From IMG/VR virus record IMGVR_UViG_3300028400_000004, positions 19,754 through 83,753 of that record: DNA of 64,000 nt; one strand, written 5' to 3'. The position numbers and the translations under genes are program-made. The notes beneath the pieces are model-generated. The model saw only the letters and a list, made by a program, of their open reading frames with translations, had not been told where the DNA came from and searched no databases. Shown one piece after another: positions 1 through 64,000 of the stretch (positions are counted from its first letter, which is position 1; each line of letters starts with the position of its first letter). Source of the stretch: a virus.

Positions 1-258
1 TATGTTGCTATCAAACAGGCTGATTTGTCTGTAGAAATTAAGGCAAATTCTTTTGAGGAAGCGAAAGAATTGCTTAAAGAAGTAAAAGATTTGGTAAATA
101 CTAATAAGGAAATGGTTGAAAATAAAGAGGAAAACAAGGACGTGAAAAAAGCTGAAGAAAAAGAGGTGGATGATAATATAGACACTTTATTAAAATCCGT
201 AATAGATGATTTACCAAAACTAATTGATGAAACTTTGAAAGAAAAACTAGGCAATTGA
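1..258 (+). CDS. 3' end of probable prohead protease/scaffold gene (partial, begins upstream of window)
   Basis: Frame is open from position 1; acidic coiled-coil-like C-terminus directly upstream of the capsid gene. Confidence 0.5.
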   Translation, partial: YVAIKQADLSVEIKANSFEEAKELLKEVKDLVNTNKEMVENKEENKDVKKAEEKEVDDNIDTLLKSVIDDLPKLIDETLKEKLGN

Positions 259-270
259 GGTAGAAAATAA

Positions 271-1458
271 ATGTCTGATAAACAAGAACTTCTAAACCAG
301 ATTAAGGAAATGATCGCCGCTAAGGTGGATGAGGCGGTAAAACCTTTGAAAGAGGCTTCCACTGCCGATTGGAAGAAAGATATTTACGGAGCCGACAAGG
401 TACAGAATAAAGCTGTTCCTGCCGCTCGTATTGTTCGCGCCCTGGCAGCTGCTCGTGGTGACATTGAAAAGGCTGCTCGTTTCGCCAAGCGTGCTTGGGA
501 TGACGAAGTAGGCAAAGCCATCAGTGCCACTTTTGAAAAAGCCCTAGATGCCGGCGTTCCTACTTCTGGCGGATTTATGATCCCCGAGGATATGGTATCC
601 GATATTATTGATCTTCTGCGTCCTCGGTCTGTAGTCCGTGCTGCTGGTGCTCCTACCGTACCTATGCCTCGTGGTACTCTTACTCTGCCCAAGCAGACCG
701 GAGACGTAACCGCCAGCTATGTTGGTGAGTCCACCGATATTACTAGCTCCACCCCTGCTGGTGACCAGATTGTATTGTCCGCTAAAAAGCTGGCGGCTCT
801 TGTTCCTGTATCAAATGACCTGCTAACTTATGATGTTGGCGACAGTGCTGATCGGTTTGTCCGAGATTCTCTTGTTCGTCGTATCGCTGTCCGCGAAGAT
901 GCTGCCTTCCTGCGCGACGATGGTACTGCCAATACTCCTACTGGCCTTCGCTACCAAGCTGCCGCTGGTAATGTAATTGCTTCTGCCGCTACTAGCGCCA
1001 CCGATGCTGCTAATATTGAAGTCGATCTTATCGGTGCCATCAATGCCCTTGAAAGTTCCAATGTTGATATGAGTGGCCCCGCTTGGTTCATTTCTCCCCG
1101 AACCAAGAATAACCTGATGAAACTTCGGGATGCCAACGGCAACCTTATTTATCCTGAGCTTCGCAGTGATACGCCAACTCTATATACCTTCCCTGTGTTT
1201 GTAACTACAAACATTCCTACCAACCTAGGCACCGGCACTAACGAATCAGAAATTTATCTAGCCAATATGCCTGACACTCTTATTGCAGAAACCGGAGGTC
1301 TTGAAATCACTGCCGATCCTTCTGCTGCGTATATTGAGGGTGGTACTCTTGTATCTTCCTTCTCTCGTGACCAGACTGTAGTTCGTGCCATTGTACGCCA
1401 CGACTTCACCGTGCTTTATCCTGAGTCTGTGGCTGTACTCACTGGCGTCCTATACTAA
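271..1458 (+). CDS. Major capsid protein, HK97 fold
   Basis: GGFMIPEDMVSDIIDLLR, YVGE, KKLAALVPVSNDLL, AWFISP and VRHDF motifs; GAGGT SD; strongly biased codon usage. Confidence 0.95.
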   Translation: MSDKQELLNQIKEMIAAKVDEAVKPLKEASTADWKKDIYGADKVQNKAVPAARIVRALAAARGDIEKAARFAKRAWDDEVGKAISATFEKALDAGVPTSGGFMIPEDMVSDIIDLLRPRSVVRAAGAPTVPMPRGTLTLPKQTGDVTASYVGESTDITSSTPAGDQIVLSAKKLAALVPVSNDLLTYDVGDSADRFVRDSLVRRIAVREDAAFLRDDGTANTPTGLRYQAAAGNVIASAATSATDAANIEVDLIGAINALESSNVDMSGPAWFISPRTKNNLMKLRDANGNLIYPELRSDTPTLYTFPVFVTTNIPTNLGTGTNESEIYLANMPDTLIAETGGLEITADPSAAYIEGGTLVSSFSRDQTVVRAIVRHDFTVLYPESVAVLTGVLY

Positions 1459-1479
1459 TAATAATATAATGACGATATT

Positions 1480-1508
1480 GGCCCTGTACTAAGTACAGGG
1501 CCTTTTTT
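1480..1508 (+). terminator. Intrinsic terminator after capsid gene
   Basis: GGCCCTGTACT-A-AGTACAGGGCC inverted repeat followed by TTTTTT. Confidence 0.85.
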
Positions 1509-1585
1509 ATTGAAATCAAACTTTGCATAAATTAGACTTTCATATATAATATGTTAATACTCATTTATACTTTTTGGAGGTATTT

Positions 1586-1783
1586 ATGAAAACAGTAAAA
1601 TTTAATTACAAATCTGGTATTTATAATCCCGGCGATATTGCTACTTTTGAAGATGATGTGGCTGAAAAAATCGTAGAACGAAACTATGGGGAATATGTTG
1701 AACTACCTAAAGAAACTGTAGTATCAAATAAAAAGCAAATGAAACCTAAGTCTAATAGACGTAAAGGTTACATTACCAAATGA
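1586..1783 (+). CDS. Small head-associated hypothetical protein
   Basis: GGAGG SD before ATG 1586; YNPGDIATF motif like small genes that follow capsid genes. Confidence 0.6.
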   Translation: MKTVKFNYKSGIYNPGDIATFEDDVAEKIVERNYGEYVELPKETVVSNKKQMKPKSNRRKGYITK

Positions 1784-2415
1784 TTGATATAACTCCCATA
1801 GAAGGAAATAATATGACAACTATTGATTTAGTGTCTAAAGCACTAAATCTAACTAATGATGAATTATTAGAAAATAAACAATATATAGATTTATTGATAA
1901 AAGGAGCATCTAATTATATTGAACAATATACAGGTAGAGTTTATAATTATTCAGATGTTATAGAAAAATTACCTGGAAATGGTCAACTAAATATATATGT
2001 CAGTGTCAGACCTATAAAAGAATTGGTAGAAATAAAAATCTTTGATACGGTAATTGATCCAAGTTTATATGAAATAGACAATCCAAATACAGGTTCTATC
2101 TACAAAGAGACTGTATGGGTTGATTACACAAAATACCATGGATATATAGAAAAACAACCAGCCATGTCTAAACATGCTTATACAATTACTTATAAAGCTG
2201 GTTATTATATGCCAGGGTCTAACCAAAGGGACTTTCCTTATGATTTAGAAATTGCATGTATAGAATTAGTTAAGCATTTATACCATAGTAAAGATAGGAA
2301 CTATCTAGTATCTAGAGAAGTAATTGGGGACGCGCAAAGAACTTTCGCTACAATTGGAAGTGTAGGCGTGCCAGATATGGTAACAGAAATACTAGATAAA
2401 TGGAAGGCATTTTGA
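1780..2415 (+). CDS. Head-tail connector/adaptor
   Basis: ASNYIEQYTGR, ITYKAGY and PYDLEIACIELV motifs; position after capsid. Confidence 0.8.
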   Translation: MIDITPIEGNNMTTIDLVSKALNLTNDELLENKQYIDLLIKGASNYIEQYTGRVYNYSDVIEKLPGNGQLNIYVSVRPIKELVEIKIFDTVIDPSLYEIDNPNTGSIYKETVWVDYTKYHGYIEKQPAMSKHAYTITYKAGYYMPGSNQRDFPYDLEIACIELVKHLYHSKDRNYLVSREVIGDAQRTFATIGSVGVPDMVTEILDKWKAF

Positions 2416-2747
2416 TGGATATTAGTTTTGCATTAAATCAAAAAGCCACTTATTGGGAAAAAAATGGTATTGATGGTTTTGGTAAACCTGTATTTTCAAC
2501 ACCAAAACAAATAAAAGTTAGATGGGAAACAAAAGAAAGATTAAAAATAACACCTGCCGGTGAAGTTTATGATTATAGAATAGAAGTTTGGTTTTCTTTT
2601 GAGCCAAAAAAAGGAAGTTACATAGCTAAAGGAGTTTATACAAATACCGACCCAAACACTATTACAGATGAAGTGTACATAATTGAAAATATATTATCTA
2701 CCCCGTCTGTGGACGGTAAAACATTTGTATATAAGGCAATACTGTAA
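2415..2747 (+). CDS. Head closure/stopper protein
   Basis: ATYW..DGFGKP..IKVRWE pattern; synteny. Confidence 0.65.
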   Translation: MDISFALNQKATYWEKNGIDGFGKPVFSTPKQIKVRWETKERLKITPAGEVYDYRIEVWFSFEPKKGSYIAKGVYTNTDPNTITDEVYIIENILSTPSVDGKTFVYKAIL

Positions 2748-3139
2748 TGAAAATTACCTTATCAGATGACTTCAATAAAATAGTAGAAAAAGAAATAAAA
2801 AATAAAATAGAAAAAGAATTATTACATATGGGAACCATAATTGTCGAGGAAACAAATCCTGTGACTCCCCTTGAGTACGGAAGTTTACGTTCTACTATAA
2901 GGGCAGAAACAGAAAGTTCTTCAAAAATGATTAAAATGCAAGTGGGTGTGGCTGGAAATTATAAAGGAAAAGAATCACCTAACGCACCTACAGGTTATGT
3001 AGATTATGCTATCGTTATGCATGAAGACTTAACTTATACACCACATACACCGGGCACCGGTCCTAAATATTTAGAAAAAACTGTTAACTCTTTAGAAACC
3101 AAATTGCACGATGAGTTCATAAAAAGAATTAAGTTATGA
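2747..3139 (+). CDS. Neck protein (HK97 gp10-like)
   Basis: TPLEYGSLRST, YAIVMHE and GPKYLEK motifs. Confidence 0.75.
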   Translation: MKITLSDDFNKIVEKEIKNKIEKELLHMGTIIVEETNPVTPLEYGSLRSTIRAETESSSKMIKMQVGVAGNYKGKESPNAPTGYVDYAIVMHEDLTYTPHTPGTGPKYLEKTVNSLETKLHDEFIKRIKL

Positions 3140-3558
3140 ATCCTGTAACCATTGACCTAAAAGATATATTAGAAGCAAATGGTGTTGGAACTTTTGGTGC
3201 TACCAATGGTTGGGGAATCTACATAGGCTTTGAGCCTGAAACACCTGATACTACAATAACATTGTATGATACTGGCGGTGGCAGTCCTTTACCTAATTTA
3301 TTACTAGATTTTCCTACTATACAAACAAGAATAAGAGGCTCTGTAGGAGATTATGAAGCAACCTACCAAAAAGCATTAGAGGTTAGGGATGTTTTACTAG
3401 GTTTGCCATCACAAACAATAAATGGAACTTTATATGATGGTGTGTGGGCTAATTCAGATATTATTTATTTGACAAGAACAAAAGACAGGCCGGTTTTTGT
3501 TATAAATTGGCGTATTGCTAGAGAACCGGCTACAGGTAATAATAGAAATCCACTATGA
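3136..3558 (+). CDS. Tail terminator/completion protein
   Basis: PDTTITLYDTGG and PTIQTRIRG motifs; synteny. Confidence 0.7.
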   Translation: MNPVTIDLKDILEANGVGTFGATNGWGIYIGFEPETPDTTITLYDTGGGSPLPNLLLDFPTIQTRIRGSVGDYEATYQKALEVRDVLLGLPSQTINGTLYDGVWANSDIIYLTRTKDRPVFVINWRIAREPATGNNRNPL

Positions 3559-3570
3559 GGTTAAAATAAA

Positions 3571-4590
3571 ATGGCAAAAAAAATTAATGTATATGATGGT
3601 ACTAACTGGTTAACACTTCCAGGTTCATCCGGCGAATATACCGAGGAAGCTGCGACTACTGACGATACTGTATTTGGTGCTACTTTTAGTTCTAATGAGT
3701 CAACACTTATTACTTGGTCTGTGAGTGCTAATGCATACTTCAAAGGTTTTGCAGGTTATAAGGCCAAGCTATTAAAGTTCTCTGCTAGTGCTGCCAATAC
3801 CGGGGTTGCAATGACACAGGAAACCGGTCAGATTTATACTTTAGGTACCGGGCAGGCCTTTGACCGTAATTTTCCCGTTACTGTTTATGATGGTGCTACA
3901 GATGTAACTGCACAAGTAGAATGGATTGATTATTTATTTGGTCGTATTAAATTTGTTGATACCTATACTGTAACAGGTTCCGTTACTGTTGATGCCTATA
4001 TCATTAGTTTTACTACCGTCGGTACTGCTTCTTCTTTTACACTAACTCAAAATGCCGACGCAATCCAAACCACCGATTTTGCCACTGCACAGGGCAATAA
4101 TGGTTTCCATACTTATAATCCAGGCCTTCGTACTGTAAGTTTAGACCTTACCGGATTTTATACAGTTTCAAACGACTTCAGTAATATTTTACAAGGCCGT
4201 CAAGAAATTATGATTGAGGTAAATCCTGATGGAAACAGTAAGAGCATTGCTCGTGGCTACTTTAAGGCGGCCTCTCATGGGCAGAGCGGTGATGTAGGTG
4301 CTTTAGAAGAAGAAACTATTACTTTCAATCTAAATGTGCCTGACGACCAAAAGCTATATTTGCCTTTCTCTTGGCAACATGCTTCCGATACTACACTATC
4401 TCCAGCAGTAAAAGTTGTCCTCGATAACTGGCTGTCTGAAACCAAGACTAATGTTCAGTACCTATATAATGGTACAAATGGTTATCAGGGTACTAGCGTT
4501 ATTACTGATGTTAGTTTAGAATCTTCATTGGAAGGTATGAACACTTTTAGTGTTTCCTTCCAAGGCGACGGTGCTCCAACAGCTATCTAA
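3571..4590 (+). CDS. Major tail tube protein
   Basis: Beta-rich, C-terminal TFSVSFQGDG; upstream of chaperone and tape measure genes. Confidence 0.8.
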   Translation: MAKKINVYDGTNWLTLPGSSGEYTEEAATTDDTVFGATFSSNESTLITWSVSANAYFKGFAGYKAKLLKFSASAANTGVAMTQETGQIYTLGTGQAFDRNFPVTVYDGATDVTAQVEWIDYLFGRIKFVDTYTVTGSVTVDAYIISFTTVGTASSFTLTQNADAIQTTDFATAQGNNGFHTYNPGLRTVSLDLTGFYTVSNDFSNILQGRQEIMIEVNPDGNSKSIARGYFKAASHGQSGDVGALEEETITFNLNVPDDQKLYLPFSWQHASDTTLSPAVKVVLDNWLSETKTNVQYLYNGTNGYQGTSVITDVSLESSLEGMNTFSVSFQGDGAPTAI

Positions 4591-4598
4591 GGTGATCT

Positions 4599-4913
4599 AT
4601 GAGTAACGATATTCGTAATAAACTTCTAACTGATATTAAACCGGAACGTGTAAAAATTAACCTACGTGGTGTTGAAGTAGAAGTACAACAGCCAGTAGTT
4701 AAGGATATTCTTAATGCCGATACAGAGGACACGACCTTTATTATTGATATGATGGTAAGATATTGTTATGTGCCTGGAACAAATGAACGTGTGTTTGAAG
4801 AATCAGACAAGGAAATTATCCTGCAATGGCCTATGGGGGATTGGTTTACTACATTCGGCGAAGCATTTAATAAATTAGCTTCAGTAGGAAAAGACGAGGC
4901 CAAAAAAAAGTAA
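4599..4913 (+). CDS. Tail assembly chaperone (gpG-like)
   Basis: Between tail tube and tape measure; ends in slippery A AAA AAG. Confidence 0.8.
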   Translation: MSNDIRNKLLTDIKPERVKINLRGVEVEVQQPVVKDILNADTEDTTFIIDMMVRYCYVPGTNERVFEESDKEIILQWPMGDWFTTFGEAFNKLASVGKDEAKKK

Positions 4914-5110
4914 AAGAGAACCCCCTACTGCAAATGGTACTTGCAGTAGGGGAACTTTTACACTTAACAATAAAAGAAGTTATAGAACTAGATTATAATG
5001 AATTTTTAACTTGGGTAAGCTGGATTGAGTTTAAAAACGAGGAAGAAGAAAAGGCCATTAAAAAACAAAACAATACAAAAAGTAACAAAAAAGTAGTAAG
5101 AAGAATATAA
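4599..5110 (+). CDS. Tail assembly chaperone gpGT-like fusion by -1 frameshift at 4904-4910
   Basis: -1 frame open 4910-5110 (VKENPLLQMVLAVGELLHLTIKEVIELDYNEFLTWVSWIEFK...); 12-bp stem at 4922-4952. Confidence 0.8.
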
Positions 5111-5148
5111 TTACCCCAAATAATAAATAATATTTGGGGTAATTTTTT
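5109..5148 (+). terminator. Terminator-like hairpin overlapping the tape-measure RBS
   Basis: AATTACCCCAAATA/TATTTGGGGTAATT stem followed by TTTT and then GTG start. Confidence 0.6.
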
Positions 5149-8100
5149 GTGACTATTTCAGTAGGTGACATTACCTATACTGTAAATGTAGATATTAGTG
5201 GTGTCTTAAAGGCACAAAAAGCAATAAAGGATTTTGAAAAAAGTCTAAAGTCCTTAAAGCAATTATCAAACAATATTAATATAAAAATAAATTTATCTGG
5301 ATATGGGCAGGCAGCAAAAAACCTGAGAGAGCTTAGTAAGCTAGCTAAAGATAAAACTATAAATATAAAAGTAAACAATGCTGATATAAAAAACGTAAAT
5401 GATAACTTAAAAAAGGTACGACAAAAATCAAAAACAAGTCTTAATATAAAAGTAAATAATGCTGCAAAAGTAAAAAAAGATTTAAGAGAAATAGATAGAT
5501 TATTAGCCAATATAAAACAAAACAAAAATATACAAATAATAGCAGCAACTGATGTTGTAAGTCGCGGTAAATCAAGTGGTAATAGTAAGACAGCCGCTAG
5601 GGACAGTAGTGAAATAAGGAAATTACGACAAGAAGAAACAATACAACGATTACTTTTACAAAATAGAAAATTATTACAATCAGCTAGACAGTTTTCTGGG
5701 TTAGCATCTCAAAGAATAAAGGAACCTCTATTAGAAGCGAGAAAGGAATTATTATCTCTTAATAGGGCATTTAGGTCTGGAAAATTAGATTATGCTGACT
5801 ATGTAGAAAGTGTAGGCAATGTAAGATTAGAACTTAAAAAAGCATCAGATCAGCTTACCAATTACAAACTAAATGTAAGGGAAACAGGTAGGCTTATGAA
5901 ACAAATGGAATTAATGCAAACCAGATATTCATCCGCTTTAGAAAAAATAAAAACTGCTGGAATTTCAGATTATAAATCAAATTTTGAAGAAAAGTTTATA
6001 TCAGCGCAACAGATTTTACGATCAAAAACCACACCTATTTCTCAAAAAACAAAAGCCGTAGCGGAACTAGATAGAGAGCTACAAAAAGTAATAAGAGACC
6101 AACAACGATTTACACAGGAAGTTAAACGAGTTAAAGGTCTAGCTGGACTATTTGGAAAACTATCAGATGCTATTAAGAGTGTAGGTGCAGCTTACGCAGC
6201 CTTCTTAATATTCAGTGGTATAGAAAAATTAATAAAAACTACTGTAACATTAGCCGATGAAACTAAAGGGCTTAGAGGACAACTAAAATTATTAGTAAAA
6301 AATCAAAAAGAATTAGATAAAACTTGGAATGACTTAATAAAAGTAGCCATACAAACCAGGACAGATTTAGCACCTACAGTAAAATTATATACAAAGGTAG
6401 CGGCTGCATTATTAAACTTAGGATATAGCAGCGAAGTAGCATTAAAAACAGTAAAAGCTATAAACACATCACTTGTTCTTAGTGGATCAAGTGCACAAGA
6501 AGCTGCATCAACAGTTATACAGCTGTCTCAGGCTTTCTCAAAAGGCAAACTAGATGGTGAAGAACTAAGATCAGTATTAGAAAATAATCAAGTCTATGCA
6601 CTAGCATTGGCTAAAGCCCTAAAAGTTGCAGGCGATAATACCGCCGTTACCACTAGAAACGTGCTAATGGCAAGCCGTGCAGGGAAAATAACACTCGATG
6701 TTATGGTTAAAGCTGGCCAAGCTATAAATAAAGAATTGGGGGATTCTTTAAACAATATTCCAATACGACTAGGACAAGCTGTCTCTATTCTGAAAACCCG
6801 GTTCATGGAAGTTATTTCTGCGATACAGTCAGCGGTAGATTATACTGCAATGTTATCTAAAGTTGTTTTAGGTTTAGCAAATAATATAAAAATAGTTACA
6901 GTAACCATTGTTAGCTTAATAGGCGCTTTAGGAAGTATGGGAACTGGAGCACTAATAAGTAAAGTATTTAAGTATCTTAGTAAGAATATGTTTGTGTCTT
7001 CAGCCAAAGGAATCATGAAGATAGTAAAATCATTTAAGACACTAAGAGGCGCTTTTGGTTGGATAGGATTGGCTTTAACAGGAGTTAGCGCAGCTATAGC
7101 TGTATATAAAAACGATTTAATAAGTATAAAAGGAGAAACTTATACTGTAGGGGAAGTACTACAGGCAGTTTGGCTAGCAATAAAAGATGTAATAAGTAAA
7201 GTAGTAGATAGGGTAAAAACAAAGCTAAAAAATTACATAGAATTTTTCAAGGCATATAAAAAGCTAACAGTGGAAATATTTAGGGTTATAAAGAAAAATC
7301 TAATTGATTTTTATAATTCTGTAAGTAAAACATTAAATAAATTAAGTGGTCCATTTGTTGCTTTTGCTAAAGTAATAAAACATTCACTTATTACTGGCCT
7401 GGCTGCTATTAAAACATTTAGGGAGGCTTTGGGGAAGGCATGGGAAGAGAAATCACTATCTGCTGGTATTGAGTATTTTAAGAAGAATATAAATAAAAAT
7501 ATTAAGGAGGCACAAGATCAAACATTTATTACAAACCTTTTAGAAGCATTTTTGCCAGACAATGCCGCAAAACAGGTTGATGAAAAAGTAATAAAACCTA
7601 TAGGAAATGCAATTGATTTTATTAAGGATAAAACAGAAAATGTTAGAAAAATGCTTGAAAAAGTTGGTTGGCTATTTTCCCCACAAGGATTTAAGGAAAG
7701 TTTAGAACTGGCCAATAAGTACTTTGATGAATTTGCATATAAATATCTAAAGAAATCAAAACAACTATCAGAACGTCAAGCAGGCTTTGGCGCGCTCCGT
7801 TTTGGTGGGGAAATAGTACCAAATAATGTATTAGATGATATTGATAGATTTAACTCTGCTATGGATAAATATGTTGCAATTAGTATGAATATAACAAAGC
7901 TACAAAAAGCATTAAGTACGGATATTGGTGTTAAATTTGTTGCTTTTGGAAATGAAGGTCTAATGAATAATTATTTGTCTGCTTTACAAAAGGCAGCTGA
8001 CTATACCAGAGCATTATCCAATGAGACACTAAAATTCTATAACTTCTATATAGGAAAACCACTGGGTTTTCAAGCAAAAACAACTGAAGAATTTATTGCA

Positions 8101-9342
8101 AAACTAGCAGAACAAATAGTAAAACAAAAACAATTAAATACACAAACAAAAGCTACAATTTCTATAATCAATAAGTTGAACAGTAGCTATTATGATCTAA
8201 ATACCGCTTTAGAAGAAATAACTGCTTATAAGAAGAATAATCCATTTGATTCTGAATTTGTTAAGGAATTAAAAAATCTTAATGTAGAACTTAATTCTAT
8301 GGAATTTAATTTAGAACTTATAAATGCCGTACAGGAAAAAATGGGCAGAAGAAAGTTTGCTAATTTGGATGAGTTCAAAAAATATTTACTAAACGTTCAA
8401 TCAATGACTAAGTATGCTAAGGATTATGCTGAAGCACTAAGACTAATGAATGAGACAAATCGTTATGACAGTGCCTTCAATAATAAACGAGATTTAGAAT
8501 TATTCTACAAAAATTCATACATAGCGATTAAAAATATAATAAAAACTAAGGAAGAACAACAACGAGCGCTAAACCAGCTGTATGAATTTTACAGGCAACA
8601 GTATAAAATAATTACAGGATATACAATTTTAAGGACTGAATCGGACACTACTTATAGAGGTATAATTGATAACTCCAAAAAAGCAAATAGATCAATTGGC
8701 GCATCAGCAAAGCAAATGTTAAATGGGATTTCTGATGGGCTTGTTAAATTTTATAATGGACTTATTAATCTAAGAAAACATGCTTTGAGAATAAAAACGG
8801 CATTGTTAGAAGTGTCTGATGCCTTTAAGTATAATGCGAAAAATATAATGAAAGACTTAGCCAGTCTTATCGACAACTGGGTGGATCAGATGTCTGATAG
8901 ATTGGCAGAATTTGTAGCCAAAGGAAAGGCTGACTTTAGATCATTATTGCAAGATATGAACAGACAATTAACATCATTAATACTAAGGCAGGCTATTGTA
9001 CAACCATTTATGGAAGGTATAAAATCATTAGTGATAAATACCTCGGCAGCCAATGCAGTACCTACTGTAGATGCTAACCAAATAGGAATAGGACAATCAG
9101 TAGATTTATCACAACCTGCCGGCGTTGTTAGTGCAAGATCAAGAACAAAAACCGCAAGCCCGGTTACTGTTAATGTGATTAACAAGACAAGCCAAGAAGT
9201 TACTGCAAATGCTACTGTAGAATATAATGACGCCGGAATGAGTATAAATGTTATAGTAGAAGCTGCTGTAGCGGAAATGGCTGCTAATGGCAAGCTAGAC
9301 AGAATAATGGCACAATATGGCGCTAGACGTAGAGGTGTTTAA
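5149..9342 (+). CDS. Tape measure protein
   Basis: 1397 aa, helical; QLSQAFSKGKLDGEELRSVLEN tape-measure motif; C-terminal GKADFRSL. Confidence 0.95.
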   Translation: MTISVGDITYTVNVDISGVLKAQKAIKDFEKSLKSLKQLSNNINIKINLSGYGQAAKNLRELSKLAKDKTINIKVNNADIKNVNDNLKKVRQKSKTSLNIKVNNAAKVKKDLREIDRLLANIKQNKNIQIIAATDVVSRGKSSGNSKTAARDSSEIRKLRQEETIQRLLLQNRKLLQSARQFSGLASQRIKEPLLEARKELLSLNRAFRSGKLDYADYVESVGNVRLELKKASDQLTNYKLNVRETGRLMKQMELMQTRYSSALEKIKTAGISDYKSNFEEKFISAQQILRSKTTPISQKTKAVAELDRELQKVIRDQQRFTQEVKRVKGLAGLFGKLSDAIKSVGAAYAAFLIFSGIEKLIKTTVTLADETKGLRGQLKLLVKNQKELDKTWNDLIKVAIQTRTDLAPTVKLYTKVAAALLNLGYSSEVALKTVKAINTSLVLSGSSAQEAASTVIQLSQAFSKGKLDGEELRSVLENNQVYALALAKALKVAGDNTAVTTRNVLMASRAGKITLDVMVKAGQAINKELGDSLNNIPIRLGQAVSILKTRFMEVISAIQSAVDYTAMLSKVVLGLANNIKIVTVTIVSLIGALGSMGTGALISKVFKYLSKNMFVSSAKGIMKIVKSFKTLRGAFGWIGLALTGVSAAIAVYKNDLISIKGETYTVGEVLQAVWLAIKDVISKVVDRVKTKLKNYIEFFKAYKKLTVEIFRVIKKNLIDFYNSVSKTLNKLSGPFVAFAKVIKHSLITGLAAIKTFREALGKAWEEKSLSAGIEYFKKNINKNIKEAQDQTFITNLLEAFLPDNAAKQVDEKVIKPIGNAIDFIKDKTENVRKMLEKVGWLFSPQGFKESLELANKYFDEFAYKYLKKSKQLSERQAGFGALRFGGEIVPNNVLDDIDRFNSAMDKYVAISMNITKLQKALSTDIGVKFVAFGNEGLMNNYLSALQKAADYTRALSNETLKFYNFYIGKPLGFQAKTTEEFIAKLAEQIVKQKQLNTQTKATISIINKLNSSYYDLNTALEEITAYKKNNPFDSEFVKELKNLNVELNSMEFNLELINAVQEKMGRRKFANLDEFKKYLLNVQSMTKYAKDYAEALRLMNETNRYDSAFNNKRDLELFYKNSYIAIKNIIKTKEEQQRALNQLYEFYRQQYKIITGYTILRTESDTTYRGIIDNSKKANRSIGASAKQMLNGISDGLVKFYNGLINLRKHALRIKTALLEVSDAFKYNAKNIMKDLASLIDNWVDQMSDRLAEFVAKGKADFRSLLQDMNRQLTSLILRQAIVQPFMEGIKSLVINTSAANAVPTVDANQIGIGQSVDLSQPAGVVSARSRTKTASPVTVNVINKTSQEVTANATVEYNDAGMSINVIVEAAVAEMAANGKLDRIMAQYGARRRGV

Positions 9343-9692
9343 TGGCAACAATAAACTGGCCTAGTAGTTTACCTAGTCCTTTACTGGAAGGATACAAAAA
9401 AGATATTGTGGAGTCTGTATTAAGACAAAACCCCGATAGCGGTCCACCAATAGCAAGACGAAGATTTACTTCTAGCGGGGAAACTATTGTATTCAAAATT
9501 TTAGTAGATGATGTACAGTTGAATACATTAGAAAATTTTTATTACAATACAACGAATTACGGTGTTGAACTGTTTAATTTTACAGACCCATTAACGAACA
9601 CAAATAAAGAGTGCCAATTTATGGCGCCACCATCTTATGAAGTAGTCAGTCAAAATCAAATAAAAGCGACCATACAGGTAAGAGCACGATGA
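9342..9692 (+). CDS. Distal tail protein
   Basis: WPSSLP and SGPPIARRRFT motifs; directly after tape measure gene. Confidence 0.75.
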   Translation: MATINWPSSLPSPLLEGYKKDIVESVLRQNPDSGPPIARRRFTSSGETIVFKILVDDVQLNTLENFYYNTTNYGVELFNFTDPLTNTNKECQFMAPPSYEVVSQNQIKATIQVRAR

Positions 9693-10186
9693 CTAGGGTT
9701 ATAGACTCTAATAGACTTGCAGATTTATTATCTAGTACGCCTGATGATATTATATTGCAAACCGTTACATATAGCGATACTAATGGCAACTTATACAGAT
9801 TCGTAAGTAATCTAGAAGATATTACGGTAGGAGCAGACACCTATAAAGCATTACCATTTCAAATTACGTTACCAAAAGAAAGTTATAATAATTATGTAAA
9901 CAAAGCATCATTATCTTTTGATAATATATCTCAAGATTTGACTACTTATTTACGGCAAAACGCTAGGGGAGCTTCTATAGATTTAGGATTAGTGGCAAAA
10001 GATACCAATGGTAACTTTTCATTTATATATGGTCCCGTAAGATTTGATGTATTAAGTGTTTCATATAGGTTGGGATTACTGGCGATTGAATTAGGCTTTA
10101 GAACTATTAACATAAACTCTGCATTTATTCGCCATAAATTAGATACTACTATTGCACCCGGTATATGGCTAGATAACAAACTATGA
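9689..10186 (+). CDS. Minor tail protein (DUF1833/gpL-like)
   Basis: YKALPFQITLP and LSFDNIS motifs; synteny. Confidence 0.7.
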   Translation: MTRVIDSNRLADLLSSTPDDIILQTVTYSDTNGNLYRFVSNLEDITVGADTYKALPFQITLPKESYNNYVNKASLSFDNISQDLTTYLRQNARGASIDLGLVAKDTNGNFSFIYGPVRFDVLSVSYRLGLLAIELGFRTININSAFIRHKLDTTIAPGIWLDNKL

Positions 10187-10539
10187 TGACAAAAGAAGAA
10201 TGGCTACAACAAGCATTATATACACCATATATCCATAACAAAGAACAATTAAGGATAGGCTTTGACTGCTTTGGATTAATAAAAAATTATTACAAGAATG
10301 TTCTTGGAATTAAATTAAATAATGATTTATTGAAAATGAAAAATATGTTTATAAAAAAGTTTGCCCCAAAAAACAATGGAGATATACTAATACTACATGG
10401 AAAACCAACACATGCAGTATTATATTGGGGTGAAGGACTATGTTTACACATAACAAGTAGTACTATTTATCCTGTATTTGAAAGACTGACAAATCCAGAA
10501 ATAAAAAATTACAGAGCAGTATATGCGAAAAAACACTAA
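10183..10539 (+). CDS. NlpC/P60-like tail assembly protein (gpK-like)
   Basis: PY..GFDCFGL, H-A-V and LH motifs. Confidence 0.8.
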   Translation: MMTKEEWLQQALYTPYIHNKEQLRIGFDCFGLIKNYYKNVLGIKLNNDLLKMKNMFIKKFAPKNNGDILILHGKPTHAVLYWGEGLCLHITSSTIYPVFERLTNPEIKNYRAVYAKKH

Positions 10540-13500
10540 AGTTTTAATTTATAATAATCCACTAGAAAAGGTTACAGACACAGTCATATACTGCAAGCCT
10601 GGATTTTGTATTAATGATCTTAATATAAATAAAGATAATTATATTTTCTATGTTAATGGGAAGCCTTGTGACTTTGACTACAAATTGAAAGCTGAAGACA
10701 TTTTATCAATTTATGTATTACCTAAAGATACAAATAATACTTATGTAAGGCAAGGTATTAAATTAGCTGCTGTATTGGCCGTTGCATCTTTAACCCAAAA
10801 TTGGGTCGCCGGATGGAAAATGGCCGCATTATTATCAACCAATTTAATAGCAAATTATTTACTGCCAGATTTGCCATTAGATGAAACAACACCGGAAGAG
10901 TTACTTAGTGGAACACTAACAGAGCCAAAAGAAGGTCTTAGGATTCCAAAAATATTTGGAAATGTTCATTTCACACCGCCAATGGCTGCACGTCCTCATT
11001 TGAACCCTGGATCAGGAAATGACGCTAGTATTGTATACTGCGTAGCTTTAGGATATGGGCCACTAGACTTAGTAGGAACATCCACTAGCCTGCAGCTTAG
11101 TGGTACTAGAACGACTCCACATACTATAAACGATATACCGGATGGATCAATTACACTGGGTGGTACAGATATAAAGCAAGCTAAAGGTGTGGAAATAGAA
11201 ATAGGTGATCCAAACACTTTTTCTATCTATGATGAATTAGTATATGACCAAGTAGTCAATTTTTCATATACAAGAACGAACGGTGTTGAAGATAATTGGA
11301 CACCGGATAATGTAGAGCATATACAAACTATGGGGGTAGCTGGTAAAAATATCACTATAAATATACACTTTCCTAGTGGATTATACACAAAAGGCGGAGA
11401 TAATAAAGTAAATAAGCGGTTCCAAGATATAGTTGAGTTTCAAATTCAATATAAAAAATCAACAGACACTACTTGGACTTCATTTAACTTACCCTCTAAA
11501 TTTTTAGATTATAGTTATCCAGACTCAACAAAAGGATGGATATATGGAGGAAAAACAAAACCATTTTGGGTTAAAATAAATTTAGAATTACCTACAGAAG
11601 ATATTTATGACATAAAATTAGTAAGAATAAGAACTCACACAGGAGATAGTGAAGTAGTACGCGCTACATTCGTATGGGAAACCTTGGTAATAACTAAGTC
11701 CGGACAACCAATAAAACAATTATATTCCCCTAAAGTTGATAGTGGTGAAGAACCAATATGGATGGCTATCAAAGTAAAAGGAAAAGATAGAATAAAATCA
11801 GCTTATGATCTAAAGGTTAATCTAGGCGGTTACTGCTTTAATGGAGCAACAAAAGTAAGAACCCAATCTCCTGCCTTAGCAGCTTTAGAAATATTAACAA
11901 CGTCTGTCAATAAGAATAGAGTTGACCCTTCAAAAATAGACATAAATAGTTTTACTTCCTGGGATAGTTGGTGCTCGTCAGTAGGATATACATTTAATAC
12001 TGCATATTATAAAGACGAAACACTAAAGTCTGTATTGGATGACGCCAGCCGTGCTGGATTAGGGCGGGTAATCATTACTGACCAAGGATTCAGGGCTGTA
12101 TATGATGCGGGTGCTGCAAATGCTACGCCAACCCAAATATTCACACCTCGTAATTCTTGGAACTTTTCTGCTACACAATCAGCAGATAAAATTCCTGATG
12201 CCGTAAAATTAATGTATCTAAATGAGGATACTGCAACCCAAGATTCTGTCATTGTTTATAATACTGGATATGACGAGAGTACAGCTTTTGATATAACCGA
12301 TTATAGTTTTAGAGGTATTACTACCCATGATCATGCCGCTAGTATTGCTTCATTTTTATTAAATACCGCCAATTTACGACCTACTACATATAAATTTATA
12401 ACCACAATTGAAGCGTTACGCAGTATTGTTGGTGACAAAGTTAAATTACAACATGATAGCATTGCAGTAGGATATGGATCGGGTCGTGTAATAGAAACAA
12501 CCACATCAGCAGGAAATATTACTGCTGTTAGACTGGATGAACGCATTGTATTAGGGGGCGCCACTTCTGGAGACAATTCTATTCTATTTAGAGCTAGTGA
12601 CGGCGTAGTTTATATTTCCCAAATACAAGAATTTAATGTAGAAACAGATACTTTTACATTATCTAATCCTATAAGTGATACTGTTAACTTATTAGATGCT
12701 ATAGCTACTGTAGGAAAAACATCGCAAGAAACTATAGATTTAGTTATAAGCGATATTGAATATTCTAACGACTTTTCAGCTACAATTACTGGATTTGATG
12801 CTGCACCTGAAGTACATAATCATACAGGCAGAATACCACCTTATACACCGCCAGCATATTTACCTCCAAATATAGAACAACTAACTCCACCAACGCCAAG
12901 TATTGTTAGTGCCTTTGCTTCAATAGAAGATAGTGACGTATTGCCGGATGGAACACCTTTAGCAGAGCTAAAAGCATTATTCAAGTCAGCAGACAATTCT
13001 GTACCTGTTGAAAAAATAGAAGTACAGGTTTGGGCAGATTCTTCTGTAGATAGCCAAGCACAACCTATTACTTATGTAATTGATCCATGGGAAGGTTTAA
13101 GTGTAAAAGTAAACTTCGATGATAATATTTATTTAAGGGCTAGAAGCGTAAGTCCGTACGGTAAAACTTCTGATTGGACGGATTTACAAACAATTACCCC
13201 TACATGGACATGGCCGCCAGGTGCTGTTACTAATTTACAAATTGAAAATTTTGATGACAAAATAAAACTATCATGGGATAAGCACGAAAGACCTTCTGTA
13301 AAAGAATATGAAATAAGACGTGGAACATCTTGGTCAACTGCTACAGTTTTAGGCAGAACTACAGATACATTTTTTATTGATTATGCACAAGGTGTAGGAA
13401 ATACTACTTATTTGGTCGCACCTATTGATAGTACAACGAATGAAGTCGGTGCGGTTGCTTCCGCTATTTTAACTGTTACTAATCCTATTGTGTCTGGATT

Positions 13501-16500
13501 AACAGCTACAATAATACAAAATAGGGTTAAATTATCATGGGGAACTTCACCCGGCACATGGCCTATTGATAGACACGAAATAGTTATAGATGGAGATGAA
13601 GCGAACAAAATAAAAATAAATGGCAATAATAATGCCTATTGGCTAAATGACTTATCATTAGGAACACATACTGTTATTGTTAGGGTTGTATCCATTGTTG
13701 GCGCATCCCATGAGCAATCAACAACTTTTGACATTATAGACCGGCCTGTAGGTACAGTAGATGATAGTGGTGTCTTTGTTAGAAATTGGGAAACAGATGC
13801 ACAAATAAATGAATTACAAAGTACTACTTATACCTTATTAGCAAAAAGCAATTTAGGTCGTAATGGCGGTAATTGTTTAGATATTACTCCAGATAGTTCA
13901 GGCAAACATTCACATTATACATCCACATGGGCAACTTCTTTATTACCTGATAAAGTACAAACTGCGTTATTAGCAAAACGAGTAAGGTTTCAATCTTACA
14001 TAAAATCAAAAGATGGAACAACCCCTCCGAGTGCTGGAAATATTATTTACTGGGATGCTAATTTTAATGATGACATAATGACAACGGGGAATCAAGAACA
14101 TAGTGGTAATGGTTACCCATTTTTTAGTGAAATTATTTATGATGCCACCGATCCAGATAATTATATTGTTAGACCCGGAGATGTTTTAAGAGTACAAGCA
14201 GAATTAAAGGTTGACAGTGTTGCTCAAGCTGCTGGAGTGAATTCTCGTCTATTTGTATATATTGTAGGGAAAAATAAAAATGATAATACAACACTATGGT
14301 TAGATTCAGTAAGCATTTCTTCCAATTCTACTACTTATCAATTATTAGATACAGAATTTGTAATAGCTAATGATGTAGCGATAAATGATTATACAATATA
14401 TAAAGTAGGTATAGATGTTTATCACTTTCCTTCATCAATAACTGATGGAATAGCCTATGCTAGAAACATAAAAGCCACAATACATGGAAAAGCATTTTCA
14501 ATATCAACACAAAATTCAGTTATAACAGACGATTGGATTAATATAGGTGCTATAGTTAAAATTCCTTCATATGCAACAAATATCCGATATGGTGTAGCTC
14601 CTTCGCATGATCGCGCAGATGGAAATGGATGTTTATTGGATGACTTTTCCATATTCCCAGTACCTGACAAAATAGATTCAAATAATATTGAACAATGGAT
14701 TTCAAAGGCTGCAATTGGCGATGCGTACATTAATAGTTTAATTGCAGATAAGATTAAAAGCGGAACAATATCATCAGAAGTTATTTATGTAGGCGATCAA
14801 TCTATACAAATAGATGGGGCAAATAATTGGATTTTAATAAAAGACAAACAGGGGACTCCTAAAAGCAGGGTAGTATTAGGTAAAACGGGACCTAATGCTA
14901 CCGATTATGGTATTACAATATATGATGAAAATGGTAATGTATTATTAGGAACAAACAGATCTTTTGATAGTAGTTTAGTTGATGCTTTAAGTACGCAAAA
15001 TGCACCGAAAGAAGCCGGAGCCACCGCTACTGACCCAGCAAACATGGTCCGCAACGGCTCTCTGATAGCAGACAATGACAACTTCTCGACTTGGGGCTAT
15101 GATTCTGACGACGGCGATCAGACGAAAGGCTGCGTGTACCAGGTCGGGAAATACTGGAAATATTCGGATCAGTACATCCCCGTTGATCTCAACAAGGCTT
15201 ATGAGCTTTCTGCCAGCTTCCGCACCTTGCTTCCTAACACAACGCTGTATGCGGGTTTTTCGTGCTACGACAAGAACAAGAAAAACATTTTGTTCCGGCA
15301 TTGTTGGCGTTACGCCGGGCGCGACACGACCCTATATGCAGCCGCGAATGTAGGCGACACGGCGGTTCAGATTGTGCCGCCGCCTACCGCGTGGGACGCG
15401 CCTGGAAATTCATACATTGTTTTCGCAGTACAACCCGACTATTCGGACCTGCCAAATTTCAACGACTACAAGATCACAAACATAGACACGTCCACGGAAG
15501 CAAGCGGGTATTGGATCATCACGTTGGATACCGCGCTGACCGACAGCTACGCGGCCGGGACCAGTGTCGGCAACGTGCGCGGCGGCAATACATGGCAGTA
15601 TGCTCTACTTGCGAATCAAGTCGTCGGCACTTCATGGGTCCGTAAGCAGGCCAAAATAGCAGGCGTCAATGATCCTACCTCGCCGGCAGGATATACGCAG
15701 TTTCGCCGTGGGACAGCGTACATCAAGTTCATGGTGTACACGAATGTAAACCAAACCGACACAACGAAAGTCGATGACGTGCTGCTCTTACCCTTGCCAG
15801 ACGAGCAAAATCTGGATGCGCTGAATCTGTCAAACGCGCCGCGCGAGGCCGGAGCAGACAACACCGGCAACCGCATCTACGGCACCGGCGGACTGCTGCC
15901 GAATTGGAATCTTGACATCATCGATGGCGAAGGCAAGCCCGCTGGTATTCAGCCTGTTGAAGGCGTCTCGGACCGAAACGGCATCGCCGCGACGGCGGAC
16001 GGGCTGAAGATTCAGCACCCGTCGGATTGGAATGTTGCTTATGGCTTCCCGGCAATACCGATTGATGACAAGCAGCGATACCGCGTTGTCATCACGCACC
16101 GGAGCGGGCAGTCCACGACGACGGGGCTGTATTTGAGGTTCAACGAGCTCAACACGGCGTTGCCGCAGGGGCAGACTCACGTAACCGCCCGCACGAGCTT
16201 CAAAGACCTACTCGCCAATGGCCCGATGCCCGGCCCCGCCTGGGTCACAGATGAGTATAACTACACCCCAACACTGGGGACGAAATTCGCTTCGTTCTCA
16301 ATGTATCACTGGGGCAACGCCGTCTCGTTTGAGTACGAAATCGATCGCGTGCAAATCATCCCGATAGCAAAGACGGCAAGTGACATTGACTACAGCGATG
16401 GCACGAACGTTGATTCGTTGAAACCGAAAGAGCCGAACGCGGATACGACAAAAGGCGCCATCGAATCCGTAGTCACCATCAACGACCAGGGGGCGATCCA

Positions 16501-17374
16501 AAATGCTTCATGGGACACCGGAACGAAGAAAATCAAGATCGACTTCGCTAATCAGCGGATTGCTATTGGCGATGATGTTTACAGAAGTAGTATTCCTCAC
16601 GTCCTGCAAGAATACAACGGTGGTCAACCAAGGTTTGAAGTTTCAAATGGAGATCAATCTTACATAAGATTCGATTCAATTAATAATTTATTAGAAATAG
16701 GTCCAGAAATAAAAACAAAAGGACTATATGGGTATTTTAATAAAAATCCTGTATATAGATCGTTATTAATAGACACAATAGCTTCCTATGTAATTTCATC
16801 TATTACCAAAGACTACGGTAAAGGTGGACTAATAATCAATCCTTATGGATTCTTATATAGGTTTATGCCTTTCAATAAAAATGGAGATTTTTCTACATAC
16901 AATATCAGGCGCTATTATTTTACTATAGATACGGATTCAAACATTAATTACAATTTAAATTTTTATTTTGGAAGGAACACAGATGATAGCAGTTACGTTT
17001 TTCCAACAAATCCTTATATAGATATAAAAATAAGTTTAAGTTATAATAATATATCTATAAGTTTTTTTACTGAAAACGGGGAAACTATAAGAAGTACATC
17101 TACATCCTTTGGTAGTGGTAATGATAATATTGAAATAGTTATATATTCTTACTTATCAACATCAGGATTAATAACAGAATACACAACTACCGTCGATATA
17201 TATGCTTACGGATTGAAAATCTTTGGAGGAAGTATTGCAACCTCGTATAGTCCACTACTTCCAGAATTTTTTATGATAAAAAGTACAGATTCAACTTATA
17301 ACATAATTTTATATGAGTTTAATTACACAGAATACTATAAAGATATGCCTACTGATTACATAGTATTGATATAA
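10523..17374 (+). CDS. Tail tip/host-specificity protein (gpJ-like) with FN3 and carbohydrate-binding-like modules
   Basis: 2283 aa; IPKIFG, QIFTPRNSWNFS, FN3-like (KLSW, EYEIR) and AAIGDAYI..L.ADKI.SG motifs. Confidence 0.9.
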   Translation: MRKNTKVLIYNNPLEKVTDTVIYCKPGFCINDLNINKDNYIFYVNGKPCDFDYKLKAEDILSIYVLPKDTNNTYVRQGIKLAAVLAVASLTQNWVAGWKMAALLSTNLIANYLLPDLPLDETTPEELLSGTLTEPKEGLRIPKIFGNVHFTPPMAARPHLNPGSGNDASIVYCVALGYGPLDLVGTSTSLQLSGTRTTPHTINDIPDGSITLGGTDIKQAKGVEIEIGDPNTFSIYDELVYDQVVNFSYTRTNGVEDNWTPDNVEHIQTMGVAGKNITINIHFPSGLYTKGGDNKVNKRFQDIVEFQIQYKKSTDTTWTSFNLPSKFLDYSYPDSTKGWIYGGKTKPFWVKINLELPTEDIYDIKLVRIRTHTGDSEVVRATFVWETLVITKSGQPIKQLYSPKVDSGEEPIWMAIKVKGKDRIKSAYDLKVNLGGYCFNGATKVRTQSPALAALEILTTSVNKNRVDPSKIDINSFTSWDSWCSSVGYTFNTAYYKDETLKSVLDDASRAGLGRVIITDQGFRAVYDAGAANATPTQIFTPRNSWNFSATQSADKIPDAVKLMYLNEDTATQDSVIVYNTGYDESTAFDITDYSFRGITTHDHAASIASFLLNTANLRPTTYKFITTIEALRSIVGDKVKLQHDSIAVGYGSGRVIETTTSAGNITAVRLDERIVLGGATSGDNSILFRASDGVVYISQIQEFNVETDTFTLSNPISDTVNLLDAIATVGKTSQETIDLVISDIEYSNDFSATITGFDAAPEVHNHTGRIPPYTPPAYLPPNIEQLTPPTPSIVSAFASIEDSDVLPDGTPLAELKALFKSADNSVPVEKIEVQVWADSSVDSQAQPITYVIDPWEGLSVKVNFDDNIYLRARSVSPYGKTSDWTDLQTITPTWTWPPGAVTNLQIENFDDKIKLSWDKHERPSVKEYEIRRGTSWSTATVLGRTTDTFFIDYAQGVGNTTYLVAPIDSTTNEVGAVASAILTVTNPIVSGLTATIIQNRVKLSWGTSPGTWPIDRHEIVIDGDEANKIKINGNNNAYWLNDLSLGTHTVIVRVVSIVGASHEQSTTFDIIDRPVGTVDDSGVFVRNWETDAQINELQSTTYTLLAKSNLGRNGGNCLDITPDSSGKHSHYTSTWATSLLPDKVQTALLAKRVRFQSYIKSKDGTTPPSAGNIIYWDANFNDDIMTTGNQEHSGNGYPFFSEIIYDATDPDNYIVRPGDVLRVQAELKVDSVAQAAGVNSRLFVYIVGKNKNDNTTLWLDSVSISSNSTTYQLLDTEFVIANDVAINDYTIYKVGIDVYHFPSSITDGIAYARNIKATIHGKAFSISTQNSVITDDWINIGAIVKIPSYATNIRYGVAPSHDRADGNGCLLDDFSIFPVPDKIDSNNIEQWISKAAIGDAYINSLIADKIKSGTISSEVIYVGDQSIQIDGANNWILIKDKQGTPKSRVVLGKTGPNATDYGITIYDENGNVLLGTNRSFDSSLVDALSTQNAPKEAGATATDPANMVRNGSLIADNDNFSTWGYDSDDGDQTKGCVYQVGKYWKYSDQYIPVDLNKAYELSASFRTLLPNTTLYAGFSCYDKNKKNILFRHCWRYAGRDTTLYAAANVGDTAVQIVPPPTAWDAPGNSYIVFAVQPDYSDLPNFNDYKITNIDTSTEASGYWIITLDTALTDSYAAGTSVGNVRGGNTWQYALLANQVVGTSWVRKQAKIAGVNDPTSPAGYTQFRRGTAYIKFMVYTNVNQTDTTKVDDVLLLPLPDEQNLDALNLSNAPREAGADNTGNRIYGTGGLLPNWNLDIIDGEGKPAGIQPVEGVSDRNGIAATADGLKIQHPSDWNVAYGFPAIPIDDKQRYRVVITHRSGQSTTTGLYLRFNELNTALPQGQTHVTARTSFKDLLANGPMPGPAWVTDEYNYTPTLGTKFASFSMYHWGNAVSFEYEIDRVQIIPIAKTASDIDYSDGTNVDSLKPKEPNADTTKGAIESVVTINDQGAIQNASWDTGTKKIKIDFANQRIAIGDDVYRSSIPHVLQEYNGGQPRFEVSNGDQSYIRFDSINNLLEIGPEIKTKGLYGYFNKNPVYRSLLIDTIASYVISSITKDYGKGGLIINPYGFLYRFMPFNKNGDFSTYNIRRYYFTIDTDSNINYNLNFYFGRNTDDSSYVFPTNPYIDIKISLSYNNISISFFTENGETIRSTSTSFGSGNDNIEIVIYSYLSTSGLITEYTTTVDIYAYGLKIFGGSIATSYSPLLPEFFMIKSTDSTYNIILYEFNYTEYYKDMPTDYIVLI

Positions 17375-17404
17375 AGATAAAGTTATAACTATGAATATAT
17401 TTTA

Positions 17405-17629
17405 TCACAAAAATAAACGAATACCACAATCAGGGTAGTCAGCGCTCTCTGCCAACAACTCTATCGTAAAAAGTTCGCGTTCTTTTTTAAATCCAATTTT
17501 ATTTTTATCAAGAAAACTTCTTAATTTGTTATATGCTTCTGTAGGATCATTAGCAACTACATAAGCAACTCCATTAATATTAGATTGTCTCATTCCACGA
17601 CATTTTACTAAACATAGTTTATTGCTCAT
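17405..17629 (-). CDS. Hypothetical protein
   Basis: Coupled ORF in the minus-strand small-gene run. Confidence 0.55.
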   Translation of the reverse strand: MSNKLCLVKCRGMRQSNINGVAYVVANDPTEAYNKLRSFLDKNKIGFKKERELFTIELLAESADYPDCGIRLFL

Positions 17630-17915
17630 TTTTCAAACCCTCTTTATACAAAGAATATTTATACCCATAACCCAGTAAAGCAAAAAATTCATCTACATTT
17701 ATTTCGTTATACCAATCCTTCCATCTGCTAATATATATCTTAGGATTTTGGTTTGTTACAATATCCATCAAATGTAATAAAACATTTTCATCTAATTTTT
17801 CATTACTGAATGAAATTAGCCTTTGTAATTCTTCTAATTGCTCACCGTTTTCATCAAAAAATAATGCGTTTCTATTAGTGAATATCCAAATACTTTGTAT
17901 TTTTACATTTTTCAT
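17619..17915 (-). CDS. Hypothetical protein
   Basis: GGAG SD upstream; overlaps the next gene. Confidence 0.55.
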   Translation of the reverse strand: MKNVKIQSIWIFTNRNALFFDENGEQLEELQRLISFSNEKLDENVLLHLMDIVTNQNPKIYISRWKDWYNEINVDEFFALLGYGYKYSLYKEGLKNEQ

Positions 17916-17966
17916 CACAAAATCTCCATATAATTGTAAAGCCAAACAAACCCATATCGCTTATTG

Positions 17967-18329
17967 TTATGTATGGTACTGTTTTAATGTAACCTCCGCC
18001 GCAGTTAATTTTGCTTTTGCTTCTTCTAATCGACGTTCACAATGTTTAGTATAACACTTCATTCTAGCAACAAGACTCTCAACAGCCTCCTTTTCAGTAG
18101 GCCACGCAAATCGCTTTTTCGCATCATTTCTAATAAAATGCATAGGGCAGTAAGGCCCTCTAGCTACCCAATAACCTTTTTTTGTGTATTTAACAGCATA
18201 ATATTTTGTTATTTGCACAGAAACTCTATATCCAGAAACGTTCCCATACTCATCCAATGTACCAAATAAATAAGATTCGGCTCTATATAATATTTTAGCA
18301 TTTTTTGGGATGTAGTCTTTGAAAATCAT
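17967..18329 (-). CDS. Hypothetical protein
   Basis: Coherent ORF downstream of the promoter/ncRNA. Confidence 0.6.
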   Translation of the reverse strand: MIFKDYIPKNAKILYRAESYLFGTLDEYGNVSGYRVSVQITKYYAVKYTKKGYWVARGPYCPMHFIRNDAKKRFAWPTEKEAVESLVARMKCYTKHCERRLEEAKAKLTAAEVTLKQYHT

Positions 18330-18356
18330 TTTTTAGTCAAACAATTTGTAAATATA

Positions 18357-18502
18357 GGCGGCGATCCACAGACTGGTCGGTCGCTACTCCGGCTACGTAG
18401 TACAGTTGGCCGACTGTACAAGGAGCATCGAGCTTCGCCTTGCTCAAGGACTACACACCCTAGCGTGTCTGCGATTTTCCACGCCGCAGCCAGCTTCACG
18501 CC
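18357..18502 (-). ncRNA. Putative tRNA-like structured ncRNA, copy 1 (about 146 nt)
   Basis: GC-rich island; 5' GGCGUGAAGCUGGCUG and 3' CCGACCAGUCUGUGGAUCGCCGCC ends are shared with 58366-58444; has its own promoter. Confidence 0.7.
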
Positions 18503-18514
18503 ATTACACTAACT

Positions 18515-18543
18515 ATTATACAATTCAAGTTTCTATAAGTCAA
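18515..18543 (-). promoter_or_regulatory. Sigma70-type promoter
   Basis: TTGACT-17 bp-TATAAT on the minus strand. Confidence 0.85.
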
Positions 18544-18601
18544 CCCCAGAACATGGCTCCTTAAAACAAATTAATAATACCTAAATATTACTTTTTTAAT
18601 T

Positions 18602-18913
18602 TTATATCCTGCATCCACAATGTTTACATAATTTATGCACTTTAGCACAATCATCACATAAAATATCAACGTTAGTATTCCCAAATAATAACTCTTTACC
18701 GCACGCAGCACATTCTGTTTCTGTGACGGCACTGCCTCCAGCCAGTGGTCCATAATAGCATAATACACATAAGTTTTTAGACTTTCTTATGTTCTTATCA
18801 GGATCATTTTTTAGTTTATCAGCAAACTCTATATAATTTCTAATTCTGCTTCTAGTGGTGTTAGTCCACAACTCAATATTACCTTTATTGAACTTTTTTC
18901 TAGGAACTTTCAT
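18602..18913 (-). CDS. Zn-binding hypothetical protein
   Basis: Four CxxC pairs. Confidence 0.65.
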   Translation of the reverse strand: MKVPRKKFNKGNIELWTNTTRSRIRNYIEFADKLKNDPDKNIRKSKNLCVLCYYGPLAGGSAVTETECAACGKELLFGNTNVDILCDDCAKVHKLCKHCGCRI

Positions 18914-18936
18914 AAAAATTACCTATTATAAATATT

Positions 18937-19098
18937 TTATACAATTTCCCAAGCGCCTGTTGTTTTATAAATTAATACTGGTTCGTTAGACTTTCTTGCC
19001 CTTTTATGTCTTAACCTTTTTAGAAGTCTTTTATCATTTATTAATGCCTTTTTAGGCTTACGCATTGCACAAGATTTCTGCCAGCTTTTCTTTTTCAT
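18937..19098 (-). CDS. Small basic hypothetical protein (53 aa, not in ORF track)
   Basis: MKKKSWQKSCAMRKPKK...GAWEIV*; AGGT SD; fills the intergenic gap. Confidence 0.5.
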   Translation of the reverse strand: MKKKSWQKSCAMRKPKKALINDKRLLKRLRHKRARKSNEPVLIYKTTGAWEIV

Positions 19099-19100
19099 AA

Positions 19101-19340
19101 TTAATACCTATTAAATTTTAGTTTATATATTCTTGATATATTCTTTATTTTATTACGTTTATTCCTAAATACCAAACATTCTCTTTCCTCATACTTAGAC
19201 TTCCTAGTATTTACCATTACTAATTTTTTGAACTCTCTATAATCACGCTTACCCTGCCAGAAATATTTAATATGTTTTTTCCTGTGTGATCTAATTAAAT
19301 CGTAAAACCTACTTCCAAATACATTTTTAGTATCAAACAC
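19101..19340 (-). CDS. Basic hypothetical protein
   Basis: GAGG SD; paralog of 19399-19575. Confidence 0.55.
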   Translation of the reverse strand: MFDTKNVFGSRFYDLIRSHRKKHIKYFWQGKRDYREFKKLVMVNTRKSKYEERECLVFRNKRNKIKNISRIYKLKFNRY

Positions 19341-19398
19341 AATTAAGCCTCACAAACATAATAATTTATAATAAATTGATATATAATTTTTACATTAC

Positions 19399-19575
19399 CT
19401 ATTTCATTATATTTATTTCAAAAACTGATTTAGGTCTTCTACTATTCAAAATAAGTAACTTCTTATACTTTCTATATTCCCGCTTGACATGCCATCTATA
19501 TTTAATATTACTTTTTTTATAATTATTGATTAAATTATAAAACCTATAACCAATCATTTTATTATAGTTAAACAT
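19399..19575 (-). CDS. Basic hypothetical protein, paralog of 19101-19340 (58 aa, not in ORF track)
   Basis: MFNYNKMIGYRFYNLINNYKKSNIKYRWHVKREYRKYKKL aligns with MFDTKNVFGSRFYDLIRSHRKKHIKYFWQGKRDYREFKKL. Confidence 0.55.
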   Translation of the reverse strand: MFNYNKMIGYRFYNLINNYKKSNIKYRWHVKREYRKYKKLLILNSRRPKSVFEINIMK

Positions 19576-19584
19576 TATTAAACC

Positions 19585-20187
19585 TCACAAACATAGTAAC
19601 TCATAATAACTCAATATATCTTTATAAATATTTTTAATTAAATCATTACTTATGCTTTTCAAAGTTCTATTACAAAAGCCTATGGTACTATCCACAGGAT
19701 AACCGCACATTTCCACATTTTCTATGAAATAAGAAACATATTGACCTTTATTATCAATAAACAAATGCTCATAATTTCTAATTACATAAAAATCATCAGA
19801 TAATAAATCAATTGTATTGATTAATGTTGTTTTTGTAAAACTTACCTTTAATAACAAATTATATAACGATAAATAATTATCCTTTATATATGAATCAAAA
19901 TTACCGTTATCTACTATTTCAAATAATCTAATAAACTTATTAGTATCTTTATTAGTAAATTTTTTGAACTCTGCAATACACTTGTAATTTCCAACTTTAT
20001 TATACCAATAAATTAAACTTATTAAGTGATGCTTTATCTCATCATCGCTAATAAAAGGATTTTGTACTATAAAATCATGTAGTAATTGTATATTCTTAAC
20101 AGAAAAATTTTCTTTTGCTAAACTATCTAACTCCAGTTCTACTTTTAAGAACGTGTCTGAAAAAAGTATTCCTTCTTCATATAGCAT
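19585..20187 (-). CDS. Hypothetical protein
   Basis: 200-aa ORF in operon. Confidence 0.6.
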   Translation of the reverse strand: MLYEEGILFSDTFLKVELELDSLAKENFSVKNIQLLHDFIVQNPFISDDEIKHHLISLIYWYNKVGNYKCIAEFKKFTNKDTNKFIRLFEIVDNGNFDSYIKDNYLSLYNLLLKVSFTKTTLINTIDLLSDDFYVIRNYEHLFIDNKGQYVSYFIENVEMCGYPVDSTIGFCNRTLKSISNDLIKNIYKDILSYYELLCL

Positions 20188-20202
20188 AATTAAAACATCC
20201 TG

Positions 20203-20871
20203 CTATGTTAAATTTAAGTTTAGGCCATAATCATTAACAAACTTATTCACTCTTTTATATACTTTTATCCTATCGATACCTGTCTCTGTCCATAGTAATA
20301 ATTTGTTAATAATACTATATAAGCAAAAATTTAAAGCATGTAAAGAATCGCCATAGTAGCAAAAGCAGCAATGGTAAAAATCAAAGTGTTTTTCAAGTAC
20401 GTTTACAACCGACTCTCCATTATTAATATTCTTAAATATCTTGTTTAATTCCTTATTAAAAATAACCTGAACACCATTGCTCAGTTTAATTAAAAAATAC
20501 TTATCATTTTTATCTGTATAAAGATAATCTACATATCCATAATAATCTATAACATCTTTTATATATAAATCAAAATCTTTAGGATTAAAAACTACAAATA
20601 AATCTATGTCTGTAAATTTTCCAAAATAAAATAACGTATATAGGCTGCTACCGCTAATAAAACAATTATTAGCATTAAGCACTTCCTTTCCATAATATCT
20701 ATTTACTATCTTTATAGTTTCTTCTAATTTGCCTTTATATAAATTTTTAATGTTTAATAGTTTATCTTTATAATCATCAATCCATTTATTATAATCATAA
20801 CCTCTATCAGAAATATATATTTTAAGAGGAACCAAATTACCTTTCCCGGTATAAATATTAATCATATCCAT
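20203..20871 (-). CDS. Putative nucleotidyltransferase-fold protein
   Basis: FISGSS...DIDLF (GS + DxD) and later FDF motif. Confidence 0.55.
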   Translation of the reverse strand: MDMINIYTGKGNLVPLKIYISDRGYDYNKWIDDYKDKLLNIKNLYKGKLEETIKIVNRYYGKEVLNANNCFISGSSLYTLFYFGKFTDIDLFVVFNPKDFDLYIKDVIDYYGYVDYLYTDKNDKYFLIKLSNGVQVIFNKELNKIFKNINNGESVVNVLEKHFDFYHCCFCYYGDSLHALNFCLYSIINKLLLWTETGIDRIKVYKRVNKFVNDYGLNLNLT

Positions 20872-20890
20872 TATAGCTCCTTAAACATTT

Positions 20891-21073
20891 TTACTTTAAC
20901 CTGTACTTATCTCTACATCTCGCACAAACACCATCTACCAGTCTAGGGCTTTCTTTATCACAATAATCGCATACTCCAGGTTCTCCTTTAGGAATTTCTC
21001 TATTAACTCTACTAAGGTTGTCCTTCAACCAACGCTCATAATATTCATTTGCAACGTCAATTTTGTCTGCCAT
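20891..21073 (-). CDS. TraR/DksA family C4 zinc-finger protein
   Basis: N-terminal MADKIDVA (DxxDxA) plus CxxC...CxxC. Confidence 0.8.
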   Translation of the reverse strand: MADKIDVANEYYERWLKDNLSRVNREIPKGEPGVCDYCDKESPRLVDGVCARCRDKYRLK

Positions 21074-21103
21074 TAAAATACCTTTTTAATTTGAATTTTC
21101 CAT

Positions 21104-21133
21104 ATTATAACATGACGCAAAACATCATGTCAA
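21104..21133 (-). promoter_or_regulatory. Sigma70-type promoter with a palindromic spacer
   Basis: TTGACA-18 bp-TATAAT with TGn; ACATGA..TCATGT inverted repeat at 21110-21130. Confidence 0.7.
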
Positions 21134-21202
21134 CCTATAAAATATACATAAACTTAATAATAAATATAATATTATTTATATTTATTATGGAGGTACACTT
21201 TA

Positions 21203-21505
21203 ATGATAGACAAAATAAAATACATAATTGAAAACATACCAAGAGATAAAATCCTACACTTCTCTGTAGGTATTTTATTATGTATAAATATAACAACTAT
21301 ATTTTCTATAGTGTTTAATCATGTCAACAAAATAACAGTTTCAATAACCGCTTTCGTAATTACCTTTATTATACTTTATATAGATGAATATTTTATACAA
21401 GCACGTAAGCCTAACAGAAATGCAAAGGATTATAAAGATTTACTAGCAGGAACTTTGGGGGCACTGTCAATAACATCATTTGTTATTTTAATGATATTAC
21501 TATGA
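21203..21505 (+). CDS. Membrane protein (VanZ-like)
   Basis: DKILHF, DEYFIQ and KDLLAG motifs; three hydrophobic segments. Confidence 0.55.
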   Translation: MIDKIKYIIENIPRDKILHFSVGILLCINITTIFSIVFNHVNKITVSITAFVITFIILYIDEYFIQARKPNRNAKDYKDLLAGTLGALSITSFVILMILL

Positions 21506-21735
21506 ACCTAGACAAAAACGAAATGATAAAATTAGTCATATCATCAGTTTTTATAGCAGGGTATTTTATTGTTACTTATATGTTTTTAATAGGTAAAGTA
21601 TCAGTCAAAGAGGAACTAATACCTACATTACAAATAATCATAGGTGTACTTACTGGCGGTGTAGTGCAAGTATTAAATTATTGGATAGGATCGAGTAATG
21701 GTAGTGCGGTAAAAACTAATATGATGAAAAAATAA
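21502..21735 (+). CDS. Holin-like two-TM membrane protein
   Basis: Two TM segments plus VLNYWIGSS..S..K tail. Confidence 0.5.
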   Translation: MNLDKNEMIKLVISSVFIAGYFIVTYMFLIGKVSVKEELIPTLQIIIGVLTGGVVQVLNYWIGSSNGSAVKTNMMKK

Positions 21736-22518
21736 TTACACAAAGTTTCTCATTTTATTATAAGAAATAAATTGAAAATCTAATCCTTCGTCTTTATATA
21801 ACATAACTACGCCAGTCCACCAGTCTCCTATACCTGCACTGTTTTTTGCATACTCTGGAATATAATCAAAATAGTTTCCAACATTTATGGCTATTTTTTG
21901 TTTATAACCATATTCTGTTTTAGTTGACATAATATCTACTCCAATCCTATGTGTGTGTCCAAATACAATATGCGTATTATAAAGTTCTAAGGCTCGTCTA
22001 CAAACATACTTTCCGCTAATAGGTTGGTTAGCTCCATTCATTGGTATATGCGTAAAACCGACATCTTGTATATAATAAGTGTCCCGGTATCCTACAATCT
22101 TCCACCCTTTTTTTCTACAATCCAAGATATCATCTGAATCTATAATACCTTCTATTTGCGGATTTTCATGGATGTATGAAACTAACCTATCCTCATGATT
22201 ACCATAAATATAAACTTTAATAGGGTCATAGATACGTTTCTTGAGTTTCCTTTTCTTTTTATTGTAACTATCAATATAACTATCTATTATATCTAATGAC
22301 TCTTTTCCACTTTCTATTTCAATCATTAATCTTTTTCCCTCTGCTAATAATGGCTTTCCCTTATTATGCCTGCTAACTGAATCTAATGTTAAAAAATCTC
22401 CCATCAATACAATATAATCCGGCTTTTCTTTTATTATAAATTTTCCTAAAACATGGAATCTATCCTTACTGCAACCAACATCATCATGCACGTCGCCTAC
22501 AACTAAAATTTTACTCAT
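21736..22518 (-). CDS. Calcineurin-like metallophosphoesterase
   Basis: GDVH, MGD, GNHE, FTH and GHTH motifs. Confidence 0.9.
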   Translation of the reverse strand: MSKILVVGDVHDDVGCSKDRFHVLGKFIIKEKPDYIVLMGDFLTLDSVSRHNKGKPLLAEGKRLMIEIESGKESLDIIDSYIDSYNKKKRKLKKRIYDPIKVYIYGNHEDRLVSYIHENPQIEGIIDSDDILDCRKKGWKIVGYRDTYYIQDVGFTHIPMNGANQPISGKYVCRRALELYNTHIVFGHTHRIGVDIMSTKTEYGYKQKIAINVGNYFDYIPEYAKNSAGIGDWWTGVVMLYKDEGLDFQFISYNKMRNFV

Positions 22519-22750
22519 TCTTATACCATTCTTTTATGGTATTTAAGTTACTTATACATTGTTTCAAATCATTTTGAATATTTAGTGTATATTCTACCAA
22601 ATCCCTATAAGTTGTTCCATTAAATTCTTTATATTCAATTGAATTTATATCTGGAAATTTGACCTGCCTATCCTCATAAGACTTTACTAAAACCCTATTT
22701 GAGCAGCCTAACAACATCAGCAGGAATAGGACTATCAAGGCATTTTTCAT
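22511..22750 (-). CDS. o-spanin (Rz1-like lipoprotein)
   Basis: Signal peptide with LLGC lipobox; overlaps the i-spanin 3' end. Confidence 0.75.
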   Translation of the reverse strand: MKNALIVLFLLMLLGCSNRVLVKSYEDRQVKFPDINSIEYKEFNGTTYRDLVEYTLNIQNDLKQCISNLNTIKEWYKNE

Positions 22751-23069
22751 TTGGAATCGCCTTTAGACTTTGTAATTTGTTATCCAGTTCCTTATTTTGT
22801 TTTAATATATATTTTATTCTTTTCTCCAATAAAGCATTTCTTCTTTGAAAATCACTTTCAATATTAGATATAGTTAAAGCTAATTCTTTATTGGCTTCTT
22901 CATATAAAGCTAATGATTTTTCTGCATCTATTAATTTAGATTGTAGCCTAAAATAATTTATTATAGTAAAAACAAAAAATATAATAACAAATACCAATGC
23001 TAACTCTTTTTTATTGTTTCTTATTTTAGTTATTATATTTTTTGCTTTCAATAGTAACAATATATTCAT
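22695..23069 (-). CDS. i-spanin (Rz-like)
   Basis: N-terminal TM, coiled coil, C-terminal CLDSPIPADVVRLL. Confidence 0.75.
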   Translation of the reverse strand: MNILLLLKAKNIITKIRNNKKELALVFVIIFFVFTIINYFRLQSKLIDAEKSLALYEEANKELALTISNIESDFQRRNALLEKRIKYILKQNKELDNKLQSLKAIPNEKCLDSPIPADVVRLLK

Positions 23070-23368
23070 TTTATTGTTCTGATAGCATCCCAAACCACCC
23101 TAGCAATTCCAGCAGTAATCATGGTAATCAATGTTATAATCAAAATAGTAACAGACTTTTCTGATAATTTTCTCCACTTCCTTAATGTTATGAAATCAGT
23201 TTGTAACTCTTTTACATTATCAGTATCAAAGCCCAGCTTTTTTAACACTTCGTCAACGGCTTCCTCTGCGGCTTTTTTAGCTAAAGATTCCAACTCAGGT
23301 TTGGATGCTTGAATCGATTTTTCTACAATCGTTTCAATTAAAATGATTTGTTCTTTCTCGTTATTCAT
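23066..23368 (-). CDS. Lysis-cassette membrane protein (possible holin)
   Basis: C-terminal TM; lies between endolysin and spanins. Confidence 0.5.
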   Translation of the reverse strand: MNNEKEQIILIETIVEKSIQASKPELESLAKKAAEEAVDEVLKKLGFDTDNVKELQTDFITLRKWRKLSEKSVTILIITLITMITAGIARVVWDAIRTIK

Positions 23369-23807
23369 TTTTGAATATTTCGTTTATTGTCACATATATT
23401 TGTTTATTATTTTTATTAATACCAGCCCAAGCGGCGGGCTTTCCAATTACCTTATCTTCCCTTACATCTAAATGAAGACCAGGATAAGGTTTCCAATCAG
23501 GATAAACACCAATACCAGTAAATCCTAAACTTCTTGCTAGTATAAACGCTTGCTTCAATTGGGGAATACTTAATCCTACGCCATTTTCATTTACAGGCAT
23601 AATATCTATAGCATTAACTTTTCCCCATTTATTTATATTGTGCTGTGATTCTGAATTATCATTTCTTCCTATAGCACCTTCTGCTGGACTTATAATTATT
23701 CGTTTATGTAAGTGCATCCTATAAATATCTAATAACTTTAATAATATTGGATTTATTTGCTCATACCACCCTCTAAACTCCTCCTCTATAAAATATCTAA
23801 GTTTCAT
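23361..23807 (-). CDS. Endolysin, peptidase M15 family
   Basis: SQH...AIDI and GIGVYP...LHLDVR zinc peptidase motifs. Confidence 0.85.
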   Translation of the reverse strand: MKLRYFIEEEFRGWYEQINPILLKLLDIYRMHLHKRIIISPAEGAIGRNDNSESQHNINKWGKVNAIDIMPVNENGVGLSIPQLKQAFILARSLGFTGIGVYPDWKPYPGLHLDVREDKVIGKPAAWAGINKNNKQIYVTINEIFKNE

Positions 23808-24040
23808 AGTTCCATGCCTGCAAATCTATATCTTACAGGCCAGTTATCCCACAACTTGTATAAAAAGCAATCATCTGGATGATATATTTTTGGTGTTTTT
23901 ATTTTTACTTCTTTAACGCTTATAAGTATCATATCTTCTAATGGATTAGAAAAATCAACCAACATACCTGCCAACGGACCGTCTATCAAAATAGCTTTTC
24001 TCATTTTTATAATATTAGCAATATCTAATTTATTTGACAT
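23804..24040 (-). CDS. Hypothetical protein
   Basis: LIDGPLAG motif; coupled ORF. Confidence 0.55.
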   Translation of the reverse strand: MSNKLDIANIIKMRKAILIDGPLAGMLVDFSNPLEDMILISVKEVKIKTPKIYHPDDCFLYKLWDNWPVRYRFAGMEL

Positions 24041-24341
24041 GTAAATTCACTATTTCAGAAAGAAGCTCATCATCTGTCGTTGGTGCTATAATTTCTATCT
24101 TATAAAACCCTTTAGACATTCCGTTACTCAAAATAATTTGTACTTTTGTTTGATCACTAGACAAAGTAGGATTACCAACAATGGCACTTGAAGTTATATC
24201 TGTACCAGTATCGTCAAATACTTTAACAGATAAATTTCCTTTATTATTAGAAGTAGTTAAATTTTCATTAACATTAAGTGGCCATGTGGAAAAATCTACT
24301 TCAAACAAGAAAAGATCATTTATTAATTTCCACATGGCCAC
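24030..24341 (-). CDS. Putative virion Ig-like structural protein
   Basis: FEVDFS-W start, beta-rich; context. Confidence 0.5.
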   Translation of the reverse strand: MAMWKLINDLFLFEVDFSTWPLNVNENLTTSNNKGNLSVKVFDDTGTDITSSAIVGNPTLSSDQTKVQIILSNGMSKGFYKIEIIAPTTDDELLSEIVNLHVK

Positions 24342-24346
24342 ACCTA

Positions 24347-24823
24347 TTATGCGTACTCAACATTCAAAGTGGCTTGGTCATTTGCCAAGTTAGTAGCACC
24401 TGCATTGACAATACGTTTTACCCAAACTCTGACATAACTACCAGCAGCTACATCAGGCAAGGATAACTTAGTCGTAGCATTGTAATGACCAAAAGTAATT
24501 CCAGTAGGTGCAGTGCTTTCGTCTGCAATTGAAAGGGTACTTCCTACTGAATCTGGCCCCAAATCAAGTTGGGTATCTACGCTAGTAGTTTCTGGGTCAA
24601 CATAAATACTAATTGCAGTAGCAGTAGCATCTCCAGAATTATAAATATCAATGGCACGATATTCTGTATCACCTGCACTTGCTTCAGCGGGGGAAACATC
24701 ATCAAAAAGATTGTTAAGCGCAGTAGTGCTTAATTGTACGCTAGAAGAAGTACCGCCCAAGGAAAGATTGGGGTCTGAATTAGAAGCCCCGCCAGTATAA
24801 CGAAATTCTAGGACAGCAGCCAT
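24347..24823 (-). CDS. Putative virion structural protein
   Basis: SLGG, NNLFDDVS..EA..GDTEYR and VWVKR motifs; GAGGT SD. Confidence 0.6.
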   Translation of the reverse strand: MAAVLEFRYTGGASNSDPNLSLGGTSSSVQLSTTALNNLFDDVSPAEASAGDTEYRAIDIYNSGDATATAISIYVDPETTSVDTQLDLGPDSVGSTLSIADESTAPTGITFGHYNATTKLSLPDVAAGSYVRVWVKRIVNAGATNLANDQATLNVEYA

Positions 24824-24896
24824 TTATTTATTACCTCTTAATTGTATATTTTTGTTTATTTTATGTCACTAAAAAACTACAACAAAATAAAAGTAT

Positions 24897-26201
24897 TTAT
24901 GATCGTTGTTTTGCATAAAAAATTCTATCCCTAGTTTTACTAAAAATCAATCTTTCTCTCGTTGAAGCGTTTATAGTAACCGCAGGTTTCAATTCTAATA
25001 TACCTAGCTTCCAAGCAGTTACTAATAAAGTATTCTTAAATACTTTCCAGGCTATGTTTTTTGTAATCAATGATTTTATATTCCAAGACAAACTTGCTAC
25101 TTTATTTGTTAATATATTCCAAGATGTTGTATTTTTTATTTTATTAAATACCTTCCAATAAGATAAAGCTGTTTTTATTGTAAGTATATTCCAAGACACT
25201 TCATTATAAAAAGTATTTAAAAGTCTCCAAGCAGTAGTTTGTGTTATTTTTGTTTTTACATTCCAACTAGAATTAGAATTATTTGATATTAGTATTTTCC
25301 AAGATGTATCTAAAGAATTATCAGTCTTTATATGCCAAGCAGTGTTTGCTGAAGATGTATTAAATATTTTCCAAGCAGTGTTTATAGAGACTAACCCAGA
25401 AGTAAGTATTCTCCAAGCAGTATCAACAGGCTTCTTTATAAATACTTTCCAAGCAGTGTTATTTGTTATTATATTTTTAATGTTCCAAGCAGTTACTAAT
25501 GTTTTAGCAATAAAAACATTCCATGAAGTATTAATGTAACTTCTATTTTTTATGTACCAAGAAGTTAATACATTTTTTATGGTTCTAATGTTATAAGAGG
25601 TGTTTCTGCTAAATTTTGTTTTTATGTTATAAGATATATCTATTAGCTTATTCCCTAATAAGTTCCATGAAGTGCTTGTGTTTAATCTACTTAATAAATT
25701 CCATGATGTTTGTTTAACATTTTTAGTTAAAATATTCCAAGCAGTATTAATGCTAGAAATAGCAGTAGTTAATATTCTCCAAGAAGTATCTTGCGATTTC
25801 TTCGTAAATATTTTCCAAGAAGTATTGTAATTATTTAAGGTTTGTATATTCCATGAAGAATTAATACTATTTAATGTTTGTATATTCCAAGACGTATTAC
25901 TGTCAACAAAGTTTAATATATTCCAAGAAGTATTATTAACATTTACATTTTTAATATTGTATGAGATGCTAACATTATCTATAGTTTTGAGAAGCCATCC
26001 AATATCAGTTTTGTTTGATGATAATATATTCCAAGAAGTTGCTTTTGAATATAATGTAAATAATTTCCATGATGTAACAGTCGTTAATAAATTATAAATC
26101 GAGCTTGGTTGTTCAGTTAATGGCCCTAAAAATGGCCTTATTTTCCATATACCAGAATTTGAATCTGTCCAAGGTCCCCAAGTATCTAAACGCCAAGCCA
26201 T
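24897..26201 (-). CDS. Trp-repeat protein with about 30 repeats of 12 aa (putative fibre)
   Basis: T-[SA]-[WY]-[NKR]-[ILV] recurs every 12 residues. Confidence 0.75.
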   Translation of the reverse strand: MAWRLDTWGPWTDSNSGIWKIRPFLGPLTEQPSSIYNLLTTVTSWKLFTLYSKATSWNILSSNKTDIGWLLKTIDNVSISYNIKNVNVNNTSWNILNFVDSNTSWNIQTLNSINSSWNIQTLNNYNTSWKIFTKKSQDTSWRILTTAISSINTAWNILTKNVKQTSWNLLSRLNTSTSWNLLGNKLIDISYNIKTKFSRNTSYNIRTIKNVLTSWYIKNRSYINTSWNVFIAKTLVTAWNIKNIITNNTAWKVFIKKPVDTAWRILTSGLVSINTAWKIFNTSSANTAWHIKTDNSLDTSWKILISNNSNSSWNVKTKITQTTAWRLLNTFYNEVSWNILTIKTALSYWKVFNKIKNTTSWNILTNKVASLSWNIKSLITKNIAWKVFKNTLLVTAWKLGILELKPAVTINASTRERLIFSKTRDRIFYAKQRS

Positions 26202-27487
26202 TAAATCACCTCAACGGCTGGGTCAACATAAACTGTGATATTAGGTGAGGCTACATGAAAAACAATTTCTGCATGGGCATCTCCTGCTACATCGGCTGGG
26301 ATGGAAATATCAATATATTGTGCATTTGGCGTTGTTAGTCCAGTCCAAGAACTCGTTGTATCTATGGGTAATGTTGTCCCTGCGATATGCGGAGAAACTG
26401 GATGCGTCTCAACAACAACTCCAAGACCAGTAGAAGGTTTGCGATATTTGGCGACTGCCCAAATATCTTGATCCGTTAAAGTCGCACCACCATCTTGAGA
26501 AAAATAAATGCGAAGCGTTTTCGCAGTAGATAAGTCAAGAATTTTGCGATCGATAGGAATAGCAAAACTTTTAACACCAGTCTTAGTTACTGATGTAGTA
26601 GCTATTGTAATTGATATTGGTGAACCACCTACAACAGCACCACCAGAACGGTAAACAGCGGTCGTAATACTTGCCATACCTTCTGCCCAAACCACATCAT
26701 AACTTCCAGAAGCATTACTATATAAAACTTCACATCCAGATAGAAAATCAGCGCCAGGACTTGTGGTTGAGAATAAAGATACTCCATTAGGTATTGGAGT
26801 ATTTCTAACGATAAGTTTTCCATTACGGGACGCATTAATTAAAGCACCAGACGTCATTGATGAAATATCTAAACCATCTATAACAATATGACCGCCATAA
26901 GGCGCAATTACACCATCAGTTCCAGGATCAGTAGTTATAGTACACCCAATAATTTCAGCATTTGCTTCTCCCAAACATAAAATTCTATATCCAGAAGCAG
27001 GTAAAATATCACAATTTATAATACGAATCCTGGTTGAGTAGGCAGTAGAAGTATTTTGCCTTCCAACTATTTTTATATCTGTATTATTTGTTGAAATTTG
27101 ACAATCATGCAAAAAAATGTCGCAATTTGAATTTGTAGAACCAACATTCATCCAATATCCAGTAGTATTATTATGTATTACTAAACCATAAGCTGCCGCA
27201 GCACCATTAACATTCTGTCCACTGTATTTCCTAAACCCAGCCCCTCGCAGATAAGTCTCATCTCCATTGCCTGTACCTGTGGCCCAATCAACTGAAATGA
27301 TTTCAATTGGAGGACCATTCAATGGATCTGGGCCACTAACTATCTCACTTGTACTATGTGCAGAATCAACCAAAATTCTATCACCATTAGTAAAAGGAAT
27401 AGCTCCTAAAGTAGCATAAGGCAATGCCTTAGTTCCGTCTGCCGTAGCATCATCTCCATTAACACTAGACAAGTAATACAAAGCCAT
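26201..27487 (-). CDS. Putative beta-helix (pectin-lyase-like) spike/fibre protein
   Basis: N-terminal YYLSS..GDD..DGT...PYATL; IINCDI/IIGCTI stacking motifs. Confidence 0.6.
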   Translation of the reverse strand: MALYYLSSVNGDDATADGTKALPYATLGAIPFTNGDRILVDSAHSTSEIVSGPDPLNGPPIEIISVDWATGTGNGDETYLRGAGFRKYSGQNVNGAAAAYGLVIHNNTTGYWMNVGSTNSNCDIFLHDCQISTNNTDIKIVGRQNTSTAYSTRIRIINCDILPASGYRILCLGEANAEIIGCTITTDPGTDGVIAPYGGHIVIDGLDISSMTSGALINASRNGKLIVRNTPIPNGVSLFSTTSPGADFLSGCEVLYSNASGSYDVVWAEGMASITTAVYRSGGAVVGGSPISITIATTSVTKTGVKSFAIPIDRKILDLSTAKTLRIYFSQDGGATLTDQDIWAVAKYRKPSTGLGVVVETHPVSPHIAGTTLPIDTTSSWTGLTTPNAQYIDISIPADVAGDAHAEIVFHVASPNITVYVDPAVEVI

Positions 27488-28014
27488 TAAAAGTTCCCTC
27501 CAGCTTGTTGCATCAAAAGTGATGCTTGAATCGCAGCAGACGCTTTATCTCTCAATGCTTGTATACCTACAGAATCCAATCCTGTAATAGCCATTAATTC
27601 ATTATCTGTAAGAGACTGTACAAGCCTTGCACCAATTATCTTATCTTTAGGGTCTATTGACATAGTTAACTCGTTAAATATACGACCTGCTAATTCTGCA
27701 TATGTCAAGTGTTCGGTTCCTATAGTATTTCCTAAAGAGTCCCGTAAGGGGTTATCTCCCCTACGCAACGCATCTAAAACTTTTAATGTTTCTTGTTCCT
27801 GTTTTAATTTAATTTTATTTATAGCAGCTTTATTTATTAAATAATTTACTTTAGCAGAACTCCATAAATTTGCATTTTTCGGAGCTACTATACGTTCTTT
27901 AAGCGTTTGTCCTGTAGCTACATCTTCCATTGAAAACTCTATAATAACACCACTATTAGTAGGTATAGTTTTTATTATATTTATGTTTCCTATTAATGAA
28001 GAAGCTGGCGGCAT
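27487..28014 (-). CDS. Hypothetical protein
   Basis: 175-aa coupled ORF. Confidence 0.6.
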   Translation of the reverse strand: MPPASSLIGNINIIKTIPTNSGVIIEFSMEDVATGQTLKERIVAPKNANLWSSAKVNYLINKAAINKIKLKQEQETLKVLDALRRGDNPLRDSLGNTIGTEHLTYAELAGRIFNELTMSIDPKDKIIGARLVQSLTDNELMAITGLDSVGIQALRDKASAAIQASLLMQQAGGNF

Positions 28015-28032
28015 TTTTTTATTATTTATTTA

Positions 28033-28272
28033 TTATTTATTAGAAACTATAAGTACACCGACAGACCCAGTTGATGGGTCTTCACAAGTTAAATTTACTT
28101 GTACTTGTCTGCAAGCCTCTGGATCATATACATCGTTACTAGCAAGACAATACTCTCTTAAATTAGCAATTTCATCACCATCTAAACAAACCATAACTTG
28201 AATCCCTTTATCTCCGTAGGCACATCCTACTAATAGCACAAATAAAAACACTAAAATAATTTTATTTATCAT
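28033..28272 (-). CDS. Putative lipoprotein
   Basis: Signal peptide with LVGC lipobox. Confidence 0.55.
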   Translation of the reverse strand: MINKIILVFLFVLLVGCAYGDKGIQVMVCLDGDEIANLREYCLASNDVYDPEACRQVQVNLTCEDPSTGSVGVLIVSNK

Positions 28273-28282
28273 TACAATACCC

Positions 28283-28477
28283 TCATAAAATACTATTTAA
28301 GTAGTCTATAAATTCTACTGAAAACTCATTCTCAACCAAATCCATTGCTACTTTTGCAATCTGTTCTAATTTTTCATTCTCAAAATCTGATTTAATTAAT
28401 ACTTTATTAATAAGATAAAAAAGTTCTGTAGAATTTAATGATAATAAATAATCTTCAATTTCTGTATATTTATTCAT
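28283..28477 (-). CDS. Hypothetical protein
   Basis: First ORF of the leftward unit; GGTG SD. Confidence 0.55.
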   Translation of the reverse strand: MNKYTEIEDYLLSLNSTELFYLINKVLIKSDFENEKLEQIAKVAMDLVENEFSVEFIDYLNSIL

Positions 28478-28584
28478 ATAACCACACCTAATATAAAACT
28501 CAAATTTTAGTTAATAAAGAAAACTTATCATATATGTCAAGACAATTCAAGAAAGGAGAAGTTGATACTGATGCTTGTAAATGA

Positions 28585-28605
28585 AAATGAGAATCATTCT
28601 CATTT
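28585..28605. promoter_or_regulatory. Fur-box-like perfect palindrome
   Basis: AAATGAGAAT-C-ATTCTCATTT; resembles the AATGATAATNATTATCATT Fur consensus. Confidence 0.65.
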
Positions 28606-28703
28606 GGCGGCATAAAAATAAACACCAAGCCACTTTTCAATTACTACTATACTTGCAAAATGCCAATGCTTATTTATTAAGCAAGGGCAATCTTGCCTTT
28701 AAT

Positions 28704-29286
28704 CCTGCAAGGAGACCACCACCTCTGGTATCTAAAAATTAAATATATAAATATAAACGTTAGATTCGTCCTACTTCGTAGGACTCATCTTGTAACAAAA
28801 TATAAATATAAAAATTACCTACAAGGAGAATCTACCTACTTAATTACTTTTAATTATTTAATATATTGTAACGCTAGATTCGTATCACTTCGTGATACTC
28901 ATCTTTTAGCTAAAACAAATTATTATAATTTAATACAAGGAGAACTTAACCACTATTTTCTTATTTATTTCTTATTTAATTAGTATTGTTATCCTCGTAT
29001 CACTTCGTGATACTCGTCTAGTAACTTTACTATAAAATAAAATTTAATTTTTTCCTACAAGGAGATTCTATCCTCTATTAATTTTCTTACTTTGGTTTTA
29101 ATACCTAGTATTGTTAGATTCGTCCTACTTCGTAGGACTCATCTTGTAACTATTACTAATTTATTAAAATTAAAATAATTTATTTTCCTATAAGGAGATA
29201 CATACACTTAGAAATTTTAAATTAAATTTTATTATTTTATATAGAATTGTTATCCTCGCACTACTTCGTAGTGCTCGTCTAGTAAC
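28704..29286. repeat. Tandem array of 5 units (114-136 bp): AAGGAGA box plus 38-bp covarying hairpin
   Basis: Hairpins at 28759, 28873, 28988, 29113 and 29249; AAGGAGA at 28709, 28823, 28937, 29059 and 29192. Confidence 0.9.
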
Positions 29287-29380
29287 TTTTCTAATAAAAT
29301 CAATAACTTATGGTTTTGAGTTTACTCAAACTCAAGACACACTTATCCTTAAATCCCTTTAACTCTGGCCACGTAGCCAT

Positions 29381-29550
29381 TTTATTTCTTTATTTAACTT
29401 CTTTATTCTTTTAATTTCTTTATTTTCTTATTTTTTCTTAATTTCTTTATTTAATCCTTTATTTTTAATTCTTTTAATTCTATCTTTTTAGATACTTCTT
29501 ATTTAATTCTTTATATTTGATTCTTTTAATTTCTTTATTTTATTTTTTTT
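29381..29550. repeat. T-rich low-complexity tract of degenerate TTCTT(T)ATT/TTCTTTTAAT units
   Basis: Almost no G on the + strand over about 170 bp. Confidence 0.7.
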
Positions 29551-29559
29551 ATCATATGT

Positions 29560-30110
29560 CACTCCGTTCTTGCGGATTCTTTCATCCTCGTCGGGCTGTT
29601 CGCCCGACTCGTTTCAAGCATCCGCATGTTCGAACTTACATTCATATTTCAGTTTGTTTAACTTTATGGCTGGCGCGTGGGAAAAAGGCACAATTTGGCC
29701 TAGCAGACCAAAGTTGTACCTGCCAAAAATTTGGCTTTTTTCTTGAAAAAATTAATGAAAAGGCACCTTACCAATGGTTACGTTTTTACACGCGGGGACG
29801 GGAGGCCCGTGTCGCCCCTCTTACACATACTTGGGTATCGCTACGCCTCGGCAGACACATACGACCTGGTAAGTAGCCGTATGGTTCACACCCCTTAATT
29901 CTATGGGGTCTCTTGTAGATTCTTTGCCCTCCGGGCGGCCCGCGGCGATCTACTTACCGCTAGCCTTGTTGCCTCACCCAACCTGCGCAGCATTACCTGC
30001 GCCAGGAATCTAGGCATCTGGATATTCACAAGACCCGTCCAGACCGCGGTATATCAAATTGTAGGGAGAGCACCCGTAACGAAACTCAGCTAGTGCTTGG
30101 TTTCATTACG
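29560..30110 (-). ncRNA. Putative long GC-rich structured RNA (3' boundary uncertain)
   Basis: Starts just after the promoter at 30117-30145; successive hairpins; no credible ORF. Confidence 0.5.
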
Positions 30111-30116
30111 CTAGCA

Positions 30117-30145
30117 ACAATAGCACATGCAAATACGCTTGTCAA
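30117..30145 (-). promoter_or_regulatory. Sigma70-type promoter
   Basis: TTGACA-17 bp-TATTGT with extended TGn. Confidence 0.65.
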
Positions 30146-30321
30146 CTATGTTGCAAAATCAGCATCAACACGTTTATTGAAAAATGCGTGCTGAGAACCG
30201 TTACACATATATTATCGGCATGACCCCTCAATAGTTTAACTATCCTAGTAGCTTATCTGCTTGGTTGTTTTGTCTCCTATAACGTGCTAACATAATTGAT
30301 AAAAATTAATGGTATATAGGT

Positions 30322-31041
30322 ATGAAAAAGGACTTTTACAAAAAATATTTTGGATTTATAAATTCAATAATAGAAAAGACGGTTTGTGATCCTTATAATC
30401 CAGAACGTAGAGATGATTATCTACAGGAATGTTATTTGGCATTGCTTGAGGCTAAAGAGAAGTATGATGACAAAAAATCGTCATTCTCTAATTATGCCTA
30501 CATCGTTGTTAGAGGACGATTGCTTGACTACATAAGAAAGCAAACTTCTTTATCTAGAGAAGATTACAAGATAGTAAATACGATTCAAAATTTGATTAGT
30601 GAGAAAGGTATAGTACGCTATGAGGATATAAGTAAGAATTTTAACGTAAGTAAAGAAAGGTTTTATAGATTGTTGTCTTTAAGTAAAAATAGTAATTACA
30701 AAGATTTATTATATTTTAATTATGATTATTATAGTAATGATGATTTTGAAGTGGTTGTAGAAGATAAGAAAGAATTAAAAATGCAGTTATATATAAAACC
30801 GACACAAGTACATAGGATTGATAATAATAAATTTAGAAAAAAATTAGATATTTATTTAGATAGGTTGACTGCTAAGGAGCGTACAGTTATAAAACTGAAA
30901 TATTATCACGATAAAAGTATTAGTGAGATAGCTTCAATATTTAATGTTTCGGTAGCTGCGGTTAGTCATATGCATAAAAAGGCAATTAAAAAATTAAAGT
31001 CATATATTGGTGATAACGTAAATGAATACCTACATGATTAA
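30322..31041 (+). CDS. RNA polymerase sigma factor (sigma70 family, FliA/SigF-like)
   Basis: Region 2 DYLQECYLALLEA..KYD..FSNYA..RGRLLDYIRK; region 4 LTAKERTVI..SISEIA..VS..AVS..KAIKKLK. Confidence 0.9.
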   Translation: MKKDFYKKYFGFINSIIEKTVCDPYNPERRDDYLQECYLALLEAKEKYDDKKSSFSNYAYIVVRGRLLDYIRKQTSLSREDYKIVNTIQNLISEKGIVRYEDISKNFNVSKERFYRLLSLSKNSNYKDLLYFNYDYYSNDDFEVVVEDKKELKMQLYIKPTQVHRIDNNKFRKKLDIYLDRLTAKERTVIKLKYYHDKSISEIASIFNVSVAAVSHMHKKAIKKLKSYIGDNVNEYLHD

Positions 31042-31210
31042 AATAGTTAAGTCAGAATCAGCAGATGATTGGTATCATGACCTTATAGGATACCTACTTC
31101 CATTAGTAAGAGAAGAATCCGATTGTTATCTTAGCCGAGATGTAGCAGGTTACATTAGAAAAGTAAATAAAGAAGATGCAGAGGTTGTATATGATGAAGC
31201 GCCCTGGTGA
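31022..31210 (+). CDS. Hypothetical protein
   Basis: Coupled small ORF. Confidence 0.5.
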   Translation: MNTYMIKIVKSESADDWYHDLIGYLLPLVREESDCYLSRDVAGYIRKVNKEDAEVVYDEAPW

Positions 31211-31424
31211 CGTTGTATATGAAAAGATGAGCGCTCTTGGTATGTCGGTAGATGAACTTGCAAAGGCCCTGGGATTGACGTATAGGCGTTTTGAGGAGCT
31301 GCTAGACTCAGAGCTTGTCATTACGCCAGAATTGGCTGAGAAGCTGTCTAAGGCGCTTGGTGGATGTTCTAAGTATTGGATGGATTTGGAAAATAAATAT
31401 GTCAGAGATTACAACGGGTTTTGA
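31191..31424 (+). CDS. HigA-like HTH antitoxin/regulator
   Basis: RPGD..GMSVDELAKALG..ITPELAEKLSKALG...YWMDL..Y matches the HigA family pattern. Confidence 0.8.
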   Translation: MMKRPGDVVYEKMSALGMSVDELAKALGLTYRRFEELLDSELVITPELAEKLSKALGGCSKYWMDLENKYVRDYNGF

Positions 31425-31430
31425 TATTAT

Positions 31431-32507
31431 ATGTCTGTGAAAGTATTTAATATAAAGAAAGCTGTTGTTCCTGTAGAAGCGCAAAAATTGTTTTTGGGCG
31501 AATATTCTGGTTTTCAGCGTTATGATATTTATCGGTATCCTCAATTAAGAAAAATTGAGGAAACTATGCGTAATAATTTTTGGAATCCAGAAGAAATCAG
31601 TCTTACAGAAGATGCCTTGAAGTTTCAAGAGCTTGATGATGCAATCAAGGAAGTGTTTACGCAGAATCTTTTGTATCAAACTACTATGGATTCTGTTCAA
31701 ACAAGAGGACTTCAGGCTGCACTATTAAAAGTTACTTCAATGCCTGAATTGGAAAGTTGTTTTAACACACAGGCATATTTTGAGCAGATACATAGTACAA
31801 GCTATTCTCATATTGTTCGTTCATTATTTTCTAATGGAACCGAAATTTTCGATAAAATTGATGATATTCCTGCTATAAAAAATAGGATGGAAGTCGAGGT
31901 TTATAATTATAATTTTATAGCATCAAATGATTTTGATGGTTTGAGCATCAGCACCAAGCGTAAGTATGTGTTTGAAATGCTTATTCATATTTATGCTATG
32001 GAAAGTGTAAAATTTTATTTGTCTTTCTTGATTACATACATGTTGAATGATGTTACCAGCAACAGCTTGCAGAGGACTTCTCGCATTATCAAAATGATCC
32101 AGTTCGATGAGAATTTACATGTAACTTTGTTTAGGCATCTATTCAACATATTAAAGAAAGAAACTAGAGAGGGGTTTACAAATTATTTTGACAATGAAAA
32201 ATTTATTTCAATTTTTAATAAAGTAAAGGAAGATGAAATTAATTGGGGTAAATATTTATTAACTATTTATAATATCCCAGGATTGTCAGAAAAATCTATT
32301 GAAAATTTTGTATCATACCATGTTGATAGGGCACTATATACTTTGAATATTACAAATAAGAAGCCCGTTAAGGATGATTTGATTAATTGGTTTAATATGG
32401 TTTCTAATATTGATAGTGAGAATGTAGCCCAACAAGAAGCCGAGTCTGTAGCATACCAGATTGGTATTCTTAAAAATGATTTTGAACCTGGTCCCTTGAA
32501 GATTTGA
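31431..32507 (+). CDS. nrdB: Ribonucleotide reductase class Ia beta subunit
   Basis: FWNPEEI, MDSVQ, EQIHSTSY, ESVKFY and DENLH: metal ligands and radical Tyr present. Confidence 0.95.
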   Translation: MSVKVFNIKKAVVPVEAQKLFLGEYSGFQRYDIYRYPQLRKIEETMRNNFWNPEEISLTEDALKFQELDDAIKEVFTQNLLYQTTMDSVQTRGLQAALLKVTSMPELESCFNTQAYFEQIHSTSYSHIVRSLFSNGTEIFDKIDDIPAIKNRMEVEVYNYNFIASNDFDGLSISTKRKYVFEMLIHIYAMESVKFYLSFLITYMLNDVTSNSLQRTSRIIKMIQFDENLHVTLFRHLFNILKKETREGFTNYFDNEKFISIFNKVKEDEINWGKYLLTIYNIPGLSEKSIENFVSYHVDRALYTLNITNKKPVKDDLINWFNMVSNIDSENVAQQEAESVAYQIGILKNDFEPGPLKI

Positions 32508-32512
32508 TAAAC

Positions 32513-34843
32513 ATGAAAAATAAAAATATTGTAAATCTTTCTCAGTTTGAGAAAGCATTAGAGTCTAATACTCAGTTAAATAATATAGATGTTCCTAATA
32601 TTGTAGTCATTAAAAGAGATGGAAGGGAGGAACCTTATTCAATTAAAAAAATGCATAAGGTTCTTTCCTGGGCTTGCGAAGGTAATGATTTTTTTGTAAA
32701 GGAAATTTTGGAAGGAGTGCAGTTCAAGTTAAAGGATAAAATAAAGATTACTGATTTGTATGATGAGGTTATTAAAACTGCTGCACAGAAAATATCTATG
32801 TTATATCCGCAGTATGAATATATTGCGGCTAAGCTATTTTTATTGAAAATTTATAAAGAATCTGGATGTAAGGTCGGCTTTTATCCGAAACTAGGTGACG
32901 TTTTGTCTAAGGGAGTTCATTACAAGGTTTATGACAAAGAGGTTGTTTTGTCATTTACAAGTGATGAGCTAGAAAAGTTAGATGCAGCGATAGATCATAC
33001 TAGAGATTTTTTATTTAATTACAAAGCATTAACCACTTTTTATAATAAGTATTGTATTAATTATAGAAAAAATAAGAAATTAGAGTTACCTCAACATGCA
33101 TATATGCGTGTTGCTATTTTCTTGAATTGGAAAGAAGAAGAAAATCGTATTGATAAAATAATCGAGACTTATAATCATTTATCTACACATAAGTATGCAG
33201 TAGCTACGCCTATTATGCTGCGTAGTTTAACGAATAAACCACAAACGGCTTCTTGTGTTCTTACTGTAATGCCAGATGATACTGATGGCATTATGGATAC
33301 TGTTCATAACCTAGCTTTGTACAGTAAGTACAATGGTGGTACTGCTACAGATATTTCCGAAGTAAGAGCCAGTGGTTCTTACATCAAAGGCAATAATGGG
33401 TATAGCAGTGGTCCTGTAGCCTATTTGAAAATAATAGAATCTGTTATGAAGGGGTTTAACCAAGGATCATTAAGAAGTGGCGCCAATTGTAGTTATTTTC
33501 CATTCTGGCATTATGATTGGGATAAGCTAATTGTGTTAAAGTCAAATGGTGGGACTAGCGAAACACGCTGTCGCACATTAAAGTATGCTGTCAAATTGAG
33601 TAATTTTTATTTTGACAGAGTAAAAGAAGATAAAGAAATCACGTTGTTTGATCCAAAGGATGTTCCTGAACTTTTAACATCTTTTGGTGATGAATTTGTA
33701 AAATGGTATGAATACTATGAAAATAAAACGGGAATAAGAAAAAAGAAGACTAGTGCTAGGGAACACTTTTATCAGTTAATGAAAGAACGTACTGAGACTG
33801 GAAACATTTATATATTTTTTACTGATAATGTTAATGAAAACAATATTTTAGGTAGATACATAAATTCAAGTAATTTGTGCACTGAGGTTTTGATTCCCGC
33901 ACGTCCTAGTACAGTTAAATTTGAAAAGTTAGTTACTTATGAGGACGGTCATACTAATACAATTATAGAAAAGGAGACTGGTGAAATAGGTCTATGTAAT
34001 TTGGCAAGCGTTAATCTTGTAGAATGGTATAACAAGGATGATATTGATAGATTTTATTATATTTATAACCTTGTAAGAATCATGGATAACACAATTGATT
34101 ATGCTTATTATCCTGTAAAAGATGCAAAGTATAGTAATATAAATTATCGTTATTTAGGTATTGGTGTTAATAATTATGCTAATTTATTGGCCAGTTTAGG
34201 GATCAAATTTGATTCTCAGGAGTCACTAGAGTTTACAGATGAGTTGTTTTATAAGTTATCTTATAATCTAATTAAGGCAAGTGTAGAATTAGCAAAACAA
34301 AGAGGAAGGTTCAAAGCATTTAATACTACTTTATGGTCAAAAGGAAAATTGCCAGTAGATTTTGCAAACAAAAATGCAATTAAATTAACAAAAAATAAAT
34401 ATCACGATGATTTTTATTGGAAAGATTTGCGAGATGATATTAGTAAATACGGAATTAGAAATGCTTATTTAATGGCTATCATGCCAACGGCTACTTCTGG
34501 TAAAGCATTAAATGCTACAGAATCCATAGAACCTGTTTTGGATTTAGCTTATAAAGAGGAAGGTACGTTCAGCGTTACAACCTTAGCGCCTAATTTTAGA
34601 AAGAATAGTACTAAGTATGTAAAGGCTTTTGATTGCGATCCATATAAGCTAATAGAACTAGCTGCTGTTAGACAGAAATATATAGATCAGACACAATCAT
34701 TAAATATGTATATAACAAAACCTGATAGCTTGACAGAGTTATTCAAATTACATTACTATGCTATGAATCTTGGAATTAAGACTTTGTACTACTTAAAGCA
34801 ACGTAAAGACACTTCTGAATATGTTTGTGAGTCTTGTACATGA
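32513..34843 (+). CDS. nrdA: Ribonucleotide reductase class Ia alpha subunit with ATP cone
   Basis: VIKRDG cone, SCVL, SNLCTE, MPTATS, KTLYY and C-terminal CESC. Confidence 0.95.
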   Translation: MKNKNIVNLSQFEKALESNTQLNNIDVPNIVVIKRDGREEPYSIKKMHKVLSWACEGNDFFVKEILEGVQFKLKDKIKITDLYDEVIKTAAQKISMLYPQYEYIAAKLFLLKIYKESGCKVGFYPKLGDVLSKGVHYKVYDKEVVLSFTSDELEKLDAAIDHTRDFLFNYKALTTFYNKYCINYRKNKKLELPQHAYMRVAIFLNWKEEENRIDKIIETYNHLSTHKYAVATPIMLRSLTNKPQTASCVLTVMPDDTDGIMDTVHNLALYSKYNGGTATDISEVRASGSYIKGNNGYSSGPVAYLKIIESVMKGFNQGSLRSGANCSYFPFWHYDWDKLIVLKSNGGTSETRCRTLKYAVKLSNFYFDRVKEDKEITLFDPKDVPELLTSFGDEFVKWYEYYENKTGIRKKKTSAREHFYQLMKERTETGNIYIFFTDNVNENNILGRYINSSNLCTEVLIPARPSTVKFEKLVTYEDGHTNTIIEKETGEIGLCNLASVNLVEWYNKDDIDRFYYIYNLVRIMDNTIDYAYYPVKDAKYSNINYRYLGIGVNNYANLLASLGIKFDSQESLEFTDELFYKLSYNLIKASVELAKQRGRFKAFNTTLWSKGKLPVDFANKNAIKLTKNKYHDDFYWKDLRDDISKYGIRNAYLMAIMPTATSGKALNATESIEPVLDLAYKEEGTFSVTTLAPNFRKNSTKYVKAFDCDPYKLIELAAVRQKYIDQTQSLNMYITKPDSLTELFKLHYYAMNLGIKTLYYLKQRKDTSEYVCESCT

Positions 34844-35169
34844 AAAAAGAAGAGCTTGGTAAAAGATTTAATAATGGAAAGCTAAAGATGTCATTATTAT
34901 TAGAGTGTGATGATGCATTAGATGGGGCTGTTAGATGTTTGATGCATGGAGAAAAAAAGTACGGCAGAAATAATTGGAAGAAAGGATTAAAATACACAGA
35001 AATTATTGATAGTTTACTTAGACACTTAAACCAATTTATGCGAGGGCAAGATGTTGATTTAGAAAGCAATTCAGAGTATAATCACGTTGACGCTATTGTA
35101 GTTAATGCGTTGTTTTTGTCTTACATGTTTTATAAACGAAAAGATTTAGATGACAGGGGTGCAAAATAA
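34840..35169 (+). CDS. dATP/dGTP diphosphohydrolase-domain protein (DUF5664-like)
   Basis: GKLKMSLL..GEKKYGRNNWKKG..SLLRHL..DLES..HV pattern. Confidence 0.75.
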   Translation: MKKEELGKRFNNGKLKMSLLLECDDALDGAVRCLMHGEKKYGRNNWKKGLKYTEIIDSLLRHLNQFMRGQDVDLESNSEYNHVDAIVVNALFLSYMFYKRKDLDDRGAK

Positions 35170-35534
35170 TGGCATTGATTTTATATGCTAGAAAAGGTGA
35201 TGTTTTTTACATTGATGATGTAAAGCTAAAAGTTGAGAAGTTAATTTTTGAACCTACTAAGACAAAGAATCCAATTGTAAAAAAGAGTTTTCCATATTCT
35301 ATGGTTTTGTCTGTTTTTACAGATAAAGGCATGGAAAAATTTTTGATTACTAAGGAATGTTTTACTAGTGTACCTGGTTATCCAGACTGGTTACTTGCAG
35401 TAGGTTCTCGACACAAAGAAGATAGTAGAAGTTTGTCATTAATGTTTGAAGTTCCTAAAGAAAATAAGATTTATCGAAAGAAGATTTACGATAAGATTAA
35501 GAAGCAAGAGGTGGAAAATCAAAATGGATGCTAA
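35169..35534 (+). CDS. CsrA-like protein with internal expansion
   Basis: N-terminus LILYARKGDVFYIDDVKLKV and C-terminus LMFEVPKENKIYRKKIYDKI resemble the two ends of CsrA. Confidence 0.55.
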   Translation: MALILYARKGDVFYIDDVKLKVEKLIFEPTKTKNPIVKKSFPYSMVLSVFTDKGMEKFLITKECFTSVPGYPDWLLAVGSRHKEDSRSLSLMFEVPKENKIYRKKIYDKIKKQEVENQNGC

Positions 35535-35895
35535 GAATATGTTTATTGCTAAAGAAGCCTATGAAGATATGGAAGTATTAGGGCTAAAGGAAGATACTGT
35601 TCGTGATATGGTTAAATTGTCTGTTCCGTATAATCATGTAATGGGAAATCGCAGGTATAAGCAATTTATTTTCGATTATGATCCAGACAATAACACTTTA
35701 AATACTATTGCCCTTCGTGTCCTTAAAATTTATGGCAAAGATGCTGAGAATGTTTGTAAGACATGTTATGGCGAACGCTATGTAACTATTATCAAACATT
35801 ATAAGGAACATGATGTGCCTTATGTTGGCAGAGTAAAGTGTAATGATGATCACTGCGTTAATGGCCTCTATGTAACTTCAACGAGGGATTACTGA
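35524..35895 (+). CDS. Hypothetical protein with C-terminal Zn-finger-like motif
   Basis: CKTCYGE..C..C; GAGGTG SD before ATG 35524. Confidence 0.6.
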   Translation: MDAKNMFIAKEAYEDMEVLGLKEDTVRDMVKLSVPYNHVMGNRRYKQFIFDYDPDNNTLNTIALRVLKIYGKDAENVCKTCYGERYVTIIKHYKEHDVPYVGRVKCNDDHCVNGLYVTSTRDY

Positions 35896-35896
35896 T

Positions 35897-36742
35897 ATGA
35901 GCAAAGAATCCGTATTAAAAGGATATTCGGAGCCTTATAAAATCCATAATGATGGATTTGTGCGTGTTGTTGATGTTATGGGTGATGACGATGCGGTAGT
36001 TCAGATGGCCAGAACAAGCTATGGAAAAGGAACAAAAACGGTAAATGAGGATGCTAATTTAATTAGATATTTAATGCGTCATCGGCATACTTCTCCGTTT
36101 GAAGGTGCTGAAATCAAACTTCATATCCGTTGTCCTATTTTTGTTGCTAGGCAATGGTTGCGCCATAGAACTGCTAGTGTTAATGAATTATCAGCAAGAT
36201 ACTCAGAAATGGAAGATTCTTTTTACGTTCCTGAATTGGATTATGTTGCTGCGCAAAGTTCCGAAAACAAACAGGTAAGTGGTAATCCAGTAAATGTAGA
36301 AGATGCAAGTATTTACAGGGAAAAGTTAACTGAGATACAAAAAATAACCTATAATATTTATAAGCAAGCGTTAGAGGTAGGCATTTCCAGAGAACGTGCT
36401 CGTGAACTATTACCAGTAGGTATTTATACTGAGTTTTATTGGAAAATTGATTTGCATAATCTTTTACATTTTCTTGAATTGCGTATGCATCCACACGCGC
36501 AGAGAGAAATTAGGGATTATGCTAATGTTATTGGCAATGAGATTGTAGCAGAATGGGTACCTATTACTTGGAAGGCTTTTTTAGATTATAGATATAATGC
36601 AAAAACTTTTTCTAAAAAGGCATTTGATACATTAAAAGAATTGCTAGGAACTGGTGGTGTGGAATCCTTCTTAGAAGGTCTGAAGGACAAAGGGCTTACT
36701 AAACGAGAAATAAAAGAATACGAAAATATGTTTTTACAATGA
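35897..36742 (+). CDS. thyX: Flavin-dependent thymidylate synthase
   Basis: HTSPFE, RQWLRHRTASVNELSARY and HAQREIR motifs. Confidence 0.97.
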   Translation: MSKESVLKGYSEPYKIHNDGFVRVVDVMGDDDAVVQMARTSYGKGTKTVNEDANLIRYLMRHRHTSPFEGAEIKLHIRCPIFVARQWLRHRTASVNELSARYSEMEDSFYVPELDYVAAQSSENKQVSGNPVNVEDASIYREKLTEIQKITYNIYKQALEVGISRERARELLPVGIYTEFYWKIDLHNLLHFLELRMHPHAQREIRDYANVIGNEIVAEWVPITWKAFLDYRYNAKTFSKKAFDTLKELLGTGGVESFLEGLKDKGLTKREIKEYENMFLQ

Positions 36743-37236
36743 AAAATAAAAGAATTTCTACGAGAACATACAAATTTCTCATAAAAGATGAGAATAATGT
36801 CTATGCAAAATTAGAGAATTTATTTAGGGTAATTGTTTTGCTAAGGAGAATTTTGATTGAGGATCGGAGACGTGTCCAGGCGAGTTCCGATAGAATTATG
36901 GGTACAAATGAGCAGGTTTCTAGGTTTATTGATATTAAAGACGAGACACCATTAAATTTAATACCATATGATACTGCATTGGCAATTATAAAAGATATTT
37001 CTGCTTATCATAATAAGAATAAACATGTTCCTAATATTGGTGAATTTTATAACATAAAAGTGCCATTTTATTGTTCAGTATCATATAGATATGATGAGAT
37101 GAATGTGCCTGGCATTGGAGTCATCAAAATTAAAAGAGATAAGCCTATTCCTAGAGATAGGAGTGTCATTGTTTCTAATATTTATAAAAAAGGCAAATCA
37201 TGGTACGCAGACTTAGTGACGAAAAAGAAGGAATAG
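36739..37236 (+). CDS. TnpB/IS605-OrfB-derived protein, N-terminal (WED/REC) half only
   Basis: RTYKF, helical REC-like segment, VPGIGVIKIKRDKPIP..NIYKKGKSWYADLV; stops before RuvC. Confidence 0.65.
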   Translation: MKNKRISTRTYKFLIKDENNVYAKLENLFRVIVLLRRILIEDRRRVQASSDRIMGTNEQVSRFIDIKDETPLNLIPYDTALAIIKDISAYHNKNKHVPNIGEFYNIKVPFYCSVSYRYDEMNVPGIGVIKIKRDKPIPRDRSVIVSNIYKKGKSWYADLVTKKKE

Positions 37237-37832
37237 TATTATTAGAAGTAATAAGGACATTAGACTTATTTTCAGAAAAAAGCCTAAAGATACTCAAGAA
37301 TAAAATAAATAAAAAGTTAGGGACGAATATAGAAGAAAAGGACCATTTAATATTTCTTACATATTTATTAGATGAATTAAAATCTATCGGAATAGTTTTA
37401 GGTGATGGTAATGTTTATTACGATTTATCACGATATAATCTGGATAAAGATTTGTTTATAAAGGCATTTGAAACCCTACAGACATCAGCCGCAACATTTA
37501 ATGTAAAATCACGGGTTGATTTTTATAATTATATAAAATTTGTAATACATTTAACTGTAAAATATATATCTAATAATTATATAAATAATGATTTTACGGA
37601 TACGATTCGCATTTTAATAAAAAATGGATTGGAAAATAATTTAATAGATAAAGAAACTGCAAAGAAGTTGCGGGGAAAGTTAAAGCATTTTAATAGTAGA
37701 TCATTGTCATTGAATAATATATGCCACGTTATTTCTGAGGAGCTGTATTACGTCTTTGATTATTCATTTCCCGGTTATTCTAATTCCGAATTTTTTGTAA
37801 AGGCAGCTTTGAAAAGGTTTAATAATAAATGA
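37200..37832 (+). CDS. Hypothetical protein (start uncertain), upstream of helicase
   Basis: Coupled to the helicase gene. Confidence 0.55.
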   Translation: MVRRLSDEKEGIVLLEVIRTLDLFSEKSLKILKNKINKKLGTNIEEKDHLIFLTYLLDELKSIGIVLGDGNVYYDLSRYNLDKDLFIKAFETLQTSAATFNVKSRVDFYNYIKFVIHLTVKYISNNYINNDFTDTIRILIKNGLENNLIDKETAKKLRGKLKHFNSRSLSLNNICHVISEELYYVFDYSFPGYSNSEFFVKAALKRFNNK

Positions 37833-39199
37833 ATTTATCAAAATCTATCCAAGAGAACATTCTCCGTATTATTTCATTTGATGATGAGAATTATAAGATT
37901 TTCCGGGGATTAGTACCATTGCGGGTTTATGATTCAAAGTATAAGCCTATTGTAAAGCGGGTTTATAATTATATTGATGAATTTGATGAACCGCCGAAAG
38001 CACATTTAGTAGATATTACTGAGGATTTGTTGAAGGAAGATAAATCATATTTATCGGTTATTGAAGGTGTTTATGAATTAGAAGATGTAAATGTAGAATA
38101 TACATTAAAAAAAGTTAGAGCCTTTATTAGGTTACAGGAAATAAAGTTAGGCATATTAAAAGCTGCCGAAGTTTTAGATACGGCAGATGATGAGGAGTCT
38201 TTAGAAGAAGCCGAAGATATTATATTAAAATCAATAAAGAATACACATAAAACCTTTGATCCAGGTTTAGAGTTTTCCATAGATGCTTTAGATTCTTTAG
38301 ATCAAGAAGCTATTGAGTATTTTAGAACTGGTATTAAGTTTTTAGATACTCATAATTTGGGACCTGCACGAAAGAAGTTACACCTATTTATGGCTCCTGC
38401 CAAGTTCGGGAAAACTTGGTGGCTTATTCATTTAGGAAAAGAAAATGTTATGGATGGCAAAAAAGTATTACATTTAACATTAGAAATGAGTCAGTCTAGT
38501 GTTGCTAGGCGTTACTTGCAGTCATTCTTCTCTATATCTAATAGAAATGAATTGTATAACATATATAAATTTATTCACGATTTAGATGGAAAGATGAGTG
38601 ATCTTGAGGAATATGAGTTATACCCTAAACACACATTTGAAGAAGGCAGCTTGAAAGAAAAATTAAAAAATAAAATAGAGAAAGGTAAAAGATATTTTGA
38701 TAATTTAATAATAAAAGAGTTCCCCACAAGTTCTTTAGCTGTCAGAGAATTGGACAGTTATTTGGACATGCTGGAGCGTGTAAAAGGTTTTATTCCTGAT
38801 ATTATTATAGTTGATTATGCAGATTTGTTACGCTTAGAAGGCAATGATAAACGTATTGCTACTGGAGAGATTTATAAGAATCTACGGGGGCTTGCCATGT
38901 CACGAAATGTGGCTATTGCTACAGCCACCCAAACTAATAGGGGGGCATTGAACAAGCGCCTTGTTAGTGAGATAGATGTAGCAGAGGATTATTCTAAGAT
39001 ACAGACGGCAGACTGTGTTATTACGTTGAATAAGACAGAAGCAGAACGTGAACTAGGTCTTGCCAGGTTATATGTAACTGCTGCGCGTGATGACGTAGAT
39101 AAAATGGAGATTTGCATTTCACAGGCTTATGGGATTGGCCAATTTGCGTTAGATAGTGCTTTAACACCTAAAGATTATGAAACATTTATAAACAAGTAA
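37829..39199 (+). CDS. DnaB-like replicative helicase
   Basis: APAKFGKT, TLEM, IIVDYADL and TATQTNR motifs. Confidence 0.9.
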   Translation: MNLSKSIQENILRIISFDDENYKIFRGLVPLRVYDSKYKPIVKRVYNYIDEFDEPPKAHLVDITEDLLKEDKSYLSVIEGVYELEDVNVEYTLKKVRAFIRLQEIKLGILKAAEVLDTADDEESLEEAEDIILKSIKNTHKTFDPGLEFSIDALDSLDQEAIEYFRTGIKFLDTHNLGPARKKLHLFMAPAKFGKTWWLIHLGKENVMDGKKVLHLTLEMSQSSVARRYLQSFFSISNRNELYNIYKFIHDLDGKMSDLEEYELYPKHTFEEGSLKEKLKNKIEKGKRYFDNLIIKEFPTSSLAVRELDSYLDMLERVKGFIPDIIIVDYADLLRLEGNDKRIATGEIYKNLRGLAMSRNVAIATATQTNRGALNKRLVSEIDVAEDYSKIQTADCVITLNKTEAERELGLARLYVTAARDDVDKMEICISQAYGIGQFALDSALTPKDYETFINK

Positions 39200-39200
39200 G

Positions 39201-40709
39201 ATGGGTTATATATCAAAACAATATAAATACGATTATTTCAATAGAGACTTTAATGATTGGAGAGGGCTCAAAAAATTAAAAGAAGATAAAATTGATCTAT
39301 TGTATAAGGAAACTGTAGGTAATTTAGAGCTTAAATACCAATTAAGGAAGCATCAGAAAATAGGTGTTATTTTAGGCTGTATGCTTGAAAAGTTTTTATT
39401 AGGATATGATATGGGGTTAGGAAAAACCTATATGTCATTGGTCATATTGAAGAAGAAATTTGATGAAAAAAGGATAAATAAATGTTTGTTTTTAGTACAA
39501 AATTTATCAAATATTTATAATATATCAGATGAAATAGATAAATTTGAATTAGGAATGTCCTATGTTTCATTAGATGGAGGCAGCCAAAGTAGAAAGGAAC
39601 TCTTTAATAAAGATTATCAAATATATATATTAAATTACCAAGGATTTACTGCTTATATAAAGAGATTCGGTTATAAGGATTTGTTAGGCAAGTTCGATGC
39701 TTTTATTTTTGATGAAATGCATAATTTAAAAAATAAAAAAACAAAGTTATATAAATATTGTAAGCTGTTATCTAAAGATTCAGTAGTAAAGATTGGATTA
39801 ACCGGTACCCCTTTTGACAGAAACCCATTAGATTTTTGGACGCAGTTGGATATATTAGATGGTGGACAAACATTAGGAAGTTATAATACATTCTTAAATA
39901 TGTTTTTTATAAAGAAATATAATTATATGGGTTATCCAGAATGGAAGTTTGATAAAAGAAAAGTAAACAAGTTTTTATCGATATTATCTAATAGATTTAT
40001 TTATTATGGCACAGAAGAATGTAATGATCTACCTAAAAAAGTTTACAATACTATAAGGTTTAAGTTGCCAGATAATGTATATAAAGAATACAGAAAGATG
40101 TATAACGAGTTTAAGAAACAGTTTAAGGGGGACGAGAATGATTTAGATAAACTGTCATTAGATGTTAATTACATAAAGTTAAAACAATTATCTTCTGGGT
40201 TTGTTAACTTGACTGAGCGGTTGGATGATTATAAAGTAAGCAAGATAGTAGAATTTGATAATCCAAAGTTGGACTTGTTGGTTGATAATTTGCGAGCCAT
40301 ACCTAAAGGAAAAAAGTCAATAGTATTTGTTAATTTTATACATTCAGGTAAAACTATATTTAAGAGATTAAACAAGGAAAAGATAGGATGTGTTCTTATT
40401 GATGGCGATACTAAAGATTTAAGAAAATCTTTTTATGAATACAAAACTTCAAAAACAAAAAATGTTTTGATTATAAATGCTATCAGAGGAGGTACTGGAC
40501 TTAATTTACAATTTGCCAATTATTGCTTTTTCTATGAGACGCCTATAACTGTAAGACACAGAAAGCAGGCAGAAAAAAGAATACATAGGGATGGCCAGGT
40601 TAATACTTGTTATTATTATGATTTTGTTGCATTAAACACTTACGATGAGCGTGATTTGGTGAACCTAAAAATTGGCATAGAGACTTTTGATAAAATGATG
40701 AAAAAATGA
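39201..40709 (+). CDS. SNF2-family SF2 helicase
   Basis: DMGLGKT, DEMH, LTGTP, GTGLNL and QAEKRIHRDGQ motifs. Confidence 0.9.
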   Translation: MGYISKQYKYDYFNRDFNDWRGLKKLKEDKIDLLYKETVGNLELKYQLRKHQKIGVILGCMLEKFLLGYDMGLGKTYMSLVILKKKFDEKRINKCLFLVQNLSNIYNISDEIDKFELGMSYVSLDGGSQSRKELFNKDYQIYILNYQGFTAYIKRFGYKDLLGKFDAFIFDEMHNLKNKKTKLYKYCKLLSKDSVVKIGLTGTPFDRNPLDFWTQLDILDGGQTLGSYNTFLNMFFIKKYNYMGYPEWKFDKRKVNKFLSILSNRFIYYGTEECNDLPKKVYNTIRFKLPDNVYKEYRKMYNEFKKQFKGDENDLDKLSLDVNYIKLKQLSSGFVNLTERLDDYKVSKIVEFDNPKLDLLVDNLRAIPKGKKSIVFVNFIHSGKTIFKRLNKEKIGCVLIDGDTKDLRKSFYEYKTSKTKNVLIINAIRGGTGLNLQFANYCFFYETPITVRHRKQAEKRIHRDGQVNTCYYYDFVALNTYDERDLVNLKIGIETFDKMMKK

Positions 40710-41680
40710 GCTTTGATATAATAAAGTTTTTAGAAGAAAATAAAATAGACTATGCAAGTGATGGGAAGAATTGTGCCCAGGGAAACGTTGTAATAAAGTG
40801 TCCTTGGTGTAGCGATGATCCTTCAAAACATTTAGGTATTAGGGTCAATGGAAAGTTTGCATATGGATGTTGGAGAAACCCTATGCATAGGGGAACTAAG
40901 CCTTATAAGTTGGTGGCAAAGTTACTTAATGTTTCAAACAAAAAGGCTAAGGAAATAGTTGGAAATATTATAGATTATAAGGTTGATGATTTTATGGATG
41001 TAATAAATAGTTTAAAAGGCTACGCAAATAAAGAGATTGAAGATAATAACGTAACTCCTATTAGATTGTATAAGTTACAAAATAACACTTTAATGGGAAA
41101 GATTGTTTTTGGATATTTAGAGACTAGAATTAATAATGAAATTGATATATATGAATTTATAGATATGTTTAATTTATGTTATTCTGATGGGAAAGGGGCT
41201 TATAGGGTTTTCATGCCAGTTAAGTTTGGCGGAAAGTTCGTGTCTTTTGTTGGAAGAAGTGTTAGTGATAGTAAGATGCCAAGATATTTAAGTGGTTCTA
41301 AAAAATTTGGAGTAGGTAACTTAAAAGATTATATATATGAACATGATGATAAATCAGATTTTTTGTTTATAACTGAAGGCCCATTTGATATGATGCGCTT
41401 TCATTATTTATTAAAAAAGAATAATATAAATGCAGATGCTACTTGTTTATTTGGTATAAATGCAAGCAAGAAGCAAAAAATAATTATTGATGAATTATCT
41501 AAAAAATATAAAAAGATATTTATACTTTTTGACGATGGGTTTGATATGACAGCAGCCCAATTGAAATTGTCATTGACTTGTGATAACGTATTTGTTAGTA
41601 AAATACCTAATGGTTATAAAGACCCAGGCGAATTAGACACTAAAGGTGTGTATGAAATTATCCAATCTGTCGGATTGTGA
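40706..41680 (+). CDS. DNA primase (Zn finger + TOPRIM)
   Basis: CPWC..CW, TEGPFD, FDD and KDPG motifs. Confidence 0.85.
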   Translation: MSFDIIKFLEENKIDYASDGKNCAQGNVVIKCPWCSDDPSKHLGIRVNGKFAYGCWRNPMHRGTKPYKLVAKLLNVSNKKAKEIVGNIIDYKVDDFMDVINSLKGYANKEIEDNNVTPIRLYKLQNNTLMGKIVFGYLETRINNEIDIYEFIDMFNLCYSDGKGAYRVFMPVKFGGKFVSFVGRSVSDSKMPRYLSGSKKFGVGNLKDYIYEHDDKSDFLFITEGPFDMMRFHYLLKKNNINADATCLFGINASKKQKIIIDELSKKYKKIFILFDDGFDMTAAQLKLSLTCDNVFVSKIPNGYKDPGELDTKGVYEIIQSVGL

Positions 41681-42452
41681 CGTTATTATATTAGATGACT
41701 ATACTAAGTTTGTAAAAGAGAAATGTAAAGCATCATCATTTTCTTATATATTACCTGATTTTTATCTTACTAGAAGGGAATATATAAAAGCTCTATTTTT
41801 ATCTATTATAAATAAATGCATTTATTATAAAGTAAAATTAGATGATATAGGAGGTAAGTTGGGTGAGTGGGTTGTTTATGTTTTAGAAAATATATTAAAT
41901 ATAAGGGATTTTACAGACAGCAGAAATGTTGAATATCTTTTTGATGGATTACCGTATGAAATACCAGATTATCAATACATAGATGATGATGGTAATTTGG
42001 TATTTTATGTTGATTATATAAAAAGTAAAGAATTTAATTTTGACTTAAAGAAGGGAATGGAAGATTTTGCTATAAAAGAAAAACAGTCTATAAAAGGTAA
42101 TAAAAAGTTATATGATGTGTATGGGATTGATCCAGAAGATTTTGAATCTATATATTATCCGTTCCTTAGAGAAGTTTTTAAGTCTTTTCCTAAGAAAAGA
42201 AAACAAGGTATTGTAGTGCGTCCTTCTAAATATTTAGTTTTTTATTTAATTTTCTTGTATGGCACCAAAACAAGTATGGATTTATTGTTAAGGGCACTTC
42301 GAGAAATGAATATTCCAGTATCAAGATATACATATCAGGAATATAAAAGGGCTTATATATTTATTGTGAGGTTGCTTAAAGCAAAGGGAGTTATTGATAA
42401 AGATTTTGACCATAGAGAAGGCTATTTTAATTATAAAAATAGGAGAAAATGA
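41652..42452 (+). CDS. Hypothetical protein
   Basis: Coupled ORF in the replication operon. Confidence 0.6.
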   Translation: MKLSNLSDCDVIILDDYTKFVKEKCKASSFSYILPDFYLTRREYIKALFLSIINKCIYYKVKLDDIGGKLGEWVVYVLENILNIRDFTDSRNVEYLFDGLPYEIPDYQYIDDDGNLVFYVDYIKSKEFNFDLKKGMEDFAIKEKQSIKGNKKLYDVYGIDPEDFESIYYPFLREVFKSFPKKRKQGIVVRPSKYLVFYLIFLYGTKTSMDLLLRALREMNIPVSRYTYQEYKRAYIFIVRLLKAKGVIDKDFDHREGYFNYKNRRK

Positions 42453-43447
42453 TGGATGCTAGGATTTTAAAGTCTGTGGTAGAGTTTAATAAAAAATTGA
42501 ATCCTTATGGGTTTGAAGTAAACAATGGTATTAAGTTTTGTAATGATAGGATAGAAAATATAGGTAATAATTACTTTTTTATTTATAATACAGATTGTAA
42601 TGTAAATGGTTCTATTAACTCTTCAAAACTAGACAAGTTTTTACGAAGTATTAAATCAAAGGAAGTTTCAATTGAACAGAAAGAAGATTCCTTGTTATTT
42701 AATTCCGGTCGTGTTGGTTTACAGATTGGTAAGTTTCCCACTATTGATTATGATGGCAGCATTGGTGGTGATTTATTATGTACTTTTACTAAAAAAGAAA
42801 GAAAACATTTAGAATTATTACTATCTATTATATCAAAGGATAAGGCAATAAACCCTTCTTTTTCTGGCATTACCATTACAAGCAATAACGGAAACTTATC
42901 ATTATACACTACGGATGCTATAAGGCTTGCAAGATATATAAAGGATGGGGTTTCTTTAGATATTGAACTGGTTATTTCCAAGTTCTTTTTTGAGGCGTTG
43001 ATTTACTCGTTACGAGTATTTGATTATATAGATATTTTGTGGAATGACGGATTAATTATAGCTAAGAATGACGGTGTTATTTTTGGAACTTCCGCTATGG
43101 CGGTAGATATTTTTGATTTTGATGAGCATTTTAGTTCCTTTGAATCTTATGTAGATGTAGTATTAGATGATAACAATAAAGATGTCATATCTACCATTTC
43201 TAAGTATTCAAACGGAGTTTTACATTTTATAGCGAATGATGTTTTAACTGTAGCTTCACATAATGATACGAATCCAACAGATATAATGACCGGAGAATGT
43301 AGTGCTATTGTAAATGACCCTTATAGTAAAGTTTTTAATTTACAGGGGATAGTAAAATATTTAGATTTATTTAATAATTTGATCTTGTCTGATCATTTAA
43401 TTCTAGATAGTGATAACTTAACTGTACTATTGACTGAACAAGAATAA
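42449..43447 (+). CDS. Sliding clamp (DNA pol III beta-like)
   Basis: PSFSGI...YTTDAIRLA motif; size and context. Confidence 0.7.
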   Translation: MMDARILKSVVEFNKKLNPYGFEVNNGIKFCNDRIENIGNNYFFIYNTDCNVNGSINSSKLDKFLRSIKSKEVSIEQKEDSLLFNSGRVGLQIGKFPTIDYDGSIGGDLLCTFTKKERKHLELLLSIISKDKAINPSFSGITITSNNGNLSLYTTDAIRLARYIKDGVSLDIELVISKFFFEALIYSLRVFDYIDILWNDGLIIAKNDGVIFGTSAMAVDIFDFDEHFSSFESYVDVVLDDNNKDVISTISKYSNGVLHFIANDVLTVASHNDTNPTDIMTGECSAIVNDPYSKVFNLQGIVKYLDLFNNLILSDHLILDSDNLTVLLTEQE

Positions 43448-46038
43448 TGGCATTTTTACTTAAAAAGAAATCAAAAAACAGCCACACTAATAAGTTTTTT
43501 AATGATATAGTATCCAAAGGGTGTGCTTATTGTCCATTGAGTGTTGAGGAGGATCATAGATTTGATCCCATAGGGACAGACAGACCATTGTTTTATGTTG
43601 TTATGGATAAGCCAGTTGAACAAGATTACAGGCTTAAAAAATCTTATGGATCATTCCTTGGAAGAAAAGTAATAAAAGTAATAGCAGATGCCTTTACTGC
43701 ATATAAAAAAGAAATTGTTTCTTCTTCTGATGTTTTGTCTTATGTACGGTTTGGATATTTATTAAGGACTTTTACAAAAAATAAAAAATTAGATTCAAGT
43801 TATGCTTTTTGTATTAATAAATTTATAGAAGACGTTAGACAAACAGACCCAAGGTTTATAGTTGTTTTTGGAGCAGGTGCTTTAGGCCGGATAGCCAACA
43901 TAACGAATATAAGAAATATTAGGGGAAAACCTTTTCCTTATCATATAGGTGGTAAAACACGTTGGGTCATTGGGTTTGATGATCCATATAAAATGTTAGA
44001 TGATAATAACAACTATTGGGGAAAGACTTTTTCTGGACAGTTGGTTCGTTCTTTTGATTTTGGAACTCCACCTGACATAGATAAATACAAAAAAATAGAA
44101 TCAAAGAAAGTCCTTCCTGGTGAATATGTAACTGTTACGCATGAGCAAGATTTTGAAAAAGTTATTCATTCTTTCTCCGTCTTGGAGAAGTCAAATACCG
44201 TTGGATTCGATATAGAAACTACGTCTAAGGAGACTGTGCAATCTAGGTTTTTACGTCCTTATGGTAATGGCAGTCGTATATTGAGTATTGCTTTTTCCAG
44301 CAGCAGTTTGGATTATACATTATCAATAGGCATAAATCATCCAGAATGTTATTGGAGCGAAATTTACAAAGAAAAATTGTATAAGGAAATAAAAAAGTTT
44401 TTAGAAAATAAAAACGTAAAACATATAGCACATAACCTATCTTATGAATTGGAATGGTTGAAGTATCATATAAATCTAAACTTGTTTCCTTCAGACAGGT
44501 GGGGAGATACACAGGCGCAGGCTTATGTTTTGGGAATGAAGATGGCGTCTCTGGATGACACTGTAAAAGTTTGTACAGGGGTTGATCTTAAGGCAATATC
44601 AAATATCAATGTATCCAGGCTTGTTGATACGAGCATAGAAAAGGTATTACTTTATAACGCTTTAGACTCATATTTTACTGATGTAGCACATAGCATCCAA
44701 GATAATATTATAAAAAAATCTGGATTAGATAAGGTGTATAAAGATCAGGTGTCAAGAATACCCGCTGCTGTGGGTGTTCAACACCGGGGCCTTATTATAG
44801 ACCAGAAAGAGAATGAAGAAATATCCAAATATCTTAAAGAGAAAGAGAAAGAACTAATAGATCATATAAATAGTTTTGATGAGGTTATAAAATATAAAAA
44901 TATTCATGGGGGCTTTAATCCATTATCAAATGATGATGTACTTGGTGTTTTATTGAACTTTTTTCATATAGACAAGGAATTACTCAAATATAAGGACAAG
45001 GTTAGTGTAGGAAAGGAGGTATTGGAATCTATAGATAATGATTTTTGTAAATATATTTTGGAGTTACGTTCTATAAACAAGATGTATGCTACTTATGTAA
45101 AAGAGTTAGCAGAGGGAGGGGAATATTTATTTTCTGATGGAAAGGTACATACTAATTTGCTTACGACTTTAACAGCGACAAGAAGGTTATCGTCGAAAGC
45201 ACCTAATTCTCAAAACTTCCCCAAACACAAGTATTCTTTTGTCAGGAAACAAGTTGTACCAGCTAAGGGAGAGAGTTTGCTTAGTGTTGATTATGGCCAG
45301 ATCGAGGCAAGAGTAATAGCTGCAGGATCAAGAGATAAATATTATGTAGATGCTTTATGGAATGGGTATGATGTTCATAGTGAGTGGGGCCAAAAGTTAA
45401 GGGAAATGCACCCTGCATTTGAAAGATATGCCATGAAGTTTCACGATAATGTCTCACCAGAGAAGGCTATGCGACAAGAGGCGAAAAATAAGCTGGTGTT
45501 TCCTTTATTTTTTGGCGCAAAGCTGCATAGTGTTTCCGCAGCTTTGAATTACCCTCAAAATAAAATGGAACGTATCATAGATGATTTTTGGAATACTTTT
45601 TCTGGAGTAAAGACTTATCAAGACAAAGTAATTAAACAATATAATGATTATTTATATGTAGAAAGTCTTACTGGGTTTAGACGTTATGCTCCAATCGAAC
45701 AAAATCAGATTATCAATTCTCCGATACAAGGTACTGCCTCTGATATAACAGTTAAGGCAATGGAGGTATTGTCTGAAATAGCCGAGAAAGAAGATTTGCC
45801 TTATTTACAACCTTGTTTGGATATACATGATGACTTAACATTTAGAATCCCTAATAATGTTTTTGATGACGCAGTTGAGTATATTTTATATATAATGGCG
45901 TATGAGGTTCTTCAGTATTTTCCATTTATGTGCGTGCCTTTGTTAGTTGAGGCTGCTAAAGGGGATAATTGGCAAGATATGAAAGATTTTATAGAACGAG
46001 ACTCTACTTATTACGGGTTTAAAAGAAATGACGATTAA
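43447..46038 (+). CDS. polA: Family A DNA polymerase with N-terminal UDG-like domain and 3'-5' exonuclease
   Basis: DIETT, HN..YE and YNALD exonuclease motifs; RLSS..PN.QN, DYGQIEAR, RQEAK, IQGTA and IHDD. Confidence 0.93.
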   Translation: MAFLLKKKSKNSHTNKFFNDIVSKGCAYCPLSVEEDHRFDPIGTDRPLFYVVMDKPVEQDYRLKKSYGSFLGRKVIKVIADAFTAYKKEIVSSSDVLSYVRFGYLLRTFTKNKKLDSSYAFCINKFIEDVRQTDPRFIVVFGAGALGRIANITNIRNIRGKPFPYHIGGKTRWVIGFDDPYKMLDDNNNYWGKTFSGQLVRSFDFGTPPDIDKYKKIESKKVLPGEYVTVTHEQDFEKVIHSFSVLEKSNTVGFDIETTSKETVQSRFLRPYGNGSRILSIAFSSSSLDYTLSIGINHPECYWSEIYKEKLYKEIKKFLENKNVKHIAHNLSYELEWLKYHINLNLFPSDRWGDTQAQAYVLGMKMASLDDTVKVCTGVDLKAISNINVSRLVDTSIEKVLLYNALDSYFTDVAHSIQDNIIKKSGLDKVYKDQVSRIPAAVGVQHRGLIIDQKENEEISKYLKEKEKELIDHINSFDEVIKYKNIHGGFNPLSNDDVLGVLLNFFHIDKELLKYKDKVSVGKEVLESIDNDFCKYILELRSINKMYATYVKELAEGGEYLFSDGKVHTNLLTTLTATRRLSSKAPNSQNFPKHKYSFVRKQVVPAKGESLLSVDYGQIEARVIAAGSRDKYYVDALWNGYDVHSEWGQKLREMHPAFERYAMKFHDNVSPEKAMRQEAKNKLVFPLFFGAKLHSVSAALNYPQNKMERIIDDFWNTFSGVKTYQDKVIKQYNDYLYVESLTGFRRYAPIEQNQIINSPIQGTASDITVKAMEVLSEIAEKEDLPYLQPCLDIHDDLTFRIPNNVFDDAVEYILYIMAYEVLQYFPFMCVPLLVEAAKGDNWQDMKDFIERDSTYYGFKRNDD

Positions 46039-46942
46039 TTTTAGGCGGCCTGCTGATTTTGACGAAGTAATAGGCCATGATGCAGTAAAAAAACAATTAA
46101 AAAGTATTATAAAAAATAATGTTACTACAAATTTCTTGTTTATAGGACCTAGTGGTGTAGGAAAGACTACATTAGCCAAGATTTTAATGAAGCATTTTGG
46201 TGTAGATAAAGGTGTTATTGAGTATAATGCTGCTAGTTTATCAGGTGTGGACAAGGTGCGGGAATTGACTTCGATGTTGAAGTCAAAGCCTTTGTTTTCT
46301 AATAAACATGGGGTTATTATCGATGAATGTCATACATTATCCAAGCAAGCATGGGATGCGCTTTTAATTGATTTAGAACAATTGGATAATGTTGTTTGGG
46401 TATTTTGCACTACAGAGAATGTAAAGATACCCAATACTATTAGAACACGTTGTTTGGAAATATATTTAGACAGTTTGTCTGAAAAAGAATTATATAGGCT
46501 GGTTTACGCTTATAATATTATAGAGAAATCTAATTTAAGTAAAGAGATAATAAAGAGAATAGCATTATTGGCAAATGGAAGTGCTCGTAAGGCGTTAATG
46601 TATTTTTATTCTATTAAGGATGTTGATAGTGAAGAAGAAATAAGAAGTATTTTAAGAGTTTCTGAATATGAAGATGAGGATAATTTATATGGGTTTATTA
46701 AAGATATATTGTCTGATAAAATTGCTTTAGATGATTGTCTGGATGTTTTATTGTATAATGATATGAAGTCTATAAACAGTGAATTGTTAAAGAATATTAT
46801 TGTTAAGGTTATGTCCGCTGATAAACGTGTTCGTAGAAACGGGATTAGGCTTTTAGACGCATTGAGTACATCATACGTATATGGTATTGTGGATGATGTT
46901 AAGTTGTTTTTAATCGCATTAGGTAAGTATTATGCTAAATGA
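46028..46942 (+). CDS. Clamp loader AAA+ (DnaX gamma/tau-like)
   Basis: RPADFDEVIG, GPSGVGKT, IIDECH and TIRTRC motifs. Confidence 0.9.
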   Translation: MTINFRRPADFDEVIGHDAVKKQLKSIIKNNVTTNFLFIGPSGVGKTTLAKILMKHFGVDKGVIEYNAASLSGVDKVRELTSMLKSKPLFSNKHGVIIDECHTLSKQAWDALLIDLEQLDNVVWVFCTTENVKIPNTIRTRCLEIYLDSLSEKELYRLVYAYNIIEKSNLSKEIIKRIALLANGSARKALMYFYSIKDVDSEEEIRSILRVSEYEDEDNLYGFIKDILSDKIALDDCLDVLLYNDMKSINSELLKNIIVKVMSADKRVRRNGIRLLDALSTSYVYGIVDDVKLFLIALGKYYAK

Positions 46943-47330
46943 TATTGATTATTTTAAAGATAAACTGAAGATTGATAAGAACAATTTGGATGGTTGTATT
47001 ATTGAACAGCCAGCATTGTTTCAACAAGTATCACATATTTATACACAAAAGTTGGCGGAAAGGGATTATGCTCATGAGCAGTATAAACGTGAATATGCCA
47101 AACTGTTTGTTGAGCTAAAAAATAGTGGACAAAAATTAACTGATAAACTTGTAGAAAGTATGGTTATGGTATCACCAAGTTATGAGGAAAAAAGAGATGA
47201 TTTTCTAAATAAACAAAAGGAGGTAAACGAATGGGCAGCACTTAAAGAGGCATATGCACAAAGAAATTACATGCTAAAGGAGCTTAGCAATCTTTTTTCT
47301 GCAAACTACTACACTAGAGACGCATATTGA
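46932..47330 (+). CDS. UvsY-like recombination mediator
   Basis: LKID..LD..IEQP start, helical; upstream of SSB. Confidence 0.55.
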   Translation: MLNDIDYFKDKLKIDKNNLDGCIIEQPALFQQVSHIYTQKLAERDYAHEQYKREYAKLFVELKNSGQKLTDKLVESMVMVSPSYEEKRDDFLNKQKEVNEWAALKEAYAQRNYMLKELSNLFSANYYTRDAY

Positions 47331-47341
47331 GGTAAATCAAA

Positions 47342-48148
47342 GTGGCATTTCAATACAAAAAGCGCACACTAGAAGACATCAAACGTAAAGAAAGTACTGC
47401 GGGTAAGGACTTTGATCCATGGCTAAATCCGACAATTCCAGTATTTAAGCCGAAAGCTGGTTCTAACCGCGTTCGTATTTTGCCTCCAGGCTGGGATTCT
47501 ACCGATTTTGAGTACATTACTTGGCTACATTATGGGGTAGGTCCAGACGACCAGACTTATGTTTGCCCTGCTAAGGCAGGTAAGGGCAAGTGTCCTATTT
47601 GTGAGGAACGGAATCGTAACCGAGGCAGCCTTTCAAAAGAAGAAAATAGAGCTTTGGCCCCGAAACAACGTCCCCTTGTATATGTTATTGATCGTACCGA
47701 TGAAGATGCCGGTCCCAAAATTTGGCCAATGCCCATTACTGTTAGCAAGGAATTAGTACTACGTCAGCGTGACGTAGATGGCAGCATTATTTATATTGAT
47801 CATCCAGAAGAAGGTTATGATATTGAATTTGTTAGAGAAGGTGAAGGTATTGGAACCAAATACCTAGCCATTAATGTAGCAAGAAAGGCGACACCTATTT
47901 CTGTTGATGAAGATCAGATGAATGAATGGCTGAACTTTATTGTACAGAATCCTTTACCAGAACAAGTAATCGTTTATGATTACAATACTATTGCAAACGC
48001 ATTTGGCAGTTATACTTCTACAGAATCTACTAATAGTGCTACGGTAGAGACTCGGGTTGAAGAAGTGCCTGTGTTAGCACCAGAAGATGATGACGATGAT
48101 TTGGATGTTGCAGACTATATCGCTCGATTAAAGAAAGCCAAAGAATGA
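47342..48148 (+). CDS. Single-stranded DNA-binding protein (gp32-like)
   Basis: VRILPP, HY, CP..CPICE, GYD motifs; acidic C-tail. Confidence 0.8.
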   Translation: MAFQYKKRTLEDIKRKESTAGKDFDPWLNPTIPVFKPKAGSNRVRILPPGWDSTDFEYITWLHYGVGPDDQTYVCPAKAGKGKCPICEERNRNRGSLSKEENRALAPKQRPLVYVIDRTDEDAGPKIWPMPITVSKELVLRQRDVDGSIIYIDHPEEGYDIEFVREGEGIGTKYLAINVARKATPISVDEDQMNEWLNFIVQNPLPEQVIVYDYNTIANAFGSYTSTESTNSATVETRVEEVPVLAPEDDDDDLDVADYIARLKKAKE

Positions 48149-48166
48149 TATTTAAGTAATTGATAT

Positions 48167-48214
48167 GCCCCTACATTTCTATGTTATGTACATAGAAAAT
48201 GTAGGGGCTTTTTT
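48167..48214 (+). terminator. Intrinsic terminator after SSB
   Basis: GCCCCTACATTTCTATGT/ACATAGAAAATGTAGGGGC stem plus TTTTTT. Confidence 0.85.
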
Positions 48215-48226
48215 GTTGGAGGTTTT

Positions 48227-48691
48227 ATGATTACGATATATACAGATGGAGCTTGTAGTGGCAATCCAGGTCCTGGAGGCTGGGCATATATTATTTTAGA
48301 TGACGAAGGAAATAAGTCGGATTTTGGGTTTGTTGAAGACACGACAAATCAGCGTATGGAGTTATACGCTGCAATAATGGCTATATTGGCCGTTGATAAA
48401 GTATCTAATATAAAAATTATAAGTGATTCTCAATACCTAGTTAAAGGTATGAATGAATGGATACATGGATGGAAACGTCGCAATTGGGTTGGAAGTAATG
48501 GTAAGGTTGTTAAAAATTTGGATTTATGGAAAAAGTTGGATGCGTTAGTTTCTGTTCATAAGAGTGTAGAATTTGAATGGGTTAAGGGACATAGTGGGCA
48601 TGAAGAAAATGATATAGTAGATAGTATGGCAAGGTTTGCTATAGAGAATGAAATGAAGAATCGTAAGAAAAGTAAGAGGCGTAAAGTATGA
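48227..48691 (+). CDS. rnhA: Ribonuclease HI
   Basis: YTDGACSGNPGPGG, TTNQRMEL, SDSQY, WVKGHSGH and N..VD motifs. Confidence 0.97.
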   Translation: MITIYTDGACSGNPGPGGWAYIILDDEGNKSDFGFVEDTTNQRMELYAAIMAILAVDKVSNIKIISDSQYLVKGMNEWIHGWKRRNWVGSNGKVVKNLDLWKKLDALVSVHKSVEFEWVKGHSGHEENDIVDSMARFAIENEMKNRKKSKRRKV

Positions 48692-49662
48692 CTAATAATT
48701 ATTTTTTAGAACAAAATGATGTAGAGTTTTTTAGCACAGGATGTACCTTACTCGATTTAGCATTGGGAGGTGGTGTTGCAGAGAATAGAATGATGAATAT
48801 TGTAGGTAATTCTGGATCAGGAAAAACTTTGATTGCTATTGAAGCATGTACTAATTTTCTACTAAAGTATCCAGAAGGTAAGGTTTGGTATGTTGAAACT
48901 GAAGCGGCTTTTGATGAGGGATATGCAGAAGCATTAGGTATGCCTATTGATAGGGTGGATTTTCCAGAAGATATTTATACGATAGAGGATTTGTATAAAC
49001 ATATGGAAAAAACAATCGATGATTTGGGAGACAGAAAAGGGCTATATGTTGTAGATTCTTTGGATGCTATTTCAGATAAAGCTGAGCTTGAGCGTGAGAT
49101 TGATGCTGGAAGTTATGGGGCCGCTAAGGCGAAAAAGTTGTCTGAATTACTTAGAAGATTAAATGCCAGGTTGTCTAAAAATAATATGACTGTAATTATA
49201 ATTTCTCAGGTTAGGGACAACATAAATGCGACCTATGGTAAAAAGTTAACTCGTGCTGGCGGAAAAGCACTTAAATTTTATGCGTCACAAGAATTGTGGA
49301 TTAATCAAACAGGAAAAATAAAGAAAGTTTCTAAGGGTATTGAGCGTATTGTAGGAACTAAAGTAGAAGCAAAAGTTGAAAAAAATAAAGTAGGTATGCC
49401 TTTTAGGAGTGTTGACTTTGAGATTTTATTTGGTTATGGAATTGACGACTTGAAGTCTAATTTGGAATGGCTGTATAAGGCAAAGCAATTACATAGAATC
49501 GGAGAGGAATATAAAGACAAAAAGGTAGGAAATATACTTAAGTCTATTTTGAGTAATGATAATGATGAATATGCAGAGGTTGAAAATAGAATTAAAGAAG
49601 AAGTACGAAATTTATGGTTTGAAATTGAAGAATCTTTTTTAACTGATAGAAAAAAGTATTAA
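48688..49662 (+). CDS. recA: RecA/UvsX-like recombinase
   Basis: STG..LDLALGGG, GSGKT, VVDS, GGKALKFYAS and KNKV motifs. Confidence 0.93.
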   Translation: MTNNYFLEQNDVEFFSTGCTLLDLALGGGVAENRMMNIVGNSGSGKTLIAIEACTNFLLKYPEGKVWYVETEAAFDEGYAEALGMPIDRVDFPEDIYTIEDLYKHMEKTIDDLGDRKGLYVVDSLDAISDKAELEREIDAGSYGAAKAKKLSELLRRLNARLSKNNMTVIIISQVRDNINATYGKKLTRAGGKALKFYASQELWINQTGKIKKVSKGIERIVGTKVEAKVEKNKVGMPFRSVDFEILFGYGIDDLKSNLEWLYKAKQLHRIGEEYKDKKVGNILKSILSNDNDEYAEVENRIKEEVRNLWFEIEESFLTDRKKY

Positions 49663-49663
49663 T

Positions 49664-50671
49664 ATGCTAGTTACTACAGATTTACATTTTACGGATAGAC
49701 GTTTAGACAGTTATAGGTTCAAGGTATTTGATTGGTTGCATGAATTGTTGGATGAGAAAGAAGAACCTATTTCTATTTTAGGAGATATTACAGACGCAAA
49801 GGATAATCATTCTAACAAATTGATAAACACTATTGTGGATGGACTTGTTTCATTAGCAAATAGAGTCCCTGTTTATATATTAAAAGGTAACCATGATTTT
49901 AAGGACCCAAAAGTTCCATTGTTTAGGTTCTTAAAATATATTCCTAATATTGAATTTTTTATTGAACCTGCATTAGTAGAAACTAGCTTAGGACAGTCTT
50001 GTTATCTTCCTTACGTAAAAAATCCTAGCCACGTATGGAAAAAATATAGTAGTATTATTAAAAAAGCAGATATAGTATTTACACATATAACATTTGATAG
50101 GGCTTTGCCTTCTAACGGCCCTCCGTTAGAAGGTGTTTCTATTGATTTATTACATAATATTGGTTATGATGGATATGTTTTTAGTGGAGATATACATATA
50201 CCACAACAATTAGGTAAGGTTATTTATGTAGGCAGCCCTTATCATATTCATTTTGGTGACGATAATAGGCATGATCCTAGAATAATTAGAATAAATAGAG
50301 ATCATAGTTTTACTGAATATAAATTTAATACTATAAATAAGTTAACTATAAAAGTAGAAACAGTAAACGATTTAGAAAACTTTAATATAAAAAATGGAGA
50401 TCAGATTAAGTTAATTGTAAGATACAATAAAGTTTCAGTGGAAGACCCTAAAAAGGTAGCTAACAAGATTATAAATAAAATAAAAAAAGTAGGTGGTATT
50501 ATATATTCTACGAAGTTTGAACCTTATGCTGAATTTGATAAAACTAAAATTGAGTTAAAACAAAAAACAGATATTGAAATTGTTTCTGAATTAGTTAAAG
50601 AACATAAATTAGATAAGAAGTTTTTTGAATTGGCAAAAGCGATTATAGAGGCCGGTAATGATAGAAGTTAA
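49664..50671 (+). CDS. SbcD/Mre11-like nuclease
   Basis: TDLH, GDI, GNHD, GDIH and YVGSP motifs. Confidence 0.9.
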   Translation: MLVTTDLHFTDRRLDSYRFKVFDWLHELLDEKEEPISILGDITDAKDNHSNKLINTIVDGLVSLANRVPVYILKGNHDFKDPKVPLFRFLKYIPNIEFFIEPALVETSLGQSCYLPYVKNPSHVWKKYSSIIKKADIVFTHITFDRALPSNGPPLEGVSIDLLHNIGYDGYVFSGDIHIPQQLGKVIYVGSPYHIHFGDDNRHDPRIIRINRDHSFTEYKFNTINKLTIKVETVNDLENFNIKNGDQIKLIVRYNKVSVEDPKKVANKIINKIKKVGGIIYSTKFEPYAEFDKTKIELKQKTDIEIVSELVKEHKLDKKFFELAKAIIEAGNDRS

Positions 50672-52508
50672 AAAATTAGTTTTATTTAATTTTAAGTCTT
50701 TCGCTGGGAAGCATACTTTAGAGTTTCCAGAAGGTATAGGCTTGAATTATGTATATGGAATTAATAATGCAGATGAGGGTTTGTATGCAAATGCTGCTGG
50801 CAAGACTACTTTGTTCGATGCCCTTACTTGGGTTTTGTATGGAAAAAGTAGTAGAGGATTGCGAGGTAAGGACGTTATTTCTTGGGGGAAAAAAGAGTGC
50901 AGTGTAGAACTTACTTTATTTATAGATAATAATGAATATGTAATTAAGCGTTCATCAAAAAGTAATACGGTTATTATTAACGATGATGAGTATGAAAATA
51001 TAAATAAGATAATTGATTTGTCATATGGCGAGTTTTTGGGTTCTGTCTTTATAGGACAATTTGCTCAGACGTTTTTAGACAAGAAGCAATCAGAGAGGGT
51101 TGAGCTTTTTTCTAATTTATTAAATATAGACAGGTGGGATATATATGCGGAGACGTGTAAGAAGTTAAAATCAATAGTTGAATATGAATATAAACAAAAA
51201 GTAATGGAATTGAATGGCAAGAAGTTGGCATTAAAAAGTCATAATCTGAGACTAGAAGAATTTTATAATAAGAAAAAGGAAGTAACTGATAAATTAGAAA
51301 AAGAGATTGAGAAGATAAAAAGTAATAAAATTAATGTTGAAAATAAATTAGAGGAAATAAAAAACTCTCTAAGTGTTGATACTGAGAATTTAAAATTATT
51401 AAACAAAGAATTAACTGAATTAAACAATGAAGTCACAAAATATACGGAAATGATTACAAAATATGAACGTACTAGGAGGGAGGCTGAAAAAAAATTAATT
51501 ATGACAAAATCATATTATGGCTATATAAACAAAGAGTATGAAAATTTCATGAAAATGGTTAATACCGGTTATTGTAGTTTATGTAAATCAGAGTTACAAG
51601 AGGATAGAATAGAAAGTCGTAAAGTAGAACTTCTTACTAAGAAAAAGGAAGCAAAAGGTATTTGGGATAGATATTATATGAATGTAAATAAATCTAATAA
51701 TTATATAAAAACTACAGAGGAGAAACTTAATAAAGTTTTAGAAAAGAAGAATGAATTAACTGCTGTTATTAATAACTTAAAAGAGGTTATTGATAAGAAA
51801 AGGAAAAAGAGAGATAAATTTAATATTATACTTCATTCCATAAACAAAGAAATTAAGATAAAAGAAGATGTTTTGCGAGAACGTTTTGGGGATGAAGAAC
51901 AATTATTGTTACAGACGAAAGAGGCTTTAGAAAAGGATATTGCAGAGTTACAGAAAGATGTGGATGACAATTACGAATTAAAAACAATATATGATTTTTG
52001 GTACGAAGCATTTTATCAAATAAAAATTAAACAAATTTATGAATCTATTGATTATTTGAATATTGAAATAGAGAACATTGTAAATCTTATGGGGTTAAAA
52101 GGCTGGGATATAAAGTTTAAGTTGAATTCTGATAAAATAAAAAGAAGGTCAAAGTATTTTGACATTTTGATTCGATCAGATAAGTCTGATAATTATGTTA
52201 AATGGGAATCTTGGAGTGGTGGTGAAACGCAACGGTTGCGATTGGCCGTAATGCTAGGATTGTTTAGTCTTATATCTATGCAACATAGAAAGGTATTTAA
52301 TATCTTAGTTTTAGATGAACCTACACACCATGTAGATAAAGAAGGTATTACTGATTTATTAAATGCTTTTAATGAATTTGCAGAACAGAATAATAAACAA
52401 ATTTGGCTTATTGATCATAATACATTAGATTATGGAGGATTTAATAATGTATTTTTAGTAGAAAAAGGCATAAATGGTTCAGAAATCAAAAAGATCACAG
52501 CTACCTAA
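50658..52508 (+). CDS. SbcC/Rad50-like ATPase
   Basis: NFKSF, NAAGKT, CxxC hook, SGGE and LDEP motifs. Confidence 0.9.
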   Translation: MIEVKKLVLFNFKSFAGKHTLEFPEGIGLNYVYGINNADEGLYANAAGKTTLFDALTWVLYGKSSRGLRGKDVISWGKKECSVELTLFIDNNEYVIKRSSKSNTVIINDDEYENINKIIDLSYGEFLGSVFIGQFAQTFLDKKQSERVELFSNLLNIDRWDIYAETCKKLKSIVEYEYKQKVMELNGKKLALKSHNLRLEEFYNKKKEVTDKLEKEIEKIKSNKINVENKLEEIKNSLSVDTENLKLLNKELTELNNEVTKYTEMITKYERTRREAEKKLIMTKSYYGYINKEYENFMKMVNTGYCSLCKSELQEDRIESRKVELLTKKKEAKGIWDRYYMNVNKSNNYIKTTEEKLNKVLEKKNELTAVINNLKEVIDKKRKKRDKFNIILHSINKEIKIKEDVLRERFGDEEQLLLQTKEALEKDIAELQKDVDDNYELKTIYDFWYEAFYQIKIKQIYESIDYLNIEIENIVNLMGLKGWDIKFKLNSDKIKRRSKYFDILIRSDKSDNYVKWESWSGGETQRLRLAVMLGLFSLISMQHRKVFNILVLDEPTHHVDKEGITDLLNAFNEFAEQNNKQIWLIDHNTLDYGGFNNVFLVEKGINGSEIKKITAT

Positions 52509-53904
52509 AGCACCTATAACCATTATAGATGCAATAAAGGATAAGAACTTATTTGCACCGTGGTTTGAGGGAGAATGGGAGTCCTGGGAAAATTGGCTTG
52601 TTTTCTTAAAAGCAATTTTTGGATTAAAACTAAATAAAAAAGAGTTAAACAAGCTTGCAAAATTTACAGGCAGAAAAGTTCCTTTAAGCGGCAGGGCTGA
52701 CGAATGTTGGCTTATATGCGGAAGGAGGTCTGGTAAGAGTTTTATAGTAGCTTTAGTAGCTGCATATTTGGCTACTTTTATAAATTGGAAACAATTTTTG
52801 AAGCCGGGCGAGCGTGGAATGGTTGTTATCATAGCTTCTGATAGAAAACAAGCCAGGGCAATATTCAATTATCTTACTGCTTTTATTACAGGAATTCCAT
52901 TATTAAATAAAATGGTAACTAGGAAAACCAATGAAATATTTGAGCTTTCTAATCAAGTCTCCATAGAAATACAGACAGCTAGTTTTAGGTCTGTCAGAGG
53001 TTATACGATTGTTGCAGCATTGTTGGATGAGGTAGCCTTCTGGTCTGATGAGACTTCGACAAATCCTGATAAAGAGATACTAACGGCGTTACGTCCTGCA
53101 ATGGCTACAATTCCAGGTGCCATGCTGTTTGCAGCCTCCAGTCCATATTATGAGTCGGGAATATTGTATGAGGCATATAACGAATATTATGGAAAGGACG
53201 ATAAAGGCATTATCGTATGGAAGGGTCCTACATGGGATATGAATCCTACTATACCAGAAGAATTTTTCAATAAAGAAAAAGAAAAAGACCCAATATCTTT
53301 TATGTCTGAATATGGTGCTGAGTTTAGAAAGGGTGCACAGGGCCTCTTTACTAGAGAAATTTTAGATAATGTAACTGTAAAAAATAGATTTGAATTGCCA
53401 TATAATAGTAATTATGAATATATAGCATTTGTTGATCCATCGGGTGGTATATCAGACTCTTATGTATTAGCAATAGCGCATGAACAAGATAGTAAACGTG
53501 TTTTAGACTTAGTTAGAGAATATAAGCCTCCATTTTCACCAGACGAAGTTACTGCTGAGATTGCTAGTATTGTACGCCAGTATGGATTGACAGAAGTTTT
53601 TGGTGATAATTATGCAGGTGAATGGCCAAAAGAAGCGTTTAGTAGATATGATATAAAATATAATAAATCGCCATTATCAAGAAGTGCTATTTATAGTGAG
53701 TTAATACCTAAAATAAATTCAGGTACAGTAGAATTGTTGGACGATCAGGATTTGTATATGCAGCTTTTAGGATTGGTTCGTAGGCCAGGAAAACGTGGAA
53801 GGGACGTAATAGACCACCAACGAGGTAAGCATGATGACGTTGCAAACGCGGCTGCCGGGGCGTTGGTGCTTACCAAGGTCAGGGATCCTGTAGAATTATG
53901 GTAA
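52474..53904 (+). CDS. Terminase large subunit
   Basis: GRRSGKS, LLDE, ASSP, VDPSGG and HDDVANA motifs. Confidence 0.9.
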   Translation: MVQKSKRSQLPKAPITIIDAIKDKNLFAPWFEGEWESWENWLVFLKAIFGLKLNKKELNKLAKFTGRKVPLSGRADECWLICGRRSGKSFIVALVAAYLATFINWKQFLKPGERGMVVIIASDRKQARAIFNYLTAFITGIPLLNKMVTRKTNEIFELSNQVSIEIQTASFRSVRGYTIVAALLDEVAFWSDETSTNPDKEILTALRPAMATIPGAMLFAASSPYYESGILYEAYNEYYGKDDKGIIVWKGPTWDMNPTIPEEFFNKEKEKDPISFMSEYGAEFRKGAQGLFTREILDNVTVKNRFELPYNSNYEYIAFVDPSGGISDSYVLAIAHEQDSKRVLDLVREYKPPFSPDEVTAEIASIVRQYGLTEVFGDNYAGEWPKEAFSRYDIKYNKSPLSRSAIYSELIPKINSGTVELLDDQDLYMQLLGLVRRPGKRGRDVIDHQRGKHDDVANAAAGALVLTKVRDPVELW

Positions 53905-53931
53905 AAAAAAGCCCCAACATGATGTTGGGGC
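53903..53931 (-). terminator. Intrinsic terminator of the leftward unit
   Basis: GCCCCAACAT/ATGTTGGGGC stem followed by 8 U on the minus strand. Confidence 0.8.
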
Positions 53932-53960
53932 AAAGTGCCGCTCTCAGGGAGGGAGGGAAG

Positions 53961-54275
53961 TCATTTTACGATGATGATTTTAGCACGTTCTCGCACCTCT
54001 GTAAAGTGTTCAACGAACTCTTTTCCTGTTTCTTCTTCTAGTTTCTTTTTATTAAAGAACTTATAGGATTCTTTAGTGATTTTAATTGCGTGCGTATTAC
54101 CTTCAATGAATCCATATTTTCCTTCAAAATGTTTTCTGATTTCTTTTTTCTTATTTTCTAATTCTTTGATCGTTTTGTCAAGGTGAACATACAGATCAAC
54201 AAAACGTTTTAGCTTTTCTTGTTCGGTAATTTTTTTGGCCGTTTTTACAGTATTGATAGTGTCAATGGTAGCCAT
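53961..54275 (-). CDS. Hypothetical protein
   Basis: AAGGAG SD; coiled-coil N-terminus. Confidence 0.65.
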   Translation of the reverse strand: MATIDTINTVKTAKKITEQEKLKRFVDLYVHLDKTIKELENKKKEIRKHFEGKYGFIEGNTHAIKITKESYKFFNKKKLEEETGKEFVEHFTEVRERAKIIIVK

Positions 54276-54285
54276 AACATTCTCC

Positions 54286-54597
54286 TTAAATATAAGTTAA
54301 TTCTCTAATAAAAATTTTATATAGTTTTGTATTATTAGTGTTGGGCTTGTTGTTGTTCCCAACAACGATATATAGGATAACATCATCTTCTGAGAATGTC
54401 AATGGTGTTTTTGATTCATTAGGAATAGTAAAGTCCAATAGTTTTTCTAAAAACCCTACAACTTTTGTGTCTGTAATTTTGAATTTGTCAATATTTGGAA
54501 TTTCTGATTTAAGTTGATCTACTTTAATTTCTAGAAAATTTAGCGTAGTATTTGATGGAATGTCTTTAATGTTTAACTTATTTACCATATAGTACAT
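54286..54597 (-). CDS. Hypothetical protein
   Basis: GAGG SD; operon. Confidence 0.55.
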   Translation of the reverse strand: MYYMVNKLNIKDIPSNTTLNFLEIKVDQLKSEIPNIDKFKITDTKVVGFLEKLLDFTIPNESKTPLTFSEDDVILYIVVGNNNKPNTNNTKLYKIFIRELTYI

Positions 54598-54610
54598 TTA
54601 TTTATCCTCA

Positions 54611-55792
54611 TTAAATATGGTTGATTTTTGCAAATTCAAAGTCGCCTTTAATGCTGTTTGAGCAATCAATATCCGTAGATAATACTAATAATTTTTTATT
54701 CAATATAGTTGCGTCGGTCTTGTCAATATAACCGTCTGTTACTAGCACATATAAATCAAAATCTTCATTTAGTTCTTTTGCGAAGACTAGTCCAATATTC
54801 ATATCAGTACCACCGCCTCCAGACACTCTTATTCCTTGAAATTTGTTTTGTAGATTATCATCATGATTGAACTCACAAGCTATTTCTGCAGACGTATCAC
54901 AAGTTATAATTTTACCACTTATCTTTGCGAATGTAGTAGCGGCAATTATTTCCATTAGTATATTAGTTAGACCCCGCTCCATAATACTTCCAGAAACATC
55001 TACAATGAAGCAAAGGTTTAATGTATTGTCATATGTTCCTGGTAGAATAAAGTCATCAGTAGATAGCGGGTTTCTAACAAAATATGAGTAGTCGTCATGT
55101 CCTTTAACAGTATTAACACACTGTGATACGATAAGTCTCCAATCTATAACTGGTGTAACAGCTTTGGTAAATAAAGACTTGATGATAGAATCCCCTTTTG
55201 AATCTCCAATAGCAGATTCAATGGACAGACCAGCTTGTATTTGTGATTTTAATTTTTCTAATGTTTCCTTATTTTTAGAATTAGAAATATTGTTCTTGTC
55301 AAATCCTTCTAAAACAGGATATTCTATGTTGGAATTTTTTGATTTTTTTAATAAGTATTCATAGATTTCATCGGTACTTCCAAAATTATCAAAGTTTTTA
55401 TTATATAAGGCATTTTTTGGGAGTTTTACTTTATTTTCTTTTAATATTTTTCCATTAATATAAAAGTCTGCTGCTATGTTATATATATTAGGAATGATTT
55501 CCGGCATAAACATTCTATCAAGATGCCCTAAAACTGCATGCATTATTTCATGCAATATGATACCTGCTATACTATCTACTTTTTCTTTTTCTATAAATTT
55601 ATCAGAAAAATAAACAACAAATTTATCATGTTCGTAAGTTACAAATGCAACATTAGTTGCATTTCCGGTCTGTTCTAAAATCCATTGTTCTTCTTTAATA
55701 TTGAAACTGTTTTCATAAATAGCATATAATAAAAATTTATATTTTAATTGTAGTTTCATTTTTGCAGCTATTAGTTTTTCCTTTAGTTCCAT
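54611..55792 (-). CDS. HExxH metallopeptidase-like + vWA domain protein (DUF2201-like)
   Basis: LHEIMH, NIAADFYIN, DVSGS MIDAS, GGGGTD and TDG motifs. Confidence 0.85.
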   Translation of the reverse strand: MELKEKLIAAKMKLQLKYKFLLYAIYENSFNIKEEQWILEQTGNATNVAFVTYEHDKFVVYFSDKFIEKEKVDSIAGIILHEIMHAVLGHLDRMFMPEIIPNIYNIAADFYINGKILKENKVKLPKNALYNKNFDNFGSTDEIYEYLLKKSKNSNIEYPVLEGFDKNNISNSKNKETLEKLKSQIQAGLSIESAIGDSKGDSIIKSLFTKAVTPVIDWRLIVSQCVNTVKGHDDYSYFVRNPLSTDDFILPGTYDNTLNLCFIVDVSGSIMERGLTNILMEIIAATTFAKISGKIITCDTSAEIACEFNHDDNLQNKFQGIRVSGGGGTDMNIGLVFAKELNEDFDLYVLVTDGYIDKTDATILNKKLLVLSTDIDCSNSIKGDFEFAKINHI

Positions 55793-56832
55793 TATTTAAT
55801 CTCCTTATATTTCCTAATAATATTCACGTCGTTGCTTAGTTTTGATAGGAAAAATTGAGGATCAAAGTTTTTACTACTATTACCAATGATTTTATAGAAT
55901 AGGATTAATTTTTCATCATCCATATAATCTAATGCTTTTCTTATATTGACAATAGCTTCGTCTTTTTCAATTAATGCGTCAATGGCATGAAAGGCTAGAT
56001 TTACAGTCAATGCAATCTCAACACCTAGGTCTGATAACTTTTTCATTTCTGAGAAGTCGCCTGATTTGATTTTATCAATATTAGGCATTTTCTTTACATA
56101 TTTTACATAGGTCATAAAATCTGCGGCGGCTCCTGGACCTACAATTCCTTGTAAATGAGTTAATGTTGGTTTAAAAATCTTTAACCAATCACTAACAAAT
56201 TCCCATGCACGAAAGGTAGGAAAGCAAGTTTCTCCAGTTCTTGGAGGTTTATATCCGAATCTAGGTGCCCAGGATAGAAACCCAATAACGTCTTTATTAA
56301 ACCCTTTTTTGATTGCGTGCGTAATAAAAGTTTTAACGCAAGGTTCAACATGGAAATGCATGTTGAATCTATTAGCAAGCGCAGGTAATAGAGGTTTGGC
56401 ACCTGTGTTATCCTTTACTCGGTTTCCTGCCGCGATAATCATTACATTGTCGGGAAGTTGTGAGAACTCGCGAAGTTCTCTATCCAGAATAACGCGATAA
56501 GCTGCATGCTGTAATGATTGCGGGGCGTTGGTAATTTCATCAAAAAATAGAATAATATTTTTTGTTTTCGATGATTTAATAATTTTTTGATACCATTCAG
56601 GATTTCCCCAAACAAATTCTTGATTTCTGTTGACGTGTGGAACACCTAGAAAAGTAGCCAAATCCATTGTGGATAGTCGAACATCCACAAGCTCCATGTC
56701 AAATTCATCCGCAAGTTGCTTTACAATGGCACTTTTCCCAATGCCAGGTGCAGAGTGAATCATCAAAGACACATTAAGCCAGTCTGATTGAATAATTTTT
56801 CTAATATCATTTTTTACATCGGCGATATTCAT
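55792..56832 (-). CDS. MoxR/dynein-related AAA+ ATPase
   Basis: PGIGKS, DVRLS, FFDEI, AAGN and ALANRF motifs. Confidence 0.88.
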   Translation of the reverse strand: MNIADVKNDIRKIIQSDWLNVSLMIHSAPGIGKSAIVKQLADEFDMELVDVRLSTMDLATFLGVPHVNRNQEFVWGNPEWYQKIIKSSKTKNIILFFDEITNAPQSLQHAAYRVILDRELREFSQLPDNVMIIAAGNRVKDNTGAKPLLPALANRFNMHFHVEPCVKTFITHAIKKGFNKDVIGFLSWAPRFGYKPPRTGETCFPTFRAWEFVSDWLKIFKPTLTHLQGIVGPGAAADFMTYVKYVKKMPNIDKIKSGDFSEMKKLSDLGVEIALTVNLAFHAIDALIEKDEAIVNIRKALDYMDDEKLILFYKIIGNSSKNFDPQFFLSKLSNDVNIIRKYKEIK

Positions 56833-56945
56833 TACTTACTCCGTCATTGGTTTGAACAAGTAGATTGTATCAAATAGGTTAGGGCGTGGTGTTTGAATGT
56901 TTTTATGTTAGTATAAATAAATTTTATAATAATGTTTTTATGGTT

Positions 56946-57359
56946 TTATTTTAGTTTGAATCCATAAGAAGTGATGATTGTTGGGTAAGGTTGTGCATAC
57001 CTATAAGAAGGTATAAACGTTATATAGAATCGTTTGATTTCTAACTGAAAATGAGGAAGCAATCCACTATATTTTGTATTTATGCCTGTATATCTTACAT
57101 AAGAGTTTCCCATTCTTAGCGGCCCAACATAAATACCAAAAGAAGAAAATAGTAAAGGTTTTCCTACACTATTTTGGAAAAACCCGTTTTGCCAGTACCA
57201 CCCATTTTCTGATTTATAATCAAAGGCCAGTCCTGGGTGTATGTATTGTAGGCTTTTGTTTGCTTTGAAGTGGTAAGAAAACGCGATTGGAGAAAAGCTG
57301 AATTCATCAGAAAAAACGTTTGATGAAAATATAAATAATATAATTAGCAGTTTTTTCAT
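56946..57359 (-). CDS. Secreted/outer-membrane beta-rich protein
   Basis: Signal peptide; SYHF..HPGL..FQNS pattern; aromatic-rich strands. Confidence 0.5.
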   Translation of the reverse strand: MKKLLIILFIFSSNVFSDEFSFSPIAFSYHFKANKSLQYIHPGLAFDYKSENGWYWQNGFFQNSVGKPLLFSSFGIYVGPLRMGNSYVRYTGINTKYSGLLPHFQLEIKRFYITFIPSYRYAQPYPTIITSYGFKLK

Positions 57360-57384
57360 GATACATTCCTTTGTTTATAAAAAA

Positions 57385-57461
57385 TGGAGCCGATGGTGGG
57401 ACTCGAACCCACAACCTACTGAGTACAAATCAGTTGCTCTGACCAATTGAGCTACATCGGC
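57385..57461 (-). tRNA. tRNA-Thr(UGU)
   Basis: Cloverleaf; anticodon arm ACTGA-TTTGTAC-TCAGT; GGTTCGAGTCC; encoded CCA. Confidence 0.93.
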
Positions 57462-57470
57462 CTTGTTATT

Positions 57471-57683
57471 TTATTTATACCAAGGGCATCTGTCTGGGTG
57501 ATTACAATAGGCTGGGTGTGCGTTCTCTAGTGATCCCATGGATTCAGGAACATTCCATTCACAAGAAGCACATGAACTTGGTTCTTCACCGGGGTCGTAG
57601 CATTTTCCACCTCCAGGTCTGTGTGGGAACGGATATGCATTGCATTTGCACGTTTCTGATTGTCGCTTCTTTTTTAATAACAT
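57471..57683 (-). CDS. Cys-rich hypothetical protein
   Basis: CKCNAYPFPHRPGGGKC motif. Confidence 0.6.
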   Translation of the reverse strand: MLLKKKRQSETCKCNAYPFPHRPGGGKCYDPGEEPSSCASCEWNVPESMGSLENAHPAYCNHPDRCPWYK

Positions 57684-58030
57684 TTAACCTCTCCATTTTT
57701 GTAATGAATAATACAATTCGGCTTATCATCAAAATATAAACCTTTGAATTCTGAGTTTTTTATATGATTTTCAATATATTTTTCTGCATTTTCTCCATAA
57801 ATTTCAGGACAATCTGTGCCTTTATAAATTTCATGCCACCTGTCCCCACAACATGGACAGTCAATTCCTTTGTCTGCCCCATTAAAATATATCCCAATTT
57901 CTTTAGCTTTTTTCTCAGCTTCTTTGACAGAATTAGCTTCTATGATTGTGTAAATTGAATACTCGTTTTCTTTATATTTGAAATATCCATAAGAATTGTT
58001 TTGTACATAAGTATAAAACATAGCTATCAC
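57674..58030 (-). CDS. Hypothetical phage protein
   Basis: QNNSYG..IEA..GIYFNG..DCPCCGDRW. Confidence 0.7.
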   Translation of the reverse strand: MIAMFYTYVQNNSYGYFKYKENEYSIYTIIEANSVKEAEKKAKEIGIYFNGADKGIDCPCCGDRWHEIYKGTDCPEIYGENAEKYIENHIKNSEFKGLYFDDKPNCIIHYKNGEVKCY

Positions 58031-58042
58031 TCCGTTTTAATT

Positions 58043-58359
58043 TGGTGGGCCTGCCAGGGCTCGAACCTGGAACCAAGCGATTCAGTTATCCTTATGTTTC
58101 CATAAGGGCTGGACTATATCATCACCCTCAGCATTATCTGTTAGGGTGTCGGGCGCTATTGTGGTATTACTGTGGACGCCTCCACAACCCACTAGTCTCT
58201 GCACCTTTCAGTCAGGATCGTGACTGGCTTGGCTCAGGGTTGCCATATTGCTCATGCAATTTAGGTTTCCCTGAATTCACCCGATTTTTCAACCAACATT
58301 TCTGTTGGAAGTCACCTTCAAGGATGAGTCGCTCGCTCTACCGATTGAGCTACAGGCCC
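58043..58359 (-). tRNA. tRNA-Ile2(CAU) interrupted by a group I intron (exons 58324-58359 and 58043-58082)
   Basis: Spliced GGGCCTGTAGCTCAATCGGTAGAGCGAGCGACTCAT^AATCGCTTGGTTCCAGGTTCGAGCCCTGGCAGGCCCACCA; anticodon arm of the Ile2 type. Confidence 0.9.
58083..58323 (-). ncRNA. Group I intron (IC3-like), 241 nt, no ORF
   Basis: P AAUUCAGGGAAAC, Q AACCCUGAGCCAA, R GCAGAGACUAG, S GAUAUAGUCC; terminal G; U.G at the 5' splice site. Confidence 0.93.
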
Positions 58360-58365
58360 GGAAAG

Positions 58366-58444
58366 GGCAGCGATCCGCTGGCTGGTCGGACTTCAACCGA
58401 CAGGCTAGCAACGCCGCCCTGCGCTACACAGCCAGCTTCACGCC
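58366..58444 (-). ncRNA. Putative tRNA-like ncRNA, copy 2 (about 79 nt)
   Basis: GCUGGCUG/CAGCCAGC stem; T-arm-like GUCGG-UUGAAGU-CCGAC; ends shared with 18357-18502. Confidence 0.7.
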
Positions 58445-58474
58445 ATTAAATTTTAATTAACTCAAAGCCTCCTG

Positions 58475-58999
58475 TCAAGTGTCTATCCAGGTTTGTATAT
58501 GAATTTTTCCAGTATCTTTATATAGATTTTCTAGTAGATGATATAAATTTTTTCCACCGTCTGTTAGGTCGTTATAGGTACATATCCATTCCCCATTACT
58601 CCAACCTGTAGAACCTATTGTTACTATAGCTAAGTATGGAATAGATACTAATTTGTCTGGAGAACTTTCATTATAAAAATTAGGAAAATGTTTTTTAATT
58701 TTGTTTTTATAATGATCAGTTTCTTTGACTGAATAATTAATAAACTCTACCGTAGATAGACTTGAAATATCAATATTTGGTAATTCTTCATCAAAATCAT
58801 CACCTAAGTAAGATTCATCAAATATAATATGATTATACCCTCCAGCACATTGCATAAACCCATTATTTTCTGATTCATTAGGTACTACTACTAATCTTAC
58901 AAAGGTACCACCTTCCCCTGTAGATTCCATTTTATCTGTAGGGAATTTTACGAAACCAGAAATTGCTTTTTTGTTTCTTCGGTTCATGGTTATTACCAA
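58475..58999 (-). CDS. Hypothetical protein
   Basis: 174-aa ORF between tRNAs. Confidence 0.6.
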   Translation of the reverse strand: MVITMNRRNKKAISGFVKFPTDKMESTGEGGTFVRLVVVPNESENNGFMQCAGGYNHIIFDESYLGDDFDEELPNIDISSLSTVEFINYSVKETDHYKNKIKKHFPNFYNESSPDKLVSIPYLAIVTIGSTGWSNGEWICTYNDLTDGGKNLYHLLENLYKDTGKIHIQTWIDT

Positions 59000-59012
59000 T
59001 ATATAAATGTGT

Positions 59013-59089
59013 TGGCGGGCATGGTAGGACTCGAACCTACATCTAATGGATTAGAAGTCCATTGCTTTATCCAATTAAGCTACATGCCC
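59013..59089 (-). tRNA. tRNA-Arg(UCU)
   Basis: Anticodon arm ATGGA-CTTCTAA-TCCAT; T loop; CCA. Confidence 0.95.
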
Positions 59090-59099
59090 TGAGTAATAG

Positions 59100-59366
59100 T
59101 TAACTTTTTACATACTTACATTTTTTGTATTTAGCCTTTTGATCCTTTTCTTTTTGCAGTGCTTTTTTATAATTCTCTAATCGCCTTTCTGCGTGTTCTA
59201 ATTTTTCAAAATGGCAGTACTTATCTACAAAATCATCAAAACTCCACCAATGATTATTATTTTCTTTATCAAGGAATTCCCACTGAAAATATGATGTTAA
59301 TTTTCTAATGAAAAAATGATTATTACACTCTACAATATGAGGGTTGAATGGATTATAAATTTTCAT
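59100..59366 (-). CDS. Hypothetical protein (paralog family A)
   Basis: MKIYNPF..HI.E..FIRK. Confidence 0.65.
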   Translation of the reverse strand: MKIYNPFNPHIVECNNHFFIRKLTSYFQWEFLDKENNNHWWSFDDFVDKYCHFEKLEHAERRLENYKKALQKEKDQKAKYKKCKYVKS

Positions 59367-59375
59367 ATCTGACTC

Positions 59376-59621
59376 CTATAAAGATTCTGTATATTTTGCT
59401 TTTGGTTTTTTGATAGATGTTTTATATTTTTTAAGTCTTTTTATTGCGTCTTTTTTACAATCAAATCGACAAAATTTGTCTATATGTTCTGGGAAGTAAA
59501 ACCAGTAATTTTCAGGCTCGTATTTAGATAAAAATATCCATCCAAAAATTGAAAACTTCCTAATATAATAGTAATCTTTTGTTTCTGCTATATGAGCACT
59601 AAATGGATTATAAATCTTCAT
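59376..59621 (-). CDS. Hypothetical protein (paralog family A)
   Basis: MKIYNPF..HI.E..YIRK. Confidence 0.65.
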   Translation of the reverse strand: MKIYNPFSAHIAETKDYYYIRKFSIFGWIFLSKYEPENYWFYFPEHIDKFCRFDCKKDAIKRLKKYKTSIKKPKAKYTESL

Positions 59622-59838
59622 AAAGATCACTCCGATCTTCTTTGCTATTAAAATGCACGAAAACTGTAATTATTGATAAAGAAATTCCTATCCAAAGGTG
59701 GGTATAAAATGATATGTTAAAACCTATTTCATAGCTTTTCGGAATATAAAGGTATCCAATCGCCAAGCGTTCTTTACGATCCTTGTCAATAAAGACAAGT
59801 TCTTTATATTCATGTTTTTTGTTCGTAATGATCTTCAT
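59608..59838 (-). CDS. Hypothetical protein
   Basis: Start moved to ATG 59838 to avoid overlap with tRNA-Lys. Confidence 0.5.
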   Translation of the reverse strand: MKIITNKKHEYKELVFIDKDRKERLAIGYLYIPKSYEIGFNISFYTHLWIGISLSIITVFVHFNSKEDRSDLYEDL

Positions 59839-59854
59839 AATATTGTAATTTAAT

Positions 59855-59930
59855 TGGTGCCTCCAGAAGGACTTGAACCTTCGACCCACCGGTTAAAAGC
59901 CGGTTGCTCTACCAACTGAGCTATGGAGGC
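59855..59930 (-). tRNA. tRNA-Lys(UUU)
   Basis: Anticodon arm ACCGG-CTTTTAA-CCGGT; CCA. Confidence 0.95.
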
Positions 59931-59938
59931 ATTTCATG

Positions 59939-60256
59939 TCAAACTTCGTCTGCGAATGTAACAATAAAGTTATCTTTTGTCAATCGTAAAATTTGAACAG
60001 CGTCCTTATAATTAGTAAATAAAATGGGGTTATATGGATATAGACTCCATTCATACATACGAAATTTATCACATAAGTATAAATAACACGAGTGCTTTTC
60101 GCTATATTTTCTAATAAAGTATTTTTCTTTTGTGGTTATACAAATATGAGGTTCAGTTTCTTTATTATATGTATTATTAAGTTTAAAAATATTTTTTAGT
60201 TTCTCTAAAATAGAAAAGGAATGGTATTCAAATTCTTTTGGAAGATCATAAGACAT
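59939..60256 (-). CDS. Hypothetical protein (distant family A)
   Basis: PHIC..YFIRKYS..YL..W motif. Confidence 0.6.
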   Translation of the reverse strand: MSYDLPKEFEYHSFSILEKLKNIFKLNNTYNKETEPHICITTKEKYFIRKYSEKHSCYLYLCDKFRMYEWSLYPYNPILFTNYKDAVQILRLTKDNFIVTFADEV

Positions 60257-60257
60257 T

Positions 60258-60614
60258 TTAAAATCCTTTGCACACTAACTGAGTAACCGCAAAGATTTGT
60301 CCATCTTCATTTCGTTTAGCAGAAGGACCTGTGTCGGGCGCAAATACATCTTCCCTATGGTCGTGCATATTGTCTAGTACCATCGAAGACACAAGATAAA
60401 TTGTATTTGGTTTTGGTTCCGGTAGGTTTTTGATTTTTGTTGGTGTTCTTGTGATTACAGGAACCTTTTGATCGGCAATATCAATAGGTGGACATTCTTT
60501 TTCAAGCATTTCAACCCTAGCGACCTTTCCACTAGGTGGAACAGGTAAAATATTTCCATCAACCAAAATGTTTATTTGGTGTGGCGTTAGATTGATAACT
60601 TTAGTGATTTTCAT
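60258..60614 (-). CDS. Hypothetical phage protein
   Basis: INLTPH..PPSG.VARV..LPEP..YLVS..DVFAPD; GAGG SD. Confidence 0.75.
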   Translation of the reverse strand: MKITKVINLTPHQINILVDGNILPVPPSGKVARVEMLEKECPPIDIADQKVPVITRTPTKIKNLPEPKPNTIYLVSSMVLDNMHDHREDVFAPDTGPSAKRNEDGQIFAVTQLVCKGF

Positions 60615-60638
60615 AATGAATTTCCTCTATAAATGAAT

Positions 60639-60725
60639 TGGTAGGGGAGGCGGGACTCGAACCCGCAAGGCTTATTTGCCGGAGAATTTTGAGTTCTCTG
60701 TGTTTGCCGATTTCACCACTCCCCC
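60639..60725 (-). tRNA. tRNA-Leu(CAA)
   Basis: Anticodon arm GAGAA-CTCAAAA-TTCTC; long variable arm; A73 + CCA. Confidence 0.93.
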
Positions 60726-60749
60726 GCTTGTTCAATAATTACTACTTAA

Positions 60750-61055
60750 TCAAACCCAAAAACATCCTTCTTTATAATCTATATATTCCCCTAATCCTTT
60801 GTCCACATATTCCCATCCATATTCATTCCCTTCTTCATCTTTTAATCCTAAGAAGATCATAGGACCACTAGACCAAGGACAATACTGTTCAAATTCTCTA
60901 TAATATTTATTTGTTTTAGGATCATAAAATAGAAAAATATCAATAATATGTTCTCCGAACATCCCAAAGATTTCTTCAATTTTTTCCCTTTTTTCACAGT
61001 TTTTAAGGATATTCAAAGACTTATCACAATGGCCAATATATTGCGTCGTTCGCAT
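60750..61055 (-). CDS. Hypothetical protein
   Basis: GGAGG SD; PWSSGPMIFLGL. Confidence 0.6.
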   Translation of the reverse strand: MRTTQYIGHCDKSLNILKNCEKREKIEEIFGMFGEHIIDIFLFYDPKTNKYYREFEQYCPWSSGPMIFLGLKDEEGNEYGWEYVDKGLGEYIDYKEGCFWV

Positions 61056-61056
61056 C

Positions 61057-61503
61057 TTAACATTCCTCCGCCTTATAGAAAATATGATTGTCAATACGTT
61101 TTATTTTTGTAAATTTTCTCGACCAATAAGGTTTAACATAATCCGCATGGTAAAAACAAGCACCTGGAACAATATTAGTGTTCTCTTTGTTCTTATACAG
61201 TTCGTAGTACATTCTAGCAACTTTTTGGGCCTCTGTCCAGGCTTTTTTGTTAAGTTCGTATGATTTGAATAAACTATCGTTAGTCCAAGAAAATTGTTTA
61301 TTACTAAAAATTACTTCACAATAACTCTTTCCCCACTTTTCCTTATATACTCGCCTTGTGGTTACTTCTGCGACTGCTAGTTTTCCAATATAAGGTTCTC
61401 CCCTGGCCTCGAAATAGATATTCAAGGCTAGGCAGTATTCATCCAAAGTTAAGGTATAGTTAGGATGAAAATACAAAAGCAAAACGGCGATTTTCATAAA
61501 CAT
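61057..61503 (-). CDS. Cell wall hydrolase, SleB/Hydrolase_2 family
   Basis: CLALNIYFEARGE, QFSW, FYHA..V.PYW and IDNHIFY motifs. Confidence 0.9.
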   Translation of the reverse strand: MFMKIAVLLLYFHPNYTLTLDEYCLALNIYFEARGEPYIGKLAVAEVTTRRVYKEKWGKSYCEVIFSNKQFSWTNDSLFKSYELNKKAWTEAQKVARMYYELYKNKENTNIVPGACFYHADYVKPYWSRKFTKIKRIDNHIFYKAEEC

Positions 61504-61743
61504 CAAAATAATTCCTCCCGAAGATAACAATTTTTATAGGTTATTTTTATTTTATTTATTATAATGATTGGTTCGTATTTATTATTATAATATTTACAAT
61601 TCCATTTGATTTTGCATTTATCATTCATGCAAACCTTATTCATTATGTTATCTCCCTGTACATAATGTTTGTACCTTTTGATTTGGATTATACAATGATT
61701 CCTACGCCAATACAATCAAAGTTTTTGATGGTTTGCATAGGTA

Positions 61744-62220
61744 ATGCTTATGTTTGAAAAGAAATATAAAAAGGAAGTAAAACAAAAAAAGTCTGATTTT
61801 CAAGAACAATATGAGAAAAACGCTAGGGAAATGCTTTATAACCCTAGTAAATTAAAGGAAATTATTGATGAAACTACACAAGAAGTAGAAGCAATAAAGG
61901 AAATGGAAAAACGTAATCAATCAGTTAGTCGCTATGTAAAAAAGGCTTATGATAATATTATAGAAGATTTAGGTGGAGAAAGCAATGTATCGTTTATAGA
62001 GTCAGAATTGGCAAGGCGCATGGCAAATTTATCATTAGTCGCTAATAATATGGAGACAATGATGGTTTATGATTATGAAAATTTTGATTTTGATAGGTAT
62101 ATTGTTTTGGTAAGAACACAAACCGTGTTAAGCAAAACCATAGGTGTGAGAAAAAGAAAACGTGATGAAAAAGAAATATCACTAGAGGATTATATTAGTC
62201 AGCTTGCAAATGATGATTAA
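61744..62220 (+). CDS. Putative terminase small subunit
   Basis: Helical, DLGG...S..E..L.RR segment; lone + strand gene with its own terminator; function is an inference. Confidence 0.45.
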   Translation: MLMFEKKYKKEVKQKKSDFQEQYEKNAREMLYNPSKLKEIIDETTQEVEAIKEMEKRNQSVSRYVKKAYDNIIEDLGGESNVSFIESELARRMANLSLVANNMETMMVYDYENFDFDRYIVLVRTQTVLSKTIGVRKRKRDEKEISLEDYISQLANDD

Positions 62221-62248
62221 AAAAGGGCCGGTATATCCGGCCCTTTTT
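62219..62248. terminator. Bidirectional terminator
   Basis: A-run, GGGCCGG-TATAT-CCGGCCC, T-run between convergent genes. Confidence 0.9.
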
Positions 62249-62249
62249 A

Positions 62250-62696
62250 TTATTCCAACGTATCTTTTTGTTGCACTTTTTCAATCAATAAATCTAAAGG
62301 CAGTTCAGGTTTTCTTAATTCTTTATAAATTGTTTTTAAAATGGCATATCCATTTTCTTTTTTTAGTAATTTTTTAACTTCTAGCAATAGTACATATGTA
62401 TCTTGGCCAATATTTATTAACTCTTTTTTGTTCTGATTAAACAACAACAAGTTAGCGCAATCATATACTATCATTGCATGATTGATAGTTTTTTGCATTA
62501 ACTCATCATTAGTTTTTAATATTTCTGTAAATAGAATAGCATCGTAATCCTCTAATGCTTTTTCAAAAGCCCAGGATGGAATTTTAATTGCAATAAAATA
62601 CTCTCCATGCTTGTATGAATAAGTTAAAGTTAAATAGGTGGCATTTAATAAATTACTAATGATTCTGGCCTTTAACTCCGGTCTATGTTTTACCAT
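62250..62696 (-). CDS. Hypothetical protein
   Basis: GGAG SD; 148 aa. Confidence 0.6.
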   Translation of the reverse strand: MVKHRPELKARIISNLLNATYLTLTYSYKHGEYFIAIKIPSWAFEKALEDYDAILFTEILKTNDELMQKTINHAMIVYDCANLLLFNQNKKELINIGQDTYVLLLEVKKLLKKENGYAILKTIYKELRKPELPLDLLIEKVQQKDTLE

Positions 62697-62716
62697 TGGT
62701 TATACTCCTATATTAG

Positions 62717-62926
62717 TTAATCCTTTTCTTCTCTTTTTATGTTAAATAAACCGATGATTGCTCCAATAATAAAAGAAGTAATGATTAGTAAAACTGGATC
62801 ATTCCAAATGGTCGAAAGGATACCCATACCGTAAGACGACATGAAAGCAAACAAAGCGGCTGCACCAATAATCCCAAGCATAATATAAAAAATTAATAAA
62901 AATATAGCTTTGATAAATTCAAACAT
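62717..62926 (-). CDS. Small two-TM membrane protein
   Basis: Hydrophobic; GAGG SD. Confidence 0.6.
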   Translation of the reverse strand: MFEFIKAIFLLIFYIMLGIIGAAALFAFMSSYGMGILSTIWNDPVLLIITSFIIGAIIGLFNIKREEKD

Positions 62927-63108
62927 GGTTTGTTTCCTCTTTGTATAAATTAAAAATTGATTTCATATTTACAATAAACGCTGTTCCACACGCTATTGTA
63001 TTCATTAAATCCCCCATTCCGATGAACATAAAAAATCCTAGTCCAGTTAAAATTGCTATATAAATATATGCTAATAGTGTGATTACTGCCATACTTTAGT
63101 CCCATAAG

Positions 63109-63144
63109 AAAAAATGCCGCCATGATTAACATCATGGCGGCATT
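63109..63144 (-). terminator. Intrinsic terminator
   Basis: AATGCCGCCATGAT/ATCATGGCGGCATT stem plus U tract on the minus strand. Confidence 0.8.
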
Positions 63145-63150
63145 ATGTTA

Positions 63151-63570
63151 TTAAGCCGCAATGGCGGGTTCCACTTTCTTTTGCGCCTTTCTCTTCGGCT
63201 TGTTTTCCGGCTTCAGGTTTTTGGTTTCGGCGATCGAAGGCCGGGGCCGGTTTTTGGAACCCTTGGGACGTCCGCGCTTTGCCTCAACGGTTGGGTACAG
63301 GGCATTGACCTTGTAACGGGTCTTGTTGGGACCCTCAATAGTCATCAATTCCCAACCGTTTTTCTTGAGTTTGGACATGATGATTCGGACATACTGTTCA
63401 ATGTCCTTGGCAGTAGCGCCAGCACGTCGTGCAGCTGCGGTAGCTTCCTTCATGGTGCAGCCGCGTTCCCGCATAAGGCACTTCCAAATAGCATGCGCGA
63501 CTGAACCCTTGGTCGGCACCTTGGAAACGGGACCGATTGCCTTGTCATCGACTTTTACCAGGATATTCAT
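63151..63570 (-). CDS. Basic DNA-binding protein with an AT-hook
   Basis: KRGRPKGSKN; Lys/Arg-rich; GAGGAG SD; own promoter and terminator. Confidence 0.75.
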   Translation of the reverse strand: MNILVKVDDKAIGPVSKVPTKGSVAHAIWKCLMRERGCTMKEATAAARRAGATAKDIEQYVRIIMSKLKKNGWELMTIEGPNKTRYKVNALYPTVEAKRGRPKGSKNRPRPSIAETKNLKPENKPKRKAQKKVEPAIAA

Positions 63571-63624
63571 TTTACTACTCCTCTTGTGGTTGATAATGGA
63601 TTATTCCCAACAGGGAATGGTGAT

Positions 63625-63653
63625 AGTATATAAAACCCTGCACCCGATGTCAA
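63625..63653 (-). promoter_or_regulatory. Strong sigma70-type promoter
   Basis: TTGACA-17 bp-TATACT with an upstream A/T tract. Confidence 0.85.
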
Positions 63654-63763
63654 TAGTTTTTTCTAAAAAATTTTTATTTACAATACAATAACTTACAAAC
63701 TTGTTCCATTCTAGCTTTGGTTTTTATATAATAAGACGATGGGTAAATACAAGGAAGCATGAA

Positions 63764-64000
63764 ATGGATTCGTATATTATAAAAGCTGTTTATTTGGCTA
63801 GTCAATCCCCTTATCGGCATAAGATCGGCGCCGTAATAACTGACAAAAAGGGTAAAGTAATATCAACAGGTGTAAATATAAGAAAGACTCATCCTAAACA
63901 ATTTTTGTATGCACAAAAAACAGGGAATGAAAAAAAGATATATCTACATGCTGAAGTTTCTGCCTTAGTCAAATGCCGAAAAACCCCACATTCTATATTT
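63764..64000 (+). CDS. Cytidine/dCMP deaminase-family protein (partial, runs off the window)
   Basis: MDSYIIKAVYLASQSPYRHKIGAVI..STGVN..LHAEVSAL; AAGGA SD. Confidence 0.8.
   Translation, partial: MDSYIIKAVYLASQSPYRHKIGAVITDKKGKVISTGVNIRKTHPKQFLYAQKTGNEKKIYLHAEVSALVKCRKTPHSIF

Follow-up and report, generated by a model that had tools for sequence, protein, structure and literature searches.

Among described noncoding elements, those to be set beside the phage locus analysed here include tandem sibling sRNAs with CU-rich anti-Shine-Dalgarno seeds (Neisseria NmsR/NgncR_162-163, the streptococcal csRNAs, Listeria LhrC1-4), other tandem layouts (PrrF1/2, OmrA/B, AbcR1/2), the CsrB/RsmZ sponges, and the origins of T4 and ColE1, which rely on promoter-driven R-loops. 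Tandem sibling sRNAs, as also sRNAs with anti-Shine-Dalgarno seeds, are established kinds, and the array described below resembles the former in having diverged units of ~100-130 nt placed head to tail in an intergenic gap (PMC4211561; PMC5362039). As in those families, a conserved hairpin goes with an exposed CU-rich motif complementary to AAGGAG, and the sequence in between varies freely. Another likeness, in the hairpin itself, is with the c(GAA)g mini-hairpins of DNA, which are unusually stable, bind SSB poorly and have been described in the G4 origin, RSF1010 ssiA and N4 promoters, in agreement with the background given in the first-pass annotation of this DNA for phage single-stranded-DNA origins and N4 (PMC13037366). 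With the G4 origin, RSF1010 ssiA/ssiB and the N4 early promoters, all built on c(GNA)g mini-hairpins, the array has in common a GAA loop, its closure by a C-G pair and a short stem (PMC13037366), as well as a phage or plasmid setting of replication or early transcription in which function would need an unwound strand. Those signals are single or come in twos or threes, whereas the array is five-fold, with spacers of 76-98 nt and a companion box.

The window, meaning the whole stretch of 64,000 nucleotides that was analysed, covers positions 19,754 to 83,753 of the 83,753-b IMG/VR record IMGVR_UViG_3300028400_000004, an uncultured hydrothermal-vent phage whose record is estimated to be 79% complete. 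The array lies within a 1.85-kb gap free of ORFs, with divergent gene blocks on either side and a phage sigma-factor gene adjoining, and falls within the region's most AT-rich 800 bp. Among the genes of the phage is a T4-like replication set, made up of a DnaB-like helicase, a Toprim primase, a clamp with its loader, a family A polymerase, a gp32-like SSB, RNase H, a UvsX-like recombinase and SbcCD. Its genes for a tape measure and tail fibres point to a long-tailed morphology, in contrast to N4. No initiator-like gene or known iteron was found adjoining the array; the downstream ORFs (64, 79 and 175 aa) gave no Pfam, PHROG or PADLOC match, and six flanking or candidate ORFs matched no Cas or other defence model in PADLOC. 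In window coordinates, the features of the gap are as follows.

28580-28606, minus strand: AU-rich hairpin, U-rich on its 3' side, putative 3' terminus of the noncoding unit
28704-28715, minus strand: box 0, CCTGCAAGGAGA (plus) and UCUCCUUGCAGG (minus)
28759-28796, minus strand: hairpin element 1, type A flanks, stem GUCCUAC/GUAGGAC, 64.1 bits
28818-28829, minus strand: box 1, CCTACAAGGAGA (plus) and UCUCCUUGUAGG (minus)
28873-28910, minus strand: hairpin element 2, type A, stem GUAUCAC/GUGAUAC, 61.0 bits
28932-28943, minus strand: box 2, AATACAAGGAGA (plus) and UCUCCUUGUAUU (minus)
28988-29025, minus strand: hairpin element 3, type B
29054-29065, minus strand: box 3, CCTACAAGGAGA (plus) and UCUCCUUGUAGG (minus)
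29113-29150, minus strand: hairpin element 4, type A
29187-29198, minus strand: box 4, CCTATAAGGAGA (plus) and UCUCCUUAUAGG (minus)
29249-29286, minus strand: hairpin element 5, type B, stem GCACUAC/GUAGUGC
29380-29556, minus strand: A-rich tract (~170 nt), a loose 9-14-nt repeat
29556-30110, minus strand: GC-rich, ORF-free structured block, GC 0.46-0.56
29584-29612, minus strand: partial look-alike hairpin, GUCGGGC-GAACA-GCCCGAC, stem at 29590-29608
30117-30145, minus strand: sigma-70-type promoter, TTGACA-17-TATTGT, with TG upstream of the second hexamer

The five 38-nt elements lie where the first-pass annotation had placed them, at start-to-start spacings of 114, 115, 125 and 136 bp. Each is laid out, from the outside inwards, as a 4-bp outer stem, a 3-nt bulge, a middle segment of three positions, a sheared tandem G.A, a 7-bp stem and a GAA loop. 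The 7-bp stem is perfect in 5/5 copies and occurs in the three sequences reported earlier, all five share a 3-nt loop (plus-strand TTC, minus-strand GAA), and loop and closing pairs are invariant across the array. Two flank types occur, A (GAUGA..GAAUC) and B (GACGA..GAGGA), elements 2 and 3 having a common stem and differing flanks; since elements 1 and 4 are identical, the array holds four distinct sequences, with three stem variants. Covariation extends, as had been noted, to the outer stem, which is GTTA/TAAC but GCTA/TAGC in copy 2. Of 14 pairs counted across the array, 6 show two-sided changes and none a one-sided change. Standard pairs account for 92.9% of cells, and the observed covariation score was reached in 0/500 shuffles and abolished when the partner was slid by 1-3 columns. 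The elements are confined to the array: a 7-bp-hairpin scan and a covariance model, the latter among the checks proposed at the outset, found only these five copies in the whole 83,753-b record (60-64 bits; next 14 bits). The hairpin belongs to no known RNA family in Rfam 15, in which no family reached its gathering score in 28300-30400 and a permissive search gave chance-level matches only (18-25 bits, E 0.07-7).

The two strands of the element are not equivalent. The minus strand reads GA-stem-GAA-stem-GA in every copy, as claimed, and only there do the flanks form tandem G.A (in a Y-GA-R context), with G.A, A.G and C-G in the middle segment of type B in place of the G-C, A-U and U-A of type A. 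Read in the plus sense, the flanks are pyrimidine mismatches (U.C/C.U), and every copy folds worse, the minus sense being favoured by 2.1-2.6 kcal/mol in each. As DNA, the hairpins have modest predicted energies (-4.7 to -6.9 kcal/mol at 37 C) that differ little between strands; global folds of the 641-nt array are uninformative, pairing between repeated units being dominant. The spacings correspond to 10.9, 11.0, 11.9 and 13.0 turns, within 0.15 turn of 11, 11, 12 and 13 at 10.5 bp/turn, so that successive units grow by about one turn. A sixth variant, also proposed in the first-pass annotation (29584-29612), proved to be a real hairpin but not a full sixth copy, kinship with the array not being established (11.5 bits, E 3.7): its likeness to the array is limited to the inner flanks of type B (ACGAG..CGAGGAU), its loop is of 5 nt (GAACA), the outer stem is missing, and it is enclosed by a UGCGGAU/AUCCGCA helix of the GC-rich block.

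A second conserved part, absent from the first-pass annotation, is a 12-nt box (CCTACAAGGAGA on the plus strand) that occurs once per unit and whose core, AAGGAGA (UCUCCUU on the minus strand), is invariant. UCUCCUU matches the anti-Shine-Dalgarno core of 16S rRNA; in the plus sense, the box is an ordinary strong Shine-Dalgarno or GGA motif. Hairpin and box are 43-50 nt apart in unstructured, A/U-rich sequence, and the boxes follow one another at 114, 114, 122 and 133, out of helical phase. AAGGAG is rare in this genome, with 25 plus-strand sites of which 6 fall within 650 bp at the array, and a genome scan found the extended box only in the array. The spacers are unstructured (z near 0), hold no minus-strand ORF of at least 30 aa and, on the plus strand, are almost free of G outside the boxes.

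Upstream of the array in the minus sense, the promoter at 30145-30117 has 10/12 consensus matches, is the best in the region and is directed towards the array, with no terminator-like site found on the minus strand between the two. It is followed by the GC-rich block (~550 nt), which in the minus sense has a predicted fold of -201 kcal/mol (z -4.9), against -176 kcal/mol (z -2.7) for the plus sense, contains the hairpin with array-like GA..GA inner flanks, and is in portions almost identical in three other vent runs. Then comes the A-rich tract, which in the minus sense is 79% purine, 68% A and 1% C. Beyond the array, the AU-rich hairpin at 28580-28606 may be a terminator, although the consensus scan raised no flag there; the plus strand has two terminator-like sites past the array, at 29563-29586 and 29722-29745.

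In a related phage population, known from another vent study, the hairpins are nearly unchanged and the spacers diverged. Its element 4 is identical in 38/38 bases, element 3 in 37/38 (the sole change falling in the 3-nt bulge) and element 5 in 37/38 (29279 C>T on the plus strand), and box 3 keeps 11/12 bases within an otherwise diverged spacer; the 87-nt spacer between hairpins 3 and 4 has taken 17 substitutions and 8 indel positions. That the hairpins are kept while the spacer has diverged shows selection, and together with the compensatory stem changes it bears out the earlier suggestion that the structure is under selection. Spacer changes hit the places where unit-specific -10 elements would lie, which fits one long transcript rather than five promoters. 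Hairpin spacings in the relative are ~117, 127 and 135, a looser helical phasing, and the similarity stops at 28578, at the foot of the 3' hairpin. A blastn search of the gap against 50,697 GenBank phages gave no match; a slightly stricter form of the hairpin pattern gave one chance match in IMG/VR, in a coding region and without a stem; a pattern covering all five copies gave none in JGI metagenomes or 185,579 GTDB species genomes; and a 22-mer from the GC-rich block gave none in IMG/VR. The DNA polymerase had no relative in IMG/VR, and the sigma factor, as a single sequence or two-sequence alignment, none in IMG/VR or the JGI metagenomes; in genomes its matches were confined to unrelated region-4 sequences. 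Protein databases yielded a single close relative for each of three products, those of the sigma-factor gene (51%), the polymerase gene (82%) and a 121-aa ORF (83%). Among the sequencing runs listed as containing the stretch there was no RNA run.

The first-pass annotation had offered an origin or protein-loading platform on an unwound strand, or a processed RNA array, either of which would suit a single strand of minus sense beyond the promoter. The array is, tentatively, best read as part of an early noncoding RNA of ~1.5 kb with five modules of hairpin and CU box. It would form the 3' half of a minus-strand unit read by host RNA polymerase in the order promoter (30145-30117), ~550-nt GC-rich fold, 170-nt A-rich linker, five modules and 3' hairpin (28580-28606). 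The hairpins would be shape-specific handles for protein binding, nuclease protection or cleavage, which could release sibling RNAs of ~115-135 nt, and the CU boxes exposed heads that would pair with AAGGAG ribosome-binding sites early in infection or, alternatively, compete for whatever binds AAGGAG sites. Transcription of the region, its 5' and 3' ends, any processing and the target of the box are inferred. Several features speak for such an RNA: the invariant flanks give tandem G.A only in the minus sense, the best promoter match of the gap points into the array on that strand, and the GC-rich block folds 25 kcal/mol better in that sense. The unstructured, ORF-free spacers each carry an invariant 7-mer, AAGGAG is rare in the genome and the extended box limited to the array, hairpins 3-5 and box 3 are kept in the relative within diverged surroundings, and similarity to the relative ends at the foot of the 3' hairpin.

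Several observations sit less well with an early noncoding RNA. Near-whole-turn spacing of the hairpins is not something it predicts, and the array lies at a GC-skew minimum between divergent blocks in a phage with a T4-like replisome. The C-GAA-G loop is not specially stable as RNA, and exceptionally so as DNA (PMC13037366). No phage gene has extended complementarity to the box, and on the plus strand the box is a common kind of motif. The comparison with sibling sRNAs also has its limits: in a minus-strand scan no unit of the array has its own conserved promoter or intrinsic terminator, and no U-runs follow the hairpins, which makes the array unlike classical sibling sRNA genes. Its units seem instead to hang on one transcript behind the predicted 550-nt fold, its hairpin has non-Watson-Crick features and covarying stems undescribed for those families, and it is phage-borne.

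Possible too, if rather unlikely, is a replication origin of the R-loop type, in which the displaced minus-sense strand forms five c(GAA)g mini-hairpins. The transcript from 30145-30117 would stay hybridised to the DNA over both the polypurine tract and the AT-rich array, and the fold at its 5' end would have the role of ColE1 RNA II; the hairpins of the displaced strand, with sheared G.A, would resist SSB, keep the bubble open and mark the loading place of the phage helicase and primase, and the RNA, cut back by the RNase H of the phage, would supply a primer. The likeness to T4 oriF/oriG and ColE1 RNA II lies in a predicted strong promoter leading into noncoding DNA and in an AT-rich, easily melted zone, and for RNA II also in a folded RNA of ~550 nt (a predicted fold in the present case), to which the phage adds RNase H and other T4-like replication genes as a point of likeness to R-loop origins. 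In keeping with such an origin, the 79% purine RNA of the 170-nt tract upstream of the array favours stable hybrids, the G.A-pairing strand is the non-template strand of the promoter, the hairpins are spaced near whole helical turns, and the C-GAA-G loop is far stabler as DNA than as RNA (PMC13037366). The setting between divergent blocks, in the most AT-rich 800 bp and at the cumulative GC-skew minimum (which a check suggested in the first-pass annotation located at the array), would also suit an origin; but the skew switch coincides with the switch in gene orientation, so that the skew has no independent evidential weight for one.

Against an R-loop origin, the closing context is A-C-GAA-G-T, as opposed to the G-C-GAA-G-C of the extra-stable mini-hairpin (G-C..G-C in the G4, RSF1010 and N4 signals), and the predicted DNA hairpins, at -4.7 to -6.9 kcal/mol with little strand difference, are of modest stability. 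It gives no role to the AAGGAGA box, where an rU/C:dA/G hybrid would be of the weakest kind, helical phasing is only loosely kept in the relative, and no initiator gene or known iteron adjoins. T4 origins are compact (a promoter and a ~50-bp unwinding element), unlike the array, and neither they nor ColE1 have a covarying hairpin array or an AAGGAGA box. As for N4-type promoters, all five copies have the hairpin shape expected of them (on the template strand, a purine-rich loop of 3 nt over a stem of 5-7 bp; here GAA and 7 bp on the minus strand). The first-pass allusion to such promoters finds no support: no T7/N4-like RNA polymerase domain was found in the 79%-complete record, PF00940 having no match in its 83.7 kb in a search run without validation by control genomes, and, unlike in N4 and RSF1010, neither an N4-type virion RNA polymerase nor a RepB'-type primase was found, the primase of the phage being of the Toprim type. 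The fuller statement that either an early ~1.5-kb phage RNA is cut at its five hairpins into sibling RNAs, each exposing a copy of the anti-Shine-Dalgarno core, which together mask strong ribosome-binding sites and reprogramme translation during infection, or an R-loop-displaced strand serves as an SSB-proof array for loading the replisome, is decidedly doubtful.

It is improbable that the array acts in the plus sense, as a decoy RNA transcribed from left to right whose five exposed (U)ACAAGGAGA sites titrate a GGA-binding regulator (host CsrA or a CsrA-like protein of the phage) or 30S subunits, the hairpins being spacers or stabilisers. The consensus for CsrA from SELEX is RUACARGGAUGU, which the plus-strand AAGGAGA core, preceded by UAC, UGC or UAU, resembles. 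Unstructured plus-strand spacers almost without G outside the boxes and the two terminator-like sites downstream would suit a decoy, and, as with CsrB/RsmZ, multiple A(N)GGA motifs lie in a noncoding region of a phage with a possible CsrA-like gene: the 121-aa ORF at 35169-35534 gave weak CsrA matches in three independent models and CsrA-related leads in a protein atlas. These matches, however, are below every curated cut-off and cover only ~25 C-terminal residues, the structural models of the ORF are poor (AlphaFold pLDDT 48.5 and 58.7), and it had no PDB sequence match and nothing at E<=0.001 in Foldseek against PDB. Moreover, a decoy lacks a convincing upstream plus-strand promoter (the best by eye, TTGCAA-16-TATTAA at 28653-28680, was not flagged in the scan) and would put the motif and the best-folding form of the hairpins on opposite strands, each copy folding worse in the plus sense with its U.C/C.U flanks. 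The five boxes also lie in single-stranded spacers rather than loops and 114-133 nt apart, far wider than in known CsrA sponges.

More improbable again is a double-stranded architecture in which phased 38-bp inverted repeats, perhaps as cruciforms, and boxes are binding sites on which a nucleoprotein complex would assemble, to control the divergent promoters or for some other DNA transaction. Spacings of 10.9, 11.0, 11.9 and 13.0 turns and palindromic elements between divergent operons, beside a sigma-factor gene, would favour it; yet half-sites of three different sequences are more than a sequence-specific dimer would accept, compensation on both arms shows selection for intrastrand pairing and not for a fixed duplex sequence, the boxes are out of phase and the phasing of the hairpins is looser in the relative. 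Phage-borne mimics of CRISPR repeats are a described kind, and the elements are 38 nt long, start with GUU, end with AAC and combine a terminal stem with an internal hairpin like many repeats, with stem variants that could address different host repeats; but that they mimic host repeats in the manner of an RNA anti-CRISPR, or otherwise decoy a host RNA-binding defence protein, is very improbable, their pattern having no true match in 185,579 species genomes, JGI metagenomes or IMG/VR, the repeats being non-identical with 76-98-nt "spacers" that carry a common conserved box, and the flanking and candidate ORFs scanned giving no Cas or defence match.

Other identities were rejected. A CRISPR array proper does not fit three stem variants, two flank types and intervals of 76-98 nt against the ~26-72 nt expected, nor does a type III toxin-antitoxin locus (ToxIN/CptIN/AbiEi-like) fit partly conserved units of 114-136 nt as against abutting repeats of ~34-50 nt, or downstream ORFs that lack Pfam, PHROG or PADLOC matches where a terminator and a ToxN/AbiQ-type endoribonuclease gene would be expected. 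A kink-turn of the L7Ae-binding type, with tandem sheared G.A/A.G directly after a 3-nt bulge, would suit only the two type-B copies, the three of type A having G-C and A-U there, and in copy 5 of the relative an A replaces the key G (29279 C>T, plus strand); partial resemblances to a hammerhead-like core and a boxB-like loop are not kept across copies and have no Rfam match. In an iteron-type origin the repeat cores would not vary while pairing stays, and an initiator-like gene does not adjoin. Unit-specific promoters with the box as -35 on either strand are contradicted by unconserved -10 regions and by spacing changed by indels in the relative. Micro-ORFs were likewise discarded: a TTG..TAG frame crosses the hairpin in three copies, yet copy 1 lacks a start, the box is 43-50 nt off, compensatory stem changes alter the peptide, and no start codon follows any AAGGAGA box at Shine-Dalgarno distance.

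Phage noncoding elements that are under structural selection and belong to no family are rare entry points to unknown biology. The present array unites fixed shape, flanks and loop with drifting stems, a box identical to the anti-Shine-Dalgarno core (on the other strand, to a strong site for ribosome or CsrA binding) and a large, folded, GC-rich RNA candidate upstream, in the place where one would look for a T4-like replisome to start. Should the array act as RNA, it would represent a modular, virus-made regulator of translation of a new kind; should it act as DNA, it would represent a new origin architecture and a natural use of mini-hairpins in a double-stranded DNA phage.

The window spans bases 19754-83753 of a linear IMG/VR virus record (83,753 bases; estimated completeness 79%), and a hydrothermal-vent metagenome is the sole run containing nearly all of it. 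The phage is long-tailed by gene content (tape measure, J-like tail fibre) and encodes a terminase, four tRNAs, one group I intron, enzymes of nucleotide metabolism (ribonucleotide reductase, thymidylate synthase), and a T4-like replication set composed of a DnaB-like helicase, an SNF2 helicase, a Toprim primase, clamp, clamp loader, family A polymerase, gp32-like SSB, RNase H, a UvsX-like recombinase, and SbcCD. No GenBank phage has a polymerase more than 30% identical to its own. With tRNAs of 45-55% GC, it is unlikely to infect a hyperthermophile. The hairpin array lies in a gap between gene blocks of opposite orientation, the left one encoding, besides the 79-aa protein listed below, proteins of 64 aa and 175 aa and a beta-helix protein. 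The relevant features are:

28033-28272, minus strand: 79-aa lipoprotein-like ORF with a signal peptide, an LVGC lipobox-like motif, and a faint Rz-like spanin match, from which the left block may be a lysis or late block
28478-30321: 1.85-kb gap without a credible ORF
Starts at 28759, 28873, 28988, 29113, and 29249: five 38-nt hairpin elements
29556-30110, minus strand: GC-rich block of about 550 nt
30145-30117, minus strand: near-consensus promoter match
30322, plus strand: sigma-70-family factor, first gene of the right, plus-strand block
35169-35534, plus strand: 121-aa ORF (P0003)
36739-37236, plus strand: 165-aa ORF without a match in Pfam, PHROGs, or PADLOC

The regular, covarying array described in the first-pass annotation is borne out in coordinates, spacings (114, 115, 125, and 136 bp from start to start), and stems. 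In all five elements a 7-bp stem without mismatches closes a 3-nt loop. Read 5' to 3' on the minus strand, GUUA opens the outer stem and is followed by a 3-nt bulge, the first of two 3-position middle segments, and GA; then come the two arms of the 7-bp stem around the GAA loop, a second GA, the other middle segment, and UAAC, which completes the outer stem. No variation occurs in the loop, in the two pairs that close it, or in the GA..GA flanks. Copy 4 repeats copy 1 exactly, which leaves four distinct sequences, built from three stems and two flank types (A in elements 1, 2, and 4; B in 3 and 5); copies 2 and 3 have a common stem within different flanks, which points to exchange between units. 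Over 14 pairs, two-sided changes occur in six and one-sided changes in none, with standard pairs in 92.9% of cells; this covariation was reached by 0 of 500 shuffles and vanished when partner columns were slid. At 10.5 bp per turn the spacings equal 10.9, 11.0, 11.9, and 13.0 turns, successive units growing by about one helical turn. A scan of the whole phage record found no further hairpins of this kind, nor did a covariance model from the five elements give any other match above 14 bits there. The supposed sixth copy (stem 29590-29608) is weaker than first proposed: it has only the type-B inner flanks in common, with a GAACA loop and an E of 3.7, and is a look-alike within the neighbouring GC-rich fold rather than an established sixth member.

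Each unit also contains a 12-nt box (plus strand CCTACAAGGAGA, minus strand UCUCCUUGUAGG) with an invariant AAGGAGA core. Read on the plus strand, the box starts 55-62 nt upstream of its own hairpin, and a variable gap of 21-36 nt separates the hairpin from the next box. Outside the array the phage genome has no copy of the extended box, and AAGGAG, used by few real genes, is uncommon in it (25 plus-strand sites, six of them within 650 bp at the array). The spacers around the boxes are no more structured than expected by chance, and the boxes are out of helical phase.

Database searches reached no homologous array. Among contigs of four other vent runs aligned to the gap, one of 1,592 nt, from a different study, has a syntenic array in which at least four hairpins follow one another at intervals of about 117, 127, and 135. 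Its hairpin 4 is identical at 38/38 positions and hairpins 3 and 5 at 37/38 each (the changes being in the bulge and, G to A on the minus strand, in the middle segment, respectively), and box 3 at 11/12, whereas the 87-nt spacer between hairpins 3 and 4 has 17 substitutions and 8 indel positions. Judged by this comparison, the hairpin and box are under purifying selection and the remainder is not; the earlier proposal that structure is selected thus gains from both the compensatory stem changes and the relative. Similarity ends at 28578, where an AU-rich hairpin (28580-28606) has its base. An extra AAAGGAGAAG within 28551-28615 (plus strand), 10 nt upstream of an ATG whose frame has only 14 codons, lies just left of that limit and is therefore probably not conserved. 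Parts of the GC-rich block recur with few changes on short contigs of three other vent metagenome runs.

Several lines from sequence and predicted folding make the minus strand the more likely one to function in single-stranded form. Only there do the invariant flanks form tandem G.A pairs in Y-GA-R context; the type-B middle segment reads G.A, A.G, C-G, against three Watson-Crick pairs in type A, and the same positions are pyrimidine mismatches on the plus strand. The minus-sense fold is better by 2.1-2.6 kcal/mol in every copy. Of the promoter matches in the gap, the best (TTGACA-17-TATTGT, with TG ahead of the second hexamer) is directed at the array, and no terminator-like site was found between them on the minus strand. 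The predicted minus-sense fold of the intervening 555-nt GC-rich block, which is ORF-free and without an Rfam family match, reaches -201 kcal/mol (z -4.9), against -176 kcal/mol (z -2.7) for the plus-sense fold; the block is a candidate for a large structured RNA of a new kind. A further ORF-poor region of the phage lies outside the window, at about 5600-8600 of the full record (L003, G000:C1), and has GC-rich islands (0.57-0.68 GC) crowded with perfect 7-bp GC hairpins; it has no sequence similarity to the array gap and matched nothing in Rfam at E<=0.01 except by one chance match.

Our preferred, still tentative, explanation is that the array forms part of an early noncoding transcript of about 1.5 kb, whose last third would present five modules, each combining a shape-specific hairpin with an exposed UCUCCUU head. 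Among known kinds, tandem sibling sRNAs with an anti-Shine-Dalgarno seed come closest (PMC4211561; PMC5362039); the array differs from them in that its modules lack their own promoters and terminators, lie on one long putative RNA behind a large folded domain, and have a hairpin with conserved non-Watson-Crick features. The RNA model leaves the helical spacing unexplained.

The main alternative, somewhat less likely, makes the origin suggested at first pass specific: the same transcript would hybridise across the 79%-purine tract upstream and the AT-rich array, and the displaced minus-sense DNA would fold into c(GAA)g mini-hairpins. The annotation rightly called this motif unusually stable in DNA; its stability there far exceeds that in RNA, it binds SSB poorly, and it is known from the G4 origin, RSF1010 ssiA, and N4 promoters (PMC13037366). 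The phage encodes a T4-like replisome and RNase H, and the array does sit at the GC-skew minimum, although gene orientation changes at the same place. The spacings near 11, 11, 12, and 13 helical turns would fit such an R-loop origin, but phasing is looser in the relative (about 117, 127, and 135), the loop is closed in an A-C..G-T context, the DNA hairpins are predicted to be modestly stable, and the conserved box is given no role.

It is improbable that the array yields a plus-sense decoy RNA for GGA or SD binding. In favour of this reading, the box resembles CsrA sites, and the C-terminus of P0003 (about residues 86-115) bears a faint similarity to the CsrA models of Pfam, TIGR00202, and NF002469, in each case far under cut-off (Pfam, 22.7 bits versus 27). 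CsrA-related leads also came from the protein atlas, and the N-terminus of P0003 was likened by eye to CsrA strand 1-2, about 45 aa being inserted between it and the C-terminal part; P0003 has one relative (83%) among 1.8 billion representative proteins. Neither structure prediction (a poor model) nor Foldseek, however, confirmed a CsrA fold. Phased duplex binding sites are less credible still, as they conflict with the covariation, and CRISPR-repeat mimicry is very remote, no matching repeat having been found in IMG/VR, JGI metagenomes, or GTDB genomes.

The array may act either as RNA or as unwound DNA, and a transcription unit containing it is plausible; the element itself is real, selected, structured, and unclassified, and comes with a companion motif.

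Follow-up and report, generated by a model that had tools for sequence, protein, structure and literature searches.

A group I intron splits a putative tRNA-Ile2(CAU) gene of a phage directly after the anticodon

Introduction

Which tRNA is encoded at a phage locus where the two halves of a tRNA(CAU) gene lie 241 nt apart, and what is the sequence that separates them? A tRNA-Ile2 has the anticodon CAU and reads AUA once C34 has been converted to lysidine by TilS. The locus in question is situated in a window of 64,000 nucleotides, the whole stretch of DNA analysed here, which is part of the IMG/VR virus record IMGVR_UViG_3300028400_000004. An initial annotation, made from the letters of the window, had proposed a tRNA-Ile2 gene interrupted by a compact self-splicing group I intron.

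In a 2014 review (PMC3984707), all phage group I introns then known resided in protein-coding genes, though phages encode many tRNAs. The portion of Devoto et al. (2019; PMC6784885) that was consulted describes introns in tRNAs of Lak megaphages and reports them as the first such case. Those introns also interrupt phage tRNA genes, but they are called 'enigmatic' in that portion, with no intron class named, whereas the intron of the window is a clear group I ribozyme. Among the open-access papers and bioRxiv preprints searched, no report of a phage tRNA gene interrupted by a group I intron was found. For bacteria, Williams (2020) defined the class 'Ile2.5Ug' for Azoarcus-type insertions between positions 36 and 37 of tRNA-Ile2(CAU).

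Results

The tRNA(CAU) gene and its splice junction

The gene extends from 58359 to 58043 on the minus strand and comprises two exons and a 241-nt intron, the cloverleaf being complete once the pieces are joined (Table 1). The 5' exon reads GGGCCUG-UA-GCUC...GAGC-G-AGCGA-CU-CAU (58359-58324) and the 3' exon AA-UCGCU-UGGUU-CCAGG-UUCGAGC-CCUGG-CAGGCCC-A-CCA (58082-58043). Insertion takes place between tRNA positions 36 and 37, that is, after the anticodon. Only the junction CAU/...G/AA combines a U at position -1, a G at the end of the intron and an anticodon loop of 7 nt, and the anticodon is therefore read as CAU. This CAU junction is common to the tRNA(CAU) homologues that were spliced. Contigs of other organisms from the same metagenome, which carry an intronless tRNA(CAU), stop aligning at 58324, the predicted 5' splice site, and realign on the 3' side at 58073-58076, while the letters in between differ. 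Apparent 'joints' across the intron in contigs of the two DNA runs were discarded as intronless tRNA(CAU) genes of other organisms, not spliced products.

Table 1. Coordinates of the features of the split tRNA gene, numbered as in the window.
Feature	Position	Strand	Remarks
5' exon of the putative tRNA-Ile2(CAU)	58324-58359	-	Acceptor 5' strand, D arm, anticodon-stem 5' strand, CU-CAU
3' exon	58043-58082	-	AA, anticodon-stem 3' strand, variable loop, T arm, acceptor 3' strand, encoded CCA
Promoter-like site TTGACA-17-TAAAAT	58450-58478	-	About 90 nt upstream of the tRNA 5' end; consensus match
Group I intron, 241 nt, without ORF, omega-G at 58083	58083-58323	-	Rfam, fold, covariation
P1	58312-58327	-	Exon UCAU and intron C (58327-58323) with GGUGA (58316-58312)
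P2 hairpin, GAAA loop (58302-58299)	58293-58308	-	
P5/P5a with CCUAAA (58265-58260)...UAUGG (58247-58243)	58243-58265	-	Like an 11-nt tetraloop receptor
P7 5' strand	58194-58199	-	Pairs with 58115-58111; catalytic core, pseudoknot with P3
Extra hairpin between P7 and P3' (like P7.1)	58161-58192	-	32 nt
P3 3' strand	58149-58155	-	Pairs with 58284-58278
P8	58123-58148	-	Drawn helix, alignment, minimum-energy fold
P9 hairpin, GAAA loop (58100-58097)	58090-58107	-	

The warning that standard tRNA finders can miss such a gene was borne out, as both ARAGORN with default settings and the Rfam tRNA model reported the four neighbouring tRNAs and passed over the split one. The gene is also overlain by an ORF, a 135-aa frame at 58042-58449 on the plus strand. 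When introns were allowed, as had been suggested for a check, ARAGORN did recover the gene, but it placed the intron 2 nt too far in the 5' direction and labelled the product tRNA-Gln(CUG). Such an offset of ARAGORN has been described, together with the -1/omega rule to correct it (Williams, 2020). If ARAGORN were right, the intron would sit between positions 34 and 35, with a C at position -1 and a C at the intron 3' end; both group I rules would be broken, the U.G pair in P1 would be abolished, and the spliced tRNA(CAU) homologues have the CAU junction instead. On the grounds of the -1/omega rule and of the homologues we rejected tRNA-Gln(CUG), which we consider practically impossible.

The promoter-like sequence upstream matches 11 of 12 consensus positions and is the best in the region, a consensus match only, since the total of such sites does not exceed that in shuffled sequences. 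Between it and the tRNA 5' end lies a GC-rich, tRNA-like stretch (58366-58444, minus strand) that has a long stem, GCUGGCUG.../...CAGCCAGC, and also GUCGG-UUGAAGU-CCGAC, which resembles a T arm; this stretch would form the 5' leader of an intron-containing precursor.

Anatomy of the intron

With the Rfam model RF00028 (Intron_gpI) a match of 108.2 bits (E 3.7e-27) was obtained at 58336-58090, which covers the full model (1-253 of 253), lies well above the cut-off of 50 bits and is the only one in the whole virus record of 83,753 bases. This score and the coordinates uphold the proposal that the tRNA(CAU) is split right after its anticodon by a 241-nt group I intron. The elements that had been predicted for it were all located at the positions given: P1 with UCAU and C facing GGUGA, where U58324 and G58315 form the wobble pair at the 5' splice site, G58083 as last intron base, P2 and P9 hairpins capped by GAAA, and the P/Q/R/S elements, of which P and Q correspond to the 5' and 3' strands of P4 and R and S to those of P7. 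The CCUAAA...UAUGG motif was likewise found in P5, and its letters suggest that it acts as a tetraloop receptor.

In agreement with the expected lack of an endonuclease frame, an ORF scan detected no ORF of at least 40 aa wholly inside the intron (58083-58323); a 40-aa frame at 58082-58204 reaches one base into the 3' exon and is without a family match.

Between P7 and P3' the intron carries an extra hairpin. Its stems are GUGG/CCAC (outer) and UGUGGA/UCCACA (inner), and it contains GUAAUAC, which is near-invariant. The interval it occupies is the one where introns of subgroup IA carry P7.1/P7.2. As plain form for comparison, the 210-nt tRNA(CAU) intron of viral contig L061 was used, from which the hairpin is absent.

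By its position between 36 and 37 of a tRNA-Ile2(CAU), the locus belongs to the classical bacterial 'Ile2.5Ug' class, here in a phage, whereas the Azoarcus-type intron resides in a bacterial chromosome. The two share the tRNA-Ile2, the site after base 36, U-1, omega-G and the lack of an ORF, as well as GAAA loops on P2 and P9 and the CCUAA-/UAUGG motif in P5; the intron of the window differs in its length of 241 nt, the extra GUAAUAC hairpin and its extended P6a. GAAA loops and a receptor-like motif, as in the IC3 layout, are accompanied by a conserved 32-nt hairpin in the interval from P7 to P3', for which that layout provides no extra helices. The statement that the intron has the same architecture as that of Azoarcus holds for insertion position, periphery and absence of an ORF, but not for the extra hairpin at 58192-58161, which L061 lacks.

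Introns in phage protein genes (Kayvirus/Twort-like phages of Staphylococcus, Vibrio phage terminase, cyanophage psbA) have a similar core, with BLAST identities of 72-83% over 80-170 nt, and cluster within the same tree, described below. Their host gene yields an mRNA, however, and many of them contain endonuclease ORFs.

Fold and covariation

All 16 helices drawn, P1 to P9 and four tRNA helices, are fully paired in the window, and every pair is a standard one. The minimum-energy fold of the intron alone has a z value of -3.77, with none of 200 shuffled sequences folding as well, and recovers P2, P3, P4, P5, P6a, the extra hairpin, P8 and P9.

Covariation was assessed with 13 homologues aligned by MAFFT, an alignment that is not fitted to the structure, and sliding of the 3' partners served as control. 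Paired cells amounted to 87.9%, compared to 36-42% with slid partners, and the covariation score was 0.493, compared to 0.08-0.14. Changes on both sides were seen for 60 of the 92 pairs, and none of 500 shuffles reached any of the observed covariation measures. The signal of the intron is far beyond chance.

Considering individual helices, P7 is 100% paired and invariant in all 13 homologues, P3 is 95.6% paired with three pairs that change on both sides, and P4 is 98.7% paired, again with changes on both sides. Such changes affect all six pairs of P2 and all pairs of the P9 helices, and they occur among the 13 homologues in P8 and in the acceptor, anticodon and T stems of the tRNA. In the outer stem of the extra hairpin 98% of the cells are paired and two of four pairs show changes on both sides. 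At the splice site, U.G is the commonest pair of P1 (9 of 13 rows), and three rows are without a standard pair. Pairing was lower (46-68%) in P5a, in P6a and towards the loop of the extra hairpin; as each sequence visibly has a hairpin at these places, the low values look like slips of the alignment. The P3-P8 and P4-P6 domains, with the P3/P7 pseudoknot, are thus kept by compensatory change.

Identity of the spliced tRNA

The initial annotation had called the product Ile2(CAU), and the discriminating pairs agree with that assignment. After splicing, the tRNA would contain G1-C72, G3-C70, C4-G69, C5-G68 and C11-G24, with G3, C4 and C5 in the acceptor strand of the 5' exon and C, not A, at position 11. 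In the rules of Silva et al. (2006; PMC1635315), a G3/C70 pair rules out Met and fMet tRNAs, in which C3-G70 is normal; tRNA-Ile(CAU) typically has C4-G69 and C5-G68, which E. coli TilS requires; and A11-U24 marks the initiator. By these rules the tRNA combines a CAU anticodon and the acceptor discriminators of tRNA-Ile2 with the absence of the initiator marks A11-U24 and C1xA72. Initiator tRNA was rejected, because G1-C72 is paired and both A11-U24 and a GGG/CCC anticodon stem are missing. Overall identity is 79% to E. coli ileX, 75% to metT and 58-60% to the initiator. In the anticodon stem, four of five pairs are identical to ileX; the loop is the same too, but it is also common to tRNA-Met.

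The sequence thus points to a spliced product of the tRNA-Ile2 type, not to tRNA-Met, a reading based on the discriminators in the stems, the ileX-like anticodon stem, the dnaG-rpoD neighbourhood of a bacterial homologue and the demand for AUA decoding (both described below). The alternative is an elongator tRNA-Met(CAU), which would add capacity for AUG decoding and would never receive lysidine. Its anticodon loop CUCAUAA would look the same, the identity of 75% to metT is close to the 79% for ileX, and in Bacteroidota (L143, L148) related introns do split tRNA(CAU) genes of the Met type, which have C3-G70. Against it stand G3-C70, described as excluding Met and fMet, together with the Ile2-typical C4-G69 and C5-G68 (PMC1635315), an anticodon stem that matches ileX and not metT, the bacterial homologue in an ileX neighbourhood, and a demand for AUA that is twice that for AUG. 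As TilS determinants vary between bacterial lineages (PMC1635315), we leave some residual weight to elongator tRNA-Met but regard it as unlikely.

The phage and its demand for AUA decoding

As the initial annotation had stated, the record is that of a phage, with a major head protein, a family A DNA polymerase, a ribonucleotide reductase and a helicase; an SbcC-like protein is encoded as well. Completeness is given as 79% (IMG/VR/CheckV), and the nearest counterparts of its DNA polymerase among cultured phages share only about 30% identity with it. One run, labelled hydrothermal vent metagenome, contains the locus nearly in full and may be where the DNA of this uncultured phage came from, and a second vent study provided pieces that are 94-97% identical, including part of the intron (58126-58276). 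When near relatives with an intronless allele at the same locus were sought, megablast of 14 kb against phages gave no match, and neither the downstream DUF7296 protein nor the ATPase, each used to search for related loci, led to a confirmed relative.

The ORFs on either side of the tRNAs yielded no endonuclease family, and a homing endonuclease gene inside or beside the intron, as expected of a mobile intron, was looked for without success. At a distance of 2.3 kb, a 393-aa ORF (54611-55792, minus strand) corresponds to 'HNH endonuclease' in PHROGs (phrog_1314); Pfam finds in it DUF2201 metallopeptidase-like and VWA-like domains, and the PHROGs name is probably misleading for this ORF.

The phage genome has 33% G+C, and AUA accounts for 44% of its Ile codons. 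With 37.3 per 1000 codons AUA is about twice as frequent as AUG (18.2 per 1000). The other four tRNAs of the record are Thr-UGU, Arg-UCU, Lys-UUU and Leu-CAA, the first three of which read A-ending codons. The replication block and the structural block both contain genes rich in AUA, and only a few genes avoid the codon, such as that for the major head protein, where none of 24 Ile codons is AUA. Use of AUA is two-sided: it is low at 271-1458, 3571-4590 and 55792-56832, with the genes for the major head protein, a 339-aa neighbour and the ATPase at 0-3 AUA per 1000 codons, and reaches 40-85 per 1000 in most other genes. From this distribution it seems that the host reads AUA poorly and that the codon is kept out of the most highly expressed genes. 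No support was obtained for a gating of AUA decoding by splicing, for AUA is heavily used in replication and in structural genes alike and there is no early/late split to gate.

Related introns in phages and bacteria

A split tRNA(CAU) with an intron at the same junction and with the extra hairpin is present in seven records of cultured jumbo phages and annotated in none of them. Five are from Klebsiella (Muenster, RCIP0023, phiKp_21, KP13-7 and OU509535) and two from E. coli (Turkey5 and TH47). Like the window, these phages have a tRNA-Ile2-like gene inside a tRNA array, interrupted at the same insertion site. Their introns are 230-231 nt long and 68-72% identical to that of the window, but the phage lineage is unrelated. 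In Muenster and Turkey5 a gene for an HNH endonuclease follows shortly downstream, whereas the window is without one. These are free-standing genes (L002:2024-2569 in Muenster and L003:1825-2529 in Turkey5), located downstream of the split tRNA(CAU), and their products may make the locus mobile, along with its ORF-less intron. For phage CBB, too, an HNH gene has been noted where a tRNA gene ends (PMC5259590). The split-tRNA unit of Turkey5 had no match in 5,426 complete E. coli genomes, and the ileX gene of E. coli is uninterrupted.

Prokaryotic genomes, one per species, were scanned with a motif that spans P7 and the extra hairpin, and 18 loci were obtained. They include tRNA-Ile2-type genes in four marine Gammaproteobacteria, as well as Met-type tRNA(CAU) of Bacteroidota, tRNA-Arg(UCU) of Vibrionaceae and tRNA-Leu(UAA). 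The marine gammaproteobacterial carriers are Alteromonadaceae bacterium Bs31, a Congregibacter MAG and two other MAGs, with the intron at the chromosomal ileX locus. The best bacterial homologue, from Alteromonadaceae bacterium Bs31 (L151), reached 116 bits with nhmmer over exons and intron, and its split tRNA has dnaG and rpoD upstream, which are also the neighbours of ileX in E. coli K-12. Like the other ileX-locus introns of Gammaproteobacteria, it aligns with the window over the full length of exons and intron (93-116 bits for the group); these introns agree with that of the window in architecture, extra hairpin included, and in the junction, at an identity, judged by inspection, of only about 65-70%.

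In Vibrionaceae (Photobacterium and Vibrio; L152, L154, L157) a chromosomal tRNA-Arg(UCU) is split between positions 34 and 35. In Bacteroidota (Cytophagales-like; L143, L145, L148, L153) a Met-type tRNA(CAU) is split after CAU, and ARAGORN labels it Gln(CUG). The introns of both groups belong to the same family as that of the window and possess the extra hairpin.

When IMG/VR contigs, some of which may be cellular in spite of being listed as 'viral', were scanned with one P7 motif, at least 119 loci were found. Among the matches listed, at least 43 were called by ARAGORN as intron-split tRNAs, which after -1/omega correction were mostly Leu-UAA, with CAU, Lys-UUU, Lys-CUU, Arg-UCU and Asn-GUU also represented. 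Searching viral contigs with the junction pattern CGACTCATC...GGTGACTT yielded mostly chance matches, and only L136 was tRNA-like.

Some of these loci differ in the place of insertion. The closest intron of all (73% identity; L015:6866-7109, IMG/VR 3300042882_001461) is not located in an anticodon loop, and the same applies to L072 and L033. The flanks of L015, ...GCGGGUUCAAAU / intron / ...CCCGCCACCUCCA, resemble a T arm split in its T loop, the known site of group I introns in tmRNA; ARAGORN made no tmRNA call at this intron, on a contig that has 13 tRNA genes. Another IMG/VR viral contig (L092:3464-3797) carries a tRNA-Lys(UUU) with an intron between positions 34 and 35 that is very similar to that of the window (114 bits), and with exons that resemble the Ile2 exons of the window, and just downstream, at about 4050-4830, ARAGORN detected a second split tRNA, Lys(CUU), with an insert of 685 nt. 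In Vibrio phage 1.187.O (MG592553; L005) three group I introns (340-556, 1010-1241 and 1459-1705; 75-90 bits) split the gene for the terminase large subunit, the pieces of which are annotated as separate 'terminase-like' CDSs.

In a maximum-likelihood tree of 53 introns, the Ile2 introns of jumbo phages and Gammaproteobacteria formed one clade with a support of 98/92. The intron of the window was placed outside this clade, in a neighbouring open polytomy and in no well-supported clade, and its nearest relatives among the introns compared are viral, namely the L015 intron and that in the tRNA-Lys(UUU) of L092. Introns of phage terminase genes were interleaved, and this mixed placement indicates that the intron family crosses phage mRNAs, phage tRNAs and bacterial tRNAs. 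The intron phylogeny that had been suggested as a check resolved the clade of jumbo-phage and gammaproteobacterial introns, but not a bacterial or phage affinity of the intron in the window. The proposal that phages may carry tRNA introns between hosts is consistent with the distribution over gammaproteobacterial chromosomes and phages of Klebsiella and E. coli, but neither donor nor direction follows from the tree.

Discussion

Taken together, the sequence data make it very probable that the locus is a working phage tRNA-Ile2 gene, split between positions 36 and 37 by an ORF-less self-splicing group I intron. Transcription would start at or near TTGACA-17-TAAAAT and produce a precursor with a leader of about 80 nt. 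The intron would then fold, and sequence and covariation show that its guide GGUGA pairs with the exon end UCAU, placing U36 in the U.G wobble. By the established group I mechanism, free guanosine would attack after U36, G58083 would subsequently occupy the same site, and joining of the exons would create the loop CU-CAU-AA. Since pairing of the guide with the 3' exon (P10) amounts to at most 2 bp, it is probably the anticodon stem of 5 bp (AGCGA/UCGCU) that keeps the exons together and aligned, a role for which the work of Zaug et al. (1993) on Anabaena pre-tRNA, as listed in PMC3984707, provides the basis. Because C34 would be inside P1 until splicing, TilS of the host could act only afterwards. 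RNase P would trim the 5' end, CCA is already encoded, and the spliced tRNA would supply AUA decoding for a genome of 33% G+C.

One might instead view the locus as a decaying relic in which the intron no longer splices and the tRNA is dead. Such a state would fit the lack of a homing endonuclease, the weak P10 pairing and the lack of a close relative of the intron (best identity 73%). It would not be expected to leave every helix of tRNA and intron fully paired, nor core strands P7, J8/7 and P3 that match columns invariant in 13 homologues; moreover, the relative from another sample with 94-97% identity keeps the intron in the part covered (58126-58276), and the phage has a heavy need for AUA decoding. 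We therefore judge decay to be very unlikely and retain the reading as a working gene.

As to the intron itself, it is most likely a selfish passenger with a near-neutral effect. It would have come by descent or by acquisition, either along with the tRNA gene or by insertion into it. Having no endonuclease of its own, it would now be immobile. A function of its own could consist in rate-limiting splicing that times AUA decoding, or in a split loop that shields the gene or its precursor against nucleases directed at the anticodon region. The occurrence of introns at the same site in several unrelated phage lineages speaks for such a function, and the HNH genes downstream in Muenster and Turkey5 suggest a conflict between endonucleases and their targets at tRNA loci. 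However, AUA-rich genes in replication and structural blocks leave nothing for splicing to time, no endonuclease family was found next to the tRNA of the window, and persistence is also what would be expected of a neutral self-splicing element, so that we consider an own function of this intron improbable.

A broader proposal is that phage tRNA repertoires are systematically under-counted and that introns are kept for some role at tRNA loci, which as a combined statement has a small chance of being correct. If the introns were functional, they might protect the DNA of the anticodon loop or the precursor from tRNA-directed nucleases, or they might tie the supply of rare-codon tRNAs to the GTP/Mg2+ state of the infected cell. 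The idea of functional introns can be addressed at the bench, as cultured jumbo phages of E. coli and Klebsiella carry the Ile2 case.

The bacterial tRNA-intron niche reaches into phages, as seen from the locus of the window and its relatives, and one intron family is found in phage mRNAs, phage tRNAs and chromosomal tRNAs of bacteria, which bears on the spread of tRNA introns. Because the gene is invisible to or mislabelled by tRNA finders, and seven jumbo-phage records are without its annotation, counts of phage tRNAs and arguments on codon supply miss such genes. The value of these findings lies mainly in annotation and in the pointer to bench-ready cultured phages: Turkey5 and TH47 of E. 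coli and Muenster of Klebsiella are laboratory systems in which splicing, its order relative to lysidine formation and the fitness effect of removing the intron can be studied.
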